Assembly: GCA_963664225.1 (NCBI GenBank)
Contig: OY760937.1
Location: 4,288,001 to 4,352,000 of the forward strand
Direction: 5' to 3'
Length of the DNA stretch: 64,000 bases
DNA from: Verrucomicrobiia bacterium
Lineage (GTDB): Bacteria > Verrucomicrobiota > Verrucomicrobiia > Limisphaerales > UBA1319
Part shown: one piece after another, positions 1-64,000 of the stretch
Numbering within the stretch: the stretch's first letter is position 1
Layout: each line of letters starts with the position of its first letter
Translations under genes and position numbers: made by a program
Notes under the pieces: generated by a model
What the model saw: only the letters and a program-made list of their open reading frames with translations
The model's database searches: none
What the model was told of the DNA's origin: nothing

Positions 1-101
1 CCATTCACCCAAATGGCGATTGGCCTTGATGGCGCAGTTGCAAAGCCGGGCCAAGGGACTGGAGCATGTTATGCACAGACTGAACGAGAGACCCGAAAGG
101 T

Positions 102-1025
102 TTAATCCGGAGGAATTTCCGAGCCGTCCAGGGCGGGGTTGCTTACCGGGCTGTCAAATCGCACGTTTCCACGGACGATCCCTTCGTATTTGTCGTAGAA
201 CTGGCCCCAAATAAGGCTGCTGGGTCTGACGAGCACCGAATGGCCATCCACATACACGGCGTTTACACGCTTGTTATGTTTTCGCATCTGGGATTGGAAA
301 CGAAAATTCTGATTGCCTTTGGCCGCCGTCTGATCGGGATAGCTGCCGCCCGCCCAATAGCTGTCGAACCAGGCCGCATCCGCTTTTTCATTGCCAATTC
401 CGCCCCCGATTTCCTTGGGATCGTCAGTGCCGTTGCATTCCGTCATCGCAATGGATTTCACCGGACTCTTGACCGACGACATCTTCCGCACGGTTCCTGA
501 ATCCGTGAACACCCCGAGATAATTGAATCCATAGGATAGAAATCCCGTATATTGCGGATTAAATGTGCCTGATTCGGTTTTGTAGGTCTGCCCCCGCTTT
601 TTGGTGGGGCATACCCAGACACTGGGATTCTTGAGATAGGGATGGAGTTGGATGGCCGGAGTGCGGAGCCACTCCCCGCCGCAATTCAACCCCGCCGAGT
701 TTTTGTAGGGTCCCACCACCCACCATTGATTGGGCAATTGGTCGTTAAAATCACCGACGTAAAGCATCATGGCGATGCCAATCTGATGGGTGTTACTGAG
801 GCATCCGGTGGCCTGGGCCTTGGCTTTGGCCTTGCCCAACGCGGGCAACAACATGCCCGCCAGGATGGCGATGATGGCGATGACCACCAGCAATTCGATC
901 AGCGTGAAACCGGCGAGCCTATGATTACGGCGGGTCCGACGGGCGCGTTGGAATTGATATGGCGACAAACGATTTGAGAGTGTTTCCCCCGGAAGGAACG
1001 CGGTTTCTGAGGTGTGGATGCTCAT
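102..1025 (-). CDS. Prepilin-type N-terminal cleavage/methylation protein with C-terminal H-X9-DG motif (DUF1559-like)
   Basis: [25 protein letters not shown] prepilin motif; [12 protein letters not shown] = H-X9-DG. Start placed at ATG 1025 (MSIHTSET); the ORF is open to 1235. Confidence 0.85.
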
Positions 1026-1271
1026 AATGGAGATGATTGGTTCGCAACGTTCTGTAACCAGTCTGGAATGTTTTGAGGCAGCGAAGGACGATGCCAGGAC
1101 TTTTGGCGAGTTCGACGTTTCGGTTGGTTGCGTCAGAAATCGGCTCATAACCAGGGACAAGTTTAGTCCCGGATTATCACAAAAGCGAATGGATTCTGAT
1201 AGAACAGGACTATCGAAGAATAGGACGAAAATCACCCGGGGGTGATCTCCGGCATTTAAGGCCGCAAGCTC

Positions 1272-2453
1272 TTACGCCATGAACGCGGTGTCCCAGTCCT
1301 TCCACACGGGTTCCAGGCCGAGGCTGCGCAGGCGCGTGGCGACTTCCTTGGGTGAGCGGTCGTCCGCAATATCAAACTGGCCCGTGGCGTCGGTGGGATG
1401 ATCCGCACCCGGGACAAAGGTTGCGGCCGTCCGGTGTTGGGTTTTTAAGGTGTTTTCCCGTCCAGCGCCGGTGTAGCCGCCAGGTTCGGTGTGGCTGCCC
1501 GCGCTGATCTGGGTGATGCCCAGGGGTATGAGTCCATCGCGCAATGCGGCGGGTTCACGGGTGGAGAGAACGAGATGGACATTCGGGAACAGCAGGCGTG
1601 TGGCGGCGATGAGTTGGGCAAACTCGCGGTCCGAGATGGGGCAGCGTGGGATGAACCCGCTGGCCGCTGGCCGGAGGCGCGGCAGGGAAATGCTGATCTG
1701 CGCCTTCCAGCAGTTTTTCAAAAGCCATTGGGCGTGGGCCATCAGGCAGAGCGCCTCCAGACGCCAGTCATTGAGGCCGAGCAATGCGCCCAAACCGAGC
1801 TTGCGAAATCCAGCGGCGTAGGCCCGCTCGGGTGTTCCCAGACGCCAGTTGAAATCGCTTTTAGGCCCCGAGGGATGCAATGGTCCGTAAAGCGCCCGGT
1901 CGTAGGTTTCCTGAAAAACGACCAATCCCTCCGCTCCGGCTTTGACGATGGGGGCGTAATCCCCGGTGGACATGGGCCCGACCTCCAGCGACACGGCCGG
2001 AGCCAGGTCGATGAGCGCGCTGACGCATTCAGCGAGGTACGCGGGTGGAACGAGTTTGGGATGTTCGCTGGCGACCAAAAGTAGATTTCGAAAACCCTGA
2101 GCGGCCAGGGCTTCAGCCTCGCGCCGGACTTCTTCGACGGACAGGGTGACACGCACAATGTCGTTACGCAGGGCAAAGCCGCAGTATTGGCAATTGTTGA
2201 CGCATTGGTTGGAAATGTAGATCGGAGCGAACATGCGGATGACCTTGCCGAAGCGCTGGCGGGTCATGGCCTGGGCGCGCTGGCAGAGGGGCTCGAGCAT
2301 TCCGGCGGCGGCCGGGGAAATCAGCACGGCAAAGTCCGCCAAAGAAAGCTCCGTCCGGTCCAAACACAGGTGTGCCTGGGCCGCATTGGCGGCGAGGGAA
2401 CGCCGGTGAACGCTGCCAAGCGCCTCCGGATTGAACTGATCCACAAAACTCAT
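1272..2453 (-). CDS. thiH: 2-iminoacetate synthase (radical SAM, thiamine thiazole synthesis)
   Basis: CVNNCQYC radical SAM motif after FAPIYISN; ISLPRLRP, LSTRE, ISAGSHTEPGGY and GQFDIADDRS are ThiH-type motifs. Confidence 0.88.
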   Translation of the reverse strand: MSFVDQFNPEALGSVHRRSLAANAAQAHLCLDRTELSLADFAVLISPAAAGMLEPLCQRAQAMTRQRFGKVIRMFAPIYISNQCVNNCQYCGFALRNDIVRVTLSVEEVRREAEALAAQGFRNLLLVASEHPKLVPPAYLAECVSALIDLAPAVSLEVGPMSTGDYAPIVKAGAEGLVVFQETYDRALYGPLHPSGPKSDFNWRLGTPERAYAAGFRKLGLGALLGLNDWRLEALCLMAHAQWLLKNCWKAQISISLPRLRPAASGFIPRCPISDREFAQLIAATRLLFPNVHLVLSTREPAALRDGLIPLGITQISAGSHTEPGGYTGAGRENTLKTQHRTAATFVPGADHPTDATGQFDIADDRSPKEVATRLRSLGLEPVWKDWDTAFMA

Positions 2454-2520
2454 CAGGCTAAATTAACAAAGACAGGGTGCAGGGCAAGCATCCAGAGGGG
2501 AGGGGTTGCGGTGGCAGCGG

Positions 2521-4050
2521 TCAGGTTATCTTGACGACCACGGCGGTGACATCGTCGAGTTGTTGGGTGTTATTTGAAAATACACGCACGGCCTGATAAA
2601 GGGCATCGACAATTTCGAAAGCGGGGCGGTTTAAGTGTGGACGGACGGCATTGAGGATGCGGTCCAGACCGAAAAAATCGCCAGCGGGGGACATGGATTC
2701 GTCCACGCCATCTGTGAGCAAAAGCACAACGTCCCCGGAGGCCAGTTGAATCTGGGAGGATTCCGTATATTTGGCATCCGGCTGGATGCCCAGCGGGCCG
2801 CCGGTGCGCTTGAGGAGGCATTTGAGTTCTCCTGACGCGCTGAGGACATATCCCGGGGGATGCCCGGCGCTCGCGTAGCTCAGGCGACGGTTTTTGGGAT
2901 CGAATTTCGTCAGGATCATGGTTACAAAGCGCTCGTAACTGACATCCTCGGCGAGCATTTGGTTGGCACGGTCCATGATGATGCCCAACTCGCTGCGATT
3001 GCGGGCGAGCAGGCGCAAATAAGCCCGGGTTTCGGCCATCAACATCGCGGGACCGATTCCGTGACCGGTGACATCCGCCACGACGACGCCCATGGCGCCA
3101 TCGGCCAGGGTGAGAAAGTCGAAGTAATCGCCGCCGGTGGCTTCCGCGGGATAGGAGGCGCCTGCGAGATCGAGGCCGGGAGTTTCCGGGGCGGACTTGG
3201 GGAAGAGGCGTTGTTGAATTTCCCGTGCGATTCGGAATTGTTCCTTGTTGTCGCGCAATTCGTTCTCGGCCTTTTTGCGTTCCGTGATGTCGCGGATGAA
3301 GGCGACGAGCCAGCGTTTGTGGTGCAATTCCATTTCGCTGAAGGCGATTTCAATGGCGATGCGGTGGCCGTCCTTATGCAAACCCACGGTTTCGCGCGGG
3401 GCATGTTTCACCTTGGGATCTCCGTGGAGCATGTAATCCTGCATCCCTGATATGTGTGCTCCGCGCAATTCATCCGGTTGAAGGATGGACAGGTTCTGGC
3501 CAACCAATTCAGTGGGAGAATAGCCAAAGACTGTTTCGACGGCGGGATTGGCGAAATGGATCAGACTTTCGGCATCCACCAGAATGACGGCGTCCGTGGA
3601 GGTCTCCCAAAGCAGGCGGTAACGCAGTTCGCTTTCGCGCAAGGCGGTCACGGCCTGGCGTCGCGCGGCGCGGCTTTCGGCCTCGCGGAGTTCGCGCGTA
3701 ACGGCAGGGACTAGGCGGGCGAGATTGCCCTTCATCAGGTAATCGTGGGCCCCGGCCTTCATGGCGGCCACTGCGATGTCCTCGCCGATTCCGCCGGAGA
3801 CAATGATGAAAGGCATGTCCAGGCCGCTTTGTCGGAGAACCTCCAGGGCTTCCTGCATGCTGAAGCGGGGCATGTTGAAATCCGACAGAACGAGATCCCA
3901 CTCTTGAGCACCCAGGGCTTCAAGCATTTCCTCACGCGTTTCGACCCTGCGGAATTGGGGATCAAATCCACCCTGGCGCAGCACATTGACCAGCATGGCC
4001 GCGTCAAACTCGGAATCCTCAACAATCAATGCGCGTAATGGAACTTTCAT
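2521..4050 (-). CDS. REC-PAS-PP2C (SpoIIE/RsbU-like) serine phosphatase
   Basis: N-terminal receiver (LIVEDS, DLVLSDFNMP, GAHDYLMK); PAS domain; PP2C motifs GGDYFDF, ADVTGHG, LLTDGVDE, DDVTAVV. Start ATG 4050. Confidence 0.88.
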   Translation of the reverse strand: MKVPLRALIVEDSEFDAAMLVNVLRQGGFDPQFRRVETREEMLEALGAQEWDLVLSDFNMPRFSMQEALEVLRQSGLDMPFIIVSGGIGEDIAVAAMKAGAHDYLMKGNLARLVPAVTRELREAESRAARRQAVTALRESELRYRLLWETSTDAVILVDAESLIHFANPAVETVFGYSPTELVGQNLSILQPDELRGAHISGMQDYMLHGDPKVKHAPRETVGLHKDGHRIAIEIAFSEMELHHKRWLVAFIRDITERKKAENELRDNKEQFRIAREIQQRLFPKSAPETPGLDLAGASYPAEATGGDYFDFLTLADGAMGVVVADVTGHGIGPAMLMAETRAYLRLLARNRSELGIIMDRANQMLAEDVSYERFVTMILTKFDPKNRRLSYASAGHPPGYVLSASGELKCLLKRTGGPLGIQPDAKYTESSQIQLASGDVVLLLTDGVDESMSPAGDFFGLDRILNAVRPHLNRPAFEIVDALYQAVRVFSNNTQQLDDVTAVVVKIT

Positions 4051-4302
4051 AACCGGCCTTCGCCTCCTCTCCGTGTCTTGAAAAAGGCACGCGTCTGGCC
4101 GCCGAACAAAGAAATGCAGCGCGGCATCTCTGTAAGGCTGCCGCCGCGAAATTTCCACAAGTCGGTTTGCATGGGCTCAATTTTAGAGAGGCGCTGCGGA
4201 AAAACCATCACTTTTTACGACTGCAAATCCGGCGGTTGAATTGACTGGGGCTAAATCCAGCACTTCCGGCGTGACCACCAAAGGTAATGCTGGCATATTG
4301 GC

Positions 4303-5064
4303 TTGGTGACACCGAATGATGCCTACGAATTGCTGGAACGATATCGCACTGGGAAAGTGACCCGGGAGAAGGTGCTGCAAGCCTTCCAATCGGCACCGAT
4401 GGCGGAACTGGGATTTGCCCATGTGGATACGCACCGGGCGTTGCGCCAGGGTTTCCCCGAGGTCATTTATGGTGGCGGCAAGACCCCGGAACAAGTGGTG
4501 AAGATCGCCGCCAAAATTTTGGAGCGCGATTCGCGGCTGCTCGTTACGCGGGCCGGGCCTGAGCACGCGAAAAAGATGCGCCGGATTTTTAAGAAGGCGA
4601 AGTATCATGAAGCCGCGCGGTGCATCACAGTGGAAACAGCGCCGCATCCCAAACGCCCGGGCAAGATTGTCGTGTTATGCGCGGGCACCAGCGATTTGCC
4701 TGTGGCCGAGGAGGCCGCGATCACCGCGGACATCATGGGTAACACGATCGAGCGCCTTTATGACGTGGGCGTGGCGGGGCTGCACCGGCTGCTGGGGAAA
4801 CTGGAGATGGTTCAGAGCGCGAACGTGCTCGTGGTGGTGGCGGGCATGGAAGGGGCGCTGCCCAGCGTGGTGGCGGGATTGGTGTCGCGCCCGGTGATTG
4901 CCGTGCCGACCAGCATAGGTTATGGGGCGAGCTTTGGGGGTGTGGCGGCGCTGCTGGGCATGCTCAATAGTTGCGGCAGCGGGGTGACGGTGGTGAATAT
5001 CGACAATGGGTTTGGCGCGGGATACGCGGCCAGCCAGATCAATGCGCTGGCGGTTGGCGCTTGA
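4303..5064 (+). CDS. larB: Nickel-pincer cofactor biosynthesis protein LarB (PurE-like)
   Basis: [66 protein letters not shown]; larC lies downstream. Confidence 0.93.
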
Positions 5065-5097
5065 GAGGCTTTGCATCTATGTTTGGCGAACCTTTTA

Positions 5098-5261
5098 ACC
5101 CGAAATCCGAAATAAGAATGGTCAAGACGATGCAATGCTTTGAGACAGCCATGATTTGCAATCGGCGAAGGTGTATTAAATCAATACTCCACAGCCGGTT
5201 TCAAACCATGGATGGCCAAATGATTGCGTCAGATGGGCCGTTCCTATTTCGGATTTCGGGT
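5098..5261. mobile_element. 164-bp MITE, copy 1 (non-autonomous, ACCCG...CGGGT ends)
   Basis: ~26-bp imperfect terminal inverted repeat ACCCGAAATCCGAAATA(A/G)GAA(T/C)GG(T/C)C. 3-bp duplication TTA at 5095-5097 and, beyond the intron, at 7237-7239. Near-identical copy at 37638-37801. Confidence 0.85.
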
Positions 5262-7236
5262 GTGCGCCAGTGAAATTGGTAGCCTCGTGGGTGAAAGTCC
5301 CGCCGGTCGAATTAGACGGTTCACGACCGAAATGCAGCGTCCGGGACGAGGCCGTGAGGCCGAACCACAAGCGGGACGCTGAAAGAACTGTCGGGTCGTA
5401 ACGAAAGTAAACCTCATCAAATGAGCTCCGAAACCGAAATAACCGGTAAGCCGAGCCGCTACCCGAACGGCGAAGGCAGAAACGCGGCGTCATCAAATCG
5501 TCAAATGGGCGCTGTTGATTCCGGCGGAGTCAGCGAGGGCGACACGACAGGAAGGGAAACCAAGGTAAGCTGGGAGATCTCTGGAGGCGGGGCGATAAAG
5601 CCTCAACCGCCGGTGCAAGGAGGAACACCCTCCGAGGCCGCACGGGCAGCCAGAGAAGTCGGAGTCTTCCATAGTAGCGAAGAAGCTGGGGCGACCAAAA
5701 CCCCGGCGGAGCCAAGGGAAGGCACTTGGATCGAAGCGAATCAAAACAGCGAGGGACAGGGAGATGGCCTTGAGGGAGTGGAAACACTTTTTCAACGGAT
5801 AACAACCCCGATAAAAGTTCAAAAGCTGCAGCGAGCGCTATATTGCAAAGCCAAGGCTGAGCCGAAGTATCGGTTTTACAGCCTCTACGGAGAACTGCTG
5901 CGGAAGGACGTGCTGGAAACGGCAATGGCCTCCGTGGCGCACAACAATGGCGCGGCTGGGATCGACGGGCAGACATGCGACGTCTATCTTGCCAGCGACG
6001 AAGCCTGGGACCAATGGCGGAACCAACTGCTGGAGGAGTTACGCACGAAGAAGTATCGGCCAAGCCCGGTGAAGCGTGTGTATATACCAAAAGGAGACGG
6101 GAAGCTGCGACCCCTGGGCATCCCGACAGTGAAAGACCGGGTGGTGCAGACAGCGGTGGTGATTGTATTGCTGCCGATTCTGGAAGCCGATAGTCATCCG
6201 AACAGTTACGCCTATCATCCCAAACGCAATGCCCACCAAGCAATGGAGGCGATCAAGAAGGCTACGCTGACAGGACGCGTCGAAGTTATAGACGCGGACT
6301 TAAGCGGGTATTTTGACAGCATTCCCCACAGGCGTTTGTTGCGCATAGTGGCCAAGCGGGTCAGCGATGGAACAATTCTCAAGCTGATCGCAGGATGGCT
6401 GCGCGCGCCCGTGAATGAACCGCAAAGCGACACAGGGAAAGGCGGGACAAAGGGGGGGCAAGGTCAGAATCGACGGGGGACTCCGCAAGGCGGGGTTGTA
6501 TCGCCGATTTTAGCCAATGCATACCTCAACCAGTTGGATTGGGAAGTCAACGAACGCTGCGAACTCAAACCCGTGATGGTGAGATACGCGGATGATTTCG
6601 TGATACTCGGACAGCCGGGGCAGGGACGGGAACTGATGGAACGACTGGAACGATGGCTGAAGCAACGCGAGTTAGTGCTCAACGAGAAGAAGACCCGCTT
6701 GGTGGACCTCCGCCAGGATGGCATCAAATTCTTGGGATTCGCGCTAACAATGCGACAGGGGAAGGGGAAATGGAAATATCCGCATGTGGAACCCCATCCC
6801 AAGAGCCAGAAGAAGTTTCGAGACGGGATTCGGGAGAAACTCAACCGAAGCACGCTATGGCGTGATATCGGAGAGGTGATTCCCGAGCTCAACAAGAAAC
6901 TCAAAGGTTGGAAGGGTTACTTTCACTACGGGAACAGCACCAAGGTGATGGGCCAGATGAACGAATACGTCAGCAGCAAGTTACAACGATGGTTGTGGCG
7001 CAAACACGGATGTAGTCGGGCGCAATGGTCCACATACCCCAAGGAGGATCTCTATGAGCGTTATGGTTTATACCAAATGCCGGAATATGCGGCATGGAAA
7101 CGATGACGTCGAAGCGATGCAACGTATGATCCCCGGAGAGCCGGATGCGGGAAAACCGCCTGTCCGGTTCGATGAGGGGCGAAATGCGACGGTCATTGGC
7201 CACGGCCATTCAATCCGTCCATTTCGCCTACTCTAC
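5262..7236 (+). mobile_element. Group II intron (IIB-like RNA features)
   Basis: 5' end GTGCG at 5262; domain V GAGCCGGATGCGGGAAAACCGCCTGTCCGGTTC at 7138-7170; domain VI with bulged A at ~7230 ending in AC at 7236. EBS1 ACCCGAA (5461-5467) sits in a GCCG/CGGC hairpin and is complementary to the 5' exon end TTCGGGT. Confidence 0.92.
5778..7106 (+). CDS. ltrA: Group II intron reverse transcriptase/maturase, no C-terminal endonuclease domain
   Basis: GAAGIDG, RVYIPKGDGKLRPLGIPTVKDRVVQ, DADLSGYFDSI, GTPQGGVVSPILAN, VRYADDFV and X-domain LKGWKGYF. Probable GTG start at 5778 with purine-rich GAGGGA just upstream; the ORF is open from 5421. Confidence 0.93.
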   Translation: METLFQRITTPIKVQKLQRALYCKAKAEPKYRFYSLYGELLRKDVLETAMASVAHNNGAAGIDGQTCDVYLASDEAWDQWRNQLLEELRTKKYRPSPVKRVYIPKGDGKLRPLGIPTVKDRVVQTAVVIVLLPILEADSHPNSYAYHPKRNAHQAMEAIKKATLTGRVEVIDADLSGYFDSIPHRRLLRIVAKRVSDGTILKLIAGWLRAPVNEPQSDTGKGGTKGGQGQNRRGTPQGGVVSPILANAYLNQLDWEVNERCELKPVMVRYADDFVILGQPGQGRELMERLERWLKQRELVLNEKKTRLVDLRQDGIKFLGFALTMRQGKGKWKYPHVEPHPKSQKKFRDGIREKLNRSTLWRDIGEVIPELNKKLKGWKGYFHYGNSTKVMGQMNEYVSSKLQRWLWRKHGCSRAQWSTYPKEDLYERYGLYQMPEYAAWKR

Positions 7237-7277
7237 TTAAGAGGGCATGTTTAGTTTTTAAATCATCCGGGCATACC

Positions 7278-8528
7278 ATGGCGAACATACTTTATTTGGA
7301 CCTTATCAGCGGCATCAGCGGAGACATGTTTCTGGGGGCGATGCTTGATCTGGGGGTGGATTTTGAACGGCTCAAGCGCGAACTGAGCTGGTTGTGCGCG
7401 GACGGTTGCACGCTGCGTTTTGAGCGCAAGGGGAAAATGGGCATTAACGGCGTCAAGTTCGATGTCGATCTGGCGCCGGTTCACGAGCACCACCATGAAG
7501 ACGAATCCGCCCATAAACACGGCGGGGCCGCTCATTCGCATGGCCATGAGCATGGACGGAATTTTGCGGAGATTCGCAAGCTCATCGAGACCAGTCCTTA
7601 TTCGGTCTGGGTGAAGGAGCGGGCGATTTCGATGTTTTCCCGGGTGGCGGTGGCCGAGGGGAAGATTCACGGGCATCCTCCCGAGGAAGTCCATTTTCAC
7701 GAGGTCGGCGCCATGGATTCCATCGTCGATATTGTCGGCGCATGCCTGGCCCTGGAATGGCTGGGGCGGCCGCGGGTGCTGGCCTCTGCGGTGGTGGATG
7801 GGACGGGATGGATCGATTGCGCGCATGGGCGTTTTCCCATTCCCGCGCCGGCCACGCTCGAAATATTGGCGGCACGGCAGGTGGCGGTAAGCCAATGCGA
7901 CGAGCCGCATGAACTGGTGACGCCCACGGGAGCGGCCTTGTTATCGGAGTTTGCCCAGGAGTTTGGCCCGATGGTTGGGCTCAAGCCGGTGAGAATCGGA
8001 TATGGCATCGGGGGACGGGATCATGTGACGCGACCCAATGTGTTGCGCGCGGTGCTTTGTGAAACGGATGAATCCAAGTCCGATTGGGAGACCGATAACG
8101 TGGTTCTGCTGGAAAGCAATATCGACGATTTGAATCCTGAAATTCTTGGAAATTTCATGGAAGTGGCCTTGGGGGCGGGCGCGTTGGATGTGTTTTACAC
8201 ACCCATCCAAATGAAGAAGAACCGGCCCGGAACGATGCTGTCACTCTTGTGCCCGATCGGGCAGGCGGATGCTTTTGCGGCGTTGATCCTCAGGGAAACC
8301 AGCGCGTTTGGCGTACGAAAAATCGTCTGCGAGCGTCGGAAATTGAGACGGGAGTTTTCCATCGTGGAGACTTCCTACGGACCGGTATCCATCAAGGTGG
8401 GGCGGCTCGATGGCGAGGTCTTGCACCGCACGCCCGAGTATGAATCCTGCAGGGAATTGGCGGCCAAGAAGAACGTGCCGGTGCGAAAGGTCTATGAAGC
8501 GGCCATCAAGGCGCTGCCCAAGGTTTGA
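7278..8528 (+). CDS. larC: Nickel-pincer cofactor nickel insertase LarC
   Basis: YLDLISGISGDMFLGAM, His-rich tract, VHFHEVGAMDSIVDIVG, ELVTPTGAA, ESNIDD, MKKNRPG, PEYESC. Confidence 0.93.
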   Translation: MANILYLDLISGISGDMFLGAMLDLGVDFERLKRELSWLCADGCTLRFERKGKMGINGVKFDVDLAPVHEHHHEDESAHKHGGAAHSHGHEHGRNFAEIRKLIETSPYSVWVKERAISMFSRVAVAEGKIHGHPPEEVHFHEVGAMDSIVDIVGACLALEWLGRPRVLASAVVDGTGWIDCAHGRFPIPAPATLEILAARQVAVSQCDEPHELVTPTGAALLSEFAQEFGPMVGLKPVRIGYGIGGRDHVTRPNVLRAVLCETDESKSDWETDNVVLLESNIDDLNPEILGNFMEVALGAGALDVFYTPIQMKKNRPGTMLSLLCPIGQADAFAALILRETSAFGVRKIVCERRKLRREFSIVETSYGPVSIKVGRLDGEVLHRTPEYESCRELAAKKNVPVRKVYEAAIKALPKV

Positions 8529-8565
8529 TTCCACTTTCGAAAGCGGCACCCGCGCCTGCTGAGGA

Positions 8566-11500
8566 TTATTCCTCCTCGGAAAACAGGTAGGTCAAATCCT
8601 GCTTCGACAGGCTGCGAGCGAAACCTTCCTCGCCCAGCACATCGGCGATGGTCTGGGATTTTTTGTGCTGCAACTCCCAGATTTTTTCCTCAACTGTTCC
8701 CGGCGCGATCAGGCGGTAGGCGATCACGGTTTGAGTCTGGCCAATGCGGTGGGAGCGGTCGATGGCCTGGGCTTCGACGGCTGGATTCCACCAGGGATCG
8801 TAGAGAACCACGTAACTGGCCGAGGTGAGATTGAGGCCGGTTCCGGCCGCTCGCAGACTGAGCAGAAAGACGCCCGCCTGCGAGTCGGACTGAAACGCCT
8901 GCACCACATCCTGGCGCTGTTTGGTGGCGCCGGTCAGCATGTGGGTCGGGATATGGCGCGCCTTGCATTCCTGCTCGAGAAGGTTGAGCATCTGCACGAA
9001 CTGGCTGAAGACCAGGACTTTTTGTCCCTCGGCAAGCAAGGGTTCCAGCAATTCGAAAAGGGTCTCGGTTTTTCCCGAAATGGCGTCGCTGCCGACCAAC
9101 TGGGGATGGCAGCAAATCTGACGCAACCGGGTGAGGGCGGCCAGGACGTGGATTTTGCTTTGGGCCAAACCCTTCTCGGCGACCGTGTTCATGATCTGGT
9201 CGCGGCTGCGGCGCAATTCGGAGAGATAGAGTTTTCGTTGCGCCTCGCCCAGTTCGCAATCGCGCCGTTCTTCGATGCGATCCGGCAGATCGCGCGCGAC
9301 CTGTTTTTTCAAACGCCGCAAAAGCAGCGGGCGCAAGCGGGCGGAAAGTCGGCGGCGATTGATGCGAATCGTCTCTTCCGCAGCGCCGGGCGAGTCGTAT
9401 TTCTGGTTGAAATCCGCCTGGGTGCCAAGATAACCCGGCTGCACAAAATCCATGATGCTCCACAGATCGAGCATTCTGTTCTCTAGCGGCGTGCCGGTGA
9501 GGGCCAGCCGGTAATCACCGCGCAGTTGTTTGACCGATTGGGTCACTTGCGCTGAAGGATTTTTAATGAACTGGGCTTCGTCGAGGATGATCGCGCGGAA
9601 CGCGAATTTCTGGAGGGCGGCCAGGTCGCGCCGCAGGATGGCGTAGTTGGTGACGATGATGTCGTGCTGGGGTATTTGCTGACGCAGATTATGCCGCGCG
9701 GGACCGCTTTGGAGCACCAGGACCTTTAATTCAGGCGCGAAGCGGTTGGATTCCCGTCGCCAATTGTGGAGGACGGAAGCGGGGCAAATGACCAGGGAGG
9801 GCTTATGAATGGCGCCCGGGCGTTGTTTATGCCAGCAGAGCCAGGCCAGGGTTTGCAGGGTCTTGCCCAGACCCATGTCGTCCGCCAGAACGCCGCCCAG
9901 GTTCAACCGGCTCAGGTGGCACAGGAAATCGAAACCCTCCTTCTGGTAAGGACGCAGATCGGCAATGACGCCCTCAGGCAGAGCCACGGGCGCAACGCCG
10001 GAGAAGTGGGTCAGTTGTTTCTTGAGTTTGTCCACTTCGCCCTGATTGGCAAACAGGTTCAAGGCCCCTTCGTCGAGATGCGTGCCATGGACCATGTCCA
10101 CCTTCTGATCTAGGGGGCTAAGACCGTCGATACCCAGGTCGGCCATCGTTTCATGAGCGGCGAGGACGGCCTCCAAATCCAGCTCCACCCAGCCGCTGTC
10201 GGGCAATTCCACAAAGCGGCCTGTCGAGGTGGACAGACGTTCGAGATCTGCTGGGGTGAGCTTCATGCCCTCACGTTCCCATTCCGTGGAAACAGTGAAC
10301 CAATCGATGCCGCTGCCCTGGAGCATGAGGCGTGGGCGCAGTTTATGCGGGGTCAGAAACAGCCGTTGAAAGGCGGGATTTCCGAGATACTCGGCGGCGG
10401 CGGGGCGCTCGGGCCAGGCGGCGGCCAGACTGTTTAGGAACCATTCGTGGGCGTCCCCGGTCCAGAGTCCGGGTTCAGGAGTGAACCAATCCAGTCGGCG
10501 CAACCATTTTACGGCGGGATCCAGACGCGCATCGTCCAGGAACTCGGGTTTTTCCTGAGTGCGAAACTCGCTCGAATTGATCTGCCAATCATGGCCATTC
10601 CATTGCCAGAGGCTCTGGTCGCGATCGCTGCGGGCCATCAAGCGCAGGCGCACCGTGTCCTCTGCCAGCTCAAAAACAAACTGTGGCACGGCCGGATGAG
10701 ACACGCAGACGCGGTTCCAATCCGTGCCATTGGCGCCCTGAAAATGGCGCAGTTGAGCCAGAAACCGGTGACTGAGTTTTTTTACGGAAACGCGCCCTGC
10801 CTCGAGCCATTGGTTTAAAAGTGCGGAAGGAGGGGCGTCGCGCAAAAGGTAAACGGTATTTCCCGAGAGCAACAGGGCCGGAGTTCCCGCAAAGAAACGC
10901 GGTGCGTCCAGGGTCAGAACTTCGCCTGTGGACAAGACCACTTGATGAGTGAAAGCGAGGTCGTCCCCATTTTCGATCAAATCCGGTTTAAGATCCGCAA
11001 TATTACCGCGAAATTCCAAAGGACGGCTGTCCGGCAGCAATTCCAGGCGTTGGGATCCGCCCCAACGGGCGAGCCATTGCAGAAGTTCGATTCCGGAGAG
11101 GCGCAGGGCAGGGGTCCCGGGCTGGGCCGTGGGATGAAGCCGTTCGTGCGGTTGGTGATCGGCGAGCCACTGGATGAAGGTCCAATCGGCCTGGGTAAAC
11201 AGCTCCTGCTCGTGAGTCGAGCGATTGACCAGGTCGGTCAGTTCGGGGACGGTCTTAATCTTCTCGCCGGTTCGGGGACGGAACAGCGAGAAGCGAACGA
11301 CCATTTCGAACAAACCGGACAGCTCGGCGGCAGGTTCCACCGAGCAAAGCACCCGCAATGCGGCCCGTGGCGCATCGAGATGGTTTGGGGCGGGAGGAAA
11401 GAGCCATTGCTCGAGATCGCCGATGAATCGCTGCTCCTGTTCGGCCCGGTCGATTTCCGCCAGGCGATCCATGTTGGCTGCGGGCAGCAATTCGCCGGGT

Positions 11501-11850
11501 AAAGGGCGGCGCGCGCGCAGGAAGAGCAGGGCCAGCGCTTCCAAACGCCCCTGGCCGCGGGCGGCGAGCAATTTGGGCCACCAGTCCGCGCCGTTGAAAT
11601 CCTTGCGAGTCAGGGAGAGCTTGCCGAAATAATCCTCGAGCAGCAGCCATGCGCGCTGCGAATCCTCGCAAGTGGCAAACGCATTGAGCAGGTCCGTTCG
11701 CTCGGCGATTGAGGTTCGCGAATCCGAGAGCTCGCGCCGCAAATCAGCAAGGGCGCCGTACGTTTTATCCAGTACGGAATTTTGAGCATCATATTTGGCT
11801 TGGCCCATCGCCCCTGAACCCTGCCCATTCTTTCGCGCGTACCGTGCCAT
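8566..11850 (-). CDS. SNF2-family helicase/ATPase
   Basis: LRPYQKEG, LADDMGLGKT, ILDEAQFIKN, ALTGTPLEN, LVFSQF, GTGLNLT, DPWWNPAVEAQAIDRSHRIGQ. Start ATG 11850 assumed. Confidence 0.9.
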   Translation of the reverse strand: MARYARKNGQGSGAMGQAKYDAQNSVLDKTYGALADLRRELSDSRTSIAERTDLLNAFATCEDSQRAWLLLEDYFGKLSLTRKDFNGADWWPKLLAARGQGRLEALALLFLRARRPLPGELLPAANMDRLAEIDRAEQEQRFIGDLEQWLFPPAPNHLDAPRAALRVLCSVEPAAELSGLFEMVVRFSLFRPRTGEKIKTVPELTDLVNRSTHEQELFTQADWTFIQWLADHQPHERLHPTAQPGTPALRLSGIELLQWLARWGGSQRLELLPDSRPLEFRGNIADLKPDLIENGDDLAFTHQVVLSTGEVLTLDAPRFFAGTPALLLSGNTVYLLRDAPPSALLNQWLEAGRVSVKKLSHRFLAQLRHFQGANGTDWNRVCVSHPAVPQFVFELAEDTVRLRLMARSDRDQSLWQWNGHDWQINSSEFRTQEKPEFLDDARLDPAVKWLRRLDWFTPEPGLWTGDAHEWFLNSLAAAWPERPAAAEYLGNPAFQRLFLTPHKLRPRLMLQGSGIDWFTVSTEWEREGMKLTPADLERLSTSTGRFVELPDSGWVELDLEAVLAAHETMADLGIDGLSPLDQKVDMVHGTHLDEGALNLFANQGEVDKLKKQLTHFSGVAPVALPEGVIADLRPYQKEGFDFLCHLSRLNLGGVLADDMGLGKTLQTLAWLCWHKQRPGAIHKPSLVICPASVLHNWRRESNRFAPELKVLVLQSGPARHNLRQQIPQHDIIVTNYAILRRDLAALQKFAFRAIILDEAQFIKNPSAQVTQSVKQLRGDYRLALTGTPLENRMLDLWSIMDFVQPGYLGTQADFNQKYDSPGAAEETIRINRRRLSARLRPLLLRRLKKQVARDLPDRIEERRDCELGEAQRKLYLSELRRSRDQIMNTVAEKGLAQSKIHVLAALTRLRQICCHPQLVGSDAISGKTETLFELLEPLLAEGQKVLVFSQFVQMLNLLEQECKARHIPTHMLTGATKQRQDVVQAFQSDSQAGVFLLSLRAAGTGLNLTSASYVVLYDPWWNPAVEAQAIDRSHRIGQTQTVIAYRLIAPGTVEEKIWELQHKKSQTIADVLGEEGFARSLSKQDLTYLFSEEE

Positions 11851-12049
11851 TATAAATCCACACAATGCATTCTTATCATCTCCGCATAAAATGGTCTTTG
11901 GGGTCAATCCGAAAGCAAAAGAAAATGGTTCATCGAGATTCCCATCCTAACGTGGACATGGCGCTTTGGGTCAGGAACGGAATCGACGGAGGCACCTTTG
12001 ATAATATCATAACTATCTTCAATCAAGACAGTTACAAATATTAATGCTT

Positions 12050-14890
12050 TTAAATGGAGGGTGATTGCGAGGCCGGAACCTTTCTAAATCGCCCCAAGGC
12101 CAGAGAGATGGCCCGGCCGAATTCGCAGAAAAGAAACATTCCGGCGAGCATTCCGAGGGTCATGCCCGCGTAAGAAAGAAGGACGGGAGAGATCGTTGTA
12201 GTGCCAATCCAATGCATCAGAACCTGGTTTCCGTAACTCATTCCCAAGATCATGCCAAGACCTGAGAGGATGCCCAGGGGCCAGCGGCCCAAGCGGAGAA
12301 CAGGCTTTTCCGGCGCTGCCAACATGGGGGGAAGGCCGAAAGCAAGCATGCCTAAGTTCATCCATGGCATGTTGGTAAAGCTCATCAGGCTGAATCTGGC
12401 CGTGGCGCAATGGACGCAACCCGCCACTCCCGAGGCAAATCCGCTGTCCGCCCACCAGCCCAAAAGCATGCCCCAATTTCCCAGTCCGAGCATTGCGAAG
12501 GCCATGAAGGCAATGCGCCTCCATTCGGGATTGCGCGCGCGCCAGGCGATGATTCCAACGCCCATCAGAGCAAAAATGAGCAGAGTCAAAACGGCCTCAA
12601 GCCCTTTGATCTGACCGAAATAGATCAGGAACGGGGCTTGCAAGGCCAATAATGCTCCCTGAATGATTTGCCAGCGCGCGTCAGCTTTCAAGGATGCCGA
12701 CACTGCGGCATGGAGTGAATTTGTTCCAGACGATTTCAACGGGGTGGCTTTGGCAAAGGCGGCTGGCACCGCACAGCAATTCACACGCTCGGCTGCACGC
12801 AAGGACCTCCAGGAAACGGTGAAGCTGGAAATCACCATGAGCAATGCGGCGGCCACCGGATGGAGCAGACCGGAGGCGGCGAGAGTCATGCCGAGGAGGT
12901 TGTAGCCTGCGGCAAAGAGAAGGTTGGTTTGGATGGCATCGCGCACCTGTCGTGAAAGGGCCAGAGCCCAGGGGACCACCCGTAAATCGCCACCATAAAG
13001 CAGCGCTCCAGCCCAGGCCGTGGTCACTCCCGCGCCGTGCGCCAGGGCGATTCCGACGGTTGCCGCACGCATGGCGGGTGCGTCATTGATTCCATCGCCC
13101 ACATAGCCGACACGATGCCCGGTCTTTTCCAACGCCGCCACGCGCCGCGCTTTTTCACCGGGCGTCAGACCGGCCTCGATTGCAATGTCGGCGGGCAATG
13201 GGATCGAGCGCGTCGCGCCATCTCCGGTCATCACGGCGCAGTTGATGCCCAGTGGTACCAGCATTGCCATGGCCTCGGCGGCAGTGTCCCGGAGGCGTTC
13301 GCTCACTGCGGCAATGGCACGCAGGCGTCCATCCACCTCCACATGAATCAAACGATCACTTGGCGTTCTGCGGAGTCGGGTCATTAAATCCGCTTCGCCC
13401 TCCAGATGTACCATGAGTTCCCGGCGACCGATGCGCAAATAATGTTCGTCTCCGTGGGTGGATTTGATCCAAGCCTCGATGCCGAGAGCGGGAACGATTT
13501 TGACTTGTTCGACCTGATAGACGAAGGCTGGCTCATGGCCATGGGCTGATTGAAAGGCGCGCGCCACAGGATGCGGGCTGGCCTCCTGCACCGCCTGCAA
13601 CTGATCGAGAACTTTTCGGCGGTCCTCCACCGAACCGACCGCGACCACATCCACCAACGAAAGCCGTTCTTCGCTCAGGGTGCCGGTTTTATCGAACACC
13701 AGGCGATCCACGGTGGCCAGACGCTCCAATTCATCGCCTCCGCGCAACACCAGGCCGCGCGCGGCCATGGCGGCCAGTCCGCTCCAAATGGCCACGGGCG
13801 TCGCCAGACCCATGGCACAGGGACAGGCCACGAGAAGCACGGACATGGCATTGAACAGACCCTGATGCCAGCCCGCCTGCCAGGTCCATCCAACAAATAC
13901 AACCAGGGAAACGGTCAGGGTCAAAGGCAGAAACCAGCGGACCAGTTTATCGGCCTGAGCCTGTAAACGGCAGGGACCTTCCCGCGCGGTGGCCAGGGCT
14001 GCGAGCAGTCCATCCAACCGGCGTTGGTTGCCTGATGCCGTGGCCTCGATGCGCAGTTCTCCATCTTCAGAATAAGAGCCGGCAAACACGTTGTCACCGC
14101 ATCGGCGCACCGCAGGAAAGGGCTCACCGGTCAGCGGCGTCTCACATACGAATGCCTCCCCCTGAACTATCCGACCATCGATGGGAATCGGCTGACCGGC
14201 CAGCACGCGCACCAGATCGCCAAGGCAAATCGAGGCGGCGGGGACTTCCTGCCAGGAACCATCCGGCGCCATTTTCTGACAGGTTTCAAAGGCGCGCTGA
14301 AGCTGACGCGTTTCCGCCAGCGCACGCGCGCGGGATTGCGCTCCGAGGGTTTTGCCCACCGCATAGACTGTGACCAGAACGGCGGCCACTTCGTAATAAA
14401 CGGGGCCGGAGCCGGAGAGGGTGCTGAAAACCGAAGCGCCCAGTGCCCCGACGATTCCAGCAAGAAAGAGCAGTTCGATGGAGATGCGTCGCGCCTGGAT
14501 TTCCTCGATGGCAGAGCGGAACAACGGTCGCCCCAGAATCACCAGAGCCGCCACGCTGGACAGCGCCAATGCACCATGGAGCAAGCCGCGCACGGGTCCG
14601 GTTGGTGGCGCGAGACTCACGGCCAATCCCAGGAGCATTCCCTGGACGGCCAGGGCCGCACCCACGGCGATTTTGAACCACGGCGTTGCATCGGCTGCGG
14701 CTGCGTTCGCAGTGTGATGGGCCGATTCGCCAAGCACTCGGCAGCCGTAGCAACAAAAACGGGGTGCGTTCAGGTCTTTTTGAGAAGAAGCGGACGGGTG
14801 TTTGGGCAGCGGCGCGCCGCAATAGGCACACGTTGACAGTGGCGCTGCGGAGGAGGGGGCGGTCCTGGGTGATTCAGGGTTCTGGCTCAT
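12050..14890 (-). CDS. ccoI: Heavy-metal (Cu) P1B-type ATPase, CcoI/FixI-like, with extra C-terminal membrane domain
   Basis: N-terminal CAYC...CCYGC metal site; LTGEP, ACPCAMGLATP, DKTGTL, HP, GDGINDAP; last gene of the cbb3 cluster. Confidence 0.85.
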   Translation of the reverse strand: MSQNPESPRTAPSSAAPLSTCAYCGAPLPKHPSASSQKDLNAPRFCCYGCRVLGESAHHTANAAAADATPWFKIAVGAALAVQGMLLGLAVSLAPPTGPVRGLLHGALALSSVAALVILGRPLFRSAIEEIQARRISIELLFLAGIVGALGASVFSTLSGSGPVYYEVAAVLVTVYAVGKTLGAQSRARALAETRQLQRAFETCQKMAPDGSWQEVPAASICLGDLVRVLAGQPIPIDGRIVQGEAFVCETPLTGEPFPAVRRCGDNVFAGSYSEDGELRIEATASGNQRRLDGLLAALATAREGPCRLQAQADKLVRWFLPLTLTVSLVVFVGWTWQAGWHQGLFNAMSVLLVACPCAMGLATPVAIWSGLAAMAARGLVLRGGDELERLATVDRLVFDKTGTLSEERLSLVDVVAVGSVEDRRKVLDQLQAVQEASPHPVARAFQSAHGHEPAFVYQVEQVKIVPALGIEAWIKSTHGDEHYLRIGRRELMVHLEGEADLMTRLRRTPSDRLIHVEVDGRLRAIAAVSERLRDTAAEAMAMLVPLGINCAVMTGDGATRSIPLPADIAIEAGLTPGEKARRVAALEKTGHRVGYVGDGINDAPAMRAATVGIALAHGAGVTTAWAGALLYGGDLRVVPWALALSRQVRDAIQTNLLFAAGYNLLGMTLAASGLLHPVAAALLMVISSFTVSWRSLRAAERVNCCAVPAAFAKATPLKSSGTNSLHAAVSASLKADARWQIIQGALLALQAPFLIYFGQIKGLEAVLTLLIFALMGVGIIAWRARNPEWRRIAFMAFAMLGLGNWGMLLGWWADSGFASGVAGCVHCATARFSLMSFTNMPWMNLGMLAFGLPPMLAAPEKPVLRLGRWPLGILSGLGMILGMSYGNQVLMHWIGTTTISPVLLSYAGMTLGMLAGMFLFCEFGRAISLALGRFRKVPASQSPSI

Positions 14891-15557
14891 GCTCAGGAAT
14901 GGCGAGCAATTCAGGGGCGGTCCAGGCGCCGGCGGCCGCGTGGCTCATGGTCTTCTTGCGAATGTTGGCGACCTCATCAGCGGCGACCGGCGCTGCTGTG
15001 TTTCCCCATTCCTTTTGACCGCGCACATACGTGAGCACAGCGGCGATTTGCGTGTCGTTAAGGGCATCGCGCCACGGTACCATGACATTATCGAAATTCA
15101 ATCCCTTCACCGAGATGGGTCCATGCAAGCCATCCAGAACGATGCGGATGATGCGCGCCGTGCCCGGGGTCAGCAGCCATTCCGAGCCAACCAACGGTGG
15201 ATATTGGCCGGGAACGCCCAGTCCGTCGGGTTGGTGGCATTTCACGCAGGTGTTCTCGAAGATGCGTTTGCCCAGGACGTAGGGATCGATGTTTTGGACG
15301 GCGTTGGTGGCGCTGTTGATTCCCAGACTTTCCTCGTTGAAAACGGACGGATCGTAATTGCCGCTATAGCGTTGGACGTAGATGCCGCTGCCAAACAAAA
15401 ACAAGCCCACAAAAGTGAGAATCCAGAGCGACAGCGGACGGTGCACTTCATCGGGCCGCGCATAGTCGCGGGGATCGGATGGGGAGAGGTCGATTTGTCC
15501 CCACGCGCGGCCTTTGTTGGGAGCATTCTCAGGAGATTGTTGCGTGGGCGGATTCAT
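14874..15557 (-). CDS. Membrane-anchored monoheme cytochrome c (occupies the CcoP position)
   Basis: One TM helix, CVKCH, GQYPPLVGSEW, distal Met in VMVPW, IAAVLTYVR. Confidence 0.8.
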   Translation of the reverse strand: MNPPTQQSPENAPNKGRAWGQIDLSPSDPRDYARPDEVHRPLSLWILTFVGLFLFGSGIYVQRYSGNYDPSVFNEESLGINSATNAVQNIDPYVLGKRIFENTCVKCHQPDGLGVPGQYPPLVGSEWLLTPGTARIIRIVLDGLHGPISVKGLNFDNVMVPWRDALNDTQIAAVLTYVRGQKEWGNTAAPVAADEVANIRKKTMSHAAAGAWTAPELLAIPEHEPEP

Positions 15558-16165
15558 TTGGCTTCGGGCAAGGGCGCGTTTGCCTTCAGACTGAGCAGAT
15601 ATTCCACCAATGCCCTGGCATCCGGGCCGGGGACGACTTCATAACCGGGTTTTGGGGCATATTCCGGAGGCAGCTGCAAGGCGTCAGGCGAGCCACGACC
15701 CTTGATGGGGCGTTCGACAAACAAGAATGGCAACGACGGCATGATCGAGCCTTTGGAAGTGATGCGCGGGTCGTAGAGGTGGAGATAATGCCAGTTCGCG
15801 CTGGCCTGTCGGACTCCAATATTGCTGAGGTCCGGTCCGGTGCGCATGGTGCCGAGCATCACCGGTTTGTCATACAAATAATCGCGGGTGACCGTCCGGC
15901 GCTGGCCCCACCCGCGGGCGATGTCCGCGCCGTAACCCTCCCGGCGCACCTGCTGGGTATGGCAATAGACGCAGCCGTTGGCCCGGTAAACGCCCATGCC
16001 CTGTTCCGCCAGTCCGGGTCGGCGTTGTGGATAATACTGGCCGGTTTCCTCGATCTTGAGCGCCTCCTGGCGTCCGAACTGGAGATGGGGAATGAGCACC
16101 AGTCCGCACCAAGAGGATGCAACGGTCAGAAATATTCCCAAAAATAAGAGCGGTCCGTAATTCAT
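15554..16165 (-). CDS. ccoO: cbb3-type cytochrome c oxidase subunit II
   Basis: GCVYCHTQQVR, GTMRTGPDLSNIG, HLYDPR, SIMPS; its ATG at 16165 overlaps the ccoN stop. Confidence 0.9.
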   Translation of the reverse strand: MNYGPLLFLGIFLTVASSWCGLVLIPHLQFGRQEALKIEETGQYYPQRRPGLAEQGMGVYRANGCVYCHTQQVRREGYGADIARGWGQRRTVTRDYLYDKPVMLGTMRTGPDLSNIGVRQASANWHYLHLYDPRITSKGSIMPSLPFLFVERPIKGRGSPDALQLPPEYAPKPGYEVVPGPDARALVEYLLSLKANAPLPEAK

Positions 16166-17646
16166 ACCGTGGCCAGTGCGGGTTGCATGCGAATCGCGCG
16201 CGCGGTTTGAACGGATCGCGCAAGGATCCACAGGAAATTAATTCCAAAGGCAATATGTCCGACAAACAGCATGATGCCCGAGGCAGAGCGGATCATAAGG
16301 TAGGGAACCGTCAGGGAGACGACGCTGTATTTCACCGGATCGACAAATGGAATATCCGGGTTGGTCATTGCGATTCCTTCGAGCACGCCGCCAATGGTCA
16401 GCGGCACAATGTAAAGAGTGATACCCAGAGCGGCCGCCCAGAAATGCAGGCTGATCAAACGCGCCGAGGGCCATTCCACTTTCAAGAGCCGTGGCATGAT
16501 GTAGTAGATTGCGCCAAACATGACCATCGTGAAAAAGGCGTACATGCCCTGGTGCGCGTGCGCGATGGTGGAATGGGTGAAGTGGGTCACTTCACTCACC
16601 GAGCGCAACGCGAGCAGAATTCCGTGCAAACTGGTGATGGTATAGCTCATGCCGCCAAAAACCATGAACCGCAGAACCGGGCTTTCCTTAAGAAGGTGGA
16701 AGCTGCCCCACATCGTGAAGTGATGGTTGATCGCCACCGTCACCACCGGAACGGTCATCATGATGCTGGCCACCACGCTGACCGTGATCAGCCACGCGGG
16801 CATGGGGCCGCCCACCAGGTGATGCATCCCATTCCAATTATAAAACAGGGCCAGTGACCAGAATCCGAGCACGGAGAGCGAGTAATTGTAAACCGGCTTC
16901 CCGATGACCTTGGGAATGAAATAGTAAATGCTCGCCAGACCGATGGGCGTGATCCAAAGCCCCAGCACATTGTGCGCAAACCACCAATTGACGGCCGCCT
17001 GAACCGTTCCGCGCACCGGATCGAGAACCAGAAGGATTTGCGCCGCTGAATAAATCCACGGGAACCAAAATAGAGCGCCGAACAAATACCATTGCGAGAC
17101 GTACAGATGGGGTTCCCTGCGAAAACGAAAAGTGACGATGCCCCATAGCGCAATCAACCCAAACGAAATAAAGAGTAATGGCGTGGCGTATGCGGGTATT
17201 TCGAGCCACTCCATGCCTGAGCTGCCTCCAGCGAAAATGGCGAAAATGCCAACCGCCACCCCGATGTTCCAGAAGACTCCCGCCAGGTTGGCGATCCATC
17301 CATGCATCAGCGGCACCCGGCAGAGACGGGACATCAGCCACAGGGAGACGCCCACGCCCGCCTGTGAGCCAAAGCCATAGACCATGGCGTTCAAATGGAC
17401 CGGACGCACGCGACCAAAAGTCAGCCAGGAGGCGCTTGTGAGAAACTCCGGCGAATGCATTTTCCAGGAGGCGATCAGGGCGAAAATGGATCCGAACATG
17501 AGCCAGAAGAGGCTGGCGGTAAAAAGGAGTAACAAAGTCGGGCGACACGAGGCGTCGATCTCCGCCAGGGTGGCACGGCTGTACTCGGATTCATCGACAT
17601 CGGTGGGTCGCAGGGCGTCGATGATGGAGGGGTTATCAGGCTTCAT
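16162..17646 (-). CDS. ccoN: cbb3-type cytochrome c oxidase subunit I
   Basis: TFGRVRPVHLN, WWFAHNVLGLW, YYFIPK, GMHHL and IAHAH heme/CuB ligands. Confidence 0.92.
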   Translation of the reverse strand: MKPDNPSIIDALRPTDVDESEYSRATLAEIDASCRPTLLLLFTASLFWLMFGSIFALIASWKMHSPEFLTSASWLTFGRVRPVHLNAMVYGFGSQAGVGVSLWLMSRLCRVPLMHGWIANLAGVFWNIGVAVGIFAIFAGGSSGMEWLEIPAYATPLLFISFGLIALWGIVTFRFRREPHLYVSQWYLFGALFWFPWIYSAAQILLVLDPVRGTVQAAVNWWFAHNVLGLWITPIGLASIYYFIPKVIGKPVYNYSLSVLGFWSLALFYNWNGMHHLVGGPMPAWLITVSVVASIMMTVPVVTVAINHHFTMWGSFHLLKESPVLRFMVFGGMSYTITSLHGILLALRSVSEVTHFTHSTIAHAHQGMYAFFTMVMFGAIYYIMPRLLKVEWPSARLISLHFWAAALGITLYIVPLTIGGVLEGIAMTNPDIPFVDPVKYSVVSLTVPYLMIRSASGIMLFVGHIAFGINFLWILARSVQTARAIRMQPALATV

Positions 17647-17648
17647 GA

Positions 17649-17879
17649 TTATGTCCCTTGGGGACCGTCCTCAGAGTCCGGGGTTTGATTGGGCTTCCTA
17701 GTATTGCGTGGGAAATGATCTGTCACCTGGCCGACCGGTTCCTCGTCATCGAAAATGGAGAGGGCGGTTTTTTGCAAATGCGAAAATTCACCATGACGCA
17801 AGGCCCAGCGCAGCGCCAGTAATGCCACAGTCGGCAACACCACCAAGCTGAAAATAAAAAGAATCCAGAGTACGCTCAT
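17649..17879 (-). CDS. ccoS: cbb3 oxidase assembly protein CcoS
   Basis: Single TM helix followed by WALRHGEF..L...ALSIFDDEEP; immediately upstream of ccoN. Confidence 0.8.
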   Translation of the reverse strand: MSVLWILFIFSLVVLPTVALLALRWALRHGEFSHLQKTALSIFDDEEPVGQVTDHFPRNTRKPNQTPDSEDGPQGT

Positions 17880-18024
17880 ATCGTTTCCACGCTTATCCCA
17901 ATTGCGGCAATTCCTCTCGATCAATGCATGGAACACACAGGGCACGCCGTGTTCGTATAACCGCCAAACTGAAGCCTGCGTCAAAACTTTGCTGTGATCG
18001 TTTCATATATTCTCGGGGCTGCTT

Positions 18025-18477
18025 TTATTTCGTTGCGGCCGCCGCATTGGTGGCATTGGTTTTTGGCGCAACGGTAGCGTTGGTCGTTGGCACGGTGCCG
18101 GGCGCGTTGGTCGCTGGAGCATTGGTTGCAGGTACGGGCGGAGCAGCGAAGTCCGCCCTAACGATCATGTTCGAACGTGCCATAGCCGGGTTCTGCCATT
18201 CCTTGATGGTGAGTTCGATGGCCCGGTCAATGGGCAGTCGCACCACGCCTTTGTTTTGGTCGATCCAGCCATAGTTCTCGAGCAGGTCGAGGTTCTGGGC
18301 GCTCAGTTCGGCGAGGTTGCGTTTGCGTTCCGCCCAATGGGCCTCGTCCACCCTGGGAGGAGGTGCGACATGATACATGACCCAGATCAAAGCGGCCAAA
18401 ATCAAGAGCATGCCCCCGGCGGCAATTGCGTTGATGGCCACCTTCACCCGGATGTTTGGCGCGTCGTTCATACTCAC
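18025..18477 (-). CDS. Small membrane-anchored protein following actF (ActG-like)
   Basis: TM helix, LENYGWIDQNKGVVRLPIDRAIEL motif, Thr-Asn-Ala repeat tail; position at the end of the act genes. Confidence 0.6.
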   Translation of the reverse strand: MSMNDAPNIRVKVAINAIAAGGMLLILAALIWVMYHVAPPPRVDEAHWAERKRNLAELSAQNLDLLENYGWIDQNKGVVRLPIDRAIELTIKEWQNPAMARSNMIVRADFAAPPVPATNAPATNAPGTVPTTNATVAPKTNATNAAAATK

Positions 18478-19691
18478 TCTTTATAACTGTGAACCGATTC
18501 GGCGATGGCCGGCGGTGGCACTTCGTGAATGGTCAGGGACTCCTTGAGGCGCGGATCGCGAATGGGATAGATCGGATGCCGGGCCAGATTTCTCAAAAAG
18601 ACGAATCCAAGCGCGCCGCCAATCCAGGCGCAGCACGCCATATCGGTCCAATGCCACGGAAATTCCTCGAGATGCAGGGGTGGCAGCACGTTGAAGGAAA
18701 TATCGACGAAGTGCATCAGCCAGAACCATCCGCACAGGGGAATCATCAGCCACAATTTGAGCTTGGCGTCGATCCTCAGCAGCAGCAGGAACGGCAGCAG
18801 GAAATGTCCAAACACCAGCACCATCCCGGCGGCCCACCACCAGCCCTTCTCGCGGGTGACATACCAGAAGGTTTCCTCGGGCAGATTGGCGTTCCAGATG
18901 ATGAAATACTGCGCGAAATGAATGTAGGCGTAAAAGACCGTGAACACGAGCATGAGCACGCCAAGGTCGTGCAATTGGCTGACATTAACCAACCCGCGCA
19001 ATGGACCGGTCGTGCGCAGCCAGACCGCCAGTCCATACAGCGTCGCCATGCCCAGCCAGGCGCAACCCGCAAAGTAATAGACGCCGAACATGGTTGAAAA
19101 CCACTGGAACTGGAGGGACTTCATCCAATCGATCGCCGCGATGGACAGAGTGAACGCGAACAAGTAGATCCCCGCGGCGGACAGCCGCCGCATCCTGTAG
19201 GTGAACTTGGCCTCGCCCGTTTTATCCTGCTCCAGGGACCAGTGGCGCAACCGCCAGGAAAGAAAGGTCCAGACCGCAAAACAGATTGCCGCGCGGATAT
19301 AAAAGAATGTGGGATTCAAATAAGCCGATTTGGCTCGAAGCCCCTCTCCGGCCGTTCCCGGATGCATCCAACCGTAAATATGTGGCGCGAGCAGGGCCAG
19401 CGGTAGGAACAAGGCCGCCATCGGCAGCGCCAGGAAGGCCATGTGCTCGGCCACGCGACGCATGCATACGGACCAATGGGAGTCGAATAAATGATGGACG
19501 ATGACAAAGAACAGGCCGCCGAGAATCACGCTCAGGAAGAGCATGAAGGCCAGGAGATAGGAGAAACCAAGCTGGCGGAGATTTGAGGTGGCGCCGATGG
19601 CCACGGCGATGCCTCCCACCACGGCGATGCCTCCCATCACCCGGCTCATCCGCAGAATTCCGCCCATTCCAGGTTGTAATTCAGGTTTCAT
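18474..19691 (-). CDS. actF: Alternative complex III subunit ActF
   Basis: Polytopic membrane protein; IDWMKSL..WFSTMFG, HDLG, YIHFAQYFIIWNANLPEETFWY. Confidence 0.88.
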   Translation of the reverse strand: MKPELQPGMGGILRMSRVMGGIAVVGGIAVAIGATSNLRQLGFSYLLAFMLFLSVILGGLFFVIVHHLFDSHWSVCMRRVAEHMAFLALPMAALFLPLALLAPHIYGWMHPGTAGEGLRAKSAYLNPTFFYIRAAICFAVWTFLSWRLRHWSLEQDKTGEAKFTYRMRRLSAAGIYLFAFTLSIAAIDWMKSLQFQWFSTMFGVYYFAGCAWLGMATLYGLAVWLRTTGPLRGLVNVSQLHDLGVLMLVFTVFYAYIHFAQYFIIWNANLPEETFWYVTREKGWWWAAGMVLVFGHFLLPFLLLLRIDAKLKLWLMIPLCGWFWLMHFVDISFNVLPPLHLEEFPWHWTDMACCAWIGGALGFVFLRNLARHPIYPIRDPRLKESLTIHEVPPPAIAESVHSYKE

Positions 19692-20302
19692 TTTTTAAGC
19701 GCCACTCGTTTTTCGGCTGGCACGTCATTCGTATCACCCAGGCGGGTGCGCTCCAGGGCGCGTATGTAAGCGATGATGGCCCAGCGATCCGTCACGGAGA
19801 CTTGCGAGGCATAGGGGAGCATCAGGTTTTTGCCATGGGTGATGGTGTTGAAAATCTCCCCGTCCGGCATCCGCACAATGCGCGCTTCGTGGTAGTTTCC
19901 CGTGCGCAACATTCCGTATTTGGTCGTGATTCCATTGCCATCGCCCGCGGCGCTGTGACACGGGCTGCAATAGACCGTGAACCGCTGACGGCCCCGGGCC
20001 AGCAAAACCTCGTTGAAGGGCAGCGGATTGGTTTCGACAAAATTCGTCGTCCCGGCAATCCGGCCTGTGGCCACCGGGTTGTCTTCGAGCAGGGCATCAT
20101 GCGAAACGGTTCCCGCCACCGGCAGTCGCGAGGTCGATTGGCCTTGGAAGAAGGCGCTGGGCTTCTGCGGGCGTAGCTTGGGCTGGCGCTTCATGTCGGG
20201 GAAGACTTCCAGCGGCGGCCTGCGGGACAGGCCGCCACGGATTCCCGCGATGCTGAGAACCGCCACGACCACCAATGCCATTGTGAGCAAAAAGTAACGC
20301 AT
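19688..20302 (-). CDS. actE: Alternative complex III monoheme cytochrome ActE
   Basis: FPDMKRQPK, PVAGTV, YCSPCH, DGEIFNTITHG, DRWAIIAYIRAL; start MRYFLL at 20302. Confidence 0.88.
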   Translation of the reverse strand: MRYFLLTMALVVVAVLSIAGIRGGLSRRPPLEVFPDMKRQPKLRPQKPSAFFQGQSTSRLPVAGTVSHDALLEDNPVATGRIAGTTNFVETNPLPFNEVLLARGRQRFTVYCSPCHSAAGDGNGITTKYGMLRTGNYHEARIVRMPDGEIFNTITHGKNLMLPYASQVSVTDRWAIIAYIRALERTRLGDTNDVPAEKRVALKK

Positions 20303-20309
20303 AACCGGT

Positions 20310-22310
20310 TCATTCCTTGACCAACTCAATCGCCCGCGACCCTGTGTCCTCGAGGAACTTTCGGGTTCGCGCTTCCTCATACTTCGGATCGGAGTGCTCG
20401 ATCAGGATGAAGAAACGATCGTGTGTGGCGCGCAAAAAGCGGGGACAATTGTGAATGGGATGATGCCAGCGGGGCAGTTTGTTCATGATCAACATACCGG
20501 CCAGGGATCCGATCGCTCCGAAGAGAATGGTCAATTCGTAGCTCACTGGAAAGGCGAACATCGGGCTGAACAACGGTTTGCCGCCAACAACCAGGGGGTA
20601 ATCGAAGGCATTCATAAACCAGATCATCAACATGCCTGTGGTGAAGCCCAGGACACCTCCCACAAATGTGAACCAGCCCACACCCGGATCGCGCAGGCCC
20701 ATCGCATTGTCGAGGCCGTGAATGGGGAACGGAGTAAAGACATCCCATTTGAGAAAACCGGCGTTGCGCACTTTTTCGGCGGCCTTCTTGATTTCTGCGG
20801 AAGTCTCGAATTCCGCAAGCAACCCATACGGTTTGTGGCCATCGTCCTCCACTGCGGCGGTCACTTTCAAAGTTTCCGGAATCGGGACTTCTTCCTTGAG
20901 ACGGGCCATCGGATGTTCCGGATCGCCTTGGGGCAGCACGCTTTTGACTTCGGCTATTGCGATCAACGGGACGAATCGCAGGAACAGCAGGAACAGGGTC
21001 AGAAACAAACCGAAGGTTCCGGCAAAGGTCATGATGTCGATGATGGTCGGCTTATAGTAACCCCAATTCGACGGAATGAAATCGCGATGGAGGCTGGTCA
21101 CCACAATGACGAAGCGCTCGAACCACATGCCGATGTTCACCGTGATCGAGAGGATGAACACCGCCACCATGCTGGCCCGCACCTTTTTAAACCAAAACAG
21201 TTGCGGCAGGAAAACGTTGCACGTCACCATCGTCCAATAGGCCCAGGCGTATGGACCGAAAGCCCGGTTTTTAAAGGTGAACAGTTCGTAAGGATTGCCG
21301 CTGTAGTAGGCTATGAAAAACTCCATCGAGTAGGCGTAACCCACCATGGAGCCGGTCGCCAGGATCACCTTGCACATGAGATCGACGTGCCGTTTGGTGA
21401 TGACTTCCTCCAGGTGACACAGCGAGCGCACCGGAATCAACAGGGTCAATACCATGCCGAAGCCTGAAAAAATGGCTCCCGCCACGAAATAGGGTGGAAA
21501 AATCGTCGTGTGCCATCCGGGAAGTTGTGACACCGAAAAGTCCATGGACACGATGCTATGCACCGAGAGCACCAAAGGCGTGGAGAGACCCGCCAGGAGC
21601 AGATAGGCCTTCTCATACCGGCTCCAATGGCGATTGGAACCGATCCAGCCCAGGGAAAAGAATCCGTATAGATATTTCTTGATGCCCGGCAGCGCGCGGT
21701 CCCGCATGGTCGCCAGATCCGGGATCAGTCCCATATACCAGAAGAGCAGGGAGACCGTAAAATAGGTCGAGACGGCAAACACATCCCACATTAACGGCGA
21801 GCGAAACTGGGGCCAGATGTTGTTGGAATTTGGGATTGGGAAAAGCCACCACGCCAGCCACGCCCGGCCAATATGAATCGCCGGGAAAATTCCGGCGCAC
21901 ATGACGGCAAAAATCGTCATCGCCTCCGCGCTGCGATTGACCGCTGTGCGCCATCGTTGGCGCAATAAAAACAGAATGGCCGAAATCAGCGTTCCCGCAT
22001 GTCCGATGCCGATCCAGAACACGAAGTTGATGATGGCCCAGCCCCAGGCGACCGGCCGGTTTACGCCCCACACGCCCACGCCCGTGGAGATTTGATATCC
22101 GATCATGGAAAAACAAATCACCATCAGAACGACGCTTGGGATAAAGGCGATCCACCACCAGAGCGGTGTGGGGCCTTCCGCCACACCCGCAATGGTATCC
22201 GAAATCCAGGCAAATCCCCGCATGTTCTGAACCAGTGGCTGACGTTCCAGCCCGGGTGGTGGGTCTTGAACCGGAACAATCAGGGCTGGAATGCGCGCTT
22301 CGCTGGACAT
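20310..22310 (-). CDS. actC: Fused alternative complex III ActC (NrfD-like quinol-oxidising subunit) and ActD (DUF3341-like)
   Basis: ActC motifs [60 protein letters not shown], continuing in frame into ActD motifs [41 protein letters not shown]. Confidence 0.88.
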
Positions 22311-22311
22311 A

Positions 22312-25300
22312 TCAATGGCCTCCCTTTTCTTCAACGCTGTTTGCAGGCTCGCCATGCAGACTCTCGTATTCGGCCCGGCTCAGGGGTTGCTCGTGGTAGT
22401 CGGGCATGCGCGGGTTTGGATTGCGAATCCGCGCCATATACGTCGTTCGCGGTTTGGTGTTCAAAAAGCCGAGCACCGAGTAATCCCGCGTCTGCTTTTT
22501 CAGTTGCGACACGCGGCTGTTCGGATCGGACACATCGCCAAATACGATGGCTTGCGCGGGACAGGCCTGCGCGCAGGCCGGCGTGATCGTGCCGTCGGGA
22601 ACGCGCACGTCGGGAGACGCCCCCGCCTTGATCTTCTGATTGATCTTCGCCTCTTCGATCCGCTGGACGCAATAGGTGCATTTCTCCATCACCCCGCGCA
22701 TCCGCACGGTCACATCGGGATTCTTGGCCATCTGCACCAGGTCGGGCATCCCCTTGTGAGTCAGCGGCCCCCAGTAGAGCTTGTCCAGGGGGCGCTGATT
22801 GAAGTCGAAGAAATTGAAACGTCGGACCTTATAGGGACAATTATTGGCGCAGTAACGGGTGCCAACGCAGCGGTTATAAACCATCATGTTGAGGCCCTCC
22901 TCATCATGCACTGTGGCGTTCACCGGACAGACATATTCGCAGGGCGCGTTCTCGCAATGCTGGCACAGCATCGGTTGATGGACGACCTGGGGATCGTCCA
23001 ACGTCAAATCCTCCTTGGCCACGTTGTAGTAACGATCAATGCGAATCCAGCTCATCTCCCGGCCGCGCGCCACCTGGTCCTTGCCGACAATGGGCACGTT
23101 GTTTTCGCTCTGACAGGCCATGACGCACGCCAGGCAACCGACGCATGCGTTTAAGTCGACGGACATGCCCCATTGGTGAATGCCCTTCTTCTCCGGGTAT
23201 CGATCCATCGGATGCTGGTAGATCGGACCCGCGTCCGGCGCGTGCTCCTCCAGTTTCTGCGCAAATTCGGGCTTCTGACGAAATAGGTCCAGATTGGCCT
23301 CGCGAACTATGGGCCGACCTTCCATGGCCCCATGCGACTGCGTGGTGGCCAGCGCATGAGTGCGTCCTGTGGCCTTCACGCGTGCGCCGATGCCGGAATG
23401 CGGTTCCAGCGAATCGCGAATGGAATAGGCATTGAAACCGGCGCCGTGGCCGATGCGTCCCGTGACACGCCGCCCATATCCCAACGGCAACCCAAGCGTG
23501 AAGTCCGCCTGACCGGGTTGAATCCAAACAGGCGCCTCGACTTTGCGCCCTTTCCATTCGATCTCCACGATGGGGGCATTCAGCTCCCCGCGTTCCTTGT
23601 TGACGTAAAACACACCCAACGCCCTGGCGGTGGTCACGCTCATGGTCACCGGGTTTTCCCAGGTCAGCTTGGTGATCGGATCGGGCAATTCCTGCAACCA
23701 GCCGTTGTTGTTGAAAGTGCCGTCGTTGACCGAATAGTCCCGATGAAAAACGATTTCGAGCCGGTCCTGACTCGGTGGAGCCGTTTGCGAAGCCTTGGCG
23801 CTGAATTGCAGAATGGCTTGAGTCACTTGCTCCCAGACGATGGTTTGTATCACCGGTCGGACCGCGCTCTCCTTCAAAAAACCGTCCCGCAGGAAACGCT
23901 GCCATTCCAGCTCGAAGCTGGATTCAGACACCAGGGACTTGAATGTGGCGCGAACGATTTCATTGGGATTGACCGTTTCGAGACCGGCCAGACGCGCGAA
24001 AAACTCAAGCTCCGTCAGTCCATCGAACAAAGGGGCAATGAGCGGTTGCACAGGGACGAGCGTGCCGTCGGACGAGCGCGCATCCCCCCACGACTCCAGA
24101 TAATGCGTGGCTGGAAAATGCCACTGGCAAAGCGCCGCCGTTTCATCCTCATGATAGCCGAGTCGAACGACTTCCTCGATTTTGCTTTGCGCGGCGCTCC
24201 AATCCAGGTCGGCCCCGGCCGTATAAGCGGGATTGCCCCCCGAAATCACGAGCGTCTTGACCTCTCCGGCTCGCGCCAACGCGGCTAATTCGGCGAGGCT
24301 CCCGCTCCTGGGTTCCGTGTAAGGCCGCATTTCCACCGTGGCGCCTTCATTGCCCAACGCACGATTGATCGCAATGACGAGCAAGTGAACCGCCTCGGGT
24401 TGACGTTCGCCGGCCACCACCAGACTCGCGCCGCGGTTTGCGATCAGATCGGCGGCGCATTCCCTGACCCACTCGGGTTTGACCCCTGGCGGCAGGGGAA
24501 TGGAGACCAGCGCCTTGAGAAATTCCTCCGAGCCGGTCACCGGACTCTGGGCGAAGATGGCCGAGGCCAGGCCCGCCGCCATGCCCCAGACGTTTCCTGA
24601 AGAAAGGCGCAGACGATGATCGGCATTTACACCGGTCAGCGTGAGTAGCGGTTCGACTGCATAAAGCCGGTTGGGGGTGTCGGTCGGCGTGGCTAATTTT
24701 CGGCCCTTGGAAAAATCCCGGATGCGCCGTGTGTCATCTTCAGGATTACCCAGAAAATCGCAATCCAGCGATACGATCACGCGGGCGCGATCGAACCGAT
24801 AATACGGCTCCACACCGACTACATCCTTACTACTTGAGGCAGTCGGGGTTCCGAAAGCCCGCATCGCAGCCGCCCGTTCTGCTCCCTGATCCACCGCTTG
24901 GTGCGTAAACCAGCGGGCCTTGGGCAGTTTTTCCCGAATGATCCGCTGCAATCGCGCGCCCGAAGGGGAATGCCCCAGCTCGGTTAAAAAGCAGAGGCCC
25001 TTGCCGCTGTCGGCCGCCACGCGGCGCGAGAATCCGGCCATGTAATCCAGCGCCGCCTCCCGTGCAATCGGCGTGCCCTTGTAGAGAAAACGAATCGCGC
25101 GATCCACGTCATACAGGTCGAGGATGGAAGCCTGCGCGAACCGGTTCGCCCCGGCGATTTCGAGAGGATGCCGGGAATTGCCCTCGATCTTGATGGGGCG
25201 GCCATCCATGGATTTGACGACCAGGGGTTGAGCGCCGCGCCGTCCGGGCATGGCGGTGGCGAAATACTGCGCAACGCCGTGGACATAATCCTCCGGCATT

Positions 25301-25551
25301 TTTGCAAAGGGATAAATGATTTCCTCTGGCCTTCGGCAACCGGTCAGTCCCAGGCCGGCCAACAGAAACGAAGCCGACATGATCTTGACGAAATGCCTGC
25401 GTGAAACCGGGTCGCTCCATTCGCTGGCTCCCTGGGGAAACTCCCGCTCGATCCACTGTTTGAACTCCGGGGTGTCCGCCAGTTCGTCCAGACCGCGCCA
25501 ATACCTGGGGCCGGACTGCGTATTCACAGTTGTTGGAGGCGTCCTTTTCAT
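22312..25551 (-). CDS. actB: Alternative complex III ActB (molybdopterin-oxidoreductase-like domain plus Fe-S domain)
   Basis: [11 protein letters not shown] motif SRRHFVK with lipobox [24 protein letters not shown]; Fe-S motifs [42 protein letters not shown]. Confidence 0.92.
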
Positions 25552-26198
25552 CGGTGGCACGTGTAACAATTTTGCGAGGAGTTGATTTTCCAATCATGAA
25601 CGAACTTCTGGCCCTGCGCGGTTTGCTTTTCGGGCGCATTGGTCCACGTCATGTTGAACACCTGCTCGGGCGGGCGAAGATTCGGCGCGGGATTGCGGTG
25701 GCAATCCAGGCAAAAAGCCATGGTCAAAGGTTTCTCGTGGCGCACTTCGATCATGGTGTTGATCTGGCCGTGACAGGAAACGCAACTCACCCCGCGGTTC
25801 ACATGCACCGCATGATTGAAATAAACAAAGTCGGGCGTCCGATGAATCTGCACCCAGGCTATCGATTCGCCGGATTTATAGCTGTCCCGGATCATCGCCA
25901 GGCGGTCATCGGTCGCCAGCACCTGGCTGTGGCAATTCATGCAGACCGATGGGGAGGGAATATTGGCATACCAGGAGCGCTCCACCCCCGTGTGGCAGTA
26001 ACGGCAATCCAATCCCAACTGGCCCACATGCGTGGCGTGGGAGTATGGAATTGGCTGAATGGGTTGATAGCCGACACGGGAATACTTGGGTGTGAAATAA
26101 TACCAGACTCCCGCGACCATCAAAGACCCGCTCACCATTAGACCGATGCCTACTTGCAGAGGCAGTCGGTTGAACCACCGAGGAAACAGGTTCGCCAT
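25548..26198 (-). CDS. actA: Alternative complex III pentaheme cytochrome ActA
   Basis: TM anchor, QPIPYSH, five CxxCH motifs (CRYCH, CMNCH, CVSCH, CLDCH, CYTCH). Confidence 0.92.
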   Translation of the reverse strand: MANLFPRWFNRLPLQVGIGLMVSGSLMVAGVWYYFTPKYSRVGYQPIQPIPYSHATHVGQLGLDCRYCHTGVERSWYANIPSPSVCMNCHSQVLATDDRLAMIRDSYKSGESIAWVQIHRTPDFVYFNHAVHVNRGVSCVSCHGQINTMIEVRHEKPLTMAFCLDCHRNPAPNLRPPEQVFNMTWTNAPEKQTAQGQKFVHDWKINSSQNCYTCHR

Positions 26199-26390
26199 TT
26201 AGGAATGATTATAGCATGAATTAATGAAGACGCAAATTGCAGTCACCGTTTTGTTAAATGGAAGGAACCAGGCTGTAATTGAGGAGGAGTCCGAGCCCGG
26301 TCAAGTCCCGTATTTTAAGCGGGCTTGCATGGGTGAAGAAGAAAGGGGAATCGGAGAACGCCGCGTGCGGGCCTGTCGATTCAGGGAAAT

Positions 26391-26418
26391 AAAAAAGGCG
26401 TCCCGAAGGACGCCTTTT
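26391..26418. terminator. Rho-independent terminator downstream of the prepilin gene
   Basis: AAAAAAGGCGTCC-CGAA-GGACGCCTTTT hairpin with A/T tracts on both sides. Confidence 0.8.
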
Positions 26419-26436
26419 GTGAAAAAACCACCGGAA

Positions 26437-27225
26437 TTAATTACCGGTATAACCGTGGAAGGGAACCGCCACGATGTTCGACACATCGCCCGAGTTCTTC
26501 AACGCGTCGCGGAGACGGCTGGTGCTCAACTGCTGCACGCTGCCATCACCCATGACCGCATTACCCGCGCTCTGATGAATCTTGTCAGTCCAGCCCGCGC
26601 CAACGCCTGTGGGCTGTTGGTTCGTGCCCAAGGCGACGATGATGCCCTTGAGAGGTTGAAGGACTTGCGAATTCGTGCTGATAAAGTAGGTCGATCCAGC
26701 AATGGTGTTATAAATATTGCGATCGCTGCCCAGAATCATCGAGGGGAAAGTCTCATCCCCGTTCAGACCCACCGTGTAGCTGATGTATTTGTTGCTCAGG
26801 AAGGGGACGCGTCCCGTACCCGCCGCGGCAAGTTGTGGGCTGAAATCCGTCGCTTCGAGAGCGTCATCCGAAGGGCAGATCACGATTTTCGGCGTGCTCA
26901 ACTCATTGGACATGGCCATATAATGCCAGAAAATATTGGCTACGCCCAAACCCGAAGGATTGCCCGGCGCCGTTACAAATTCCGAGGACCCACCCGCATT
27001 GGTGCTGATGGCCATCGGGAACCTGTCGCCGTTATCCGTGGCAAACACGCGATACGCCAGACCGACGTTCTTCAAGTTGTTAACGCATTTAATACGTTGA
27101 GCCTTGGCTTTCGCCTTGGCCAGCGCCGGCAGGAGCATGCCCGCCAGAATCGCGATGATCGCGATGACGACCAGTAGTTCGATGAGCGTGAACGCCCCGA
27201 CTTTCTTATTAAAGACTTTGTTCAT
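26437..27225 (-). CDS. Prepilin-type N-terminal cleavage/methylation protein with H-X9-DG motif
   Basis: [47 protein letters not shown]. Confidence 0.88.
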
Positions 27226-27255
27226 ATCACTTTTGTTTGGGTTAATGATTCGCTC

Positions 27256-27283
27256 AATTTAGACACTTTGATGGCAGTGTCAA
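27256..27283 (-). promoter_or_regulatory. Putative sigma70 promoter of the prepilin gene, overlapped by an inverted repeat
   Basis: Minus strand reads TTGACA-16 nt-TAAATT; palindrome GACACT-N8-AGTGTC overlaps the spacer and the -35 box. Confidence 0.5.
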
Positions 27284-27766
27284 AATTATTTTGCGCAATT
27301 TTCTTTAAGCAGCGACCGTGCCACCGCCTGCCCCGGAAATGGTAAAATCCTCAATTTGCGTTAATCCTTCGAAATGCTTCAAAAAAGCCCTGTTTTTCAC
27401 CTTATTGCGCCTCGCGCACGCGTTCATGCGCGAAGCCGACGCGTTCCATCGAGTCGAAAAATCCTCTCAGGAACCCTTCACGCATGCCGCGTGGATTCAA
27501 CACCCTTATTTTGGCGTTTTTTGAGCATCGAATGCGGGCCAATCGAAGTTTCTTCCAGAATTAATTACAAATCCGGGCTGAATCGGGTCTTGGTCTGGAC
27601 CCGGGGCAGTTGCACTCCGTCGTTGGCGGATCCTGAAATTGCAGGCCAGGGACCGATTTCCGATGTCGGTCGGGTTTGGCGGATGGGATTGAACTCCAGA
27701 AAACCAGGAACACATGACCCGCAAGTGATCCCGCCGGTGTGAATTGCAGGCCGCCCTTCAACATAA

Positions 27767-27791
27767 AGGCCGGATCCAAAGACCCGGCCTT
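27767..27791 (-). terminator. Putative terminator after the nucleoside permease gene
   Basis: AAGGCCGG...CCGGCCTT hairpin about 25 nt past the stop codon. Confidence 0.55.
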
Positions 27792-27815
27792 GCTCCAGAT
27801 TTACCGATACCGTCC

Positions 27816-29267
27816 TTACGCTTTTGGCGTTGCGGGTTCTTCCTTATATTGGAAAAGAAGCGCAAAGATGGCCATGATCACCAAGGCGCCGACAGCAGGC
27901 AGCAACCAGATCTTTTCATAACGGCTCAAGGGGCGTGTGAGAGCGCTCAGTGGCTGCGTAACCGTTTGTCCGGATGGTAGATATACACCGTCTGCCTTTT
28001 TAAAGGCTTCCAGGGTGGCCACGGCTGGTACGGCGGTGCCCGAGGCCTCCGCTTTGGTGTCCAGGACGGTTATTTTCCCGAAAGTCGCCACACCGTTGAC
28101 ATCCCACTTGGCGACATTCCCCACCGCCCAGCCGGAGGGCAGGGCCACGGTTTGAAACCGGGTGGGTTCGATATTGGGGAAGCTGTATTGTTGAACCACG
28201 ATGCCGGATAGGTTGGAGCCGACAAACATACCAGCCCCAAGCGTGACGAAGGCGATAAAGCCCTGCGCTTTGGCGCGAATGCTCTCCGGTGACTTTTTAT
28301 CCGTGTATATATAAGCGGTAACGAAAAAGAAGTCGTAACACGCGCCGTGGAGAACCAATCCAAGGTAGAGAGGCCAGAGGGCGCCGGTGTTGTAACCCAG
28401 GATGAACAGCAGGTAACGCAGTCCCCAGCAACACATTCCGACGACGAGCATGTATTTGACCCCCAGCCGGGCAAAAAACCAGGGCATGACGAGCAGAAAG
28501 AAGATTTCCGACATCTGGCCCATCGTCATCTTACCCGGGACATTGGAGACGTTCAGGTCTGAGAGGAATTGGGAGGTGAATGAAAAATAGAACGTCAACG
28601 GAATGCAAATTAGAAAGGCACTTAGAAAAAACATCGCAAAGGAGCGTTCTTTCAGGAGTTTCAGCGCGTCCAGGCCCAGAATATCGCGGACGGTCACAGG
28701 CTGGCCCGTGGTCTTGGGCGGTGTGTGCGGCAGGCTCAGGCAGTAAACGCCCATGAGGATGGAGACGATGCCGCCGATGTAAAAGGGTGTGGGGGTGGTG
28801 ATGGCTGTGACCCCAAGGGAACCAATCGCCAGACCGGCCACGATCCAACTAATGGTGCCCATGACGCGGATGTTCGGGAATTCCTTGCCCGGGTCTTTCA
28901 TCTGATTGAAGGAGATCGAATTGGTCAGGGCCAGGGTGGGCATGTAACAGAGCGTGTGGGCCACCAGCAGAGGATAAAAAGTCTCGAAAGTGAGCGCGCG
29001 CGCGGCCCCAAACAGGCATAAACCGCCCAGGACATGGAGCGCGGCGAGGATTTTCTCAGTGGAAAAGAAGCGGTCCGCCACCATGCCGACAAAGAATGGG
29101 GAGATCATGGCCGCAATGGCGGTGGTGCTGTAGGCCGAGCCGATCTGCAGGCCGGTGAAGTTCAGCGTGTCTTTCAAATAGGGCCCCATGGTCACATACC
29201 ATGCGCTCCAGATGAAATATTCGAGAAACATCATTATGGATAGCTGGATGCGCACCTTTGTATTCAT
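27816..29267 (-). CDS. MFS nucleoside:H+ symporter family (NupG-like) permease
   Basis: LSIMMFLEYFIWSAW, ISPFFVGMVADRFF, CYMPTLALTNS, FPNIRVMGT, GQMSEIFF, LHGACYDFFFV. Confidence 0.88.
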   Translation of the reverse strand: MNTKVRIQLSIMMFLEYFIWSAWYVTMGPYLKDTLNFTGLQIGSAYSTTAIAAMISPFFVGMVADRFFSTEKILAALHVLGGLCLFGAARALTFETFYPLLVAHTLCYMPTLALTNSISFNQMKDPGKEFPNIRVMGTISWIVAGLAIGSLGVTAITTPTPFYIGGIVSILMGVYCLSLPHTPPKTTGQPVTVRDILGLDALKLLKERSFAMFFLSAFLICIPLTFYFSFTSQFLSDLNVSNVPGKMTMGQMSEIFFLLVMPWFFARLGVKYMLVVGMCCWGLRYLLFILGYNTGALWPLYLGLVLHGACYDFFFVTAYIYTDKKSPESIRAKAQGFIAFVTLGAGMFVGSNLSGIVVQQYSFPNIEPTRFQTVALPSGWAVGNVAKWDVNGVATFGKITVLDTKAEASGTAVPAVATLEAFKKADGVYLPSGQTVTQPLSALTRPLSRYEKIWLLPAVGALVIMAIFALLFQYKEEPATPKA

Positions 29268-29447
29268 GCAAGTCAATGGGTTTAATTTGACCGCACCTTA
29301 TCTGGGAATATGTCCGGTTGGCAAGGAAGGAAAAAACTCTTGATCCCGCGCGGCGATTATTTAACCTGTCCGCCATAAGCTCTAACGAAGGTGAAACCCC
29401 GAAAGCGGTTTCTTTTACTGAGTAAAACCAAGTATCGAAATAAATAT

Positions 29448-30638
29448 ATGTCTCCAAGACCCCTGAATGTTGGTTTGGTTGGCGGCGGCCGCGGCGCTTT
29501 CATCGTCCAGCCCCACCAGAAAGCAATTCATTTCGACGGCACCCGCCGCGTGGTGGCCGGCGCCTTGTTCCCGGATGCCAAGATAGCGATGGAAGAGGCC
29601 GCGAACTGGCCCTATCCCATCAAGGGCTATGCCTCGTATGATGAAATGATCAACGCGCAGGCGACGCTGCCCGCAAGCGAGCGCCTGGATTACATCGTCA
29701 TCGTGACGCCCAATTTCGTGCATTACGATCCGGCCATGAAGGCCCTCAAGGCCGGCATTCCGGTGCTTTGCGAGAAGCCGCTGACCGTGACGCTCAAGGA
29801 GGCCGAGGACATTGTGGCGCTGGTGAAGGAAAAGAATATTCCGTTCGCCGTGGCGCACACTTACCTGGGGCATTGGACGACCCGTTTGTCCCGTTACATT
29901 GTGCAAAGCGGGCTGTTGGGCGAGGTGCGCTGGGTGGATTCCTCCTATATCCAGGGCTGGCTGGCCACCAAGGTTGAGGCGACGGGTCAACAGCAGGCCT
30001 CGTGGCGCGTGGATCCCAAGAAGGCCGGCGGTTCGGGCTGCGGCGGCGATATCGGCACGCACGCTCTCATGCAATTGCGCTACGTGACCGGTCTGGAAGT
30101 CGAAGAGGTTTCCGCGAATCTGGAAATCTTCGTCAAAGGCCGGGCCATCGACGATCATTTCACCGCTTATTGCCACCTGAGCAACGGCGCCCGGGCGCTG
30201 GTGCGGGCCTCGCAAATTGCGATTGGCCACAAGAACGACCTGGCCATTGAAGTGTGCGGAACCAAGGGTTCCCTCCTCTGGCGCCAGGAGGAACCGGAGA
30301 AGGTGGTCATCCAGTTGCTGGGCCAGCCGGATCGCGTTTACTGGCGCGGCGCGGTGACTCCGGGCGATGGTTTCCTGCCGGTGGACATGCCGGCCGATCT
30401 CATGGCCGAGCCGACCATCCCGTCCGGGCATCCCGAGGCGTTCCACGACGCCTATGCGCGCCTGCATCGCTGCTTCGAGGCGGATGTTCGCAAATACCAG
30501 GCGGGCCAGCCCTTCAAGTGCGACGGTTCCAAGTATGCCAATGTCAATGACGGCTGGACCGGCATGGCGTTCATCCAGACCTGCCTGCAAAGCAATGAGC
30601 AGCGGGGCGCCTGGACCACGATGCCCAAGCTGAAGTAG
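29448..30638 (+). CDS. Gfo/Idh/MocA-family oxidoreductase
   Basis: GLVGGGRGAFI, IVTPNFVH, CEKPL, YIQGWL, WRVDP, GDIGTH, PSGHPEAF. Confidence 0.88.
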   Translation: MSPRPLNVGLVGGGRGAFIVQPHQKAIHFDGTRRVVAGALFPDAKIAMEEAANWPYPIKGYASYDEMINAQATLPASERLDYIVIVTPNFVHYDPAMKALKAGIPVLCEKPLTVTLKEAEDIVALVKEKNIPFAVAHTYLGHWTTRLSRYIVQSGLLGEVRWVDSSYIQGWLATKVEATGQQQASWRVDPKKAGGSGCGGDIGTHALMQLRYVTGLEVEEVSANLEIFVKGRAIDDHFTAYCHLSNGARALVRASQIAIGHKNDLAIEVCGTKGSLLWRQEEPEKVVIQLLGQPDRVYWRGAVTPGDGFLPVDMPADLMAEPTIPSGHPEAFHDAYARLHRCFEADVRKYQAGQPFKCDGSKYANVNDGWTGMAFIQTCLQSNEQRGAWTTMPKLK

Positions 30639-30665
30639 TCCAAGGATTCCAATTCAAAAGCTCAC

Positions 30666-30703
30666 AGGCCGGTCTTCCGTAAAAGGGAGGCCGGCCTTTT
30701 TTT
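30666..30703 (+). terminator. Rho-independent terminator
   Basis: AGGCCGGTCTTCC...GGGAGGCCGGCC followed by a T run. Confidence 0.8.
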
Positions 30704-30864
30704 GTTTAACCGCAGAGCGTGCGCAGTTCGCAATGAATACAGGAGGATTTTTCCGCGGTTGACGGAGGCACGCTCATGGAGGGGTGGCATCGAACGACAA
30801 AACGACGGGCGCATGTCCATTCTAAGATTGCCCTTGAGTGTGCGTTAGCCCAATATGCCCGGCT

Positions 30865-33621
30865 ATGTCAGACGCGCGAAGGCAGTATCCGTTTCATTTG
30901 ATTGAACCCAAGTGGCAACAGATTTGGGCGAAAAAAGATGTGTTTCGGGCATGGAATCCCGGGGAGAATATTCCCGCGACTCATCCGTTTGCACAGCGGC
31001 ACGGAGTGGATTCGCGGCAATTGCCGCCCAAATACTACGTCCTCGACATGTTTCCGTACCCCTCCGGGGCGGGTCTGCATGTCGGCCATCCAGAAGGCTA
31101 CACTGCCACGGATATTGTGGCCCGCTACAAACGCGCCCGAGGTTGTAACGTGTTGCATCCCATGGGTTGGGACGCATTTGGTCTGCCCGCCGAGCAGTAT
31201 GCCATCAAGACTGGCCAGCATCCGCGCAAGACGACGGAGGCGAACATCGCGAACTTCAAGCGGCAGATTCAATCGCTGGGATTCAGCTACGATTGGAGCC
31301 GCGAGGTCGATACCACCGATCCGAAGTATTTCCGATGGACGCAGTGGATTTTCCTCAAACTTTATAATTCCTGGTTCAATCCGGCAACGAACAAGGCCGA
31401 ACCCATCGAGACGCTGGTCTATCCCGCAGACGTCGTGTCAGCGGAAGCGCGCCGGGCGTATCGGGATGGCAAGAGGCTGGCCTACGTGGCCGAGGCGCCG
31501 GTGAATTGGTGTCCAGAGTTGGGAACCGTGCTGGCGAACGAGGAAGTCATCGACGGCAAGAGCGAGGTGGGCGGATTCCCCGTGGTGCGCAAACCGATGC
31601 GTCAATGGATGCTCCGGATCACGTCTTATGCGGAACGCCTGCTCAACGATTTGGAACTGATCGATTGGACGCCATCGCTCAAGGAAATGCAGCGGCATTG
31701 GATCGGGCGCTCGGAAGGGGCGGAGGTCAATTTCAAGGTCGAGGGCCGGGATACGACCATCACGGTTTTCACCACGCGCGCGGACACTTTGTTTGGGGCC
31801 ACATACATGGTGCTTTCCCCGGAGCACGCTTTGGTGGACCAGATTGCGCCTGCGGCCTGGCCGGCGAACACTCCCAAAGCATGGATGGGGGAGGATTCGG
31901 CGGCTGCGGGGAGCCCGAAAACCGCGATTGCGCGTTACCGGGTTTTCGCAGCAGGCAAGAGCGATCTGGAACGCACCGATCTGGCCAAGGACAAAACCGG
32001 GGTGTTCACGGGCGCGTATGCCATCAACCCGGTGAACAACGAGCGGATTCCCATCTGGATTGCCGACTACGTGCTGGCCACCTATGGAACCGGAGCGATC
32101 ATGGCCGTGCCCGCGCACGACAGCCGCGACCTGGAGTTTGCCCAAAAATTCAACCTGCCGGTGCGCATCGTCGTGCAGGCGCCTGATCCCGATAAATCGA
32201 TCGGTTTCGTGGACGACGGCACAGCGGTCAATTCGGGTTTTCTCAATGGACTGCCGACGCCCCAGGCCACAAAGAAAATGATCGCCTGGCTCGAGGAGCA
32301 CAAATGCGGTGCATTGCGTGTGAATTTCAAACTGCGCGACTGGCTTTTCAGCCGTCAACGCTACTGGGGCGAGCCGTTTCCCATTGTCTGGAAAAACGGC
32401 GGGCACCAGGCACTCGATGAAAAGGCCCTGCCGTTAATGCCCCCGGTTCTGGACGATTACAAGCCGACCACGGATGGTCAGCCACCGCTGGCGCGCGCGA
32501 CGGATTGGGTGAAGCTGCCGGATGGCGCCGTGCGGGAAACCAATACCATGCCGCAATGGGCGGGCAGTTGCTGGTATTATCTGCGTTATCTGGATGCCAC
32601 CAATGCGACGGCATTCTGCGGGACGGAGGCGGAACGCTACTGGATGGGCACCAATTCCAACCCCAAGGCCAGCGCCGCAGTGATGGTCACGCCTGGAGTG
32701 GATTTGTATGTGGGCGGCACGGAGCACGCCGTGTTGCATCTGCTTTACGCGCGTTTCTGGCACAAGGTGTTGTTCGATTGCGGATTGGTCTCCACACCGG
32801 AACCGTTTTTCAAGCTGGTCAACCAGGGTTTGATCCTGGGCGAGGACGGCCAGAAGATGTCCAAGTCCCGTGGAAACGTCATCAACCCGGATGTGGTCGT
32901 CGAGGAATTCGGCGCGGACGCCTTCCGGTTGTACGAGATGTTCATGGGACCGTTGGAGATGGTCAAACCCTGGAGCACGCGCGGTGTCAAAGGCGTGTAT
33001 GGATTCCTGGGACGCGTCTGGCGGCTTTTTGTGGACGAGGGGAGCGAACGGGATTTCGAGGAAGCCCAAACCCTGGGCGCGGCGAGCGATCCGACCATAC
33101 TTGAGAAACTCGAGCTCAGAACCGATATCCGGGACGTTCCGCCAAGCCCCGAGCAACTCAAGACGCTCCACATCTGCATCAAGAAAGTGACCGAGGACAT
33201 GGAGGCGCTGCGGTTCAATACGGCGATCTCCGCCCTGATGATGTTTGTGAACGAAGCGATTGCGTGGCCGGTGAAACCGCGCTCCACAATGCGCACCTTC
33301 CTGGTATTGCTCCAACCGCTGGCCCCGCACCTGGCCGAGGAACTCAACGCCCTGATGGCTGGAGATCTACAGCCCGGGACATTGGCCTACGAACCCTGGC
33401 CCAAATTCGATGCGGCCCTGATGGTGGAGGACGTGGTGGAAATACCGGTGCAGGTCAATGGCAAATTGCGGGGCCGCATCTCGGTACCCGCCAATGCGGA
33501 CAATGCGCAGATCGAAGCCGCCGCGCTGGCCAACGAGTCGGTCAAACCGTTCATCGATGGCAAGACCGTCAAGAAAGTGATCGTGGTTCCCAAAAAGATC
33601 GTGAATATTGCGGTGGCTTGA
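30865..33621 (+). CDS. leuS: Leucine--tRNA ligase
   Basis: [14 protein letters not shown] (HIGH), [10 protein letters not shown], editing-domain VFTTR and [23 protein letters not shown]. Confidence 0.97.
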
Positions 33622-33663
33622 GAATATCAAGCGTTTAGTATGGGCTCGGTCTGGGCCATTGAG

Positions 33664-33795
33664 ATGTCACATCTAACCAAACAAGAAGTATGGGTGCTGG
33701 TCACCGTGCTGTCCCTGCTGCTGTTGGGGTTGGCGGTCAAGACCTACCGCCTCTCTCATCCACCGACGCCCAGCGGAATCGTGGCCAAACCATAG
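33664..33795 (+). CDS. 43-aa single-TM small protein (below the ORF-track cutoff)
   Basis: MSHLTKQEVWVLVTVLSLLLLGLAVKTYRLSHPPTPSGIVAKP; its TAG directly abuts the next ATG at 33796. Confidence 0.6.
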   Translation: MSHLTKQEVWVLVTVLSLLLLGLAVKTYRLSHPPTPSGIVAKP

Positions 33796-34218
33796 ATGCC
33801 CATGGAAGAACTCAATTTCAACGAAGTGCTGGATAAGATTGTGGCTGCGGATCCGCGTTACCGTCGTGAGGCCTACGACTTTGTGAGGGAGGCATTGGAT
33901 TTCACCCAGAAGGTTGTGGCCCAAAGTGCAAAAGGCGCAAAACGGCATGTCAAAGGCCAGGAATTGCTGGCAGGCATACGCGATTTCGCCCTGGCCCAAT
34001 ATGGCCCGATGGCCCTGACCGTTCTTGAGGAATGGGGCATCCGCCGCTGCGAGGATTTTGGCGAGATTGTTTTTAATCTCATCGAGATCGGCATTCTGAG
34101 CAAAACCCCCGAAGACAGCAGGGACGATTTCAAAGATGGCTACGATTTCATCAAGGCCTTCAAGGAACCATTTTTACCCAGGGTTAAAATAACGACCCCT
34201 TCGAAGGGCGCGGAGTAA
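33796..34218 (+). CDS. Minf_1886-type protein (Verrucomicrobia/Planctomycetes-restricted family)
   Basis: DPRYRREAYDFVREALD, HVKGQELL, YGPMA..VLEEWGI, EDFGEIVFNL, DSRDDF. Confidence 0.8.
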   Translation: MPMEELNFNEVLDKIVAADPRYRREAYDFVREALDFTQKVVAQSAKGAKRHVKGQELLAGIRDFALAQYGPMALTVLEEWGIRRCEDFGEIVFNLIEIGILSKTPEDSRDDFKDGYDFIKAFKEPFLPRVKITTPSKGAE

Positions 34219-34236
34219 ATTTTCATCGGAGATCGT

Positions 34237-35505
34237 GTGCCAGTCATTGAAATCATCAACACGGGGACGGAGCTGTTGCTGGGGCGGGTGCTCAATACGC
34301 ACCATCAGTGGTTGTGCCGTCAATTAACCAGACTGGGCTACGAAATCAGCCGTCAGACGACGATTGCCGACACCGGGTTGGCGATCCAGCAAGCCGTTCG
34401 TGAATCGTTGGGGCGCGCGGAGGTGGTCATAGTCACCGGCGGATTGGGGCCGACTTCGGATGACCTGACGCGTGACTATATCGCAAAGCTTCTGGGGCTG
34501 TCGCTGCGCATGGATGATTCTGTTCTGGCGGCCATCGAGGGATTCTACAGGACGCTGGATCGTCCCATGCCGCCCACCACGCGTGTGCAGGCCATGGTCC
34601 CGGAAGGGGCGCTTGTGCTGGCCAACGACGCTGGGACTGCGCCAGGCCTGGCCATCGATGTGGCCTCCGGGATGTTTCGTTCGGAGCCGCGCCCGTCCTT
34701 GTTGATTTTGCTGCCCGGGCCGCCGCGCGAATTGTATCCCATGTTCACCGGGAAGGCCCTTCCCGTGATTCTGAAAAAATACCCCCTGTGCGCGCCGTTT
34801 CATTCAGTGACGCTCAAAACGGCTTGCATGGGCGAATCGGCCATCGAAGAGCTGCTGGGACAGAGCCTTGATGGATTGGTCGCGCAGGGTTTGGAAGTGG
34901 GCTATTGCGCCAGAATCGGCGAGGTGGAAGTGCGTTTGGGGGCAGGTGGTTCTGAGGCCACAGCCTTGGTGGACCGCGCGGTGGAAATCGTTCGTGGAGA
35001 ATTACCGCCCTGCATATTTGGAACCGGCGACGACCGTTTGGAGGAAGTGGTGGTTCGGCTGTTGACAGAACGCAAGCAAACGCTCGCCACAGCAGAATCC
35101 TGCACAGGCGGACTGGTGAGCCACCGGATTACGAATGTCCCCGGTGCTTCCGCAGTGCTGATGTGCGGTTTGGTGACTTACAGTAACGAGTCCAAGGTGC
35201 GGTTATTGGGGGTTCCGTCAGAAACCATCGAAGCGCATGGCGCGGTGAGCGAAGCGACCGCGCGGGCGATGGCGGAGGGTGCGCGTCAGCATTACGGTGT
35301 GGATTATTCCGTGGCGGTGACGGGCATCGCGGGTCCGGGTGGCGGTTCCGTGGAGAAACCCGTGGGCACGGTGTTTATTGCGGTTGGTTCCGCCAGCGGC
35401 ACGACGGTCTGGCATCGGATGAACCGCTGGGACCGTGAGACTTTCAAACAAGCCGCCTCGCAGCAGGCGTTGGAGCTCCTGAGACAGACGCTTTTGCGGC
35501 ATTAA
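34237..35505 (+). CDS. cinA: Competence/damage-inducible protein CinA (NMN deamidase)
   Basis: GTELLLG, TGGLGPTSDDLT, GTAPG, LPGPPRE, TAESCTGG, HGAVS, TGIAGPGGG..EKPVGTV. Confidence 0.93.
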   Translation: MPVIEIINTGTELLLGRVLNTHHQWLCRQLTRLGYEISRQTTIADTGLAIQQAVRESLGRAEVVIVTGGLGPTSDDLTRDYIAKLLGLSLRMDDSVLAAIEGFYRTLDRPMPPTTRVQAMVPEGALVLANDAGTAPGLAIDVASGMFRSEPRPSLLILLPGPPRELYPMFTGKALPVILKKYPLCAPFHSVTLKTACMGESAIEELLGQSLDGLVAQGLEVGYCARIGEVEVRLGAGGSEATALVDRAVEIVRGELPPCIFGTGDDRLEEVVVRLLTERKQTLATAESCTGGLVSHRITNVPGASAVLMCGLVTYSNESKVRLLGVPSETIEAHGAVSEATARAMAEGARQHYGVDYSVAVTGIAGPGGGSVEKPVGTVFIAVGSASGTTVWHRMNRWDRETFKQAASQQALELLRQTLLRH

Positions 35506-35563
35506 AAATCCGGGAAATTACTGGACCCAAAAGCGCAGTCTGGACTATTACTGAGTCACAGAC

Positions 35564-36982
35564 ATGAACACAGAAGCGCTTTACCAGGAACGCCTCAACC
35601 GGTATCTCACGGCCATGAGGAACGAAAAGCCGGATCGCATTCCCATCCGCCCATTCGTCGCCGAGTTTACAGCCAAATACGCGGGGTATTCCTGCCAGGA
35701 GGTTGTTCATGATTATGAAAAGGCCTTTTCGGCGGCGCGTAAATGCGCGGCGGATTACGATTGGGATGCCGTGGTTTCCAACATGGTGTATGTGTGGACC
35801 GGCCTTTCGCAGGCCATTGGCCTTCGCTATTATGGAATTCCGGGCATCGGTGTGCCGCCCAACATGGGATTCCAATACATCGAACCGCCCGAGGACAAGG
35901 CGTTCATGCGACCCGACGAGTATGATCATCTGATCGACGATCCCACCGATTTTCTCTTCAACGTCTGGCTGCCCCGTGTTTCCACGGAGGTCTGCGGCAT
36001 TGGCGAGCCCTCCACCTACCGCAACAACCTGTCGTTCCTCAAAGGCGGCATGGCGATGATGTCCTATTTCAACGCCTTTGGCCGGCAGAATGCCTTGTTG
36101 CGTTCAGAGTCGGGAACGGTTTCTGCAATTGCGGGAATCTTCAAGGCGCCCTTTGACATTATCGCGGACAAGATGCGCGGGTATGTGGGGTTGACGATGG
36201 ATATGTTCGAGCGGCCCGAAAAGGTTCTCGCCGCCTGCGAGGCGCTCATGCCCCATTTGTTGAATGTGGCCATGACGAGCGCTGATCCCGCCAGACAGGT
36301 GCCGATTGGTTACTGGATGCACCGGGGCTGTGTTCCCTTCGTTTCGCGCAAGACTTTCGACACGCATTACTGGCCAACGGTCAAGCCGATCATCGAGGAG
36401 CTTTGGAAGAACGGTCATCAAACCCTTTTCTATTCTGAAGGTGACTGGACGTCGCATCTGGACAGCTTCGCCGAATTGCCGGATTGCAGCATTGTGTATC
36501 ATGTGGACCGGGGAGATATCTTCAAAACCCACCAAAAGCTCGGTCACAAGTTCTGCCTGAGCGGCGGAATTCCCAACATGTTGTTAAGTTACGGGAAACC
36601 GGACGAGGTGCGCGATTACTGCAGGAAGGTCATCGACGGCGTGGCCGCGGACGGAGGCTACATCATGGACGCATCGGCAATCATGCAGAATGACACCAGC
36701 ATTGAAAACCTGCGCGCGATGACAGAATTCACCCGCGAATACGGGGTGTATTCGGACGGACGCTCGCGATCGTTGGCGCCTGCACCGACCACGCTTCCAC
36801 AGGGGATTGGTATGCCCCACACGGCGAACACGAAGAAGCAGCCCGGCGTCTGTATGCCCTGGGAGGAAAAGTGCAGGGAACTGCCCGAGATCACGGGTGA
36901 CCGGGAATTGATGCGGCGCATCTGGCAGGACATCGACAGCCTGGGCAATATGTATATCTGGCAGGTCTTGCTGAGTTTTTGA
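35564..36982 (+). CDS. Uroporphyrinogen decarboxylase / MtaA-like methyltransferase family protein
   Basis: EKPDRIPI, APFDIIAD.MRG, HRGCVPF, FYSEG, CLSGGIP, DGGYIMD. Confidence 0.75.
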   Translation: MNTEALYQERLNRYLTAMRNEKPDRIPIRPFVAEFTAKYAGYSCQEVVHDYEKAFSAARKCAADYDWDAVVSNMVYVWTGLSQAIGLRYYGIPGIGVPPNMGFQYIEPPEDKAFMRPDEYDHLIDDPTDFLFNVWLPRVSTEVCGIGEPSTYRNNLSFLKGGMAMMSYFNAFGRQNALLRSESGTVSAIAGIFKAPFDIIADKMRGYVGLTMDMFERPEKVLAACEALMPHLLNVAMTSADPARQVPIGYWMHRGCVPFVSRKTFDTHYWPTVKPIIEELWKNGHQTLFYSEGDWTSHLDSFAELPDCSIVYHVDRGDIFKTHQKLGHKFCLSGGIPNMLLSYGKPDEVRDYCRKVIDGVAADGGYIMDASAIMQNDTSIENLRAMTEFTREYGVYSDGRSRSLAPAPTTLPQGIGMPHTANTKKQPGVCMPWEEKCRELPEITGDRELMRRIWQDIDSLGNMYIWQVLLSF

Positions 36983-37107
36983 GGGACTGATGCGGTTATT
37001 GGAGAGGGCGAACGACGCAACTGTGTGTGTGCACAATGTCGCGCCTGTCGTGCGGTAACTGGCGCCTGATGGTTCCGGCGAAGCGGGATCAGCCGGTTTC
37101 GACCACG

Positions 37108-37539
37108 TCAGAATCCAAGCTCCACTTTCAGCGCAACCAACGACACGTTCAGGTCCTGGAGAAAGTACAACAACGAAGCTATCAGGGAAACCAGGCACGC
37201 CACGAATAAAACCGCTGCAAGGGTTACAACCTCCACCCGCAAAAATGCGGCGAGAAACAAGGCGATCACAAGGAGCGCAGCCATGAGGACGCTCACGGCG
37301 GCAAAAGCCACCGCTGCCCGAAGCAATCGCGCGCGCCGGAAAAGGATATGGAGCTGAGATTCCATGCGAGCCCGCTCAGGCTCAGGCGCCTCACGCAGCG
37401 CCGCACCCATCTGACGGGACCGGTCCACCACTCTGCCAAAGCGATTGGTGATCGACAGAATCAACAATCCGACACCAGAAATGAGGATCACTGGACTGAC
37501 GGCCGCCTGTAGAATCGATAGTAATTCAGCAAATCGCAT
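37108..37539 (-). CDS. DUF2721-like membrane protein
   Basis: LQAAVSPVILISGVGLLILSITNRFGRVVDRSR; three TM helices. Confidence 0.75.
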   Translation of the reverse strand: MRFAELLSILQAAVSPVILISGVGLLILSITNRFGRVVDRSRQMGAALREAPEPERARMESQLHILFRRARLLRAAVAFAAVSVLMAALLVIALFLAAFLRVEVVTLAAVLFVACLVSLIASLLYFLQDLNVSLVALKVELGF

Positions 37540-37637
37540 ATAGAAAAGCCTGCCGGGCACCCTGCCGCCCATTTTGCCAACACAAAGCACTGACCCAGCT
37601 TATACAATACACGGGTTGCCTGAATATTTCCAGTTGA

Positions 37638-37801
37638 ACCCGAAATCCGAAATAAGAAATACGAATGGTCAAGACGATGCAATGCTTTGAGACAGCCATG
37701 ATTTGCAATCGGCGAAGGTGTATTAAACCAATACTCCACAGCCGGTTTCAAACCATGGATGGCCAAATGATTGCGTCAGATGGGCCGTTCCTATTTCGGG
37801 T
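37638..37801. mobile_element. 164-bp MITE, copy 2 (intron-free)
   Basis: Same core as 5098-5261; ACCCG...CGGGT ends; 3-bp duplication TGA at 37635-37637 and 37802-37804. Confidence 0.85.
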
Positions 37802-37893
37802 TGAAGGCACGTCGTCCCGGATTTGCCGCGTCGCCAGCGAAAGCCATTGACTTGAGCGGGTGCTGCCAATATCAATTTGAAAAACCCTGAGCT

Positions 37894-38910
37894 ATGATCA
37901 TTGTCGAATCCTATCCTATTGCTGTGGCGATGTGCGTCATTACCATGTTGTGCTGGGGTTCCTGGGCCAATACCCAGAAACTGGCCACGAAGGAATGGCG
38001 ATTTCAATTGTTTTACTGGGACTATGCCATCGGCGTGTTTTTGCTGTCGCTGATCCTGGCCTTTACGATGGGCAGCACGGGCGCGGGAGGGCGGGGATTT
38101 CTGGCGGATTTGCAGCAGGCCGATATCCATTGGTTGGGATCGGCATTCCTGGGCGGGGTGATCTTCAATCTGTCGAACATTCTTCTGGTGGCCGCCATTG
38201 ATATTGCGGGAATGGCCGTGGCTTTTCCGGTGGGGGTGGGGTTGGCGCTGGCGCTGGGGGTGATCACGACTTATGTGGCCAAACCCGAGGGCAATTCAAC
38301 CATGCTGGCGGCGGGTGTGGCGGCGGTGGCCGTTGCCATTGTTCTGGACGCGCTGGCTTATAAGAAGCTTGCCTCCGGCAGTCAAAAGACGCCGTTTAAA
38401 GGCATCGCACTGTCGGTCGTGGCGGGCGTTCTCATGGGTTTCTTCTATAGTTTTGTGGCCAATTCGATGGGGAAGTTGACGCCGAATGGCGGTGCAATGC
38501 TGTTGGAAGCCCACAAGCTGAGTCCTTATACGGCGATCGTCGTGTTTTCAACCGGATTGCTCCTCTCGAATGTTCTGTGGAACAGCCTGGTGATGGTAAA
38601 ACCGTTCTCGGGGCCGCCGGTACCTTTCGGTGACTATTTTTCAAAGGGCAGCCTTCGCCTCCACGCGATTGGAATTCTGGGTGGCATGATTTGGAACCTG
38701 GGCATGTCCTTTAGCATCATCGCCTCCACAGCGGCGGGCGCGGCGCTTTCCTACGGGCTGGGGCAGGGGGCGACCATGATCGGAGCCTTCTGGGGAGTCT
38801 TCATTTGGAAGGAATTCAAGGGCGCGCCTGCGGGCACGAACAAGCTCCTCGGCGCCATGTTTGTGTTTTACCTGGTGGGTCTTGCCATTTTGATCAGCTC
38901 GAAGTTGTGA
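37894..38910 (+). CDS. DMT-superfamily sugar transporter (GRP-type, probably ribose-related)
   Basis: [46 protein letters not shown]; upstream of ribokinase. Confidence 0.8.
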
Positions 38911-38951
38911 TCCGTCCAAAAGTGTCTAAAGATTCGAACATCGCATTGCGT

Positions 38952-39869
38952 ATGGCTAACAAACAAATCGTCGTCGTCGGCAGTTCCAACACGGACATGA
39001 TCATCAAGCTGGATCGCATACCGCGACCCGGCGAAACGATTCTGGGCGGCGAATTTGTCATGGCCGCCGGAGGCAAGGGCGCGAACCAGGCGGTCGCGGC
39101 GGCACGGGCGGGCGGTGCGGTTACGCTCGTGGCCAAGGTGGGCGGAGACGTTTTTGGCGCGCAAGCCGTGGAAGGGTTTAAGAAGGACAAGATCGACGTC
39201 CAATACGTGTTCAAAGACAGGCAGGCCCCCTCGGGTGTGGCTTTGATCTTTGTGGCCAAAGACGGCGAAAACAGCATTGCGGTGGCCTCCGGTTCCAACG
39301 GGCGGTTAATGCCCGGAGACTTGAAGAAGGCCAAAGCCGCGATTTCCAGCGCGTCCACATTGGTGATGCAATTGGAAACGCCGTTGGAGACAGTTCGCAC
39401 CGCCGCGGAAATCGCCGCGAAGAAAGGTGTGCGTGTGATCTTGAATCCCGCACCCGCGCGGAAACTCGATGACGCCCTTTTAAAGTTAATCACCATCATC
39501 ACCCCCAACGAGACCGAGGCCGAACTGCTCACTGGCATTCCTGTCAAAGATGAGGCGGGGGCGTCCAAAGCCGCCGCTGCGCTTCTGGCCAAAGGGGTGC
39601 AAACGGTCATCATCACGCTGGGAGCGCGTGGCGCTTTTGTCGCTTCCAGCGAGTTCTATCAGATGGTGACGGGATTCAAGGTCAAACCCGTGGATACCAC
39701 CGCGGCAGGCGATGTCTTTAACGGCGCGCTCGCTGTGGCCCTGACCCAAGGGATGCCGATGCTCGAAGCAGTGCGCTTTGCCAATGCCGCCGGGGCGTTA
39801 TCCACCACCAAATTGGGCGCGCAACCCTCGGCGCCCAAGCGTGGCGAGATTCTCAAAATGCTGAAGTGA
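38952..39869 (+). CDS. rbsK: Ribokinase
   Basis: [52 protein letters not shown]. Confidence 0.93.
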
Positions 39870-39877
39870 TCGCCGTT

Positions 39878-41203
39878 TCAAACCCGGCGTTGTTTGACGG
39901 GTTTGTCGATCAAGTCGTGCAACACGGTTCCGAGCCGGGCGATGCCTCGGCGTATTTCCATGTCCGAGGCGCTTCCGAAGCTGATGCGCATTTCCGTGTC
40001 CGGGATGCGCCGCGTGGTGTCTTCCGCATAACATAACCGGCCGGGAATATAGAGCACATCCTGTTTTAATGCGGACTGGAACAACCGGCTTTCAGGCCCT
40101 GAAACCAATGGTTTTGGCAGGTTGGCCCAAATGTAGAGGCCGCCGCGCGGTTCCTGCCATTGCACTGTCGCCGGAAAAGTTTTGCGGATGGCCTCCACCA
40201 TGATCTGCGCCTTGGCCTCATAACGGCGGCGCAACACGACGAGGTGCTTTTCATACCGGCCCGAGGCAATTGCGCCGGCCAGGATCTGCTGAATGAGACT
40301 GGCAGTGCCGAAATCATGGTTGCCTTTGAGACGGTTCACCACGGTGAACAGCGGTTCGGGCAGCAGCCCGTAACCCGCGCGCACGCCGGTTGAAAATGGC
40401 TTGCTGAAGGTGCCGGTGTAGATGACGCGTTTGTTCAACTCCGGCACGGCAAGCGCCGAGGCGTCGTCCTTGCCCGCAAACCGCAGTTCCCGGTAAGCCG
40501 CGTCTTCCACAAGATAGATGGGGTGGCCTGCCGCGCGTTCGTAACTCCGCAGAAGTTTCAGTGCGGCGACCTTGGTGCGGAACGGGGTGGAGATGCCGGT
40601 CGGGTTTTGAAAATAGCTGATCGTGTAGAGAAATTTAACCCGGGACAGTTCGCCGGAATTTTTGAGCGATTCGAGCACCGACTTCAACTGGTCGAGGTCC
40701 AGACCTTCGGGCGTCATGCGAACTCCGCGGCAGCGCAATCCATGGGTTTGCACAATGCCGAGATAAACGAAATAAGTTGGATCCTCGACAAGGATGATGT
40801 CGCCTGGATTGCAGAGAGCCTCCGTCACCAGGTAGAGGAATTGCTGGGAGCCGTTGGTGATGATCGCCTGATCCGCCGAATAGCGTGTTTTGGCGGCGGA
40901 TCCCGTCTTGATTTTGGTGCCAGTCGCGGCGGCATCGGCCTGTGCGAGGCGTTCGATGGCGGCCTCGCGCAATTCCGGCAGACCGGCGGTGAATCCATAT
41001 TGCAGCGCGGAACGGGACTGGCGCCCGTTCTCGAGGCGTTCCCGAACAATTTCGATCACCTCGCGCGCAGGCAGTGTTTCATTGTCTGTAAAACCCGCCG
41101 CCAGGGAAATGAGCTGCGGCCGCTGCAAGGCCAGGCGCATTAACCATTCGATGGGCGGCGCATCGCAGCGCGCACCCAGCTCTGACAAACCCGATTTATT
41201 CAT
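39878..41203 (-). CDS. PLP-dependent class I aminotransferase (LysN/MocR-like)
   Basis: ISLAAG, ALQYG, TNGSQQ, EDPTY, FQNPTG, EDAAY, GTFSK, PRGGLYIW, MRISF. Confidence 0.85.
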   Translation of the reverse strand: MNKSGLSELGARCDAPPIEWLMRLALQRPQLISLAAGFTDNETLPAREVIEIVRERLENGRQSRSALQYGFTAGLPELREAAIERLAQADAAATGTKIKTGSAAKTRYSADQAIITNGSQQFLYLVTEALCNPGDIILVEDPTYFVYLGIVQTHGLRCRGVRMTPEGLDLDQLKSVLESLKNSGELSRVKFLYTISYFQNPTGISTPFRTKVAALKLLRSYERAAGHPIYLVEDAAYRELRFAGKDDASALAVPELNKRVIYTGTFSKPFSTGVRAGYGLLPEPLFTVVNRLKGNHDFGTASLIQQILAGAIASGRYEKHLVVLRRRYEAKAQIMVEAIRKTFPATVQWQEPRGGLYIWANLPKPLVSGPESRLFQSALKQDVLYIPGRLCYAEDTTRRIPDTEMRISFGSASDMEIRRGIARLGTVLHDLIDKPVKQRRV

Positions 41204-41271
41204 GTCCGGACACCACTAAAGCCTTCCGGCGCGGGTCTGTCGAGCACGGGAAGGATGCCCGGGAGTTCCGC

Positions 41272-43323
41272 CTATTTTGCAGATTCCATTTTTTTGAGGG
41301 CTTCGGCTGAGGCTTGCGGATGTTGCGCCTTGATATCGTTGGCGATTTTCTTCACCGCCAGAGCCGCCTCGGCGCGAACGCCCGGGATGTCCAGGAGAGG
41401 CAGCGCGATCTCCAGGGCTTCGGGTTGCGCGGCCACGGTCAGGGCGCTGAGGACCAGTTTGCGTTCGTCATCGGTGCGAACCCCCGCGAGGATCATTCGG
41501 TAGTGCTCAAAGAGCGCCGGGCTGGGATGGGCGTTTTCCTCGGCCACAAGTCGCACGAGCCCGCGCAGTGCCAGGGTTCGCTGCGAATCGTCCGACGGCT
41601 TTTGATAGAAGCCGACCAGCGCATTCCAGGCTGTGGCATCGGGCCAAGCGGCGATGGCCTCAATGGCGGTGTTACGAATCTGCGGTTGCGCATCCTGAGA
41701 CGCCTTCTGCAGTGCGGCAAAAGCCGTCTGATCCCCGCAGACGGGCAATAAGCGAATCAGGGAACAACGGGTGGCCACAACGGTGTTGGCATCCAGCGCG
41801 GCGCACACGGCTTGCGTGCGTTTGGCGGCATCGGGAGTTTTTTGCAGGATTTGCATCGCCGCGTTCTCCGCGGCCGGGCGCGTATCGTCGGCATGCAACT
41901 GGACCAATGCGTTGATTACTGCGGTCAAATTCTCCGGCTCAGCGGTTTTCTCCAGTCCTTGAAATGCTGCACGGGCGATGATGGCATTGGTTGAGGAGGA
42001 TTCCTCCAATAGGACGGGAACCGCCAGGTGACTGCGGCGTCGGGCCAGCGCGGAAATCAAGGTCGGCTTGGCCGTGCTGATGGCTTTGCGCAGTTCTCCA
42101 ATGATGGAGCGTGTGGCGGTGTCCCCACCGGGCAGACTCGCAATTGCCTGCTCCAAGGCCTGACGCTCCTGTGGACTGGCCTGATTGGCCAGGGCAGTGG
42201 TGAGCAGTGGCAGCACGGAGGAATCACCATACTGTCCCATGGCCGTGATGGCCGCCAGACGCGGTCCGGGTTCCGTCGAGGCAATTTGCCGACCCACGGC
42301 GCGCAGTGAGGGCAAATCCCCTCGTTGTGCAAGGGCCTGGATCATCAGGACCTGATCCTCGGGATTCAATTTGGGCAATTCACTCGCAAAGGCATCGGAC
42401 GCCTCGGCATTGGTAACCGCAGGCACGGCAGCGATCGCTGTCGGGACAAGCCGGGGATCGGCTCCGCGCAAAGAGCGTAATATTCTTTCCTGGCCGCCGT
42501 CCTTGTCCAAGCGGAATAGTGCGATCAACGCTCCGCGCCGGACATGCAGGGGTTGGGACGTGCCCATCAACCCTTCGTAGAGGGATCGGGCGGCATCGGT
42601 CTGGCCTGCGGCGGCAATCTGCGCGGCCTTTCTCAGAAAGGCTTCTGCAACGGCCAGGGACAATTCGGACTTCGATGATTTGCGGATGGAATACAAGGCG
42701 TTGATGGCGTCGTCTCCCGGGATTTTCCCCAATGCCACCACGGCCGCTCCAGCCACGACCATGTCAGCATCCTCCGCGAGATCTTTCAATGCAGTCACGG
42801 AGGCGGTGTCCTGCATGTCTCCGAGTGTGGAGATGATTTGCAGCCGTGCCGCGCCTGTGGATGTCGGCAAGGCCTTGCGAAGGACTTCCCCGGCTTTGGT
42901 CGATGGATGGGACGCCAGGGCCAGGCACGCAATACCAACGGTGTCGTTGTTGCCGAGCAATGTTGCGATGGCCTCCAGCGAAGTATCCGTGCCGATCACC
43001 GCCAGTTGACCGCACACGAAGCGCTTGGCTTCAATGGAGGCCGGGCTTGCGATGAACTTGTCCAGGGAGTTTTCAATCGAAGCCAGTGCGGCAGAGTCGC
43101 CAACGGATTGGCGCACCAGTGTCTCGATCTGGCGCAAGGCGTCCATCGAATCGCCCGATTGGTATTGCGCGGCTTTCGCCAGGGCATCGTTGATGGAGCC
43201 TGGTCCGTTGAACGGAATCGAGAATGCGACGGCCACCATGCAAAGTGCGGGTGCCATCAGTTTGCAGAGCGTTGCGCGCAGGACAGGCATCGTCAAATTG
43301 CGGGTAAAGGATTTAAAATTCAT
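41272..43323 (-). CDS. Exported HEAT-repeat protein
   Basis: Signal-like N-terminus; repeated Ala/Leu-rich helical units (LGDMQD..SV.AL, AAVVALGKI, AIEAIAAWPD). Confidence 0.75.
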   Translation of the reverse strand: MNFKSFTRNLTMPVLRATLCKLMAPALCMVAVAFSIPFNGPGSINDALAKAAQYQSGDSMDALRQIETLVRQSVGDSAALASIENSLDKFIASPASIEAKRFVCGQLAVIGTDTSLEAIATLLGNNDTVGIACLALASHPSTKAGEVLRKALPTSTGAARLQIISTLGDMQDTASVTALKDLAEDADMVVAGAAVVALGKIPGDDAINALYSIRKSSKSELSLAVAEAFLRKAAQIAAAGQTDAARSLYEGLMGTSQPLHVRRGALIALFRLDKDGGQERILRSLRGADPRLVPTAIAAVPAVTNAEASDAFASELPKLNPEDQVLMIQALAQRGDLPSLRAVGRQIASTEPGPRLAAITAMGQYGDSSVLPLLTTALANQASPQERQALEQAIASLPGGDTATRSIIGELRKAISTAKPTLISALARRRSHLAVPVLLEESSSTNAIIARAAFQGLEKTAEPENLTAVINALVQLHADDTRPAAENAAMQILQKTPDAAKRTQAVCAALDANTVVATRCSLIRLLPVCGDQTAFAALQKASQDAQPQIRNTAIEAIAAWPDATAWNALVGFYQKPSDDSQRTLALRGLVRLVAEENAHPSPALFEHYRMILAGVRTDDERKLVLSALTVAAQPEALEIALPLLDIPGVRAEAALAVKKIANDIKAQHPQASAEALKKMESAK

Positions 43324-43382
43324 AACACCTTTTTGCAAAAATCTGGGTTGGTAATGTTTATGATCGGTTCCAGTCGTGGAGT

Positions 43383-44681
43383 TCAGACACGCCACGGTGC
43401 GCGCGGTTCCCGCCAGAGCATGCCGTTGGCCGTTTCGGAATCAAAACGCTCCGCCACTGGGTCCCATTGCAGCTTGAGGCCGAGGCGCAGCGCGATGTTC
43501 CAGGCCTGGCAGATGGTGACGGCCCGGTGCGCGACTTCGGGATGGCACTGGGCCAGCGTGCGGGAGCGGATGGAATCGAGCAAATTGCGGATGTGCGATC
43601 CGGCATTGGCCCAACTCGCGCCGCCGGGCTGCCTCAGGCTGACGATGGATTTGGGTTCTGCGGTGACGACATCGGTCTCGTCGTCCACCTGGATCCAGCC
43701 TTCATCGCCGATGTAGCGGATATAGCGATCCGTGAATCCGGCCCGTTGAAACATGACGCCCTTGACGCCGTTGGCGTATTTGCAAACCGCCTCGGCCGTC
43801 AGCGGGGTGTCGCTCGCGAATTTGGTGGGATCGGGAAACTCGCCCTTGGCTTCAAAGGAAACGGGCCCGGTGTCGTCGGTGCCCAGCAGCCATTGCATCT
43901 GGTCGGTGTAATGACAGCCCATATCGGTGATCATGCCTTCCGCGGTGTCGTAAAAATATTGCCAGCCATTCACGCGGGAGGGGACAAACGGCTGCCATGG
44001 AACCTGACCGAGCCACATGTCATAATTCCAACCTTGCGGCGGCGGCACGGATTTTTCGATGGGGATGCCTGTTCCGGTCCACACCTGCATTTCCACCGTG
44101 TGCAGGCGTCCGATTTTGCCCTGATGCACCATATTCCGGGCGAACTGGTAGGATTCCGTGTCGCGGCGCTGCGTGCCCGCCTGATAGATCGTGCCGAACC
44201 GCTGGCAGGTTTGCACCAGATTGCGGCCTTCACGGATGGTGAGGGAGACGGGTTTTTCGCAGTAAATATCCTTGCCGGCGCGCGCGGCGAACATCGAGGC
44301 CATGGCATGCCAGCGGTTGCCCGTGGCAATCAAGACCGCGTCGATGTCTTTTTGGCCTAGCAGATCCCGGAACTCGGGATAAGTGCGGCAATCCTTGGTC
44401 TGGTAGTGCGCGTTGACGTAATCCCTGGCGGCGAGCATCCGGTCCTCACGACAATCCGAAATCGCGACCCACTGGATTTCCTTGAAGCCTAGAAAATTGG
44501 GCATGATATCCCGCGCACGATTGCCCGCGCCGATCAGGCCAAAGGTGACACGGTTGCTGGGAGCGGGGCGACCGTCCAGGCCAAGGGCCGAGGCCGGGAT
44601 GAAGGTGGGCAGTGCGGCAGCGAGGGCCGCGCCTTTTAGAAATTGCCGCCGGTTGATGGGCTTTGAGTTCATATTTCTCAT
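43383..44681 (-). CDS. TAT-exported Gfo/Idh/MocA oxidoreductase
   Basis: NRRQFLK twin-arginine signal, APSNRV, IGAG, DIYCEKP, GTQRR, YDMWLG, DMGCHYTD. Confidence 0.88.
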   Translation of the reverse strand: MRNMNSKPINRRQFLKGAALAAALPTFIPASALGLDGRPAPSNRVTFGLIGAGNRARDIMPNFLGFKEIQWVAISDCREDRMLAARDYVNAHYQTKDCRTYPEFRDLLGQKDIDAVLIATGNRWHAMASMFAARAGKDIYCEKPVSLTIREGRNLVQTCQRFGTIYQAGTQRRDTESYQFARNMVHQGKIGRLHTVEMQVWTGTGIPIEKSVPPPQGWNYDMWLGQVPWQPFVPSRVNGWQYFYDTAEGMITDMGCHYTDQMQWLLGTDDTGPVSFEAKGEFPDPTKFASDTPLTAEAVCKYANGVKGVMFQRAGFTDRYIRYIGDEGWIQVDDETDVVTAEPKSIVSLRQPGGASWANAGSHIRNLLDSIRSRTLAQCHPEVAHRAVTICQAWNIALRLGLKLQWDPVAERFDSETANGMLWREPRAPWRV

Positions 44682-44831
44682 GGATCCTCCGACTCGGGTT
44701 TTTAAATGGAATCGCGTGTGGCTGAATTTGACATCAGACGGTCAAAACGGTCAAGTGACGAACCGATCTGAAGAACAATTCTTCCCATTATGAGTTTGCC
44801 TTCTTGCATGGTTTATTGGCATAAGCTCATC

Positions 44832-46304
44832 ATGAATTCCTTATTAAATTCAGCATTCACGGCGCGAGGATTTGCCATGGCAATGTTGGTCGCCCTCTTT
44901 TGTTTATCCAGCAGCCGCGGTAATGCAATCCCCCTGCCTGAACTCTCCAAGGAATCCAGGATGTGCATCGATTGCCATGCGAACGAAACGCGCGGCATTT
45001 ACCAGGAGTGGGGGACCTCCAAACATTTTCGCGGCAATGTGGGTTGCTATGAATGCCACCAGTCGGAGGCAGGCAAGCCCGGCGCGATGGATCACAACGG
45101 ATTCACCATCAGCATCATTGTATCGCCCAAGGACTGCTCCCGCTGCCATCCAACGGAGGTCCGGCAATTCAGCGAAAGTCACCATGCCAAGGCGGCTGAA
45201 ATCCTGGGATCGCTGGACAATTACCTCGCGGACATCGTCGAGGGGGACACGAATTTTCATGGAATGTCCGCTCTAAGCGTGAGTGGTTGCGCGCAGTGCC
45301 ATGGTAGTGTGGTGCAGGCCAACAAGGACGGTTCCCTCAAATCAACCGACTGGCCGAACACGGGAGTGGGCCGCATCAATCCGGATGGCAGCATCGGCGC
45401 GTGCAGCGCCTGCCACCTGCGACACGCATTTTCCGCCGAGCAGGCGCGTCAGCCTGAAAATTGCACGCGCTGTCACCAGGGCCCGGACCATCCACAGAAG
45501 GAAATCTTTGAGGAATCCAAACATGGCATCGCCTATGCCGCGCATAAAAAGGATCTAAAGCTCGATAACGCCAAATGGGTTTTGGGTGAAGATTACACGG
45601 CGGCCCCAACCTGCGCCACCTGCCACATGTCCGCCGTCAAACCGAAAGATGGCGACATCATGCCTGTTAATCACAATGTCGGGTTGCGCATCAGTTGGAA
45701 TAACCGGCCCCAGACATCCATTCGCCCGGAGGTTGCAGACGCCAAACTGGGTCTGGAGAAAATGGCGAAGATGGAATGGAAAACACGCCGCGCTGAAATG
45801 GTCAAGGTTTGCACGGTTTGTCACGCGAGCGGTCAGGTCAATAATTTCTACGAGCAGTATGACGGGGTGGTCGACCTCTACAATTCCAAATTCGGCCAGC
45901 CCGGTGTGAATTTCATGAAACTCCTGTCCGAGAATAAACTCATCACGGATACACAATTTGACGAACCGATCGAGTGGACCTGGTATGAATTGTGGCATCA
46001 TGAAGGACGGCGTGCCCGACATGGCGCCTCGATGATGGGGCCGGATTTCACGCACTGGCACGGCCTTTACGAGGTGGGCAAGCATTGGTACACCGAGTTC
46101 ATTCCGCAGCTTCGGGAAATCTCCGCAAAGAATCTCCACTCCGATGATCCCGCGAAGGTGGAAGGCGCAAAGAAACTGGACACCGCCATCAACGAGCTTC
46201 TGGCCAGACCAGAGCATCGCTGGTTTACCGGGAAAATGTCGTCGGAAGACCTGGAAAAACGCAGGAAAGCCCAGGAAGAATTCAAGCAGCGGTATTCAAA
46301 ATAG
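44832..46304 (+). CDS. Octaheme cytochrome c of the hydroxylamine oxidoreductase (HAO) family
   Basis: Signal peptide; eight CxxCH motifs; GRINPDG, CHQGPDHPQKEIFEESKHG, APTCATCHM, WHHEGRRARHG. Confidence 0.85.
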   Translation: MNSLLNSAFTARGFAMAMLVALFCLSSSRGNAIPLPELSKESRMCIDCHANETRGIYQEWGTSKHFRGNVGCYECHQSEAGKPGAMDHNGFTISIIVSPKDCSRCHPTEVRQFSESHHAKAAEILGSLDNYLADIVEGDTNFHGMSALSVSGCAQCHGSVVQANKDGSLKSTDWPNTGVGRINPDGSIGACSACHLRHAFSAEQARQPENCTRCHQGPDHPQKEIFEESKHGIAYAAHKKDLKLDNAKWVLGEDYTAAPTCATCHMSAVKPKDGDIMPVNHNVGLRISWNNRPQTSIRPEVADAKLGLEKMAKMEWKTRRAEMVKVCTVCHASGQVNNFYEQYDGVVDLYNSKFGQPGVNFMKLLSENKLITDTQFDEPIEWTWYELWHHEGRRARHGASMMGPDFTHWHGLYEVGKHWYTEFIPQLREISAKNLHSDDPAKVEGAKKLDTAINELLARPEHRWFTGKMSSEDLEKRRKAQEEFKQRYSK

Positions 46305-46654
46305 TCCGCAGGCGTCGCACGACAAATTACTTAAGAAAGTCCAAAAAGGCTTTAAACGCCATGGAGGTGTGTCCGGGGCTTTGTCATTGTAGCCGGGTGC
46401 CCCCACCCGGCGTCCCCGGCCCGGTGTATCGCAATCAAAAGCTCCATGGCAGACATTGGTTTGCGACCACCGTGACGTTCGTGGTAGGGCGTGCAGTCCT
46501 CTGCGCGCCGTTGGGGGTAACACATTGCAGGCCCGGGCGTCCCCGGCCCGGTGTATCGCAATCAAAAGCTCCATGGCAGACATTGGTTTGCGACCACTGA
46601 GGTTGCTTCGATTTGACGGACACAGGAGCGGAGCGAAACTTAATGAAAAACCGT

Positions 46655-46996
46655 ATGAAGCAATCTGTGATTCCCGATTCCAAGACTCATCCGAAGTATG
46701 ATTCTGCATTTAAGCAGGAAGCCGTGAACCTCTGGAAATCCAGCGGGAAATCGGCAGCCACGGTGGCGGCTGAGTTGGGGATAAAAATGGAGCGGCTCTA
46801 TGCCTGGCGCGCAAAATATGTGCCGCTGCCAACAGGGGAAGGAGCCGAAACAAAGACCCGTGAGCAGTTGCTGGCCGACAATGCCGCTTTGTTGCGCGAA
46901 CTGGACTATGTGCGCCAGCAGCGGGAGATTCTAAAAAAAACGTTGGGAATTCTTTCGGACCCCCAGAGCAACGCTATCAACGGGTTGAAGCGATGA
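46655..46996 (+). CDS. IS3 transposase OrfA (HTH)
   Basis: KYDSAFKQEAV, VAAELGI, LYAWR, REILKK; A8 run at 46933-46940 is a candidate -1 frameshift site. Start uncertain (46643 or 46655). Confidence 0.85.
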   Translation: MKQSVIPDSKTHPKYDSAFKQEAVNLWKSSGKSAATVAAELGIKMERLYAWRAKYVPLPTGEGAETKTREQLLADNAALLRELDYVRQQREILKKTLGILSDPQSNAINGLKR

Positions 46997-47835
46997 AAGT
47001 CGATCATCCCATCCGCCTGCTCTGTGAGGCCTTTGATGTGTCTTTTAGCGGCTACTATGATTGGTGCCGACGGCAAATCCAGCCTTCGTTGCGTGCCCGT
47101 CAGGACGCCGTATTGAAAGGGACCATCACAACGATTTTCAATGGCAGCCGCAAAACCTATGGCAGCCCGCGCATCCAGATCGCCTTGAAGCACCAGGGGC
47201 ACTGCCATGGTCGCAACCACATCGCCCGTTTAATGCGCCAGGAAGGCCTGCAGGCGCGTTCTAAAAAGCGTTTCAAGGTCCGAACCACCGACAGCAATCA
47301 TGATCAGCCCATTGCCCCCAACCGGCTGGCTCAAGCCGCGCCACCGGACCAACGCAATCAGACTTGGGTCGGGGACATCACCTACATTGCCACCGATGAA
47401 GGCTGGCTCTATCTCGCTGGCATTGAAGACCTTTACAGCCGCCGCATCGTGGGTTGGGGCATGAGCGAGCACATTGACACCGAACTGGTCCTGTCGGCCT
47501 GGAACATGGCCTGCATTCAGCGGCAACCCGAACCCGGATTGCTCTTTCATTCAGACCGGGGAGTCCAGTATGCCAGTCAGGATTATCGCCGGGCGATGGA
47601 AACCTCCGGTGCCCTGGCGAGCATGAGCCGCAGTGGCAACTGCTATGACAACGCGGCCATGGAATCCTTTTGGAGCACCCTTAAACAAGAACTGGTTTAT
47701 CGCCGGGTCTTTGCGACCCGAGCCCAGGCCCGACAGGCCATCTTTGATTACATCGAGACCTTCTATAATCGACAGCGTTTACACAGCACACTCAATTACA
47801 TGTCTCCTGTTGACTTTGAAAATATATCCAAATAA
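46993..47835 (+). CDS. IS3 transposase OrfB (DDE integrase core)
   Basis: TYGSPRI, WVGDITYI, GWLYLA..DLYSRRIVGW, HSDRGVQY, GNCYDNAAMESFW, YNRQRLHS. Confidence 0.93.
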   Translation: MKVDHPIRLLCEAFDVSFSGYYDWCRRQIQPSLRARQDAVLKGTITTIFNGSRKTYGSPRIQIALKHQGHCHGRNHIARLMRQEGLQARSKKRFKVRTTDSNHDQPIAPNRLAQAAPPDQRNQTWVGDITYIATDEGWLYLAGIEDLYSRRIVGWGMSEHIDTELVLSAWNMACIQRQPEPGLLFHSDRGVQYASQDYRRAMETSGALASMSRSGNCYDNAAMESFWSTLKQELVYRRVFATRAQARQAIFDYIETFYNRQRLHSTLNYMSPVDFENISK

Positions 47836-48204
47836 CCTATATGTGTCTTCTGTGTCCGATTTATCGAAGCAAGCCCACACCGTGACGTTCGTGGTAGGGC
47901 GTGCAGTCCTCTGCGCGCCGTTGGGAGTAACACATTGTAGGCCCGGGCGTCCCCGGCCCGGTGTATCGCAATCAAAAGTTTCATGGGTGAGTCGGAGAGA
48001 GTTGTTCTCCATTAATATTCCAGCCATCGGTTTGCGGAAAGGCAATGCACACGCGCGCTGGTGAATGAACCGACCCCGCGATTCTTCTCCCTCTCCTGCG
48101 CCAGCGGGAGAGGGTGCGGGGTGAGGGCGCCCTTTTCATATTCCCGTTCGCTTCCAAAACGAAACCGGCAAGAGCGGAGAGTCAGAGGCAGCTTGTGCCT
48201 TCCC

Positions 48205-49845
48205 TCAATCCTCGCGGAATTTTTGGGCGATGGGAATGCGCCGACCGATGCCGAAGGCCTTGGTGGTCACTTTTAAACCGGGCGCGGCCTGACGGCGTTT
48301 GTATTCGGAAATATTGATCAGCCGCACGATGCGTTGAATCACCGCGGGATCGTAACCCGCGGCGGCCATCTCAGCCTGGGATTTGCCTTGCACGACATAG
48401 GCTTCGAGAATGGCGTCGAGCACTTCGTAAGGCGGCAGTGAATCCTGATCGGTCTGGTTCGGCCGCAACTCCGCTGAAGGCGGTTTGGTAATCGAAGCGG
48501 CGGGAATGATTTCGCGCTCGCGATTGATCCATTGGGACAGGCGATAGACCGTCATTTTGGGAAGGTCATTGATGACTGCCAATCCGCCGCACATGTCCCC
48601 ATACAAGGTGCAATAGCCAACGGCCATTTCGCTTTTGTTTCCCGTGGTCAGGACCAGGGATCCAAACTTGTTGGACATCGCCATGAGTATGACCCCGCGC
48701 AGCCGGGCTTGAATATTCTCCTCGGTGGTGTCTTCGGGGCGGCCCGCAAACACGTCCTTGAGCTGATCTTTTACGGCGAGGAATCCCGGTTGGATGGGAA
48801 TCACATCGTAGCGAATGCCGAGGTTTTTCGCCAGTGAACGCGCGTCGTCCAGGCTGCCTTGGGAGGAGAATTGCGAAGGCAGGGAAATGCCATGCACATT
48901 GTCCGGTCCCAACGCTTCCGCCGCCAGACAGGCCACCAACGCGGAATCGATGCCGCCGCTCAAGCCCAGCACGGCTTTTTTGAAACCGCATTTATGGAGG
49001 TAATCCCGCACGCCAAGCACCAGGGCGTGATAAAGTTTTTCCTCGTTGGCGCTTTGTTCCGGCACGATGGCTGGGGTTTGGGCCTCGGTGTCGAGGACGA
49101 CATAATCCTCCTCAAACAGCCGCCCCTGGGCCGTGAGTTGGCCCTGGGCATTGAAGGCCAGGCTGCCGCCGTCAAAGATGAGCTCGTCATTCCCGCCCAC
49201 GAGGTTGCAGTAAACGACCGGCTTGCCCACCTTGGAAGCAAGGCTGGAAAGCATGTCAAACCGGGTTTTGTTTTTGCCCAGATGCCAGGGCGACGCTGAA
49301 ATATTAAAAAGGATCTGTGCGCCGGCTTCGATGAGTTCGATGGCTGGATTGCGACGGTACCGGCGTTCGGGCCAGAAATCCTCGTCGTTCCAGATGTCTT
49401 CGCAAATGGTCAGTCCGATTTTGACGCCGTTGAACTCGACGGGTTTGTTTTCCACGCCCGGCTCGAAATAGCGGTCCTCGTCAAAAACATCGTAGGTGGG
49501 CAGGAGCGTCTTGGTGCGGGCGGCGAGCAGGCGGCCATCCTGGAGGAGTGCCACGGAATTGAAGGCCTCGCGTCCGGGTCGCTTGGCGTTCTGGCCCACA
49601 TAGCCGACCAGCAGACCCGTTTTGTCCGTGATGGCGGCCAGTCGATGCAGTGCGGCAAGATTCCTCGGGATAAAGGCGTTCTTCAATAGCAAATCCCTCG
49701 GAGGATAGCCCGCAATGGCTAGTTCTGGAAGGACCACCAGATCGACCCCCAGTTCCTGACCGCGACGATAGGCGGCCAGAATGCGGGCTTCGTTGCCTTC
49801 AATGTCGCCAACGGTGGTGTTGATTTGTGCGAGTGCGATTTTCAC
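48205..49845 (-). CDS. nadE: Glutamine-dependent NAD+ synthetase
   Basis: Nitrilase domain (PEL..GYPP, ICEDIW, SASP) plus LGLSGGIDSA, ENIQAR.RG, TGNKSE, PPSAELRP.Q.D.DSLPPY, EYKRRQA. Confidence 0.95.
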   Translation of the reverse strand: MKIALAQINTTVGDIEGNEARILAAYRRGQELGVDLVVLPELAIAGYPPRDLLLKNAFIPRNLAALHRLAAITDKTGLLVGYVGQNAKRPGREAFNSVALLQDGRLLAARTKTLLPTYDVFDEDRYFEPGVENKPVEFNGVKIGLTICEDIWNDEDFWPERRYRRNPAIELIEAGAQILFNISASPWHLGKNKTRFDMLSSLASKVGKPVVYCNLVGGNDELIFDGGSLAFNAQGQLTAQGRLFEEDYVVLDTEAQTPAIVPEQSANEEKLYHALVLGVRDYLHKCGFKKAVLGLSGGIDSALVACLAAEALGPDNVHGISLPSQFSSQGSLDDARSLAKNLGIRYDVIPIQPGFLAVKDQLKDVFAGRPEDTTEENIQARLRGVILMAMSNKFGSLVLTTGNKSEMAVGYCTLYGDMCGGLAVINDLPKMTVYRLSQWINREREIIPAASITKPPSAELRPNQTDQDSLPPYEVLDAILEAYVVQGKSQAEMAAAGYDPAVIQRIVRLINISEYKRRQAAPGLKVTTKAFGIGRRIPIAQKFRED

Positions 49846-49848
49846 GTT

Positions 49849-50370
49849 TTATCTCCCGCGGAAAAAGAGATCCGCCAGCGAGGCCCCTTGCGCGCTGACC
49901 ACCATTCCAGTCGTCGCGTTGTTGCGTGCGAACCAGCCTTGAGCCGTTTCAAGGACGTAGCGCACTTGATCCGAATTGGCCTGAACGGATGTTTCGTCGA
50001 GGGGCTTCAAGTCGTGGATTTCCAGGATGACACCGTCGCTGTCGAGGTAGGCGCAGGAAAGGGGAACGGTGGTGTTGCGCATCCAGAAAGCCGCCTGATG
50101 AGGCACAGGAAACACGAAGAGCATGGCTTCGTTCTCGGCAATGCTTTTGCGGAACATCATGCCGGTCTGGAGCTGGATCGATGTGCGCGCCACTTCGGTT
50201 GCCAATTCCTTCGAGCCGATGAAGAGTTTCAGGATCGGCAATTTCGCTTGGGCCGCCGTTGGACTCGAGGAGTCAGTCGCCGGGCCGGTGGTCTTGTCCG
50301 CCTTCTTCTGACAACCCGCGCCGAGGGCGACGGCGAGCAGCACGATCCATAGGGAAGATAAAATCTTCAT
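49849..50370 (-). CDS. DUF192-family lipoprotein
   Basis: Lipobox GAGC; GMMFR, MLFVF, FWMRNT.VPL, YVLE. Confidence 0.85.
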   Translation of the reverse strand: MKILSSLWIVLLAVALGAGCQKKADKTTGPATDSSSPTAAQAKLPILKLFIGSKELATEVARTSIQLQTGMMFRKSIAENEAMLFVFPVPHQAAFWMRNTTVPLSCAYLDSDGVILEIHDLKPLDETSVQANSDQVRYVLETAQGWFARNNATTGMVVSAQGASLADLFFRGR

Positions 50371-50438
50371 GACCAAAGCATGCGGAGGAACGCCGATCTT
50401 TTCAACAGCAGAACGCTCCCCTTGTTTTTCGCGACGTC

Positions 50439-51491
50439 CTAATGCAAATGTTGATCCATCCACGCCTGTAAATTTTCCCACATCACCGGGGTGCAGGCGT
50501 GGCCAATGCCGGGGTAGAGGATGTTTTGAAAGGCTTCCTCCCGGCCATGCAACCGATAGACCGGTTTAACAGCCTCACCGATCGCCACAACGCCATCCGC
50601 AGGCGAACCAGCATCCTGGTCACCGGTCATGAACAACATGGGACGGGGCGCGGCGCAGGCCACCACGGCTTCCGTATCGAAATGACGCAGCATTCCGGGC
50701 ACGAAATAATAGATCCCGTGTGCGGAGAGGGATTCGTGTGCGATGAGGTTCTGGTAACGCGTCATGCAGGCCATGGGCACGCCGGTCCGCGGGCGGTCGT
50801 CCAGGGCCATCATCCACCAGGTGCGCGTGGCGCCCATGCTGATGCCGGTGACTCCAATACGGGCGGGATCCACCTCGGGTCGCGAGCAGAGATAATCCAG
50901 GGCCATCAAATCGTCCCTCACGATCATGCCCCACAAGGTTCGGCCGAGCCAGAGGTTGAATTTGCTCGCGGTGGATTCCCCGTCACAGCCCACCGCTTTG
51001 GAACCGCCCGGTCCCTTGCCATTGCGTTCGCCGAAACAGCAGGCGTCTATCGCCATGACCGCATAGCCGCGCCTGGCGAACATCGGTCCCGGCGCTTCCG
51101 GGGTATGTGCCTTCTGGAAAATCTCCTCCTTGCCAATGGAGTATTCATCGCCGTGCCAATGACAATACAGTATGGCCGGATGCAGTGTCGTGCCTCCCTT
51201 GGGCAGTAATAAATAGCCGGGCACCTGCGCCCCCGCGCCGTTGTCGAACTCGAATTTTTCCACCACGTAATCGCCGCGATCTTCACGCGAGAGCGTCTTG
51301 ATCACGGGCCTGGTGGGACGCGGCGGCAGCGCCCCCAATAGCTCCCACAAACGCGCGCGAATTTCCTTCTTTTGGCTCTCCCACGCGGAGAGGGTGGGTG
51401 GGACAATCAATTGCGGAGTGGCGGTCGTTTTCTCCCATTCGAGTTGCCACGCCGACTTGCCTTCCTGTGCCTGGATGTTTGTGGTGCCCAT
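50439..51491 (-). CDS. Alpha/beta hydrolase (dienelactone hydrolase / carbohydrate esterase-like)
   Basis: VPGYLLLP, HWHG, RPEVDPARIGVTGISMG nucleophile elbow, APRP, YPGIGH. Start uncertain (51491 or 51596). Confidence 0.8.
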   Translation of the reverse strand: MGTTNIQAQEGKSAWQLEWEKTTATPQLIVPPTLSAWESQKKEIRARLWELLGALPPRPTRPVIKTLSREDRGDYVVEKFEFDNGAGAQVPGYLLLPKGGTTLHPAILYCHWHGDEYSIGKEEIFQKAHTPEAPGPMFARRGYAVMAIDACCFGERNGKGPGGSKAVGCDGESTASKFNLWLGRTLWGMIVRDDLMALDYLCSRPEVDPARIGVTGISMGATRTWWMMALDDRPRTGVPMACMTRYQNLIAHESLSAHGIYYFVPGMLRHFDTEAVVACAAPRPMLFMTGDQDAGSPADGVVAIGEAVKPVYRLHGREEAFQNILYPGIGHACTPVMWENLQAWMDQHLH

Positions 51492-52031
51492 GATCGACGC
51501 GAACGATATCAGACCGGGTAGGTTCTGGATAACAAGTTTTTCATGGCAACACGGTATTTCGCGCAGATGCCACACAATTAATACTAGCTGACTCATTAAA
51601 CAGAATGAGCTAATGAATATGCATTCGCGGTAGGGCGGGCAGTCCTCTGCACGCCGTCGGCGATCTATTCTGCTTCCATGCGTCCAAAAGCCAAAAGCTT
51701 GCGAAACGCGCGATCTTCTCTCTCGCCCCAAACCTGAATTGGCACGAGCGGGCAGAGCCGGAGTGTGTGTTCGGGGCTTTGTCCTTCTAGGCCGGGTGCC
51801 CCCACCCGGCGTCCGGAGAGCGGCCCCACTGAACCGTATAATCCGATCGCGCGATTCTTCTCCCTCTCCTGCGCCAGCGGGAGAGGGTACGGGGTGAGGG
51901 TGCCTCCGAAGATTTTTGTCCTGCACCCGAGTAATAACCGGTCATCTCATTTTTGTTGCAATAAATCGAGCAAGGCGCAATGTGACTGGACATAACTTCG
52001 GGGAATTGGTCCGAAGCTTCGCTCAATAATT

Positions 52032-52649
52032 ATGAAAATTCTAACGTGCTCTCTTTTGGCCATAGTGACATTGTTGACCTCGGTTGTCAGGCTTCATTCA
52101 CAAGGCTATATCGTGCCGAATGGAGTCATTGAATATACGGGTTATCCCGACCCTGGCACTGAAATAGACGTTCTTTACAATCCGACTGCTGTGCCGCCTA
52201 ATACTTCAGATTATACCGGGTTTTTACTGATTCCCCGAAATACAAGCACCTTTGTCTATGACTATTTGATTAATGTGGGTGTTAGAACGTTTTTTGTTTC
52301 TCCGAACGATCCGATCAGTTTTCAAGACATTCAATCCAGTGGTTATGTTGAGTTGATAGCGGGTAACACTTATGTTTTCGATGAAGAGAAAGACTTCTAT
52401 GTGGGGGTTTACACTGGCCATGGTCTTCCTGCAGACGGAGTATTTCCCGATCCTATATTTGCTTGGGCGCACCTTTATAACAACAGCGGCAAAATTGAAT
52501 TGCTCGATGGTGCGCTGGAATATCGCGGTGACGGCATCTATGCCGGAACATTAAACATCATTCAACCGGTTCCAGAGCCCGGCACATGGGCTTTCACTGT
52601 CCTTGGTGGAATGCTCCTGGCCTGGCGGCACCGTGTGAAGGATTTATGA
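52032..52649 (+). CDS. PEP-CTERM surface protein, paralog 1
   Basis: Signal peptide; C-terminal VPEPGT + TM helix + basic tail; visibly AT-richer than its neighbours. Confidence 0.88.
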   Translation: MKILTCSLLAIVTLLTSVVRLHSQGYIVPNGVIEYTGYPDPGTEIDVLYNPTAVPPNTSDYTGFLLIPRNTSTFVYDYLINVGVRTFFVSPNDPISFQDIQSSGYVELIAGNTYVFDEEKDFYVGVYTGHGLPADGVFPDPIFAWAHLYNNSGKIELLDGALEYRGDGIYAGTLNIIQPVPEPGTWAFTVLGGMLLAWRHRVKDL

Positions 52650-53251
52650 AACTTACGCTAACAATGCTGATTTGCAGCTTTTTCGCCGCAATTCAACCCG
52701 CCCATTCACAAGGTTATATTGTGCCGAATGGTATCATTGAATTCTCCGGCTACTCTGGTAAAGGGATTGTAATTGACGTTTTGGCTAATCCTCCAGCATT
52801 GCCTCCTGATACACCCTATTATACTGGTTTCTTATTATTCCCCCACGGTGATAATACGTTTTTATATGATTATATTGTGAATATTGGTGTTCGCTCGTTC
52901 TTTGTTTCGCCAAATGATCCAGTCACTTTGGAGGCCATTCAATCGGGCGGCTACACAGAATTAATCTCTGGAGCTGATTACGTGTTTAATAATGGCATTA
53001 CCTTTTATGTCGGGATTTATACAGGCCACGGATTGCCAACGGCAGGTATTTATCCAGACCCGATATTTGGCTGGGCGGAATTGGTAAACAACAGCGGCAA
53101 AATTGAATTGCTCGATGGTGCGCTGGAATATCGCGGTGACGGCATCTATGCCGGAACATTAAACATCATTCAACCGGTTCCAGAGCCCGGCACTTGGGCT
53201 TTGACTGTCCTTGGCGGCATGATCCTTTTTTGGAAAGGCAGTCGTCGGTAA
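52646..53251 (+). CDS. PEP-CTERM surface protein, paralog 2
   Basis: ATGA overlap with paralog 1; colinear sequence (SQGYIVPNG...FFVSPNDP...VPEPGTW); TM helix + KGSRR tail. Confidence 0.88.
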   Translation: MKLTLTMLICSFFAAIQPAHSQGYIVPNGIIEFSGYSGKGIVIDVLANPPALPPDTPYYTGFLLFPHGDNTFLYDYIVNIGVRSFFVSPNDPVTLEAIQSGGYTELISGADYVFNNGITFYVGIYTGHGLPTAGIYPDPIFGWAELVNNSGKIELLDGALEYRGDGIYAGTLNIIQPVPEPGTWALTVLGGMILFWKGSRR

Positions 53252-53285
53252 GGATGTTGCCAAAGACATCGATGCTTCGTGAGCG

Positions 53286-53316
53286 AAAAAAAGGCCGGGA
53301 GAAACTCCCGGCCATT
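53286..53316. terminator. Terminator between convergent genes
   Basis: AAAAAAAGGCCGGGAG-AAA-CTCCCGGCCATTT. Confidence 0.8.
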
Positions 53317-53366
53317 TCGAATTGAATCGAATCGAATTGAACTGAATTGGAAAACGGCTTCCCGTC

Positions 53367-54455
53367 TTACATCTGTTTCATGGCAACGTCCATGGCCGCG
53401 TAAAGCGTCTTCATGGTTGCTTCGGTCTCGTCACCCATGTTCGAAACGCGGAAGGTTTTGCCTTTGATTTTGCCGTAACCGCCGTCGATCAGGAAACCCT
53501 GGTCCTTGACGATTTTCTGGAGCTTGGGCACATCCACAACCCGGCCTGCCGGACGCGCGCCGTTGTTCACGCAGGTGAGCGTGACGGACTCGTAACCGGG
53601 TTCCGGGAAAAACGTGAAGCCGTGGCCTTGGGCCCATTCGCGGGTCATGCGCGATAATTTGGCATGGCGGGCGAAGCGGTTCTCGAGGCCTTCGGCGAAG
53701 ATATCGCCCAGCTTGGATTCCAAGGCATAGACATGGCCGATGCTCGGGGTGCTCGGGGTCATGCTTTGCTCGGCATTCTTGTCGAATTCGAGGAAGTCAA
53801 AATAATAGCCGCGATCGTTCTGCTTCGAGGCGCGTTCCAAAGCGGCCTTCGAGCAAGTGAAGACGGCCAGGCCCGGAGGCATGGCAAATGCTTTTTGAGT
53901 GCCAGCCAGCAAAACGTCGATGCCCAGTTCATCGAAATGAATCGGCGTGGCGCTCATGGAACTGACCGAATCCACGATGAACATGACGTCGGGGTATTTT
54001 TTCTTGAGCGCGGCCAATTCAGCCAGCGGGCTCATGACGCCTGTGGAGGTTTCGTTATGGATGATCGTCACGGCGTCAAACTGACCGGTCGCCAGTTTGG
54101 CATCCAATGCCTCGGCGCGAATGGGACTGCCCCATTCCACCTGGAGCGCCTCGGCCTGTTTGCCGCAGCGTTTGGAGACATCCAGCCATTTATCCGAGAA
54201 AGCGCCGTTCATGCAGCAGAGCACTTTACGGCCGACAAGATTGCGCAACGCCCCCTCCATGATGCCCCAGGCGGAGGAGGTGCAGAGATAAACCCGCTGC
54301 TGGGTGTAGAGCAGGGATTGGAGTTGCGGGTGAATTTTCGCATACAGGTCTTTAAAGCCCTGTCCGCGATGACCGATCATGGGCGAAGCGAACGCCTTGA
54401 ATGTTTTCTCACTGACCTCAACGGGGCCAGGAATGTGCAATTTGACATGTGCCAT
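53367..54455 (-). CDS. Class V aminotransferase (alanine-glyoxylate / serine-pyruvate aminotransferase family)
   Basis: IPGPVEV, MIGHRG, NGAFS, HNETSTG, VDSVSS, GTQKAFAMPPG, TPSTP, FRVSNMG. Confidence 0.88.
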   Translation of the reverse strand: MAHVKLHIPGPVEVSEKTFKAFASPMIGHRGQGFKDLYAKIHPQLQSLLYTQQRVYLCTSSAWGIMEGALRNLVGRKVLCCMNGAFSDKWLDVSKRCGKQAEALQVEWGSPIRAEALDAKLATGQFDAVTIIHNETSTGVMSPLAELAALKKKYPDVMFIVDSVSSMSATPIHFDELGIDVLLAGTQKAFAMPPGLAVFTCSKAALERASKQNDRGYYFDFLEFDKNAEQSMTPSTPSIGHVYALESKLGDIFAEGLENRFARHAKLSRMTREWAQGHGFTFFPEPGYESVTLTCVNNGARPAGRVVDVPKLQKIVKDQGFLIDGGYGKIKGKTFRVSNMGDETEATMKTLYAAMDVAMKQM

Positions 54456-54542
54456 AGTCGTCCTTGCATATCATCCCGATAAGCCTCCCGTTGCCAAGTC
54501 CAAAATCCAACCGACGATGAATTCTGGCGCGCCGACTCCGAT

Positions 54543-55304
54543 TTACCAGCGCGCGGTGGCGGCCTGGGATTCGTAATGAACGGCGGAGAGGCAATATAAT
54601 GCGGCGGTTTCAGCGCGCAGAACCCGTTCCCCCAGCGACACTGGCAGCGTTCCAGCTTTTAGGAGAATATCCATTTCTCGTGGTGAAAAGTCGCCTTCGG
54701 GTCCAATCCAGACGCATACAGAACGCGGGAATGGGTGGTTGTCCGAATGCACTCCACGCAGGGTCTCAATCAGCGTCGGAGCCTCTTTTTGCAACGAAGC
54801 CACGATGTTGAGTTCGGCCTGCGCGCCGTTTTTCAAGAAATCGTCCAGGGGCAGGGGACATTCCACGACAGGCAGCCATGGTGTGCCGCACTGTTTCAAT
54901 GTCTCGATGCTCGCCGTGTTCCATTTTCGGGCTTTGGCTTGTGCGGTGGCGGCGTCGAGGTGGATTTCGCTGTGGTCTGAGAAAAGTGGCACGATGCGGC
55001 TGGCGCCCAGTTCCGTGGCCTTTTGGAGCAGCCAGTCCATGGCCTTGGTCTTCGGAAGGCACTGGGCCAGGGTAACGCGGCATGGCGGCGGCGGTTGTTT
55101 ATGCTGTTGAATGACTTGCAACGTAACGGAATTGCGGGTGATATCCACAACTTTGCAGTGATTGATGCCGCCACAGCCATCGAGCACGTCCGCCGCATCC
55201 CCGGGACCAATGCGCAACACGTGGATGGCGTGATGCGCCTCCTGATCTTCCAGGACCAATGTTTGGCCCTGGCATTTTTCGACTGGGAGAAAAAAGCGCG
55301 GCAT
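54543..55304 (-). CDS. rsmE: 16S rRNA m3U1498 methyltransferase
   Basis: HHAIHVLR, QKATELG, KQCG, IGPEGDFS, LGERVLRAETA. Confidence 0.92.
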   Translation of the reverse strand: MPRFFLPVEKCQGQTLVLEDQEAHHAIHVLRIGPGDAADVLDGCGGINHCKVVDITRNSVTLQVIQQHKQPPPPCRVTLAQCLPKTKAMDWLLQKATELGASRIVPLFSDHSEIHLDAATAQAKARKWNTASIETLKQCGTPWLPVVECPLPLDDFLKNGAQAELNIVASLQKEAPTLIETLRGVHSDNHPFPRSVCVWIGPEGDFSPREMDILLKAGTLPVSLGERVLRAETAALYCLSAVHYESQAATARW

Positions 55305-56443
55305 TAACGGAACAGATCCTTGGCTTTTTCGAAAAATCCCTTGCTGATGGGATTTACGTTTTCATCGCATAAGGCGGCAAACTCAACCAGTTTGGCCTTT
55401 TGCGCGCTATTGAGGTGCGCGGGCACTTCAACGTTGACCCGGATATGCAGATCGCCGACCCCGTAATTCTGGACATTGCGCACGCCCTTGCCCTTGAGGC
55501 GGAAGACAGTGCCGGGTTGTGTGCCGGCCGGGACTTTGATTTGCGCATTGCCAGTCAGCGTGGGCACTTCCAATTCAGCGCCCAGGGCAGCCTGGACGAA
55601 GCTGATGGGCACTTCGCAGAGCAAATCGTCGCCGTCGCGCTGGAAGAACTCATGGGCCTTGACGTGCAACACCACGTAAAGGTCTCCAACGGGGCCGCCG
55701 CGCTGGCCGGCCTCTCCGTTGCCCACGGAGCGAAGCCGCGCGCCGGTATCGACACCCGCGGGGATTTTGAGTTTGATCTTGGACGTTTTTTCACGCCGAC
55801 CCGCGCCTGAGCAGGTGCGGCAAGGTTTTTCGATGATGCGTCCGCTGCCTTCGCAGCGGGGACAGGTCTGGGCGATGCTGAAAATGCTGCGCGAGGAAAT
55901 GACCTGGCCGTGGCCGTTGCAAACGGGGCAGGTCTTCGCATGTGAGCCTTTTTCCGCGCCCGATCCCTGGCAGGACTCGCAATTCTCGAGCTTGGAGAGG
56001 GACACTTCCTTCTCGCAACCCAGAGCGGCTTCGACAAAGGAAATCTCCATGTCGTAGCGAAGGTCCGAACCCCGCTGCGGTCCTGTGGGGTCGTGGCGCT
56101 CGCCGCCGCCGCCGAATAGATTCTCAAATATGCTGCCGTTGCCGAAGACCTCGCGGAAGATATCAGAGGGATCATGGAACCCTCCGCCGCGTGATCCACT
56201 GTAACCCCGGTTGCGGGGATCGAACGCCGCGTGGCCGTATTGATCGTAAGCGGCGCGTTTTTGGGGATCGCACAAGGCTTCGTACGCCTCGCCCAGTTCC
56301 TTGAACCGCTCTTCGGAGGTTTTGTCACCCGGATTCTTGTCCGGGTGATATTTCACGGCCATTTTGCGATAGGCTTTCTTTATTTCCTCATCGCTGGCCG
56401 CGCGCTCGACACCCAGAACTTCGTAATAATCGCGTTTGGCCAT
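55304..56443 (-). CDS. dnaJ: Chaperone DnaJ
   Basis: J domain with HPD, G/F-rich region, four CxxCxGxG repeats. Confidence 0.97.
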
Positions 56444-56445
56444 AC

Positions 56446-57054
56446 TCAGTGACTGGCTGGTTTTTTGGCGACAACGACCGTGGCGGGCCGCAACAGGCGC
56501 TCGCGCAGTTTGTAGCCCTTGCGCAATTGTTGCACCACATGGCCTTCAGGCACTTCGGTCGATTCCTGTTGGGAAACGGCCTCGTGAATATTCGGATCGA
56601 AGACCTGCTGATGGGCGTTGATTTCTTCGAGACCGGATTCCGTGAGGACGGACTTGAGCTGGTTGCAGATCATCTGAACGCCGTCCTTGAAGGAATCGAG
56701 GTTGGCGGGCTGTGCCTCCGAGCCGTTGGCGGCGATGGCCATTTCGAAATGGTCCAGCACGACAATCAGTTTTTCGAGCAGGGCCTGGTTGGCGAATTTC
56801 ACGGCATCCTGCCGTTCGCGTAGCGCGCGCTTTTTGTAATTGTCAAAATCCGCAGCCTGGCGCACCAGGCGCTCCCAGTACTCATCGGCCTTGCCCGCCT
56901 TGACCTGCAAAGCGGCCACTTCCTCGGGTGTCAGCGCCTGTGGCGCCTCCGTAGTTTGATCGCCGCTCGGGGACGCTGGCGCTGGCTCCGCTTGGGGAGT
57001 TTCAGCGGCATGCGTCGGATGTTGATGCTTATCTGATTTATTGCTCATGACCAA
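56446..57054 (-). CDS. grpE: Nucleotide exchange factor GrpE
   Basis: [35 protein letters not shown]. Confidence 0.95.
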
Positions 57055-57163
57055 AAACCTCTATCTAAAGGAATTAATTCTACAGGAACCGGAGTTCAAG
57101 GGCAATGAACTAAAAACTGAAAAATCCCAACCGACAGATCCTCCATGGCCGCCCTCAAGCGGT

Positions 57164-58675
57164 TCATGTGGCCTGAGTTGCAGGAGCGGCCGGTTCTGGG
57201 GTTTTGGATGCAGCCCGTGGTGGATTCAGGGCCATTCGATAAACTTTGGCATATTCGGCGGCGGTTTTCTTTAACGAAAAATCAGCCTTGATGGCGTTTC
57301 TCTGGAATAGCTTGAGCAATAAAGGTTCGCCATAAAGCGCCAGCGCCTTGCGCATGGCGTGGGCCAGGGCGTGCGCGGAATACTCGATGAATTTAATGCC
57401 GTTGGCCTTTTCCATGGCCTGGGTGATATCGATCACCGAATCGTCCAGACCGCCGGTGGCCCTCACGATGGGGATGGTGCCGTAGCGCAGGCTGTAGAGC
57501 TGGTTCAGGCCGCAGGGCTCGTAGAGCGAAGGCATGAGATAGAAATCGCATCCGGCCTCGATGCGATGCGCCAGGGCCGTGTCATACCCGATATTGACCG
57601 CCACCTGACGGGGATAACGTTGGGCCAAATCCTGCAAGGCCTTTTCAAAAACAGGGGAACCGCTGCCCAGACTTACGAATTGCAGCCGTTCGCTCAGGAG
57701 ATCCTCCAGCGCCTCCAAAAGTATATCGACACCTTTTTGATCGGCCAGTCGCCCCACATTGCCAAAGAGCGGAATTTCCGGGTCCAGCGGCAGCCCCATT
57801 TCTTTTTGGAGATCGAGCTTTTCCAGCCGTTTCCCTTTGAAATGCCGCAAATCGTAATCGTGATGCAAGGCCGGATTATCCACCGTTTTCCACTCGGTGT
57901 AATCGGCGCCATTGAGAATTCCCGACACGCGGTCCTTGCGGCGCAGGAGAACCCCGTCCAATCCATAGCCCATCTCCGGCGTCATCATTTCGATGGCGTA
58001 ACGGGGGCTGACCGTGGTGATCCGGTCCGAGAAATTGATGCCGGCCTTGAGGCAGTTCAGTTGACCGTAAAACTCCGCGCCTTCGGGATTAAAGTAATTC
58101 CAGGGCAGGTTCGTGAGCCTGTATTTAAAGAGCGGGAAGATTCCCTGATACGCCGCGTTGTGAATGGTCAGGCAGGTGGCGGGCGCATCGGTCCAGCCCA
58201 TCGCCGCCTTCTGGTGCGTGATGAATAACGGGGCCAGACCGGCCTGCCAGTCATGCGCATGAACCAGGCCGGGTTTCCAGGGCAGGTAACGCGCCAGGTG
58301 CGCCACCGCCTTGGAAAAAAAGATATACCGCTCGGCGTTGTCCGCGAAGTCCAGCCCGTTTTCCTGATAAAGGGATTTGCGATCGTAGAAACCGGGCTGG
58401 TCGATGAAATAGACGGTGGCCTTGCCGTGGGGCAGGGTCCAAACCTGGGCCGGGTAATGTTCCTCGCCCAGCGGCAGGTCCATCTTCCAATCGAATCGTT
58501 TGATCTTGGGAAAACGATCGCGCACTCCCCTGTAGAGCGGCGTTACAATGCCCACCTGATGCCCCTCCTCGGCCAGTGATTTGGCCAGCGCCCCGACCAT
58601 GTCGGCCAGGCCACCCGTTTTGGAGTAAGGGTGGACCTCCGAACTGGCCAGCAGGATTTTCAGGGGTTGAATCAC
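57164..58675 (-). CDS. glgA: Glycogen synthase
   Basis: SEVHPYSKTGGLAD, HAHDWQ, TIHN.AYQG, TTVSPRYA, GILNG, RLADQKG, MPSLYEPCGLNQ, TGGL.D. Confidence 0.95.
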   Translation of the reverse strand: MIQPLKILLASSEVHPYSKTGGLADMVGALAKSLAEEGHQVGIVTPLYRGVRDRFPKIKRFDWKMDLPLGEEHYPAQVWTLPHGKATVYFIDQPGFYDRKSLYQENGLDFADNAERYIFFSKAVAHLARYLPWKPGLVHAHDWQAGLAPLFITHQKAAMGWTDAPATCLTIHNAAYQGIFPLFKYRLTNLPWNYFNPEGAEFYGQLNCLKAGINFSDRITTVSPRYAIEMMTPEMGYGLDGVLLRRKDRVSGILNGADYTEWKTVDNPALHHDYDLRHFKGKRLEKLDLQKEMGLPLDPEIPLFGNVGRLADQKGVDILLEALEDLLSERLQFVSLGSGSPVFEKALQDLAQRYPRQVAVNIGYDTALAHRIEAGCDFYLMPSLYEPCGLNQLYSLRYGTIPIVRATGGLDDSVIDITQAMEKANGIKFIEYSAHALAHAMRKALALYGEPLLLKLFQRNAIKADFSLKKTAAEYAKVYRMALNPPRAASKTPEPAAPATQAT

Positions 58676-59973
58676 ACGCTGATGCGGTCCGTCTTCATGT
58701 AAGGTTGCAACGCGGGCGGAATCAGGATGCTGCCGTCGGCCTGCTGCCAGGTCTCGACCAGGGCCACAAAGAGCCGCGCCAAAGCCGTGCCGCTGCCGTT
58801 CAACAAATGCGGCAATTTATTTTCGCCTTTTTCCGTCTTGTAACGCGTGTTCATGCGCCGGGATTGGAAATCCTCGCAATTCGAACAACTGGAAACTTCC
58901 AGATACTGGTTCTGGCCCGGGGCCCAAACTTCGATGTCGTAGGTCTTGGCGCTGGCGAAGCCCATGTCGCCGGTGCAAAGCAGGATCACCCGGTAATGCA
59001 GGCCGAGCTTTTGGAGAACCGCTTCCGCGTTAGCCGTCAATTTTTCCAATTCGTCGTAACTGGTCTCCGGCGAAACGATTTTAATCAGCTCCACCTTGTC
59101 GAACTGGTGGACACGGATCAAACCGCGTGTGCCGACCCCGGCCGCGCCCGCCTCCGCGCGAAAGCACGGGCTGTAGGCGCAATAATAAATCGGCAACTGG
59201 CTTTCCTTGAGAATTTCCTCCCGATGGATATTGGCCACCGGCGCTTCCGCCGTGGGCACCAGATAGAGCTTGCCCAGGGACGAGGCGTCCTCGCCTTCGC
59301 GCACGGCATAAGCCTGGTCCATGAACTTCGGAAATTGGCCCACGCCGGTCATGCAATCCCGCGTGACCATGTACGGCGGGGATACCTCCGTGTATCCATG
59401 GGCGCTGGTATGCAGATCGAGCAGAAACTGAATCAGCGCCCGCTCCAGCCGCGCGCCCCAGTTGGTGTAGAGAATGAAGCCGCTGCCCGATAACTTCGCG
59501 CCGCGGGGAAAATCCACCAGCTTGAGCTTCTCGCACAATTCAACGTGCGTCTTGGGCTTGAAAGTAAATTGCGCCGCCTCGCCAAAGGTCCGCATCACCG
59601 GATTATCCTCGGCGGTTTTGCCAATGGCCACCGATTCATGGGGCAGATTGGGCAGCCGCAGGAGCAACTGGTCGCGGGCCGATTCGACCTCGGCCACCTG
59701 GGCGTCCAGAGTCGAGATTTTATCGCCAATATCGCGCGTCTCTTTTTTGCGTGCTTCGGCCTCTGCGAGCTTTTTCTGGCCCATCAAAGCCCCGATTTCC
59801 TTGGACACGCGATTGCGAATGGATTTGAGGCTCTCCACTTCGCCCACCAACTTGCGTCGTTGCTCATCGAGAGCCAGCACTTCATCCACGCGCGTCTCGT
59901 CCCCGGCGCCGCGCGAAGCGAGCCGCTGGCGCACCTGATCTGCCTGTTCGCGTATCAATTTAATGTCCAACAT
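58672..59973 (-). CDS. serS: Serine--tRNA ligase
   Basis: MLDIKLIR, PNLPH, LVPTAE, CFRAEAG, RGLIRVHQFDKVE, EVSSCSNC.DFQSRR, LNGSG.A. Confidence 0.97.
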   Translation of the reverse strand: MLDIKLIREQADQVRQRLASRGAGDETRVDEVLALDEQRRKLVGEVESLKSIRNRVSKEIGALMGQKKLAEAEARKKETRDIGDKISTLDAQVAEVESARDQLLLRLPNLPHESVAIGKTAEDNPVMRTFGEAAQFTFKPKTHVELCEKLKLVDFPRGAKLSGSGFILYTNWGARLERALIQFLLDLHTSAHGYTEVSPPYMVTRDCMTGVGQFPKFMDQAYAVREGEDASSLGKLYLVPTAEAPVANIHREEILKESQLPIYYCAYSPCFRAEAGAAGVGTRGLIRVHQFDKVELIKIVSPETSYDELEKLTANAEAVLQKLGLHYRVILLCTGDMGFASAKTYDIEVWAPGQNQYLEVSSCSNCEDFQSRRMNTRYKTEKGENKLPHLLNGSGTALARLFVALVETWQQADGSILIPPALQPYMKTDRISV

Positions 59974-60305
59974 GCCCCGCATTATAGGAAGGAACCGTTT
60001 TCCGGCAAGACGGATGTAATCGTCCCTGGCCGGTCACCGAACACCGCGTGGTTTGGAGTCCCGGCTTCAGCCGGTTGGGCTATCGCATCACCAGGCGCGC
60101 CAACTTGCAGACCCGGTGCCTCACCAGGCGTCTTCCATGGATTCGTCCAGTTTTGGCTTTTTCCATCTTCCTGAGTTTTGTCATGCCCCCTGGCCGGCGC
60201 GAATTCCATAAAAGGAGGATGACCGTCTGAACCCAGGCTCAAACGATCCGAAACAGGCGGCCGTGGCCCTGTTAAACGGGGCTGGCGTCAGGGTGAATGG
60301 TAGAA

Positions 60306-60382
60306 TGGTGCGTCGGTCCGGACTTGAACCGGAAACCATTTGATCCGAAGTCAAAAGCTCTATCCAATTGAGCTACCGACGC
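60306..60382 (-). tRNA. tRNA-Arg, anticodon UCG
   Basis: Reverse complement GCGTCGGTAGCTCAATTGGATAGAGCTTTTGACTTCGGATCAAATGGTTTCCGGTTCAAGTCCGGACCGACGCACCA: 7-bp acceptor stem, anticodon arm TTTGA-CTTCGGA-TCAAA, T-loop GTTCAA, encoded CCA. Confidence 0.93.
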
Positions 60383-60639
60383 ACTCTGACATGGCCTTTT
60401 GACAAGGCGGGATGAGAAGAAAGGCTGTTGTCAACGGCCCATTTTTTTCATCCAGATGAACTGGGGAAATGGTAATGCACCGTGGCGCAAAGTCAACGTT
60501 TCTCGCGCATGGGCGGGGGGGCACGTCAGAATTCTTTGGAACGCCAATTAATGACAGTGGAGAGGGACTGCTGTCTTCGGAGCGCCGGTCTCCTGACCGG
60601 CTTAAGGTGTTCTTAAATCCGACGTTTTCAAATGCGTCG

Positions 60640-61020
60640 CATGTCCTCACGCAGCCTCCCGGTTCCAGCGGCAGCTACCATGTTCGATCATGTGATTCTG
60701 CAGTCGCGGGGCGACCATTGACGGTAGCCCTGGGTTTCAACCCATGGAAAGGATTTCACCCCCGCGTTTAGCATATTTCCCGCTGCCTTTTCGTCGCGTC
60801 GCGACAGTTGAATATCGGGCATCGCTCTGAATTGCAAAATTCCACCTGCCGGTGCCACCCATCCTCGGGGCTACCCGGGACCGCCGTCCCCATCGGAATC
60901 CCCAACGCTGTAGGCGTTGAATCAAACTCACTCCCGCACCTCTCCAAATCGGTTCGCACTGCCAGGACATTTGCGGGTAGGAGGGCGTGCAGTCCTCTGC
61001 GCGCCGCCGACAATCCCACG
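60640..61020 (+). repeat. ~350-bp composite palindromic repeat, copy A
   Basis: Matches ~62845-63220 at an offset of ~2202 nt; contains GTAGCCCTGGGTTTCAACCCATGG, GTCGCGTCGCGAC, AACGCTGTAGGCGTT and GGCGTGCAGTCCTCTGCGCGCC. Confidence 0.85.
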
Positions 61021-61461
61021 CGGCGGCATCTCTCAAACACCCTCCACCCCGCGACTTTCGAAACTTCAATTTCTTCCATTGTCCATTAATCCCTTTCCCC
61101 ATCGGTGTCATCCGTGCAATCCGTGGTTGAAAATCCCCCTTCGAGCTCTTTGATCTTCCAAGTAACAAATCTATAACAATTAGCGGCAATGCATTTTATA
61201 AAAGCGCTAAAAATCACAAAACGGCCTCCGATTCAGCCGGGTTGATTCACCGAACAGTCCCCCGCAGGGCCGGACCTGCCCTGTGCAGGCAAATCCAATA
61301 ATTGGTTAAAAACGAACTTGTCTTTCTGCTTGTTTGTGTCAGGATCGCCACCAATCCAATGTGCAACCTGTTGTGGGTGAAAACCCACTTGGACCGTTGT
61401 TTAAAACAACCTGAGTCATTGCAATGACTGCTTGCGGGATCGTAACGGATGGGAGAACCAA

Positions 61462-62607
61462 ATGAAACCTACCGAAATTCTTTTCGTGAGTTGGCTGTCC
61501 TTCATGGCTTTGGCGTCGGGATGCCCCGCTTTGGCGCAAAGCGTAAGTCTCGAGATCGAGGCCGTTGACTCATCGCCGCACTTGACCATCCACAGCGATC
61601 TGGGAGTGACCAATGTGATCGAATATACAGAGGCGTTGGCGACCAACCAATGGCATGCATTGACCAATCTCATGGTGAACATCAATCCCTATGTGGTGGT
61701 GGACGTGGGAGGATCAGTCGCCCAGCGATTTTATCGGGTGGTGATTCCCGACAACACGAATGCTCCAGCCGGGATGGTCCTGATTCCAGCGGGTTCGTAC
61801 ACCATGGGGGATGCAATCGAGGGGGGATCTGGTGACGAACAGCCGACGCACCCGGTTTATGTCAGCCGGTTTTTTATGGACAGGAACAAAGTCACCAAAG
61901 CGCTATGGGACGAGGTCTATACTTGGGCCACGTTACATGGATACAGCTTTGAGAATGCCGGTTTGGGCAAGGCCGCCAATCACCCGGTGCAGACGGTGAG
62001 TTGGCACGACATGGTCAAGTGGTGCAATGCGCGGAGCGAGAAGGAGGGGCGGGTGGTGGCTTATTACACCGATGCGGCGCAGACAACGATTTATCGCACA
62101 GGCCAGGTGGATCTGCAAAACGATTGGGTGAAGTGGAATGCAGGCTATCGTCTGCCGACGGAGGCGGAGTGGGAAAAGGCCGCAAGGGGTGGAACCACCG
62201 GACACCGATTTTATTGGGGGGACACGATCACTCACAGCCAGGCGAATTATCAAAGCGACGCTTCGTGGGCCTATGACATCAGTCCGACGCGCGGTTTTCA
62301 TCCAAGCTACGACAACGATCCGATGCCTTACACGAGTCCGGTGGGATCCTTTGCCCCCAATGGGTATGGGCTTTATGACATGGCGGGCAATGTGTGGGAT
62401 CGCTGCTGGGACTGGTGGGGTTCGTATTCGAGCGGATCACAAACCGACCCACGTGGACCCACATCGGGATCGATTCACGTTTTCCGTGGAGGCAGTTGGA
62501 TCAACTTCGGCAGCGGCTGCCGGCTTTCGCGCCGCCCCAACAGTTGGCCGGGCAACGTGGTCAATAACAGCGCGATTGGGTTCCGTTGCGCCCTCGGTCG
62601 GCCTTGA
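61462..62607 (+). CDS. Secreted FGE-sulfatase (SUMF1 / C-lectin fold) domain protein
   Basis: Signal peptide; MVLIPAGSYTMG, HPVQTVSW, YRLPTEAEWEKAARGG, PNGYGLYDMAGNVW, RGGSW...IGFR. Confidence 0.88.
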   Translation: MKPTEILFVSWLSFMALASGCPALAQSVSLEIEAVDSSPHLTIHSDLGVTNVIEYTEALATNQWHALTNLMVNINPYVVVDVGGSVAQRFYRVVIPDNTNAPAGMVLIPAGSYTMGDAIEGGSGDEQPTHPVYVSRFFMDRNKVTKALWDEVYTWATLHGYSFENAGLGKAANHPVQTVSWHDMVKWCNARSEKEGRVVAYYTDAAQTTIYRTGQVDLQNDWVKWNAGYRLPTEAEWEKAARGGTTGHRFYWGDTITHSQANYQSDASWAYDISPTRGFHPSYDNDPMPYTSPVGSFAPNGYGLYDMAGNVWDRCWDWWGSYSSGSQTDPRGPTSGSIHVFRGGSWINFGSGCRLSRRPNSWPGNVVNNSAIGFRCALGRP

Positions 62608-62629
62608 GCGGTCCGAAACAGACAGGCGG

Positions 62630-63790
62630 ATTCCGCAGTCGCGGAGAATATGTAAACACGATTCTTGATGTAAGAAATAGGCCATCTTGCGCCGCAGCGA
62701 AATGTAGGCCGCGTGCCCTCACGCGGCGTCCGGGTCCCAGCGGCGGCGACCATGTTCAAACGTGCAATTCCCGGTCGCGGAGAATATGTGAATGCGATTT
62801 TTGATGAACGAAATGGGCCATCTTGCGTCGCAACGAAATGTAGGCCGCGTGCCCTCACGCGGCGTCCGGGTCCCTGCGGACCGTATTCAAACATGCGATT
62901 CCCGGTCGCGGAGCGACCATTGACGGTAGCCATGGGTTTCAACCCATGGAAAGGATTTCACCCCCGCGTTTAGCATATTTCCCGCTGCCTTTTCGTCGCG
63001 TCGCGACGCTTGAATTATGGGCATCCCTCTGAATTGCAAAATTCCACCTGCCGGTGCCACCCATCTCCGGGCTACCCGGGACCGCCGTCCCCATCGGAAT
63101 CCCCAACGCTGTAGGCGTTGAATCAAACTCACTCCCGCACCTCTCCAAATCGGTTCGCGACCACCGCGACCTTCGTGGTAGGAGGGAGTGCAGTCCTCTG
63201 CGCGCCGCCGACAATCCCGCGCGCCGTCAGCGCAGCTTGCCAATCTGCGAACCGTTTCAAACTCACAGTCCCGGCAGGAATCGCAAAACCTTTTCCATGT
63301 AGCGCAGACATCTTGTCTGCCGTATCGCGGATTTCCAATCCGCCAGCCTTCTCAAAAATCCAGGGCACCAAACAAAATTCTCCGGTTCGCGACCGGCATT
63401 CCCTTTCCGCGGCAGGGCGTGCAGTCCTCTGCGCGCCGCCGACAATCCCGCGCGCCGTCACCGCGGATTTCCAATCCGCCAGCCTTCTCAAAAATCCAGG
63501 GCACCAAACAAACTTCTCCGATTCGCGACCGCCATTCCCTTTCCGTGGTAGGTCGTGCAGTCCTCTGCGCGCCGTTGGGAGTATCACATTGTAGGCCCGG
63601 GTGCCCCCACCCGGCGTCCGGAGAACGACCACACTCAACCGAATAACCCAATCGCGCGATTCCTCTCCCTGCGCCAGCGGGAGGGTGGGTCAACCCGGAA
63701 CGGGTTGCATCACTCAGCCCCGGGTCGCGAGGCACGAGCCACCCGGGGTCCCCGTCTCCAAGATTCGCCTACGCTGTAAGCGTTGAATCA
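62630..63790 (+). repeat. Mosaic of REP-like palindromes: 136-bp tandem units, copy B of the composite repeat and further units
   Basis: GTAGGCCGCGTGCCCTCACGCGGC at 62704 and 62840; CGCGGATTTCCAATCCGCCAGCCTTCTCAAAAATCCAGGGCACCAAACAAA at 63326 and 63462; GTAG-led hairpins at 62926, 63178, 63299, 63548, 63591. Confidence 0.85.
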
Positions 63791-64000
63791 AAGCCATGGG
63801 ACGTGCAACCCGCAGCCAATGGTCAATCCATTTGGCGGTCCTGGCCGGACTGGCACGGAGCGGTGGCGTAAGAAAGCGCATCGAGGAAGCGCCAGTCCTC
63901 CGCTGTTTCAAGGCGTAGCTCTTTCAAGTGGAATCGAAACCTCTGATGTCTTGCGCGAGGGGAGGGAATGGTTCGGTCTATTCAATCCTTCAAACATGAA

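Follow-up and report, generated by a model that had tools for sequence, protein, structure and literature searches.

An endonuclease-less group II intron at the junction of transposon terminal repeats and their target-site duplications

Introduction

The closest described counterpart of the intron reported here is RmInt2 of Sinorhizobium meliloti, all copies of which lie in the terminal repeats of ISRm17; its authors point out that the inverted repeats of an IS double the number of targets and guarantee one on the lagging strand (PMC4615759). RmInt1, a class D intron of ISRm2011-2 and the model system of fork-dependent retrohoming, resembles our intron in being endonuclease-less, in targeting through EBS1, EBS2 and EBS3, in preferring the lagging-strand template and in residing in an IS. 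RmInt1 inserts within its IS and is reported to block IS spread (PMC5894124), whereas the intron described here leaves its IS uninterrupted.

Here we analyze a group II intron within a 64,000-nucleotide stretch of a Verrucomicrobiia chromosome (contig OY760937.1, positions 4,288,001 to 4,352,000), hereafter the window, whose numbering we use unless genome positions are given. Like RmInt2, this intron is endonuclease-less, is associated with the terminal repeats of a single IS and has two potential sites on opposite strands of each element, and we count as a further likeness that RmInt2 makes do with weak EBS2 pairing of 4 bp and has a U-A type EBS3/IBS3 pair. The bias toward the lagging-strand template, shown experimentally for RmInt2, is seen here in the occupancy of sites. 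The two differ in geometry: in the GR4 record RmInt2 is inserted 20 nt into the IS, where it divides the repeat and points inward, whereas our intron points outward from a position one base past the tip, does not disrupt the element and has target positions -1 and +1 that belong to the target-site duplication. They also differ in their hosts, with seven copies of RmInt2 confined to the IS versus 19 copies here, 13 of them in a MITE.

Group IIC introns offer a second point of comparison, as they recognize a stem-loop and a short IBS1 without EBS2, lack an endonuclease domain, and land after terminators, attC sites and other hairpins, often in intergenic positions. Among the matches listed in our literature search, no paper combined a group II intron with a MITE in its title or abstract, and likewise none combined one with IS1380. 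The habit of homing to transposon tips is nevertheless already published for RmInt2 and ISRm17 (PMC4615759), and is thus less new than a first-pass annotation of this DNA had implied. The present intron, of another class and another geometry, adds to RmInt2 an independent instance of group II introns living off the terminal repeats of DNA transposons, and is new relative to RmInt2 in that the transposon stays intact and miniature derivatives multiply the landing sites.

Anatomy of the intron

The intron spans 1975 nt on the plus strand (5262-7236), opening with GTGCG at 5262 and closing with AC at 7235-7236, which fits the 5' GUGYG / 3' AY boundary rule. Two Rfam models match within it: RF02005 at 5294-5539, with 54.9 bits only slightly over its cut-off of 49, and RF00029 at 7136-7236, comprising domains V and VI (plus strand), with 49.3 bits against a cut-off of 40. 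These limits agree with those first proposed, and removal of the segment joins ...TTCGGGT to TTAAG. About 650 nt of the intron RNA lie outside the ORF (5262-5777 and 7107-7236). The encoded protein (5778-7106, plus strand, from a putative GTG start) is a reverse transcriptase and maturase without an endonuclease: in Pfam it matches RVT_1 and GIIM and nothing else, it scores 357 bits against TIGR04416 (cut-off 300), and no endonuclease or DNA-binding domain was found by Pfam past domain X, the protein stopping about 25 residues beyond GIIM. Judged from sequence, the anatomy is complete, and scaffold, boundaries, ORF in domain IV and EBS1-IBS1 pairing are those of a bacterial mobile group II intron.

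RmInt2 is placed in ORF class D, with D1D4-2 as its Rfam match, whereas the domain I family of this intron is D1D4-6, and the C-terminal motif described for class D, LX3AX3PXLF[V/A]HW (PMC4615759), was not seen by eye in the last 60 residues of the protein that the intron encodes. The two proteins are 28% identical over 408 residues, and we do not assign ours to class D. Plasmid-borne relatives are at most 42% identical, and the intron on a Nitrobacter hamburgensis plasmid matches D1D4-4, not D1D4-6. The available part of one further report held no usable diagnostic for the class of the intron (PMC3552965). The window copy has the same orientation as its two neighbors, plus-strand genes for an AIR-carboxylase-fold (larB-like) and a nickel-insertion (larC-like) protein.

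The target element and its duplication

Upstream of the intron lies a MITE with a 162-bp core, CCCG...CGGG (5099-5260). Its left target-site duplication is TTTAA (5094-5098, plus strand), and its right duplication is split by the intron into a first base at 5261 and the remaining TTAA (7237-7240, plus strand). The first-pass annotation had read a 3-bp duplication (TNA, here TTA), which proved incorrect: when introns were removed in silico, identical 5-bp flanks of the pattern TTNAA were recovered for 21 of 22 elements, and in the duplications TTTAT and TTGAG the base adjoining CCCG can be seen to be that of the duplication and not of the element. The intron does therefore sit at the end of the element, as had been claimed, but one base inside the 5-bp duplication rather than at the exact boundary. 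The accompanying claim that the MITE is left intact stands, as 1 nt separates the element from the intron.

The genome holds 19 full-length MITE copies, plus interrupted copies and fragments, and the copies are mutually 92.7-100% identical. In the copy at 5099-5260, the 45-nt arms are 78% complementary. A second copy in the window is intron-free and flanked by TTGAA (37639-37800). Its minus-strand end carries the full target on the disfavored strand, and its plus-strand end lacks 7 nt of the repeat, hence has no IBS2, and is empty. The unoccupied 13-nt minus-strand targets that had been noted at 5097 and 37637 (genome 4293097 and 4325637) are present at both positions.

The IS that serves as the other target is 1532 bp long, and its transposase matches NF033539, the model for the IS1380 family, with 227.2 bits (cut-off 180), as well as Pfam DDE_Tnp_1_4. 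In the descriptions of ISfinder, IS1380-family ends begin with CC and the duplication is 4-5 bp; the CCCG...CGGG ends and 5-bp duplication of this IS and the MITE agree with both. MITE and IS have the tip CCCGAA[A/C]TCCGA and the TTNAA duplication in common, and past the tips no similarity between them was detected. By these shared features, and as a short, multi-copy sequence that we call non-coding on the strength of a window-wide ORF list in which ORFs of >=60 aa do overlap it, rather than of an ORF screen confined to the element, the MITE appears to be a derivative of the IS. A consensus scan for an outward promoter in the MITE found no sigma-70-like site, a consensus that is uninformative for this organism.

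Copies of the intron across the chromosome

The closed chromosome carries 19 copies of the intron, all 100% identical. A unitig over 5255-7237 in run X1 reached a word depth of 427 versus about 20 in the flanks. The first-pass annotation had proposed comparing the sequence upstream of each insertion, and the same 13 nt, ...TCGGA(G/T)TTCGGGT, precede all 19, with T(T/A)AA following. Seventeen copies lie at IS or MITE tips (eight at the left end of the MITE, five at its right end, three at one end of the IS and one at the other), and the remaining two at lone tip motifs. In the genome with introns removed, TTCGGGT|T occurs 263 times and has TCGGA(G/T) upstream in 50 instances; all 19 introns fall among these 50, and none of the other 213 TTCGGGT|T sites is occupied (Fisher p 8e-16). 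This distribution upholds the earlier proposal of EBS/IBS-programmed homing to the outer ends of the MITE and IS. Thirty-two sites of the same sequence are empty, eight of them co-oriented with replication and bearing the full motif.

Because MITE copies differ from one another while the introns are identical, the introns arrived after the MITE had spread. We infer splicing and mobility from the identity of the copies only, and the intron may be active at present. Within 4300-8300, no contig from four runs (X1, X4, X5 and X6) links 5261 to 7237, the unitigs breaking at the repeat. One weak joint, from 4935 to 7310 (side 22), was seen in X5, and we draw nothing for or against an empty site from it or from these contigs. 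Neither intron nor MITE was found in a genome of the same genus (93% complete, 230 contigs), and 40 related genomes gave only partial or distant matches; as repeats are often unassembled, this absence is not a firm one.

Recognition of the exons

We next considered how the intron selects its sites. EBS1 (ACCCGAA, 5461-5467, plus strand) occupies a 9-nt hairpin loop closed by GCCG/CGGC in the covariance-model alignment, and IBS1 (TTCGGGT, 5255-5261, plus strand) consists of six bases of the repeat tip and the first T of the duplication and is identical at all 19 copies. As the first-pass annotation had recognized, the two are complementary, with 7/7 bp in the window copy. The pairing covaries: across 26 members of the lineage, a tally that omits 11 of 31 metagenome loci whose loop pattern was unmatched (three of them with less than 90 nt of domain I), 98.4% of 182 cells are paired and all seven pairs change on both sides. 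None of 500 shuffles attained the observed score, and slid controls gave 31-46%.

For EBS2, two adjacent segments had been put forward, TCCGAAA (5427-5433) and CCGAAATA (5434-5441, plus strand). Both are complementary to the repeat, and we favor the second because it is single-stranded in the model, lying in a domain I internal loop that is unpaired in the RF02005 alignment, and because it is position-equivalent to the pairing segment of relatives. EBS2 is thus probably CCGAAATA, for which the support is moderate, and its probable partner IBS2 is TATTTCGG at positions -17 to -10 (5245-5252, plus strand). Within the exon, TCGGA at -13 to -9 is invariant at the 19 occupied sites. In relatives, the loop equivalent to 5434-5441 pairs with positions -14 to -10, and pairing of at least 5 bp with the intron's own exon occurs in 13 of 26, versus 24% of mismatched intron-exon combinations.

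The first base of the 3' exon is T (7237), as had been stated, and this IBS3 is T at all 19 copies. Its candidate partner is A5532 (plus strand). By our reading of a six-sequence alignment, this column is the only one with A in the four introns having a confirmed T at +1 (the reference, L032, L034 and L035) and T in L036, the 3' exon of which begins with A. L033 also has A at this column, but its contig stops at the only base available downstream, which is one position past the aligned end of the intron. We therefore assign EBS3 to A5532 tentatively, on the strength of a single covarying event.

A different account of these sites would be recognition of DNA shape in the manner of group IIC introns, with landing after the MITE hairpin and only secondary pairing to the tip. 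As a single strand, the MITE is predicted to form a single hairpin that is nearly perfect (-82.2 kcal/mol, z -9.9), with the intron one base past the stem; MITEs account for 13 of the 19 copies, and insertion directly after an inverted repeat and a protein without an endonuclease domain are both group IIC traits. Six of the 19 sites have no hairpin partner nearby, however, four being at the IS, whose ends are separated by 1.5 kb, and two at solitary tip motifs, whereas the 7-bp EBS1, with its full covariation, and the EBS2 segment, which set the intron apart from group IIC, account for every site. Relatives, moreover, sit at many sequences in which our screen found no inverted repeat, with an inverted copy of the tip found upstream in only three of 32 loci. 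We consider shape recognition very improbable and do not place the intron in group IIC. The same fold bears on splicing: in a MITE transcript the hairpin is predicted to sequester the IBS bases, and the 13 copies at MITEs, of the 19, could be impeded in splicing for this reason.

Strand bias and replication

Each element had been predicted to offer up to two homing sites, and this is true of the sequence; in practice use is limited to the end on the strand favored by replication, and no element has an intron at each of its ends. We took the region upstream of dnaA (about 2.9917 Mb) as origin and the turn in GC skew (about 1.35 Mb) as terminus, both soft calls based on dnaA, the only two near-consensus DnaA boxes found and the skew itself. 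On this scheme, introns fill 18 of 26 sites co-oriented with replication and one of 25 anti-oriented sites (p 1e-6). The one exception, a copy that we score on the disfavored strand, is at genome position 2986270, some 5 kb away from the presumed origin. Over most of the plus strand the GC skew is positive, with a flat stretch between 1.9 and 3.6 Mb, and the implied chromosome arms are very unequal, at about 1.6 and 4.1 Mb. Intron orientation flips at two places, one close to the skew turn and the other close to dnaA. This asymmetry fits priming at the lagging-strand template, a mechanism that we infer.

Transcription could in principle produce a similar asymmetry if only sense-oriented introns were expressed, spliced and retained, and the window copy, one of the 19, does lie in sense between two plus-strand genes. 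Gene orientation is, however, weakly biased in this chromosome (41-61% of long ORFs per 200 kb, with one such interval at 33%), which cannot yield 18 or 19 of 19, and the switches of intron orientation fall near the skew turn and near dnaA. We find this explanation hardly plausible and retain replication as the probable source of the bias. The 19 filled and 32 empty sites of the same sequence constitute a natural experiment, which shows for a whole chromosome that an intron without endonuclease fills only the replication-favored strand, and the orientations of the introns provide a marker of replication direction that is independent of GC skew, which is hard to read in this genome.

Members of the IS1380 family such as ISEcp1 carry adjacent DNA along when they move. 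The intron, always physically attached to the MITE or the IS or their tips, might then have been passive cargo of transposing or duplicated units rather than the product of 19 homings, but we regard this as the least probable account of the data. The 5-bp duplications bracket the element without the intron and reappear only once the intron is taken out (21 of 22 elements), so that the intron entered after each element had inserted. The same intron is found at one end or the other of no fewer than three element types, and identical introns are attached to MITEs that differ by up to 7%. Passive copying would not be expected to give the observed strand pattern, and no element-plus-intron unit with its own duplication beyond the intron was seen.

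Proposed mechanism

Building on the observed anatomy, copy number, target identity, covarying EBS1 pairing and strand asymmetry, we consider it highly likely that this endonuclease-less intron retrohomes to the junction of the IS1380-family or MITE terminal repeat and the TTNAA duplication. In this mechanism, the excised intron RNA would use EBS1 to pair with the final six repeat bases together with the T that opens the duplication, while EBS2 (probably CCGAAATA) would match the adjoining part of the repeat and EBS3 (probably A5532) the second T. It would then reverse-splice into the target DNA strand and be copied by its own reverse transcriptase. Since the intron protein cannot cut the opposite strand, priming would presumably come from nascent lagging-strand DNA at replication forks, and for this reason only the tip in the lagging-strand template would be used. 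Each new IS or MITE insertion would offer a fresh site to the intron, and the element would be left uninterrupted.

Relatives of the intron

Of four 77%-identical homologs, two sit at sequences unrelated to the repeat, a placement that the first-pass annotation had set against its own reading. Each carries a matching EBS1, and by this pairing their placement is ordinary retargeting and no refutation. The lineage provides natural EBS1 variants with matched targets, which may be of use for targetron-type tools.

We also considered whether the lineage as a whole is an obligate parasite of IS1380-type tips that tracks changes in the tip by compensating changes in EBS1. Specialization of this kind cannot be taken as settled: in a screen of 146 ORF fragments upstream of relatives, IS1380 matches occurred at two loci, both within the transposase gene and not at the tip, and the remainder comprised IS1634 at one locus, IS21, IS200/605, IS6, another intron, ordinary genes or nothing. 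Overall, we regard such lineage-wide parasitism as doubtful. If it were true, the target would exist only after integration, because positions -1 and +1 are bases of the duplication, and the lineage would spread on bursts of transposons and MITEs without disabling them, because the intron sits outside the element.

Hints of it come from individual relatives. A tip-like pattern, (A/G)ACT...(C/T)(A/G/C)GG|N, is present in 7 of 26 aligned 5' exons. In three relatives, an inverted copy of the tip occurs 165-195 nt upstream. The metagenome relative L134 has upstream of it the C-terminal end of a related transposase (55% identity, E 3e-18), and the tip at L134 differs from that of the present IS by one base, within IBS1, with a compensating change in the EBS1 of L134. 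Another relative, L112, lies downstream of the C-terminus of an IS1634-like transposase.

Identity and context of the intron

Window positions 5262-7236 (plus strand) comprise a complete group II intron, 1975 nt long, beginning GTGCG and ending AC, with a domain I-IV match at 5294-5539 (RF02005, 54.9 bits, cut-off 49) and a domain V/VI match at 7136-7236 (RF00029, 49.3 bits, cut-off 40) in Rfam. Its domain IV ORF, which probably starts at the GTG at 5778, the sole in-frame start near the conserved N-terminus, carries reverse-transcriptase and group II maturase domains with no further domain after the maturase, and the protein scores 357 bits against the NCBIfam equivalog for group II reverse transcriptase/maturase (cut-off 300). 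The intron lies in sense with both flanking genes, a larB-like AIR-carboxylase-fold gene upstream (4303-5064) and a larC-like nickel-insertion gene downstream (7278-8528). Four short matches to the reverse-transcriptase region (~76% over ~120 nt), near 1677346, 2330538, 5162225 and 5605174 of the same contig, indicate other, different group II introns.

The MITE shares its tips with an IS1380-family element

The sequence preceding the intron (5098-5261) recurs at window 37644-37802 and belongs to a MITE with 19 full-length copies in the genome, plus several interrupted copies and some fragments; its predicted single-stranded fold is a single long hairpin (-82.2 kcal/mol, z -9.9). The same tip sequence terminates a 1532-bp element, of which the genome has five identical copies; its transposase belongs to the IS1380 family (NF033539, 227 bits against a cut-off of 180; Pfam DDE_Tnp_1_4). 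After in-silico removal of all introns, 21 of 22 elements had identical 5-bp flanks, mostly TTTAA or TTAAA, with TTGAA, TTTAT or TTGAG in the others. The TTTAT and TTGAG duplications place the base adjoining CCCG within the duplication, and the element is thus CCCG...CGGG with a 5-bp TTNAA duplication, the window MITE being 162 bp (5099-5260). These flanks overturn the first-pass annotation, which had a 3-bp duplication around an element of 164 bp. The intron, placed there exactly at the boundary between element and duplication, instead lies one base beyond the element, after the initial T of the right-hand duplication.

Two MITEs outside the window (contig positions 828002-831676 and 2984654-2988329) contain the IS1380-family element at one shared central site (MITE ~77-83, TTAAA-like) and in the same relative orientation, with an intron at a different end of each IS. 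Such a pattern points either to an insertion hot spot in the MITE centre or to joint movement of a MITE::IS composite. At the corresponding place, ~1.86 kb of other DNA splits a third MITE (264553-266581).

All genomic copies occupy the same tip motif

The genome contains 19 copies of the intron, 100% identical over 1975 nt, a count with which the word depth of the intron unitig in an independent sequencing run agrees (427, against ~20 for the flanks). In the tabulation of insertion sites that the first-pass annotation had proposed, all 19 copies were preceded by ...TCGGA(G/T)TTCGGGT and followed by T(T/A)AA. Of these, 13 adjoin a MITE (eight at one end, five at the opposite end), four adjoin the IS (three at one end, one at the opposite end), and two are at lone sites that have in common with the tip only the last 12-15 nt and the TTAAA flank. 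In the intron-free genome TTCGGGT is followed by T at 263 sites, and introns occupy 19 of the 50 that have TCGGA(G/T) upstream but none of the 213 that lack it (Fisher p 8e-16). The association of the intron with the tip is real and far beyond chance.

Two other explanations for this distribution fail. If the intron had been passively copied along with the element, the duplications would not be expected to flank the element alone, as they do; moreover, several element types have the intron at either of their ends, and MITE sequences diverge by up to 7% whereas the intron copies do not differ at all. Recognition of a hairpin, of the IIC kind, is contradicted by six copies that have no partner arm nearby. 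Homing to the tip, with the one-base correction, is supported, and the proposed mechanism is well grounded in the sequence.

Pairing between intron and exon

The proposed EBS1, ACCCGAA (5461-5467), falls in the 9-nt loop of a GCCG/CGGC hairpin in the covariance-model alignment. To this we added relatives of three kinds: five full-length introns from public MAGs (~77% identical), 31 metagenome loci with a common 24-nt domain I motif, and one ORF-less intron of ~695 nt from a related genome. Across 22 sequences (the 20 of 31 metagenome loci in which the loop was located, the reference window copy and the ORF-less relative), the loop pairs with the last seven exon bases at 7/7 positions in 19 and at 6/7 in the other three; pairing is also 7/7 in the four close homologs having a 5' exon. 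In a 26-row alignment, 98.4% of 182 EBS1-IBS1 cells are standard pairs and all seven pairs change on both sides, whereas no score from 500 shuffles was as high, and a partner offset of 1-3 columns lowered the fraction to 31-46%. Given this covariation and these controls, the alignments settle ACCCGAA as EBS1, bearing out the original placement.

Of the two EBS2 candidates first put forward, CCGAAATA (5434-5441) is unpaired in the model, while the TCCG of the other is predicted to lie in a stem. The loop equivalent to CCGAAATA in relatives pairs with exon positions -14 to -10, and pairing with the own exon reaches at least 5 bp in 13 of 26 cases versus 24% of mismatched intron-exon combinations, giving moderate support to CCGAAATA as the probable EBS2. 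In our reading, EBS2 pairing within the genome ranges from 8 bp at MITE ends down to 4 bp at one lone site. For EBS3 we tentatively propose A5532, on a single event: among six sequences, we read this as the only alignment column with A in the four introns that have a confirmed T at +1 (the reference, L032, L034 and L035), and T in L036, whose 3' exon begins with A. The sixth sequence, L033, also has A in this column, but its contig ends with one downstream base, located one position past where the aligned intron stops.

No intron occupies the right end of the window's second MITE, where IBS1 and the T at +1 are retained and 7 nt of the repeat are gone. In this copy (37639-37800) the left arm has gained 7 nt and the right arm has lost 7 nt (one TTTCGGA unit), so that its length is the same; the loss takes the IBS2 region from the plus-strand end, which would otherwise be the favoured one.

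Copies follow a chromosome-wide strand rule

The target motif occurs 51 times, with 19 occurrences occupied and no element occupied at both ends. In the intervals 0.05-0.95 and 2.99-5.61 Mb the intron copies are plus-strand; those at 1.66-2.19 Mb are minus-strand. As origin and terminus boundaries we used the region of dnaA (2,990,068-2,991,396, minus), where an AT-rich gap just upstream of the gene contains two near-consensus DnaA boxes, and the turn of the cumulative GC skew at ~1.3-1.4 Mb. By our tally, 18 of 26 co-oriented sites are filled versus 1 of 25 anti-oriented sites (p 1e-6). The sole anti-oriented copy, at 2986270, is ~5 kb from the presumed origin; were the origin to its left, the split would be 19/26 versus 0/25. 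Caveats apply to this tally: the implied arms are very unequal (~1.6 and ~4.1 Mb, from dnaA at 2.99 Mb and the skew turn at ~1.35 Mb), plus-strand skew has a positive sign along most of the chromosome, is flat at 1.9-3.6 Mb and never comes back to zero, and genes show a weak orientation bias. The intron orientations agree with these unequal arms. Transcription as the source of the strand pattern cannot give 18-19 of 19 with so weak a gene-orientation bias. Where the sense strand of an intron coincides with the leading strand, insertion was into the lagging-strand template, the same bias shown experimentally for RmInt1 and RmInt2 (PMC4615759).

Convergence with RmInt2

Homing to the inverted repeats of an IS has been published before: RmInt2 of Sinorhizobium meliloti GR4 is reported in seven copies, spread over the left and the right repeat of ISRm17, and its authors state that this choice gives twice as many targets and guarantees that one is in the lagging-strand template (PMC4615759; PMC5894124). 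At the one RmInt2 locus we examined, using coordinates from the PMC4615759 supplement, the GTGTG of the intron comes straight after the 20-nt terminal repeat, and the 3' exon runs on into the IS. RmInt2 thus sits 20 nt inside its element facing inward, whereas our intron sits one base beyond the tip facing outward. RmInt2 matches Rfam D1D4-2 and our intron D1D4-6, the two proteins are 28% identical, and the class D C-terminal motif, as quoted in PMC4615759, was not seen by eye in the C-terminus of our protein. The case is convergent with RmInt2, a different intron class using the same resource from the inside out. What is new is the outward-facing, non-disruptive geometry, in which the element stays intact and MITEs are exploited as 13 of the 19 landing sites, together with the chromosome-wide strand pattern.

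Relatives and their targets

Relatives as a rule retarget through changes in EBS1. Of the four close homologs, two lie at tip-like sequences (...TTTTCAGG|T then TGAAT, and ...TTTTCAGG|A) and two at unrelated ones. One metagenome relative (L134) follows the C-terminus of a transposase that shares 55% identity with that of our IS (E 3e-18); the only difference between its 5' exon and our IS tip is one base within IBS1, for which its EBS1 has the compensating change. Another (L112) is downstream of an IS1634-like transposase C-terminus, and in two (L111 and L139) the intron is inserted into a transposase gene of the IS1380 family. Others adjoin genes of IS21, IS200/605 or IS6, a further intron or ordinary genes, or gave no match; at three loci an inverted copy of the own tip lies 165-195 nt upstream. 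From these sequences, lineage-wide specialisation on such tips is possible.

The ORF-less relative (G034:C102, 1308-2002, minus; domain I 71% and domains V/VI 84% identical) has perfect 7-bp EBS1-IBS1 pairing with its own 5' exon and a long GC-rich palindrome just upstream. Seven metagenome loci (L117, L118, L123, L125, L128, L130 and L138) have no GTGCG start at the position set by EBS1-IBS1 pairing; these introns appear to begin GCAGCAGCC or GTGGCAGCC, with a 5' end 1-2 nt longer than the reference. A contig from metagenome run X6 covers window 5258-7168 with 7 differences in 1911 nt, alongside MITE-like pieces, and a near-identical intron is thus present in an independent sample. Elsewhere in the window, other repeat families form a dense patch (46367-48131, 51626-51904 and 60703-63792), including a 40-nt unit around GCAGTCCTCTGCGCGCC with 7 occurrences and duplicated 94-167-nt blocks ~2.2 kb apart near a tRNA gene (60309-60382).
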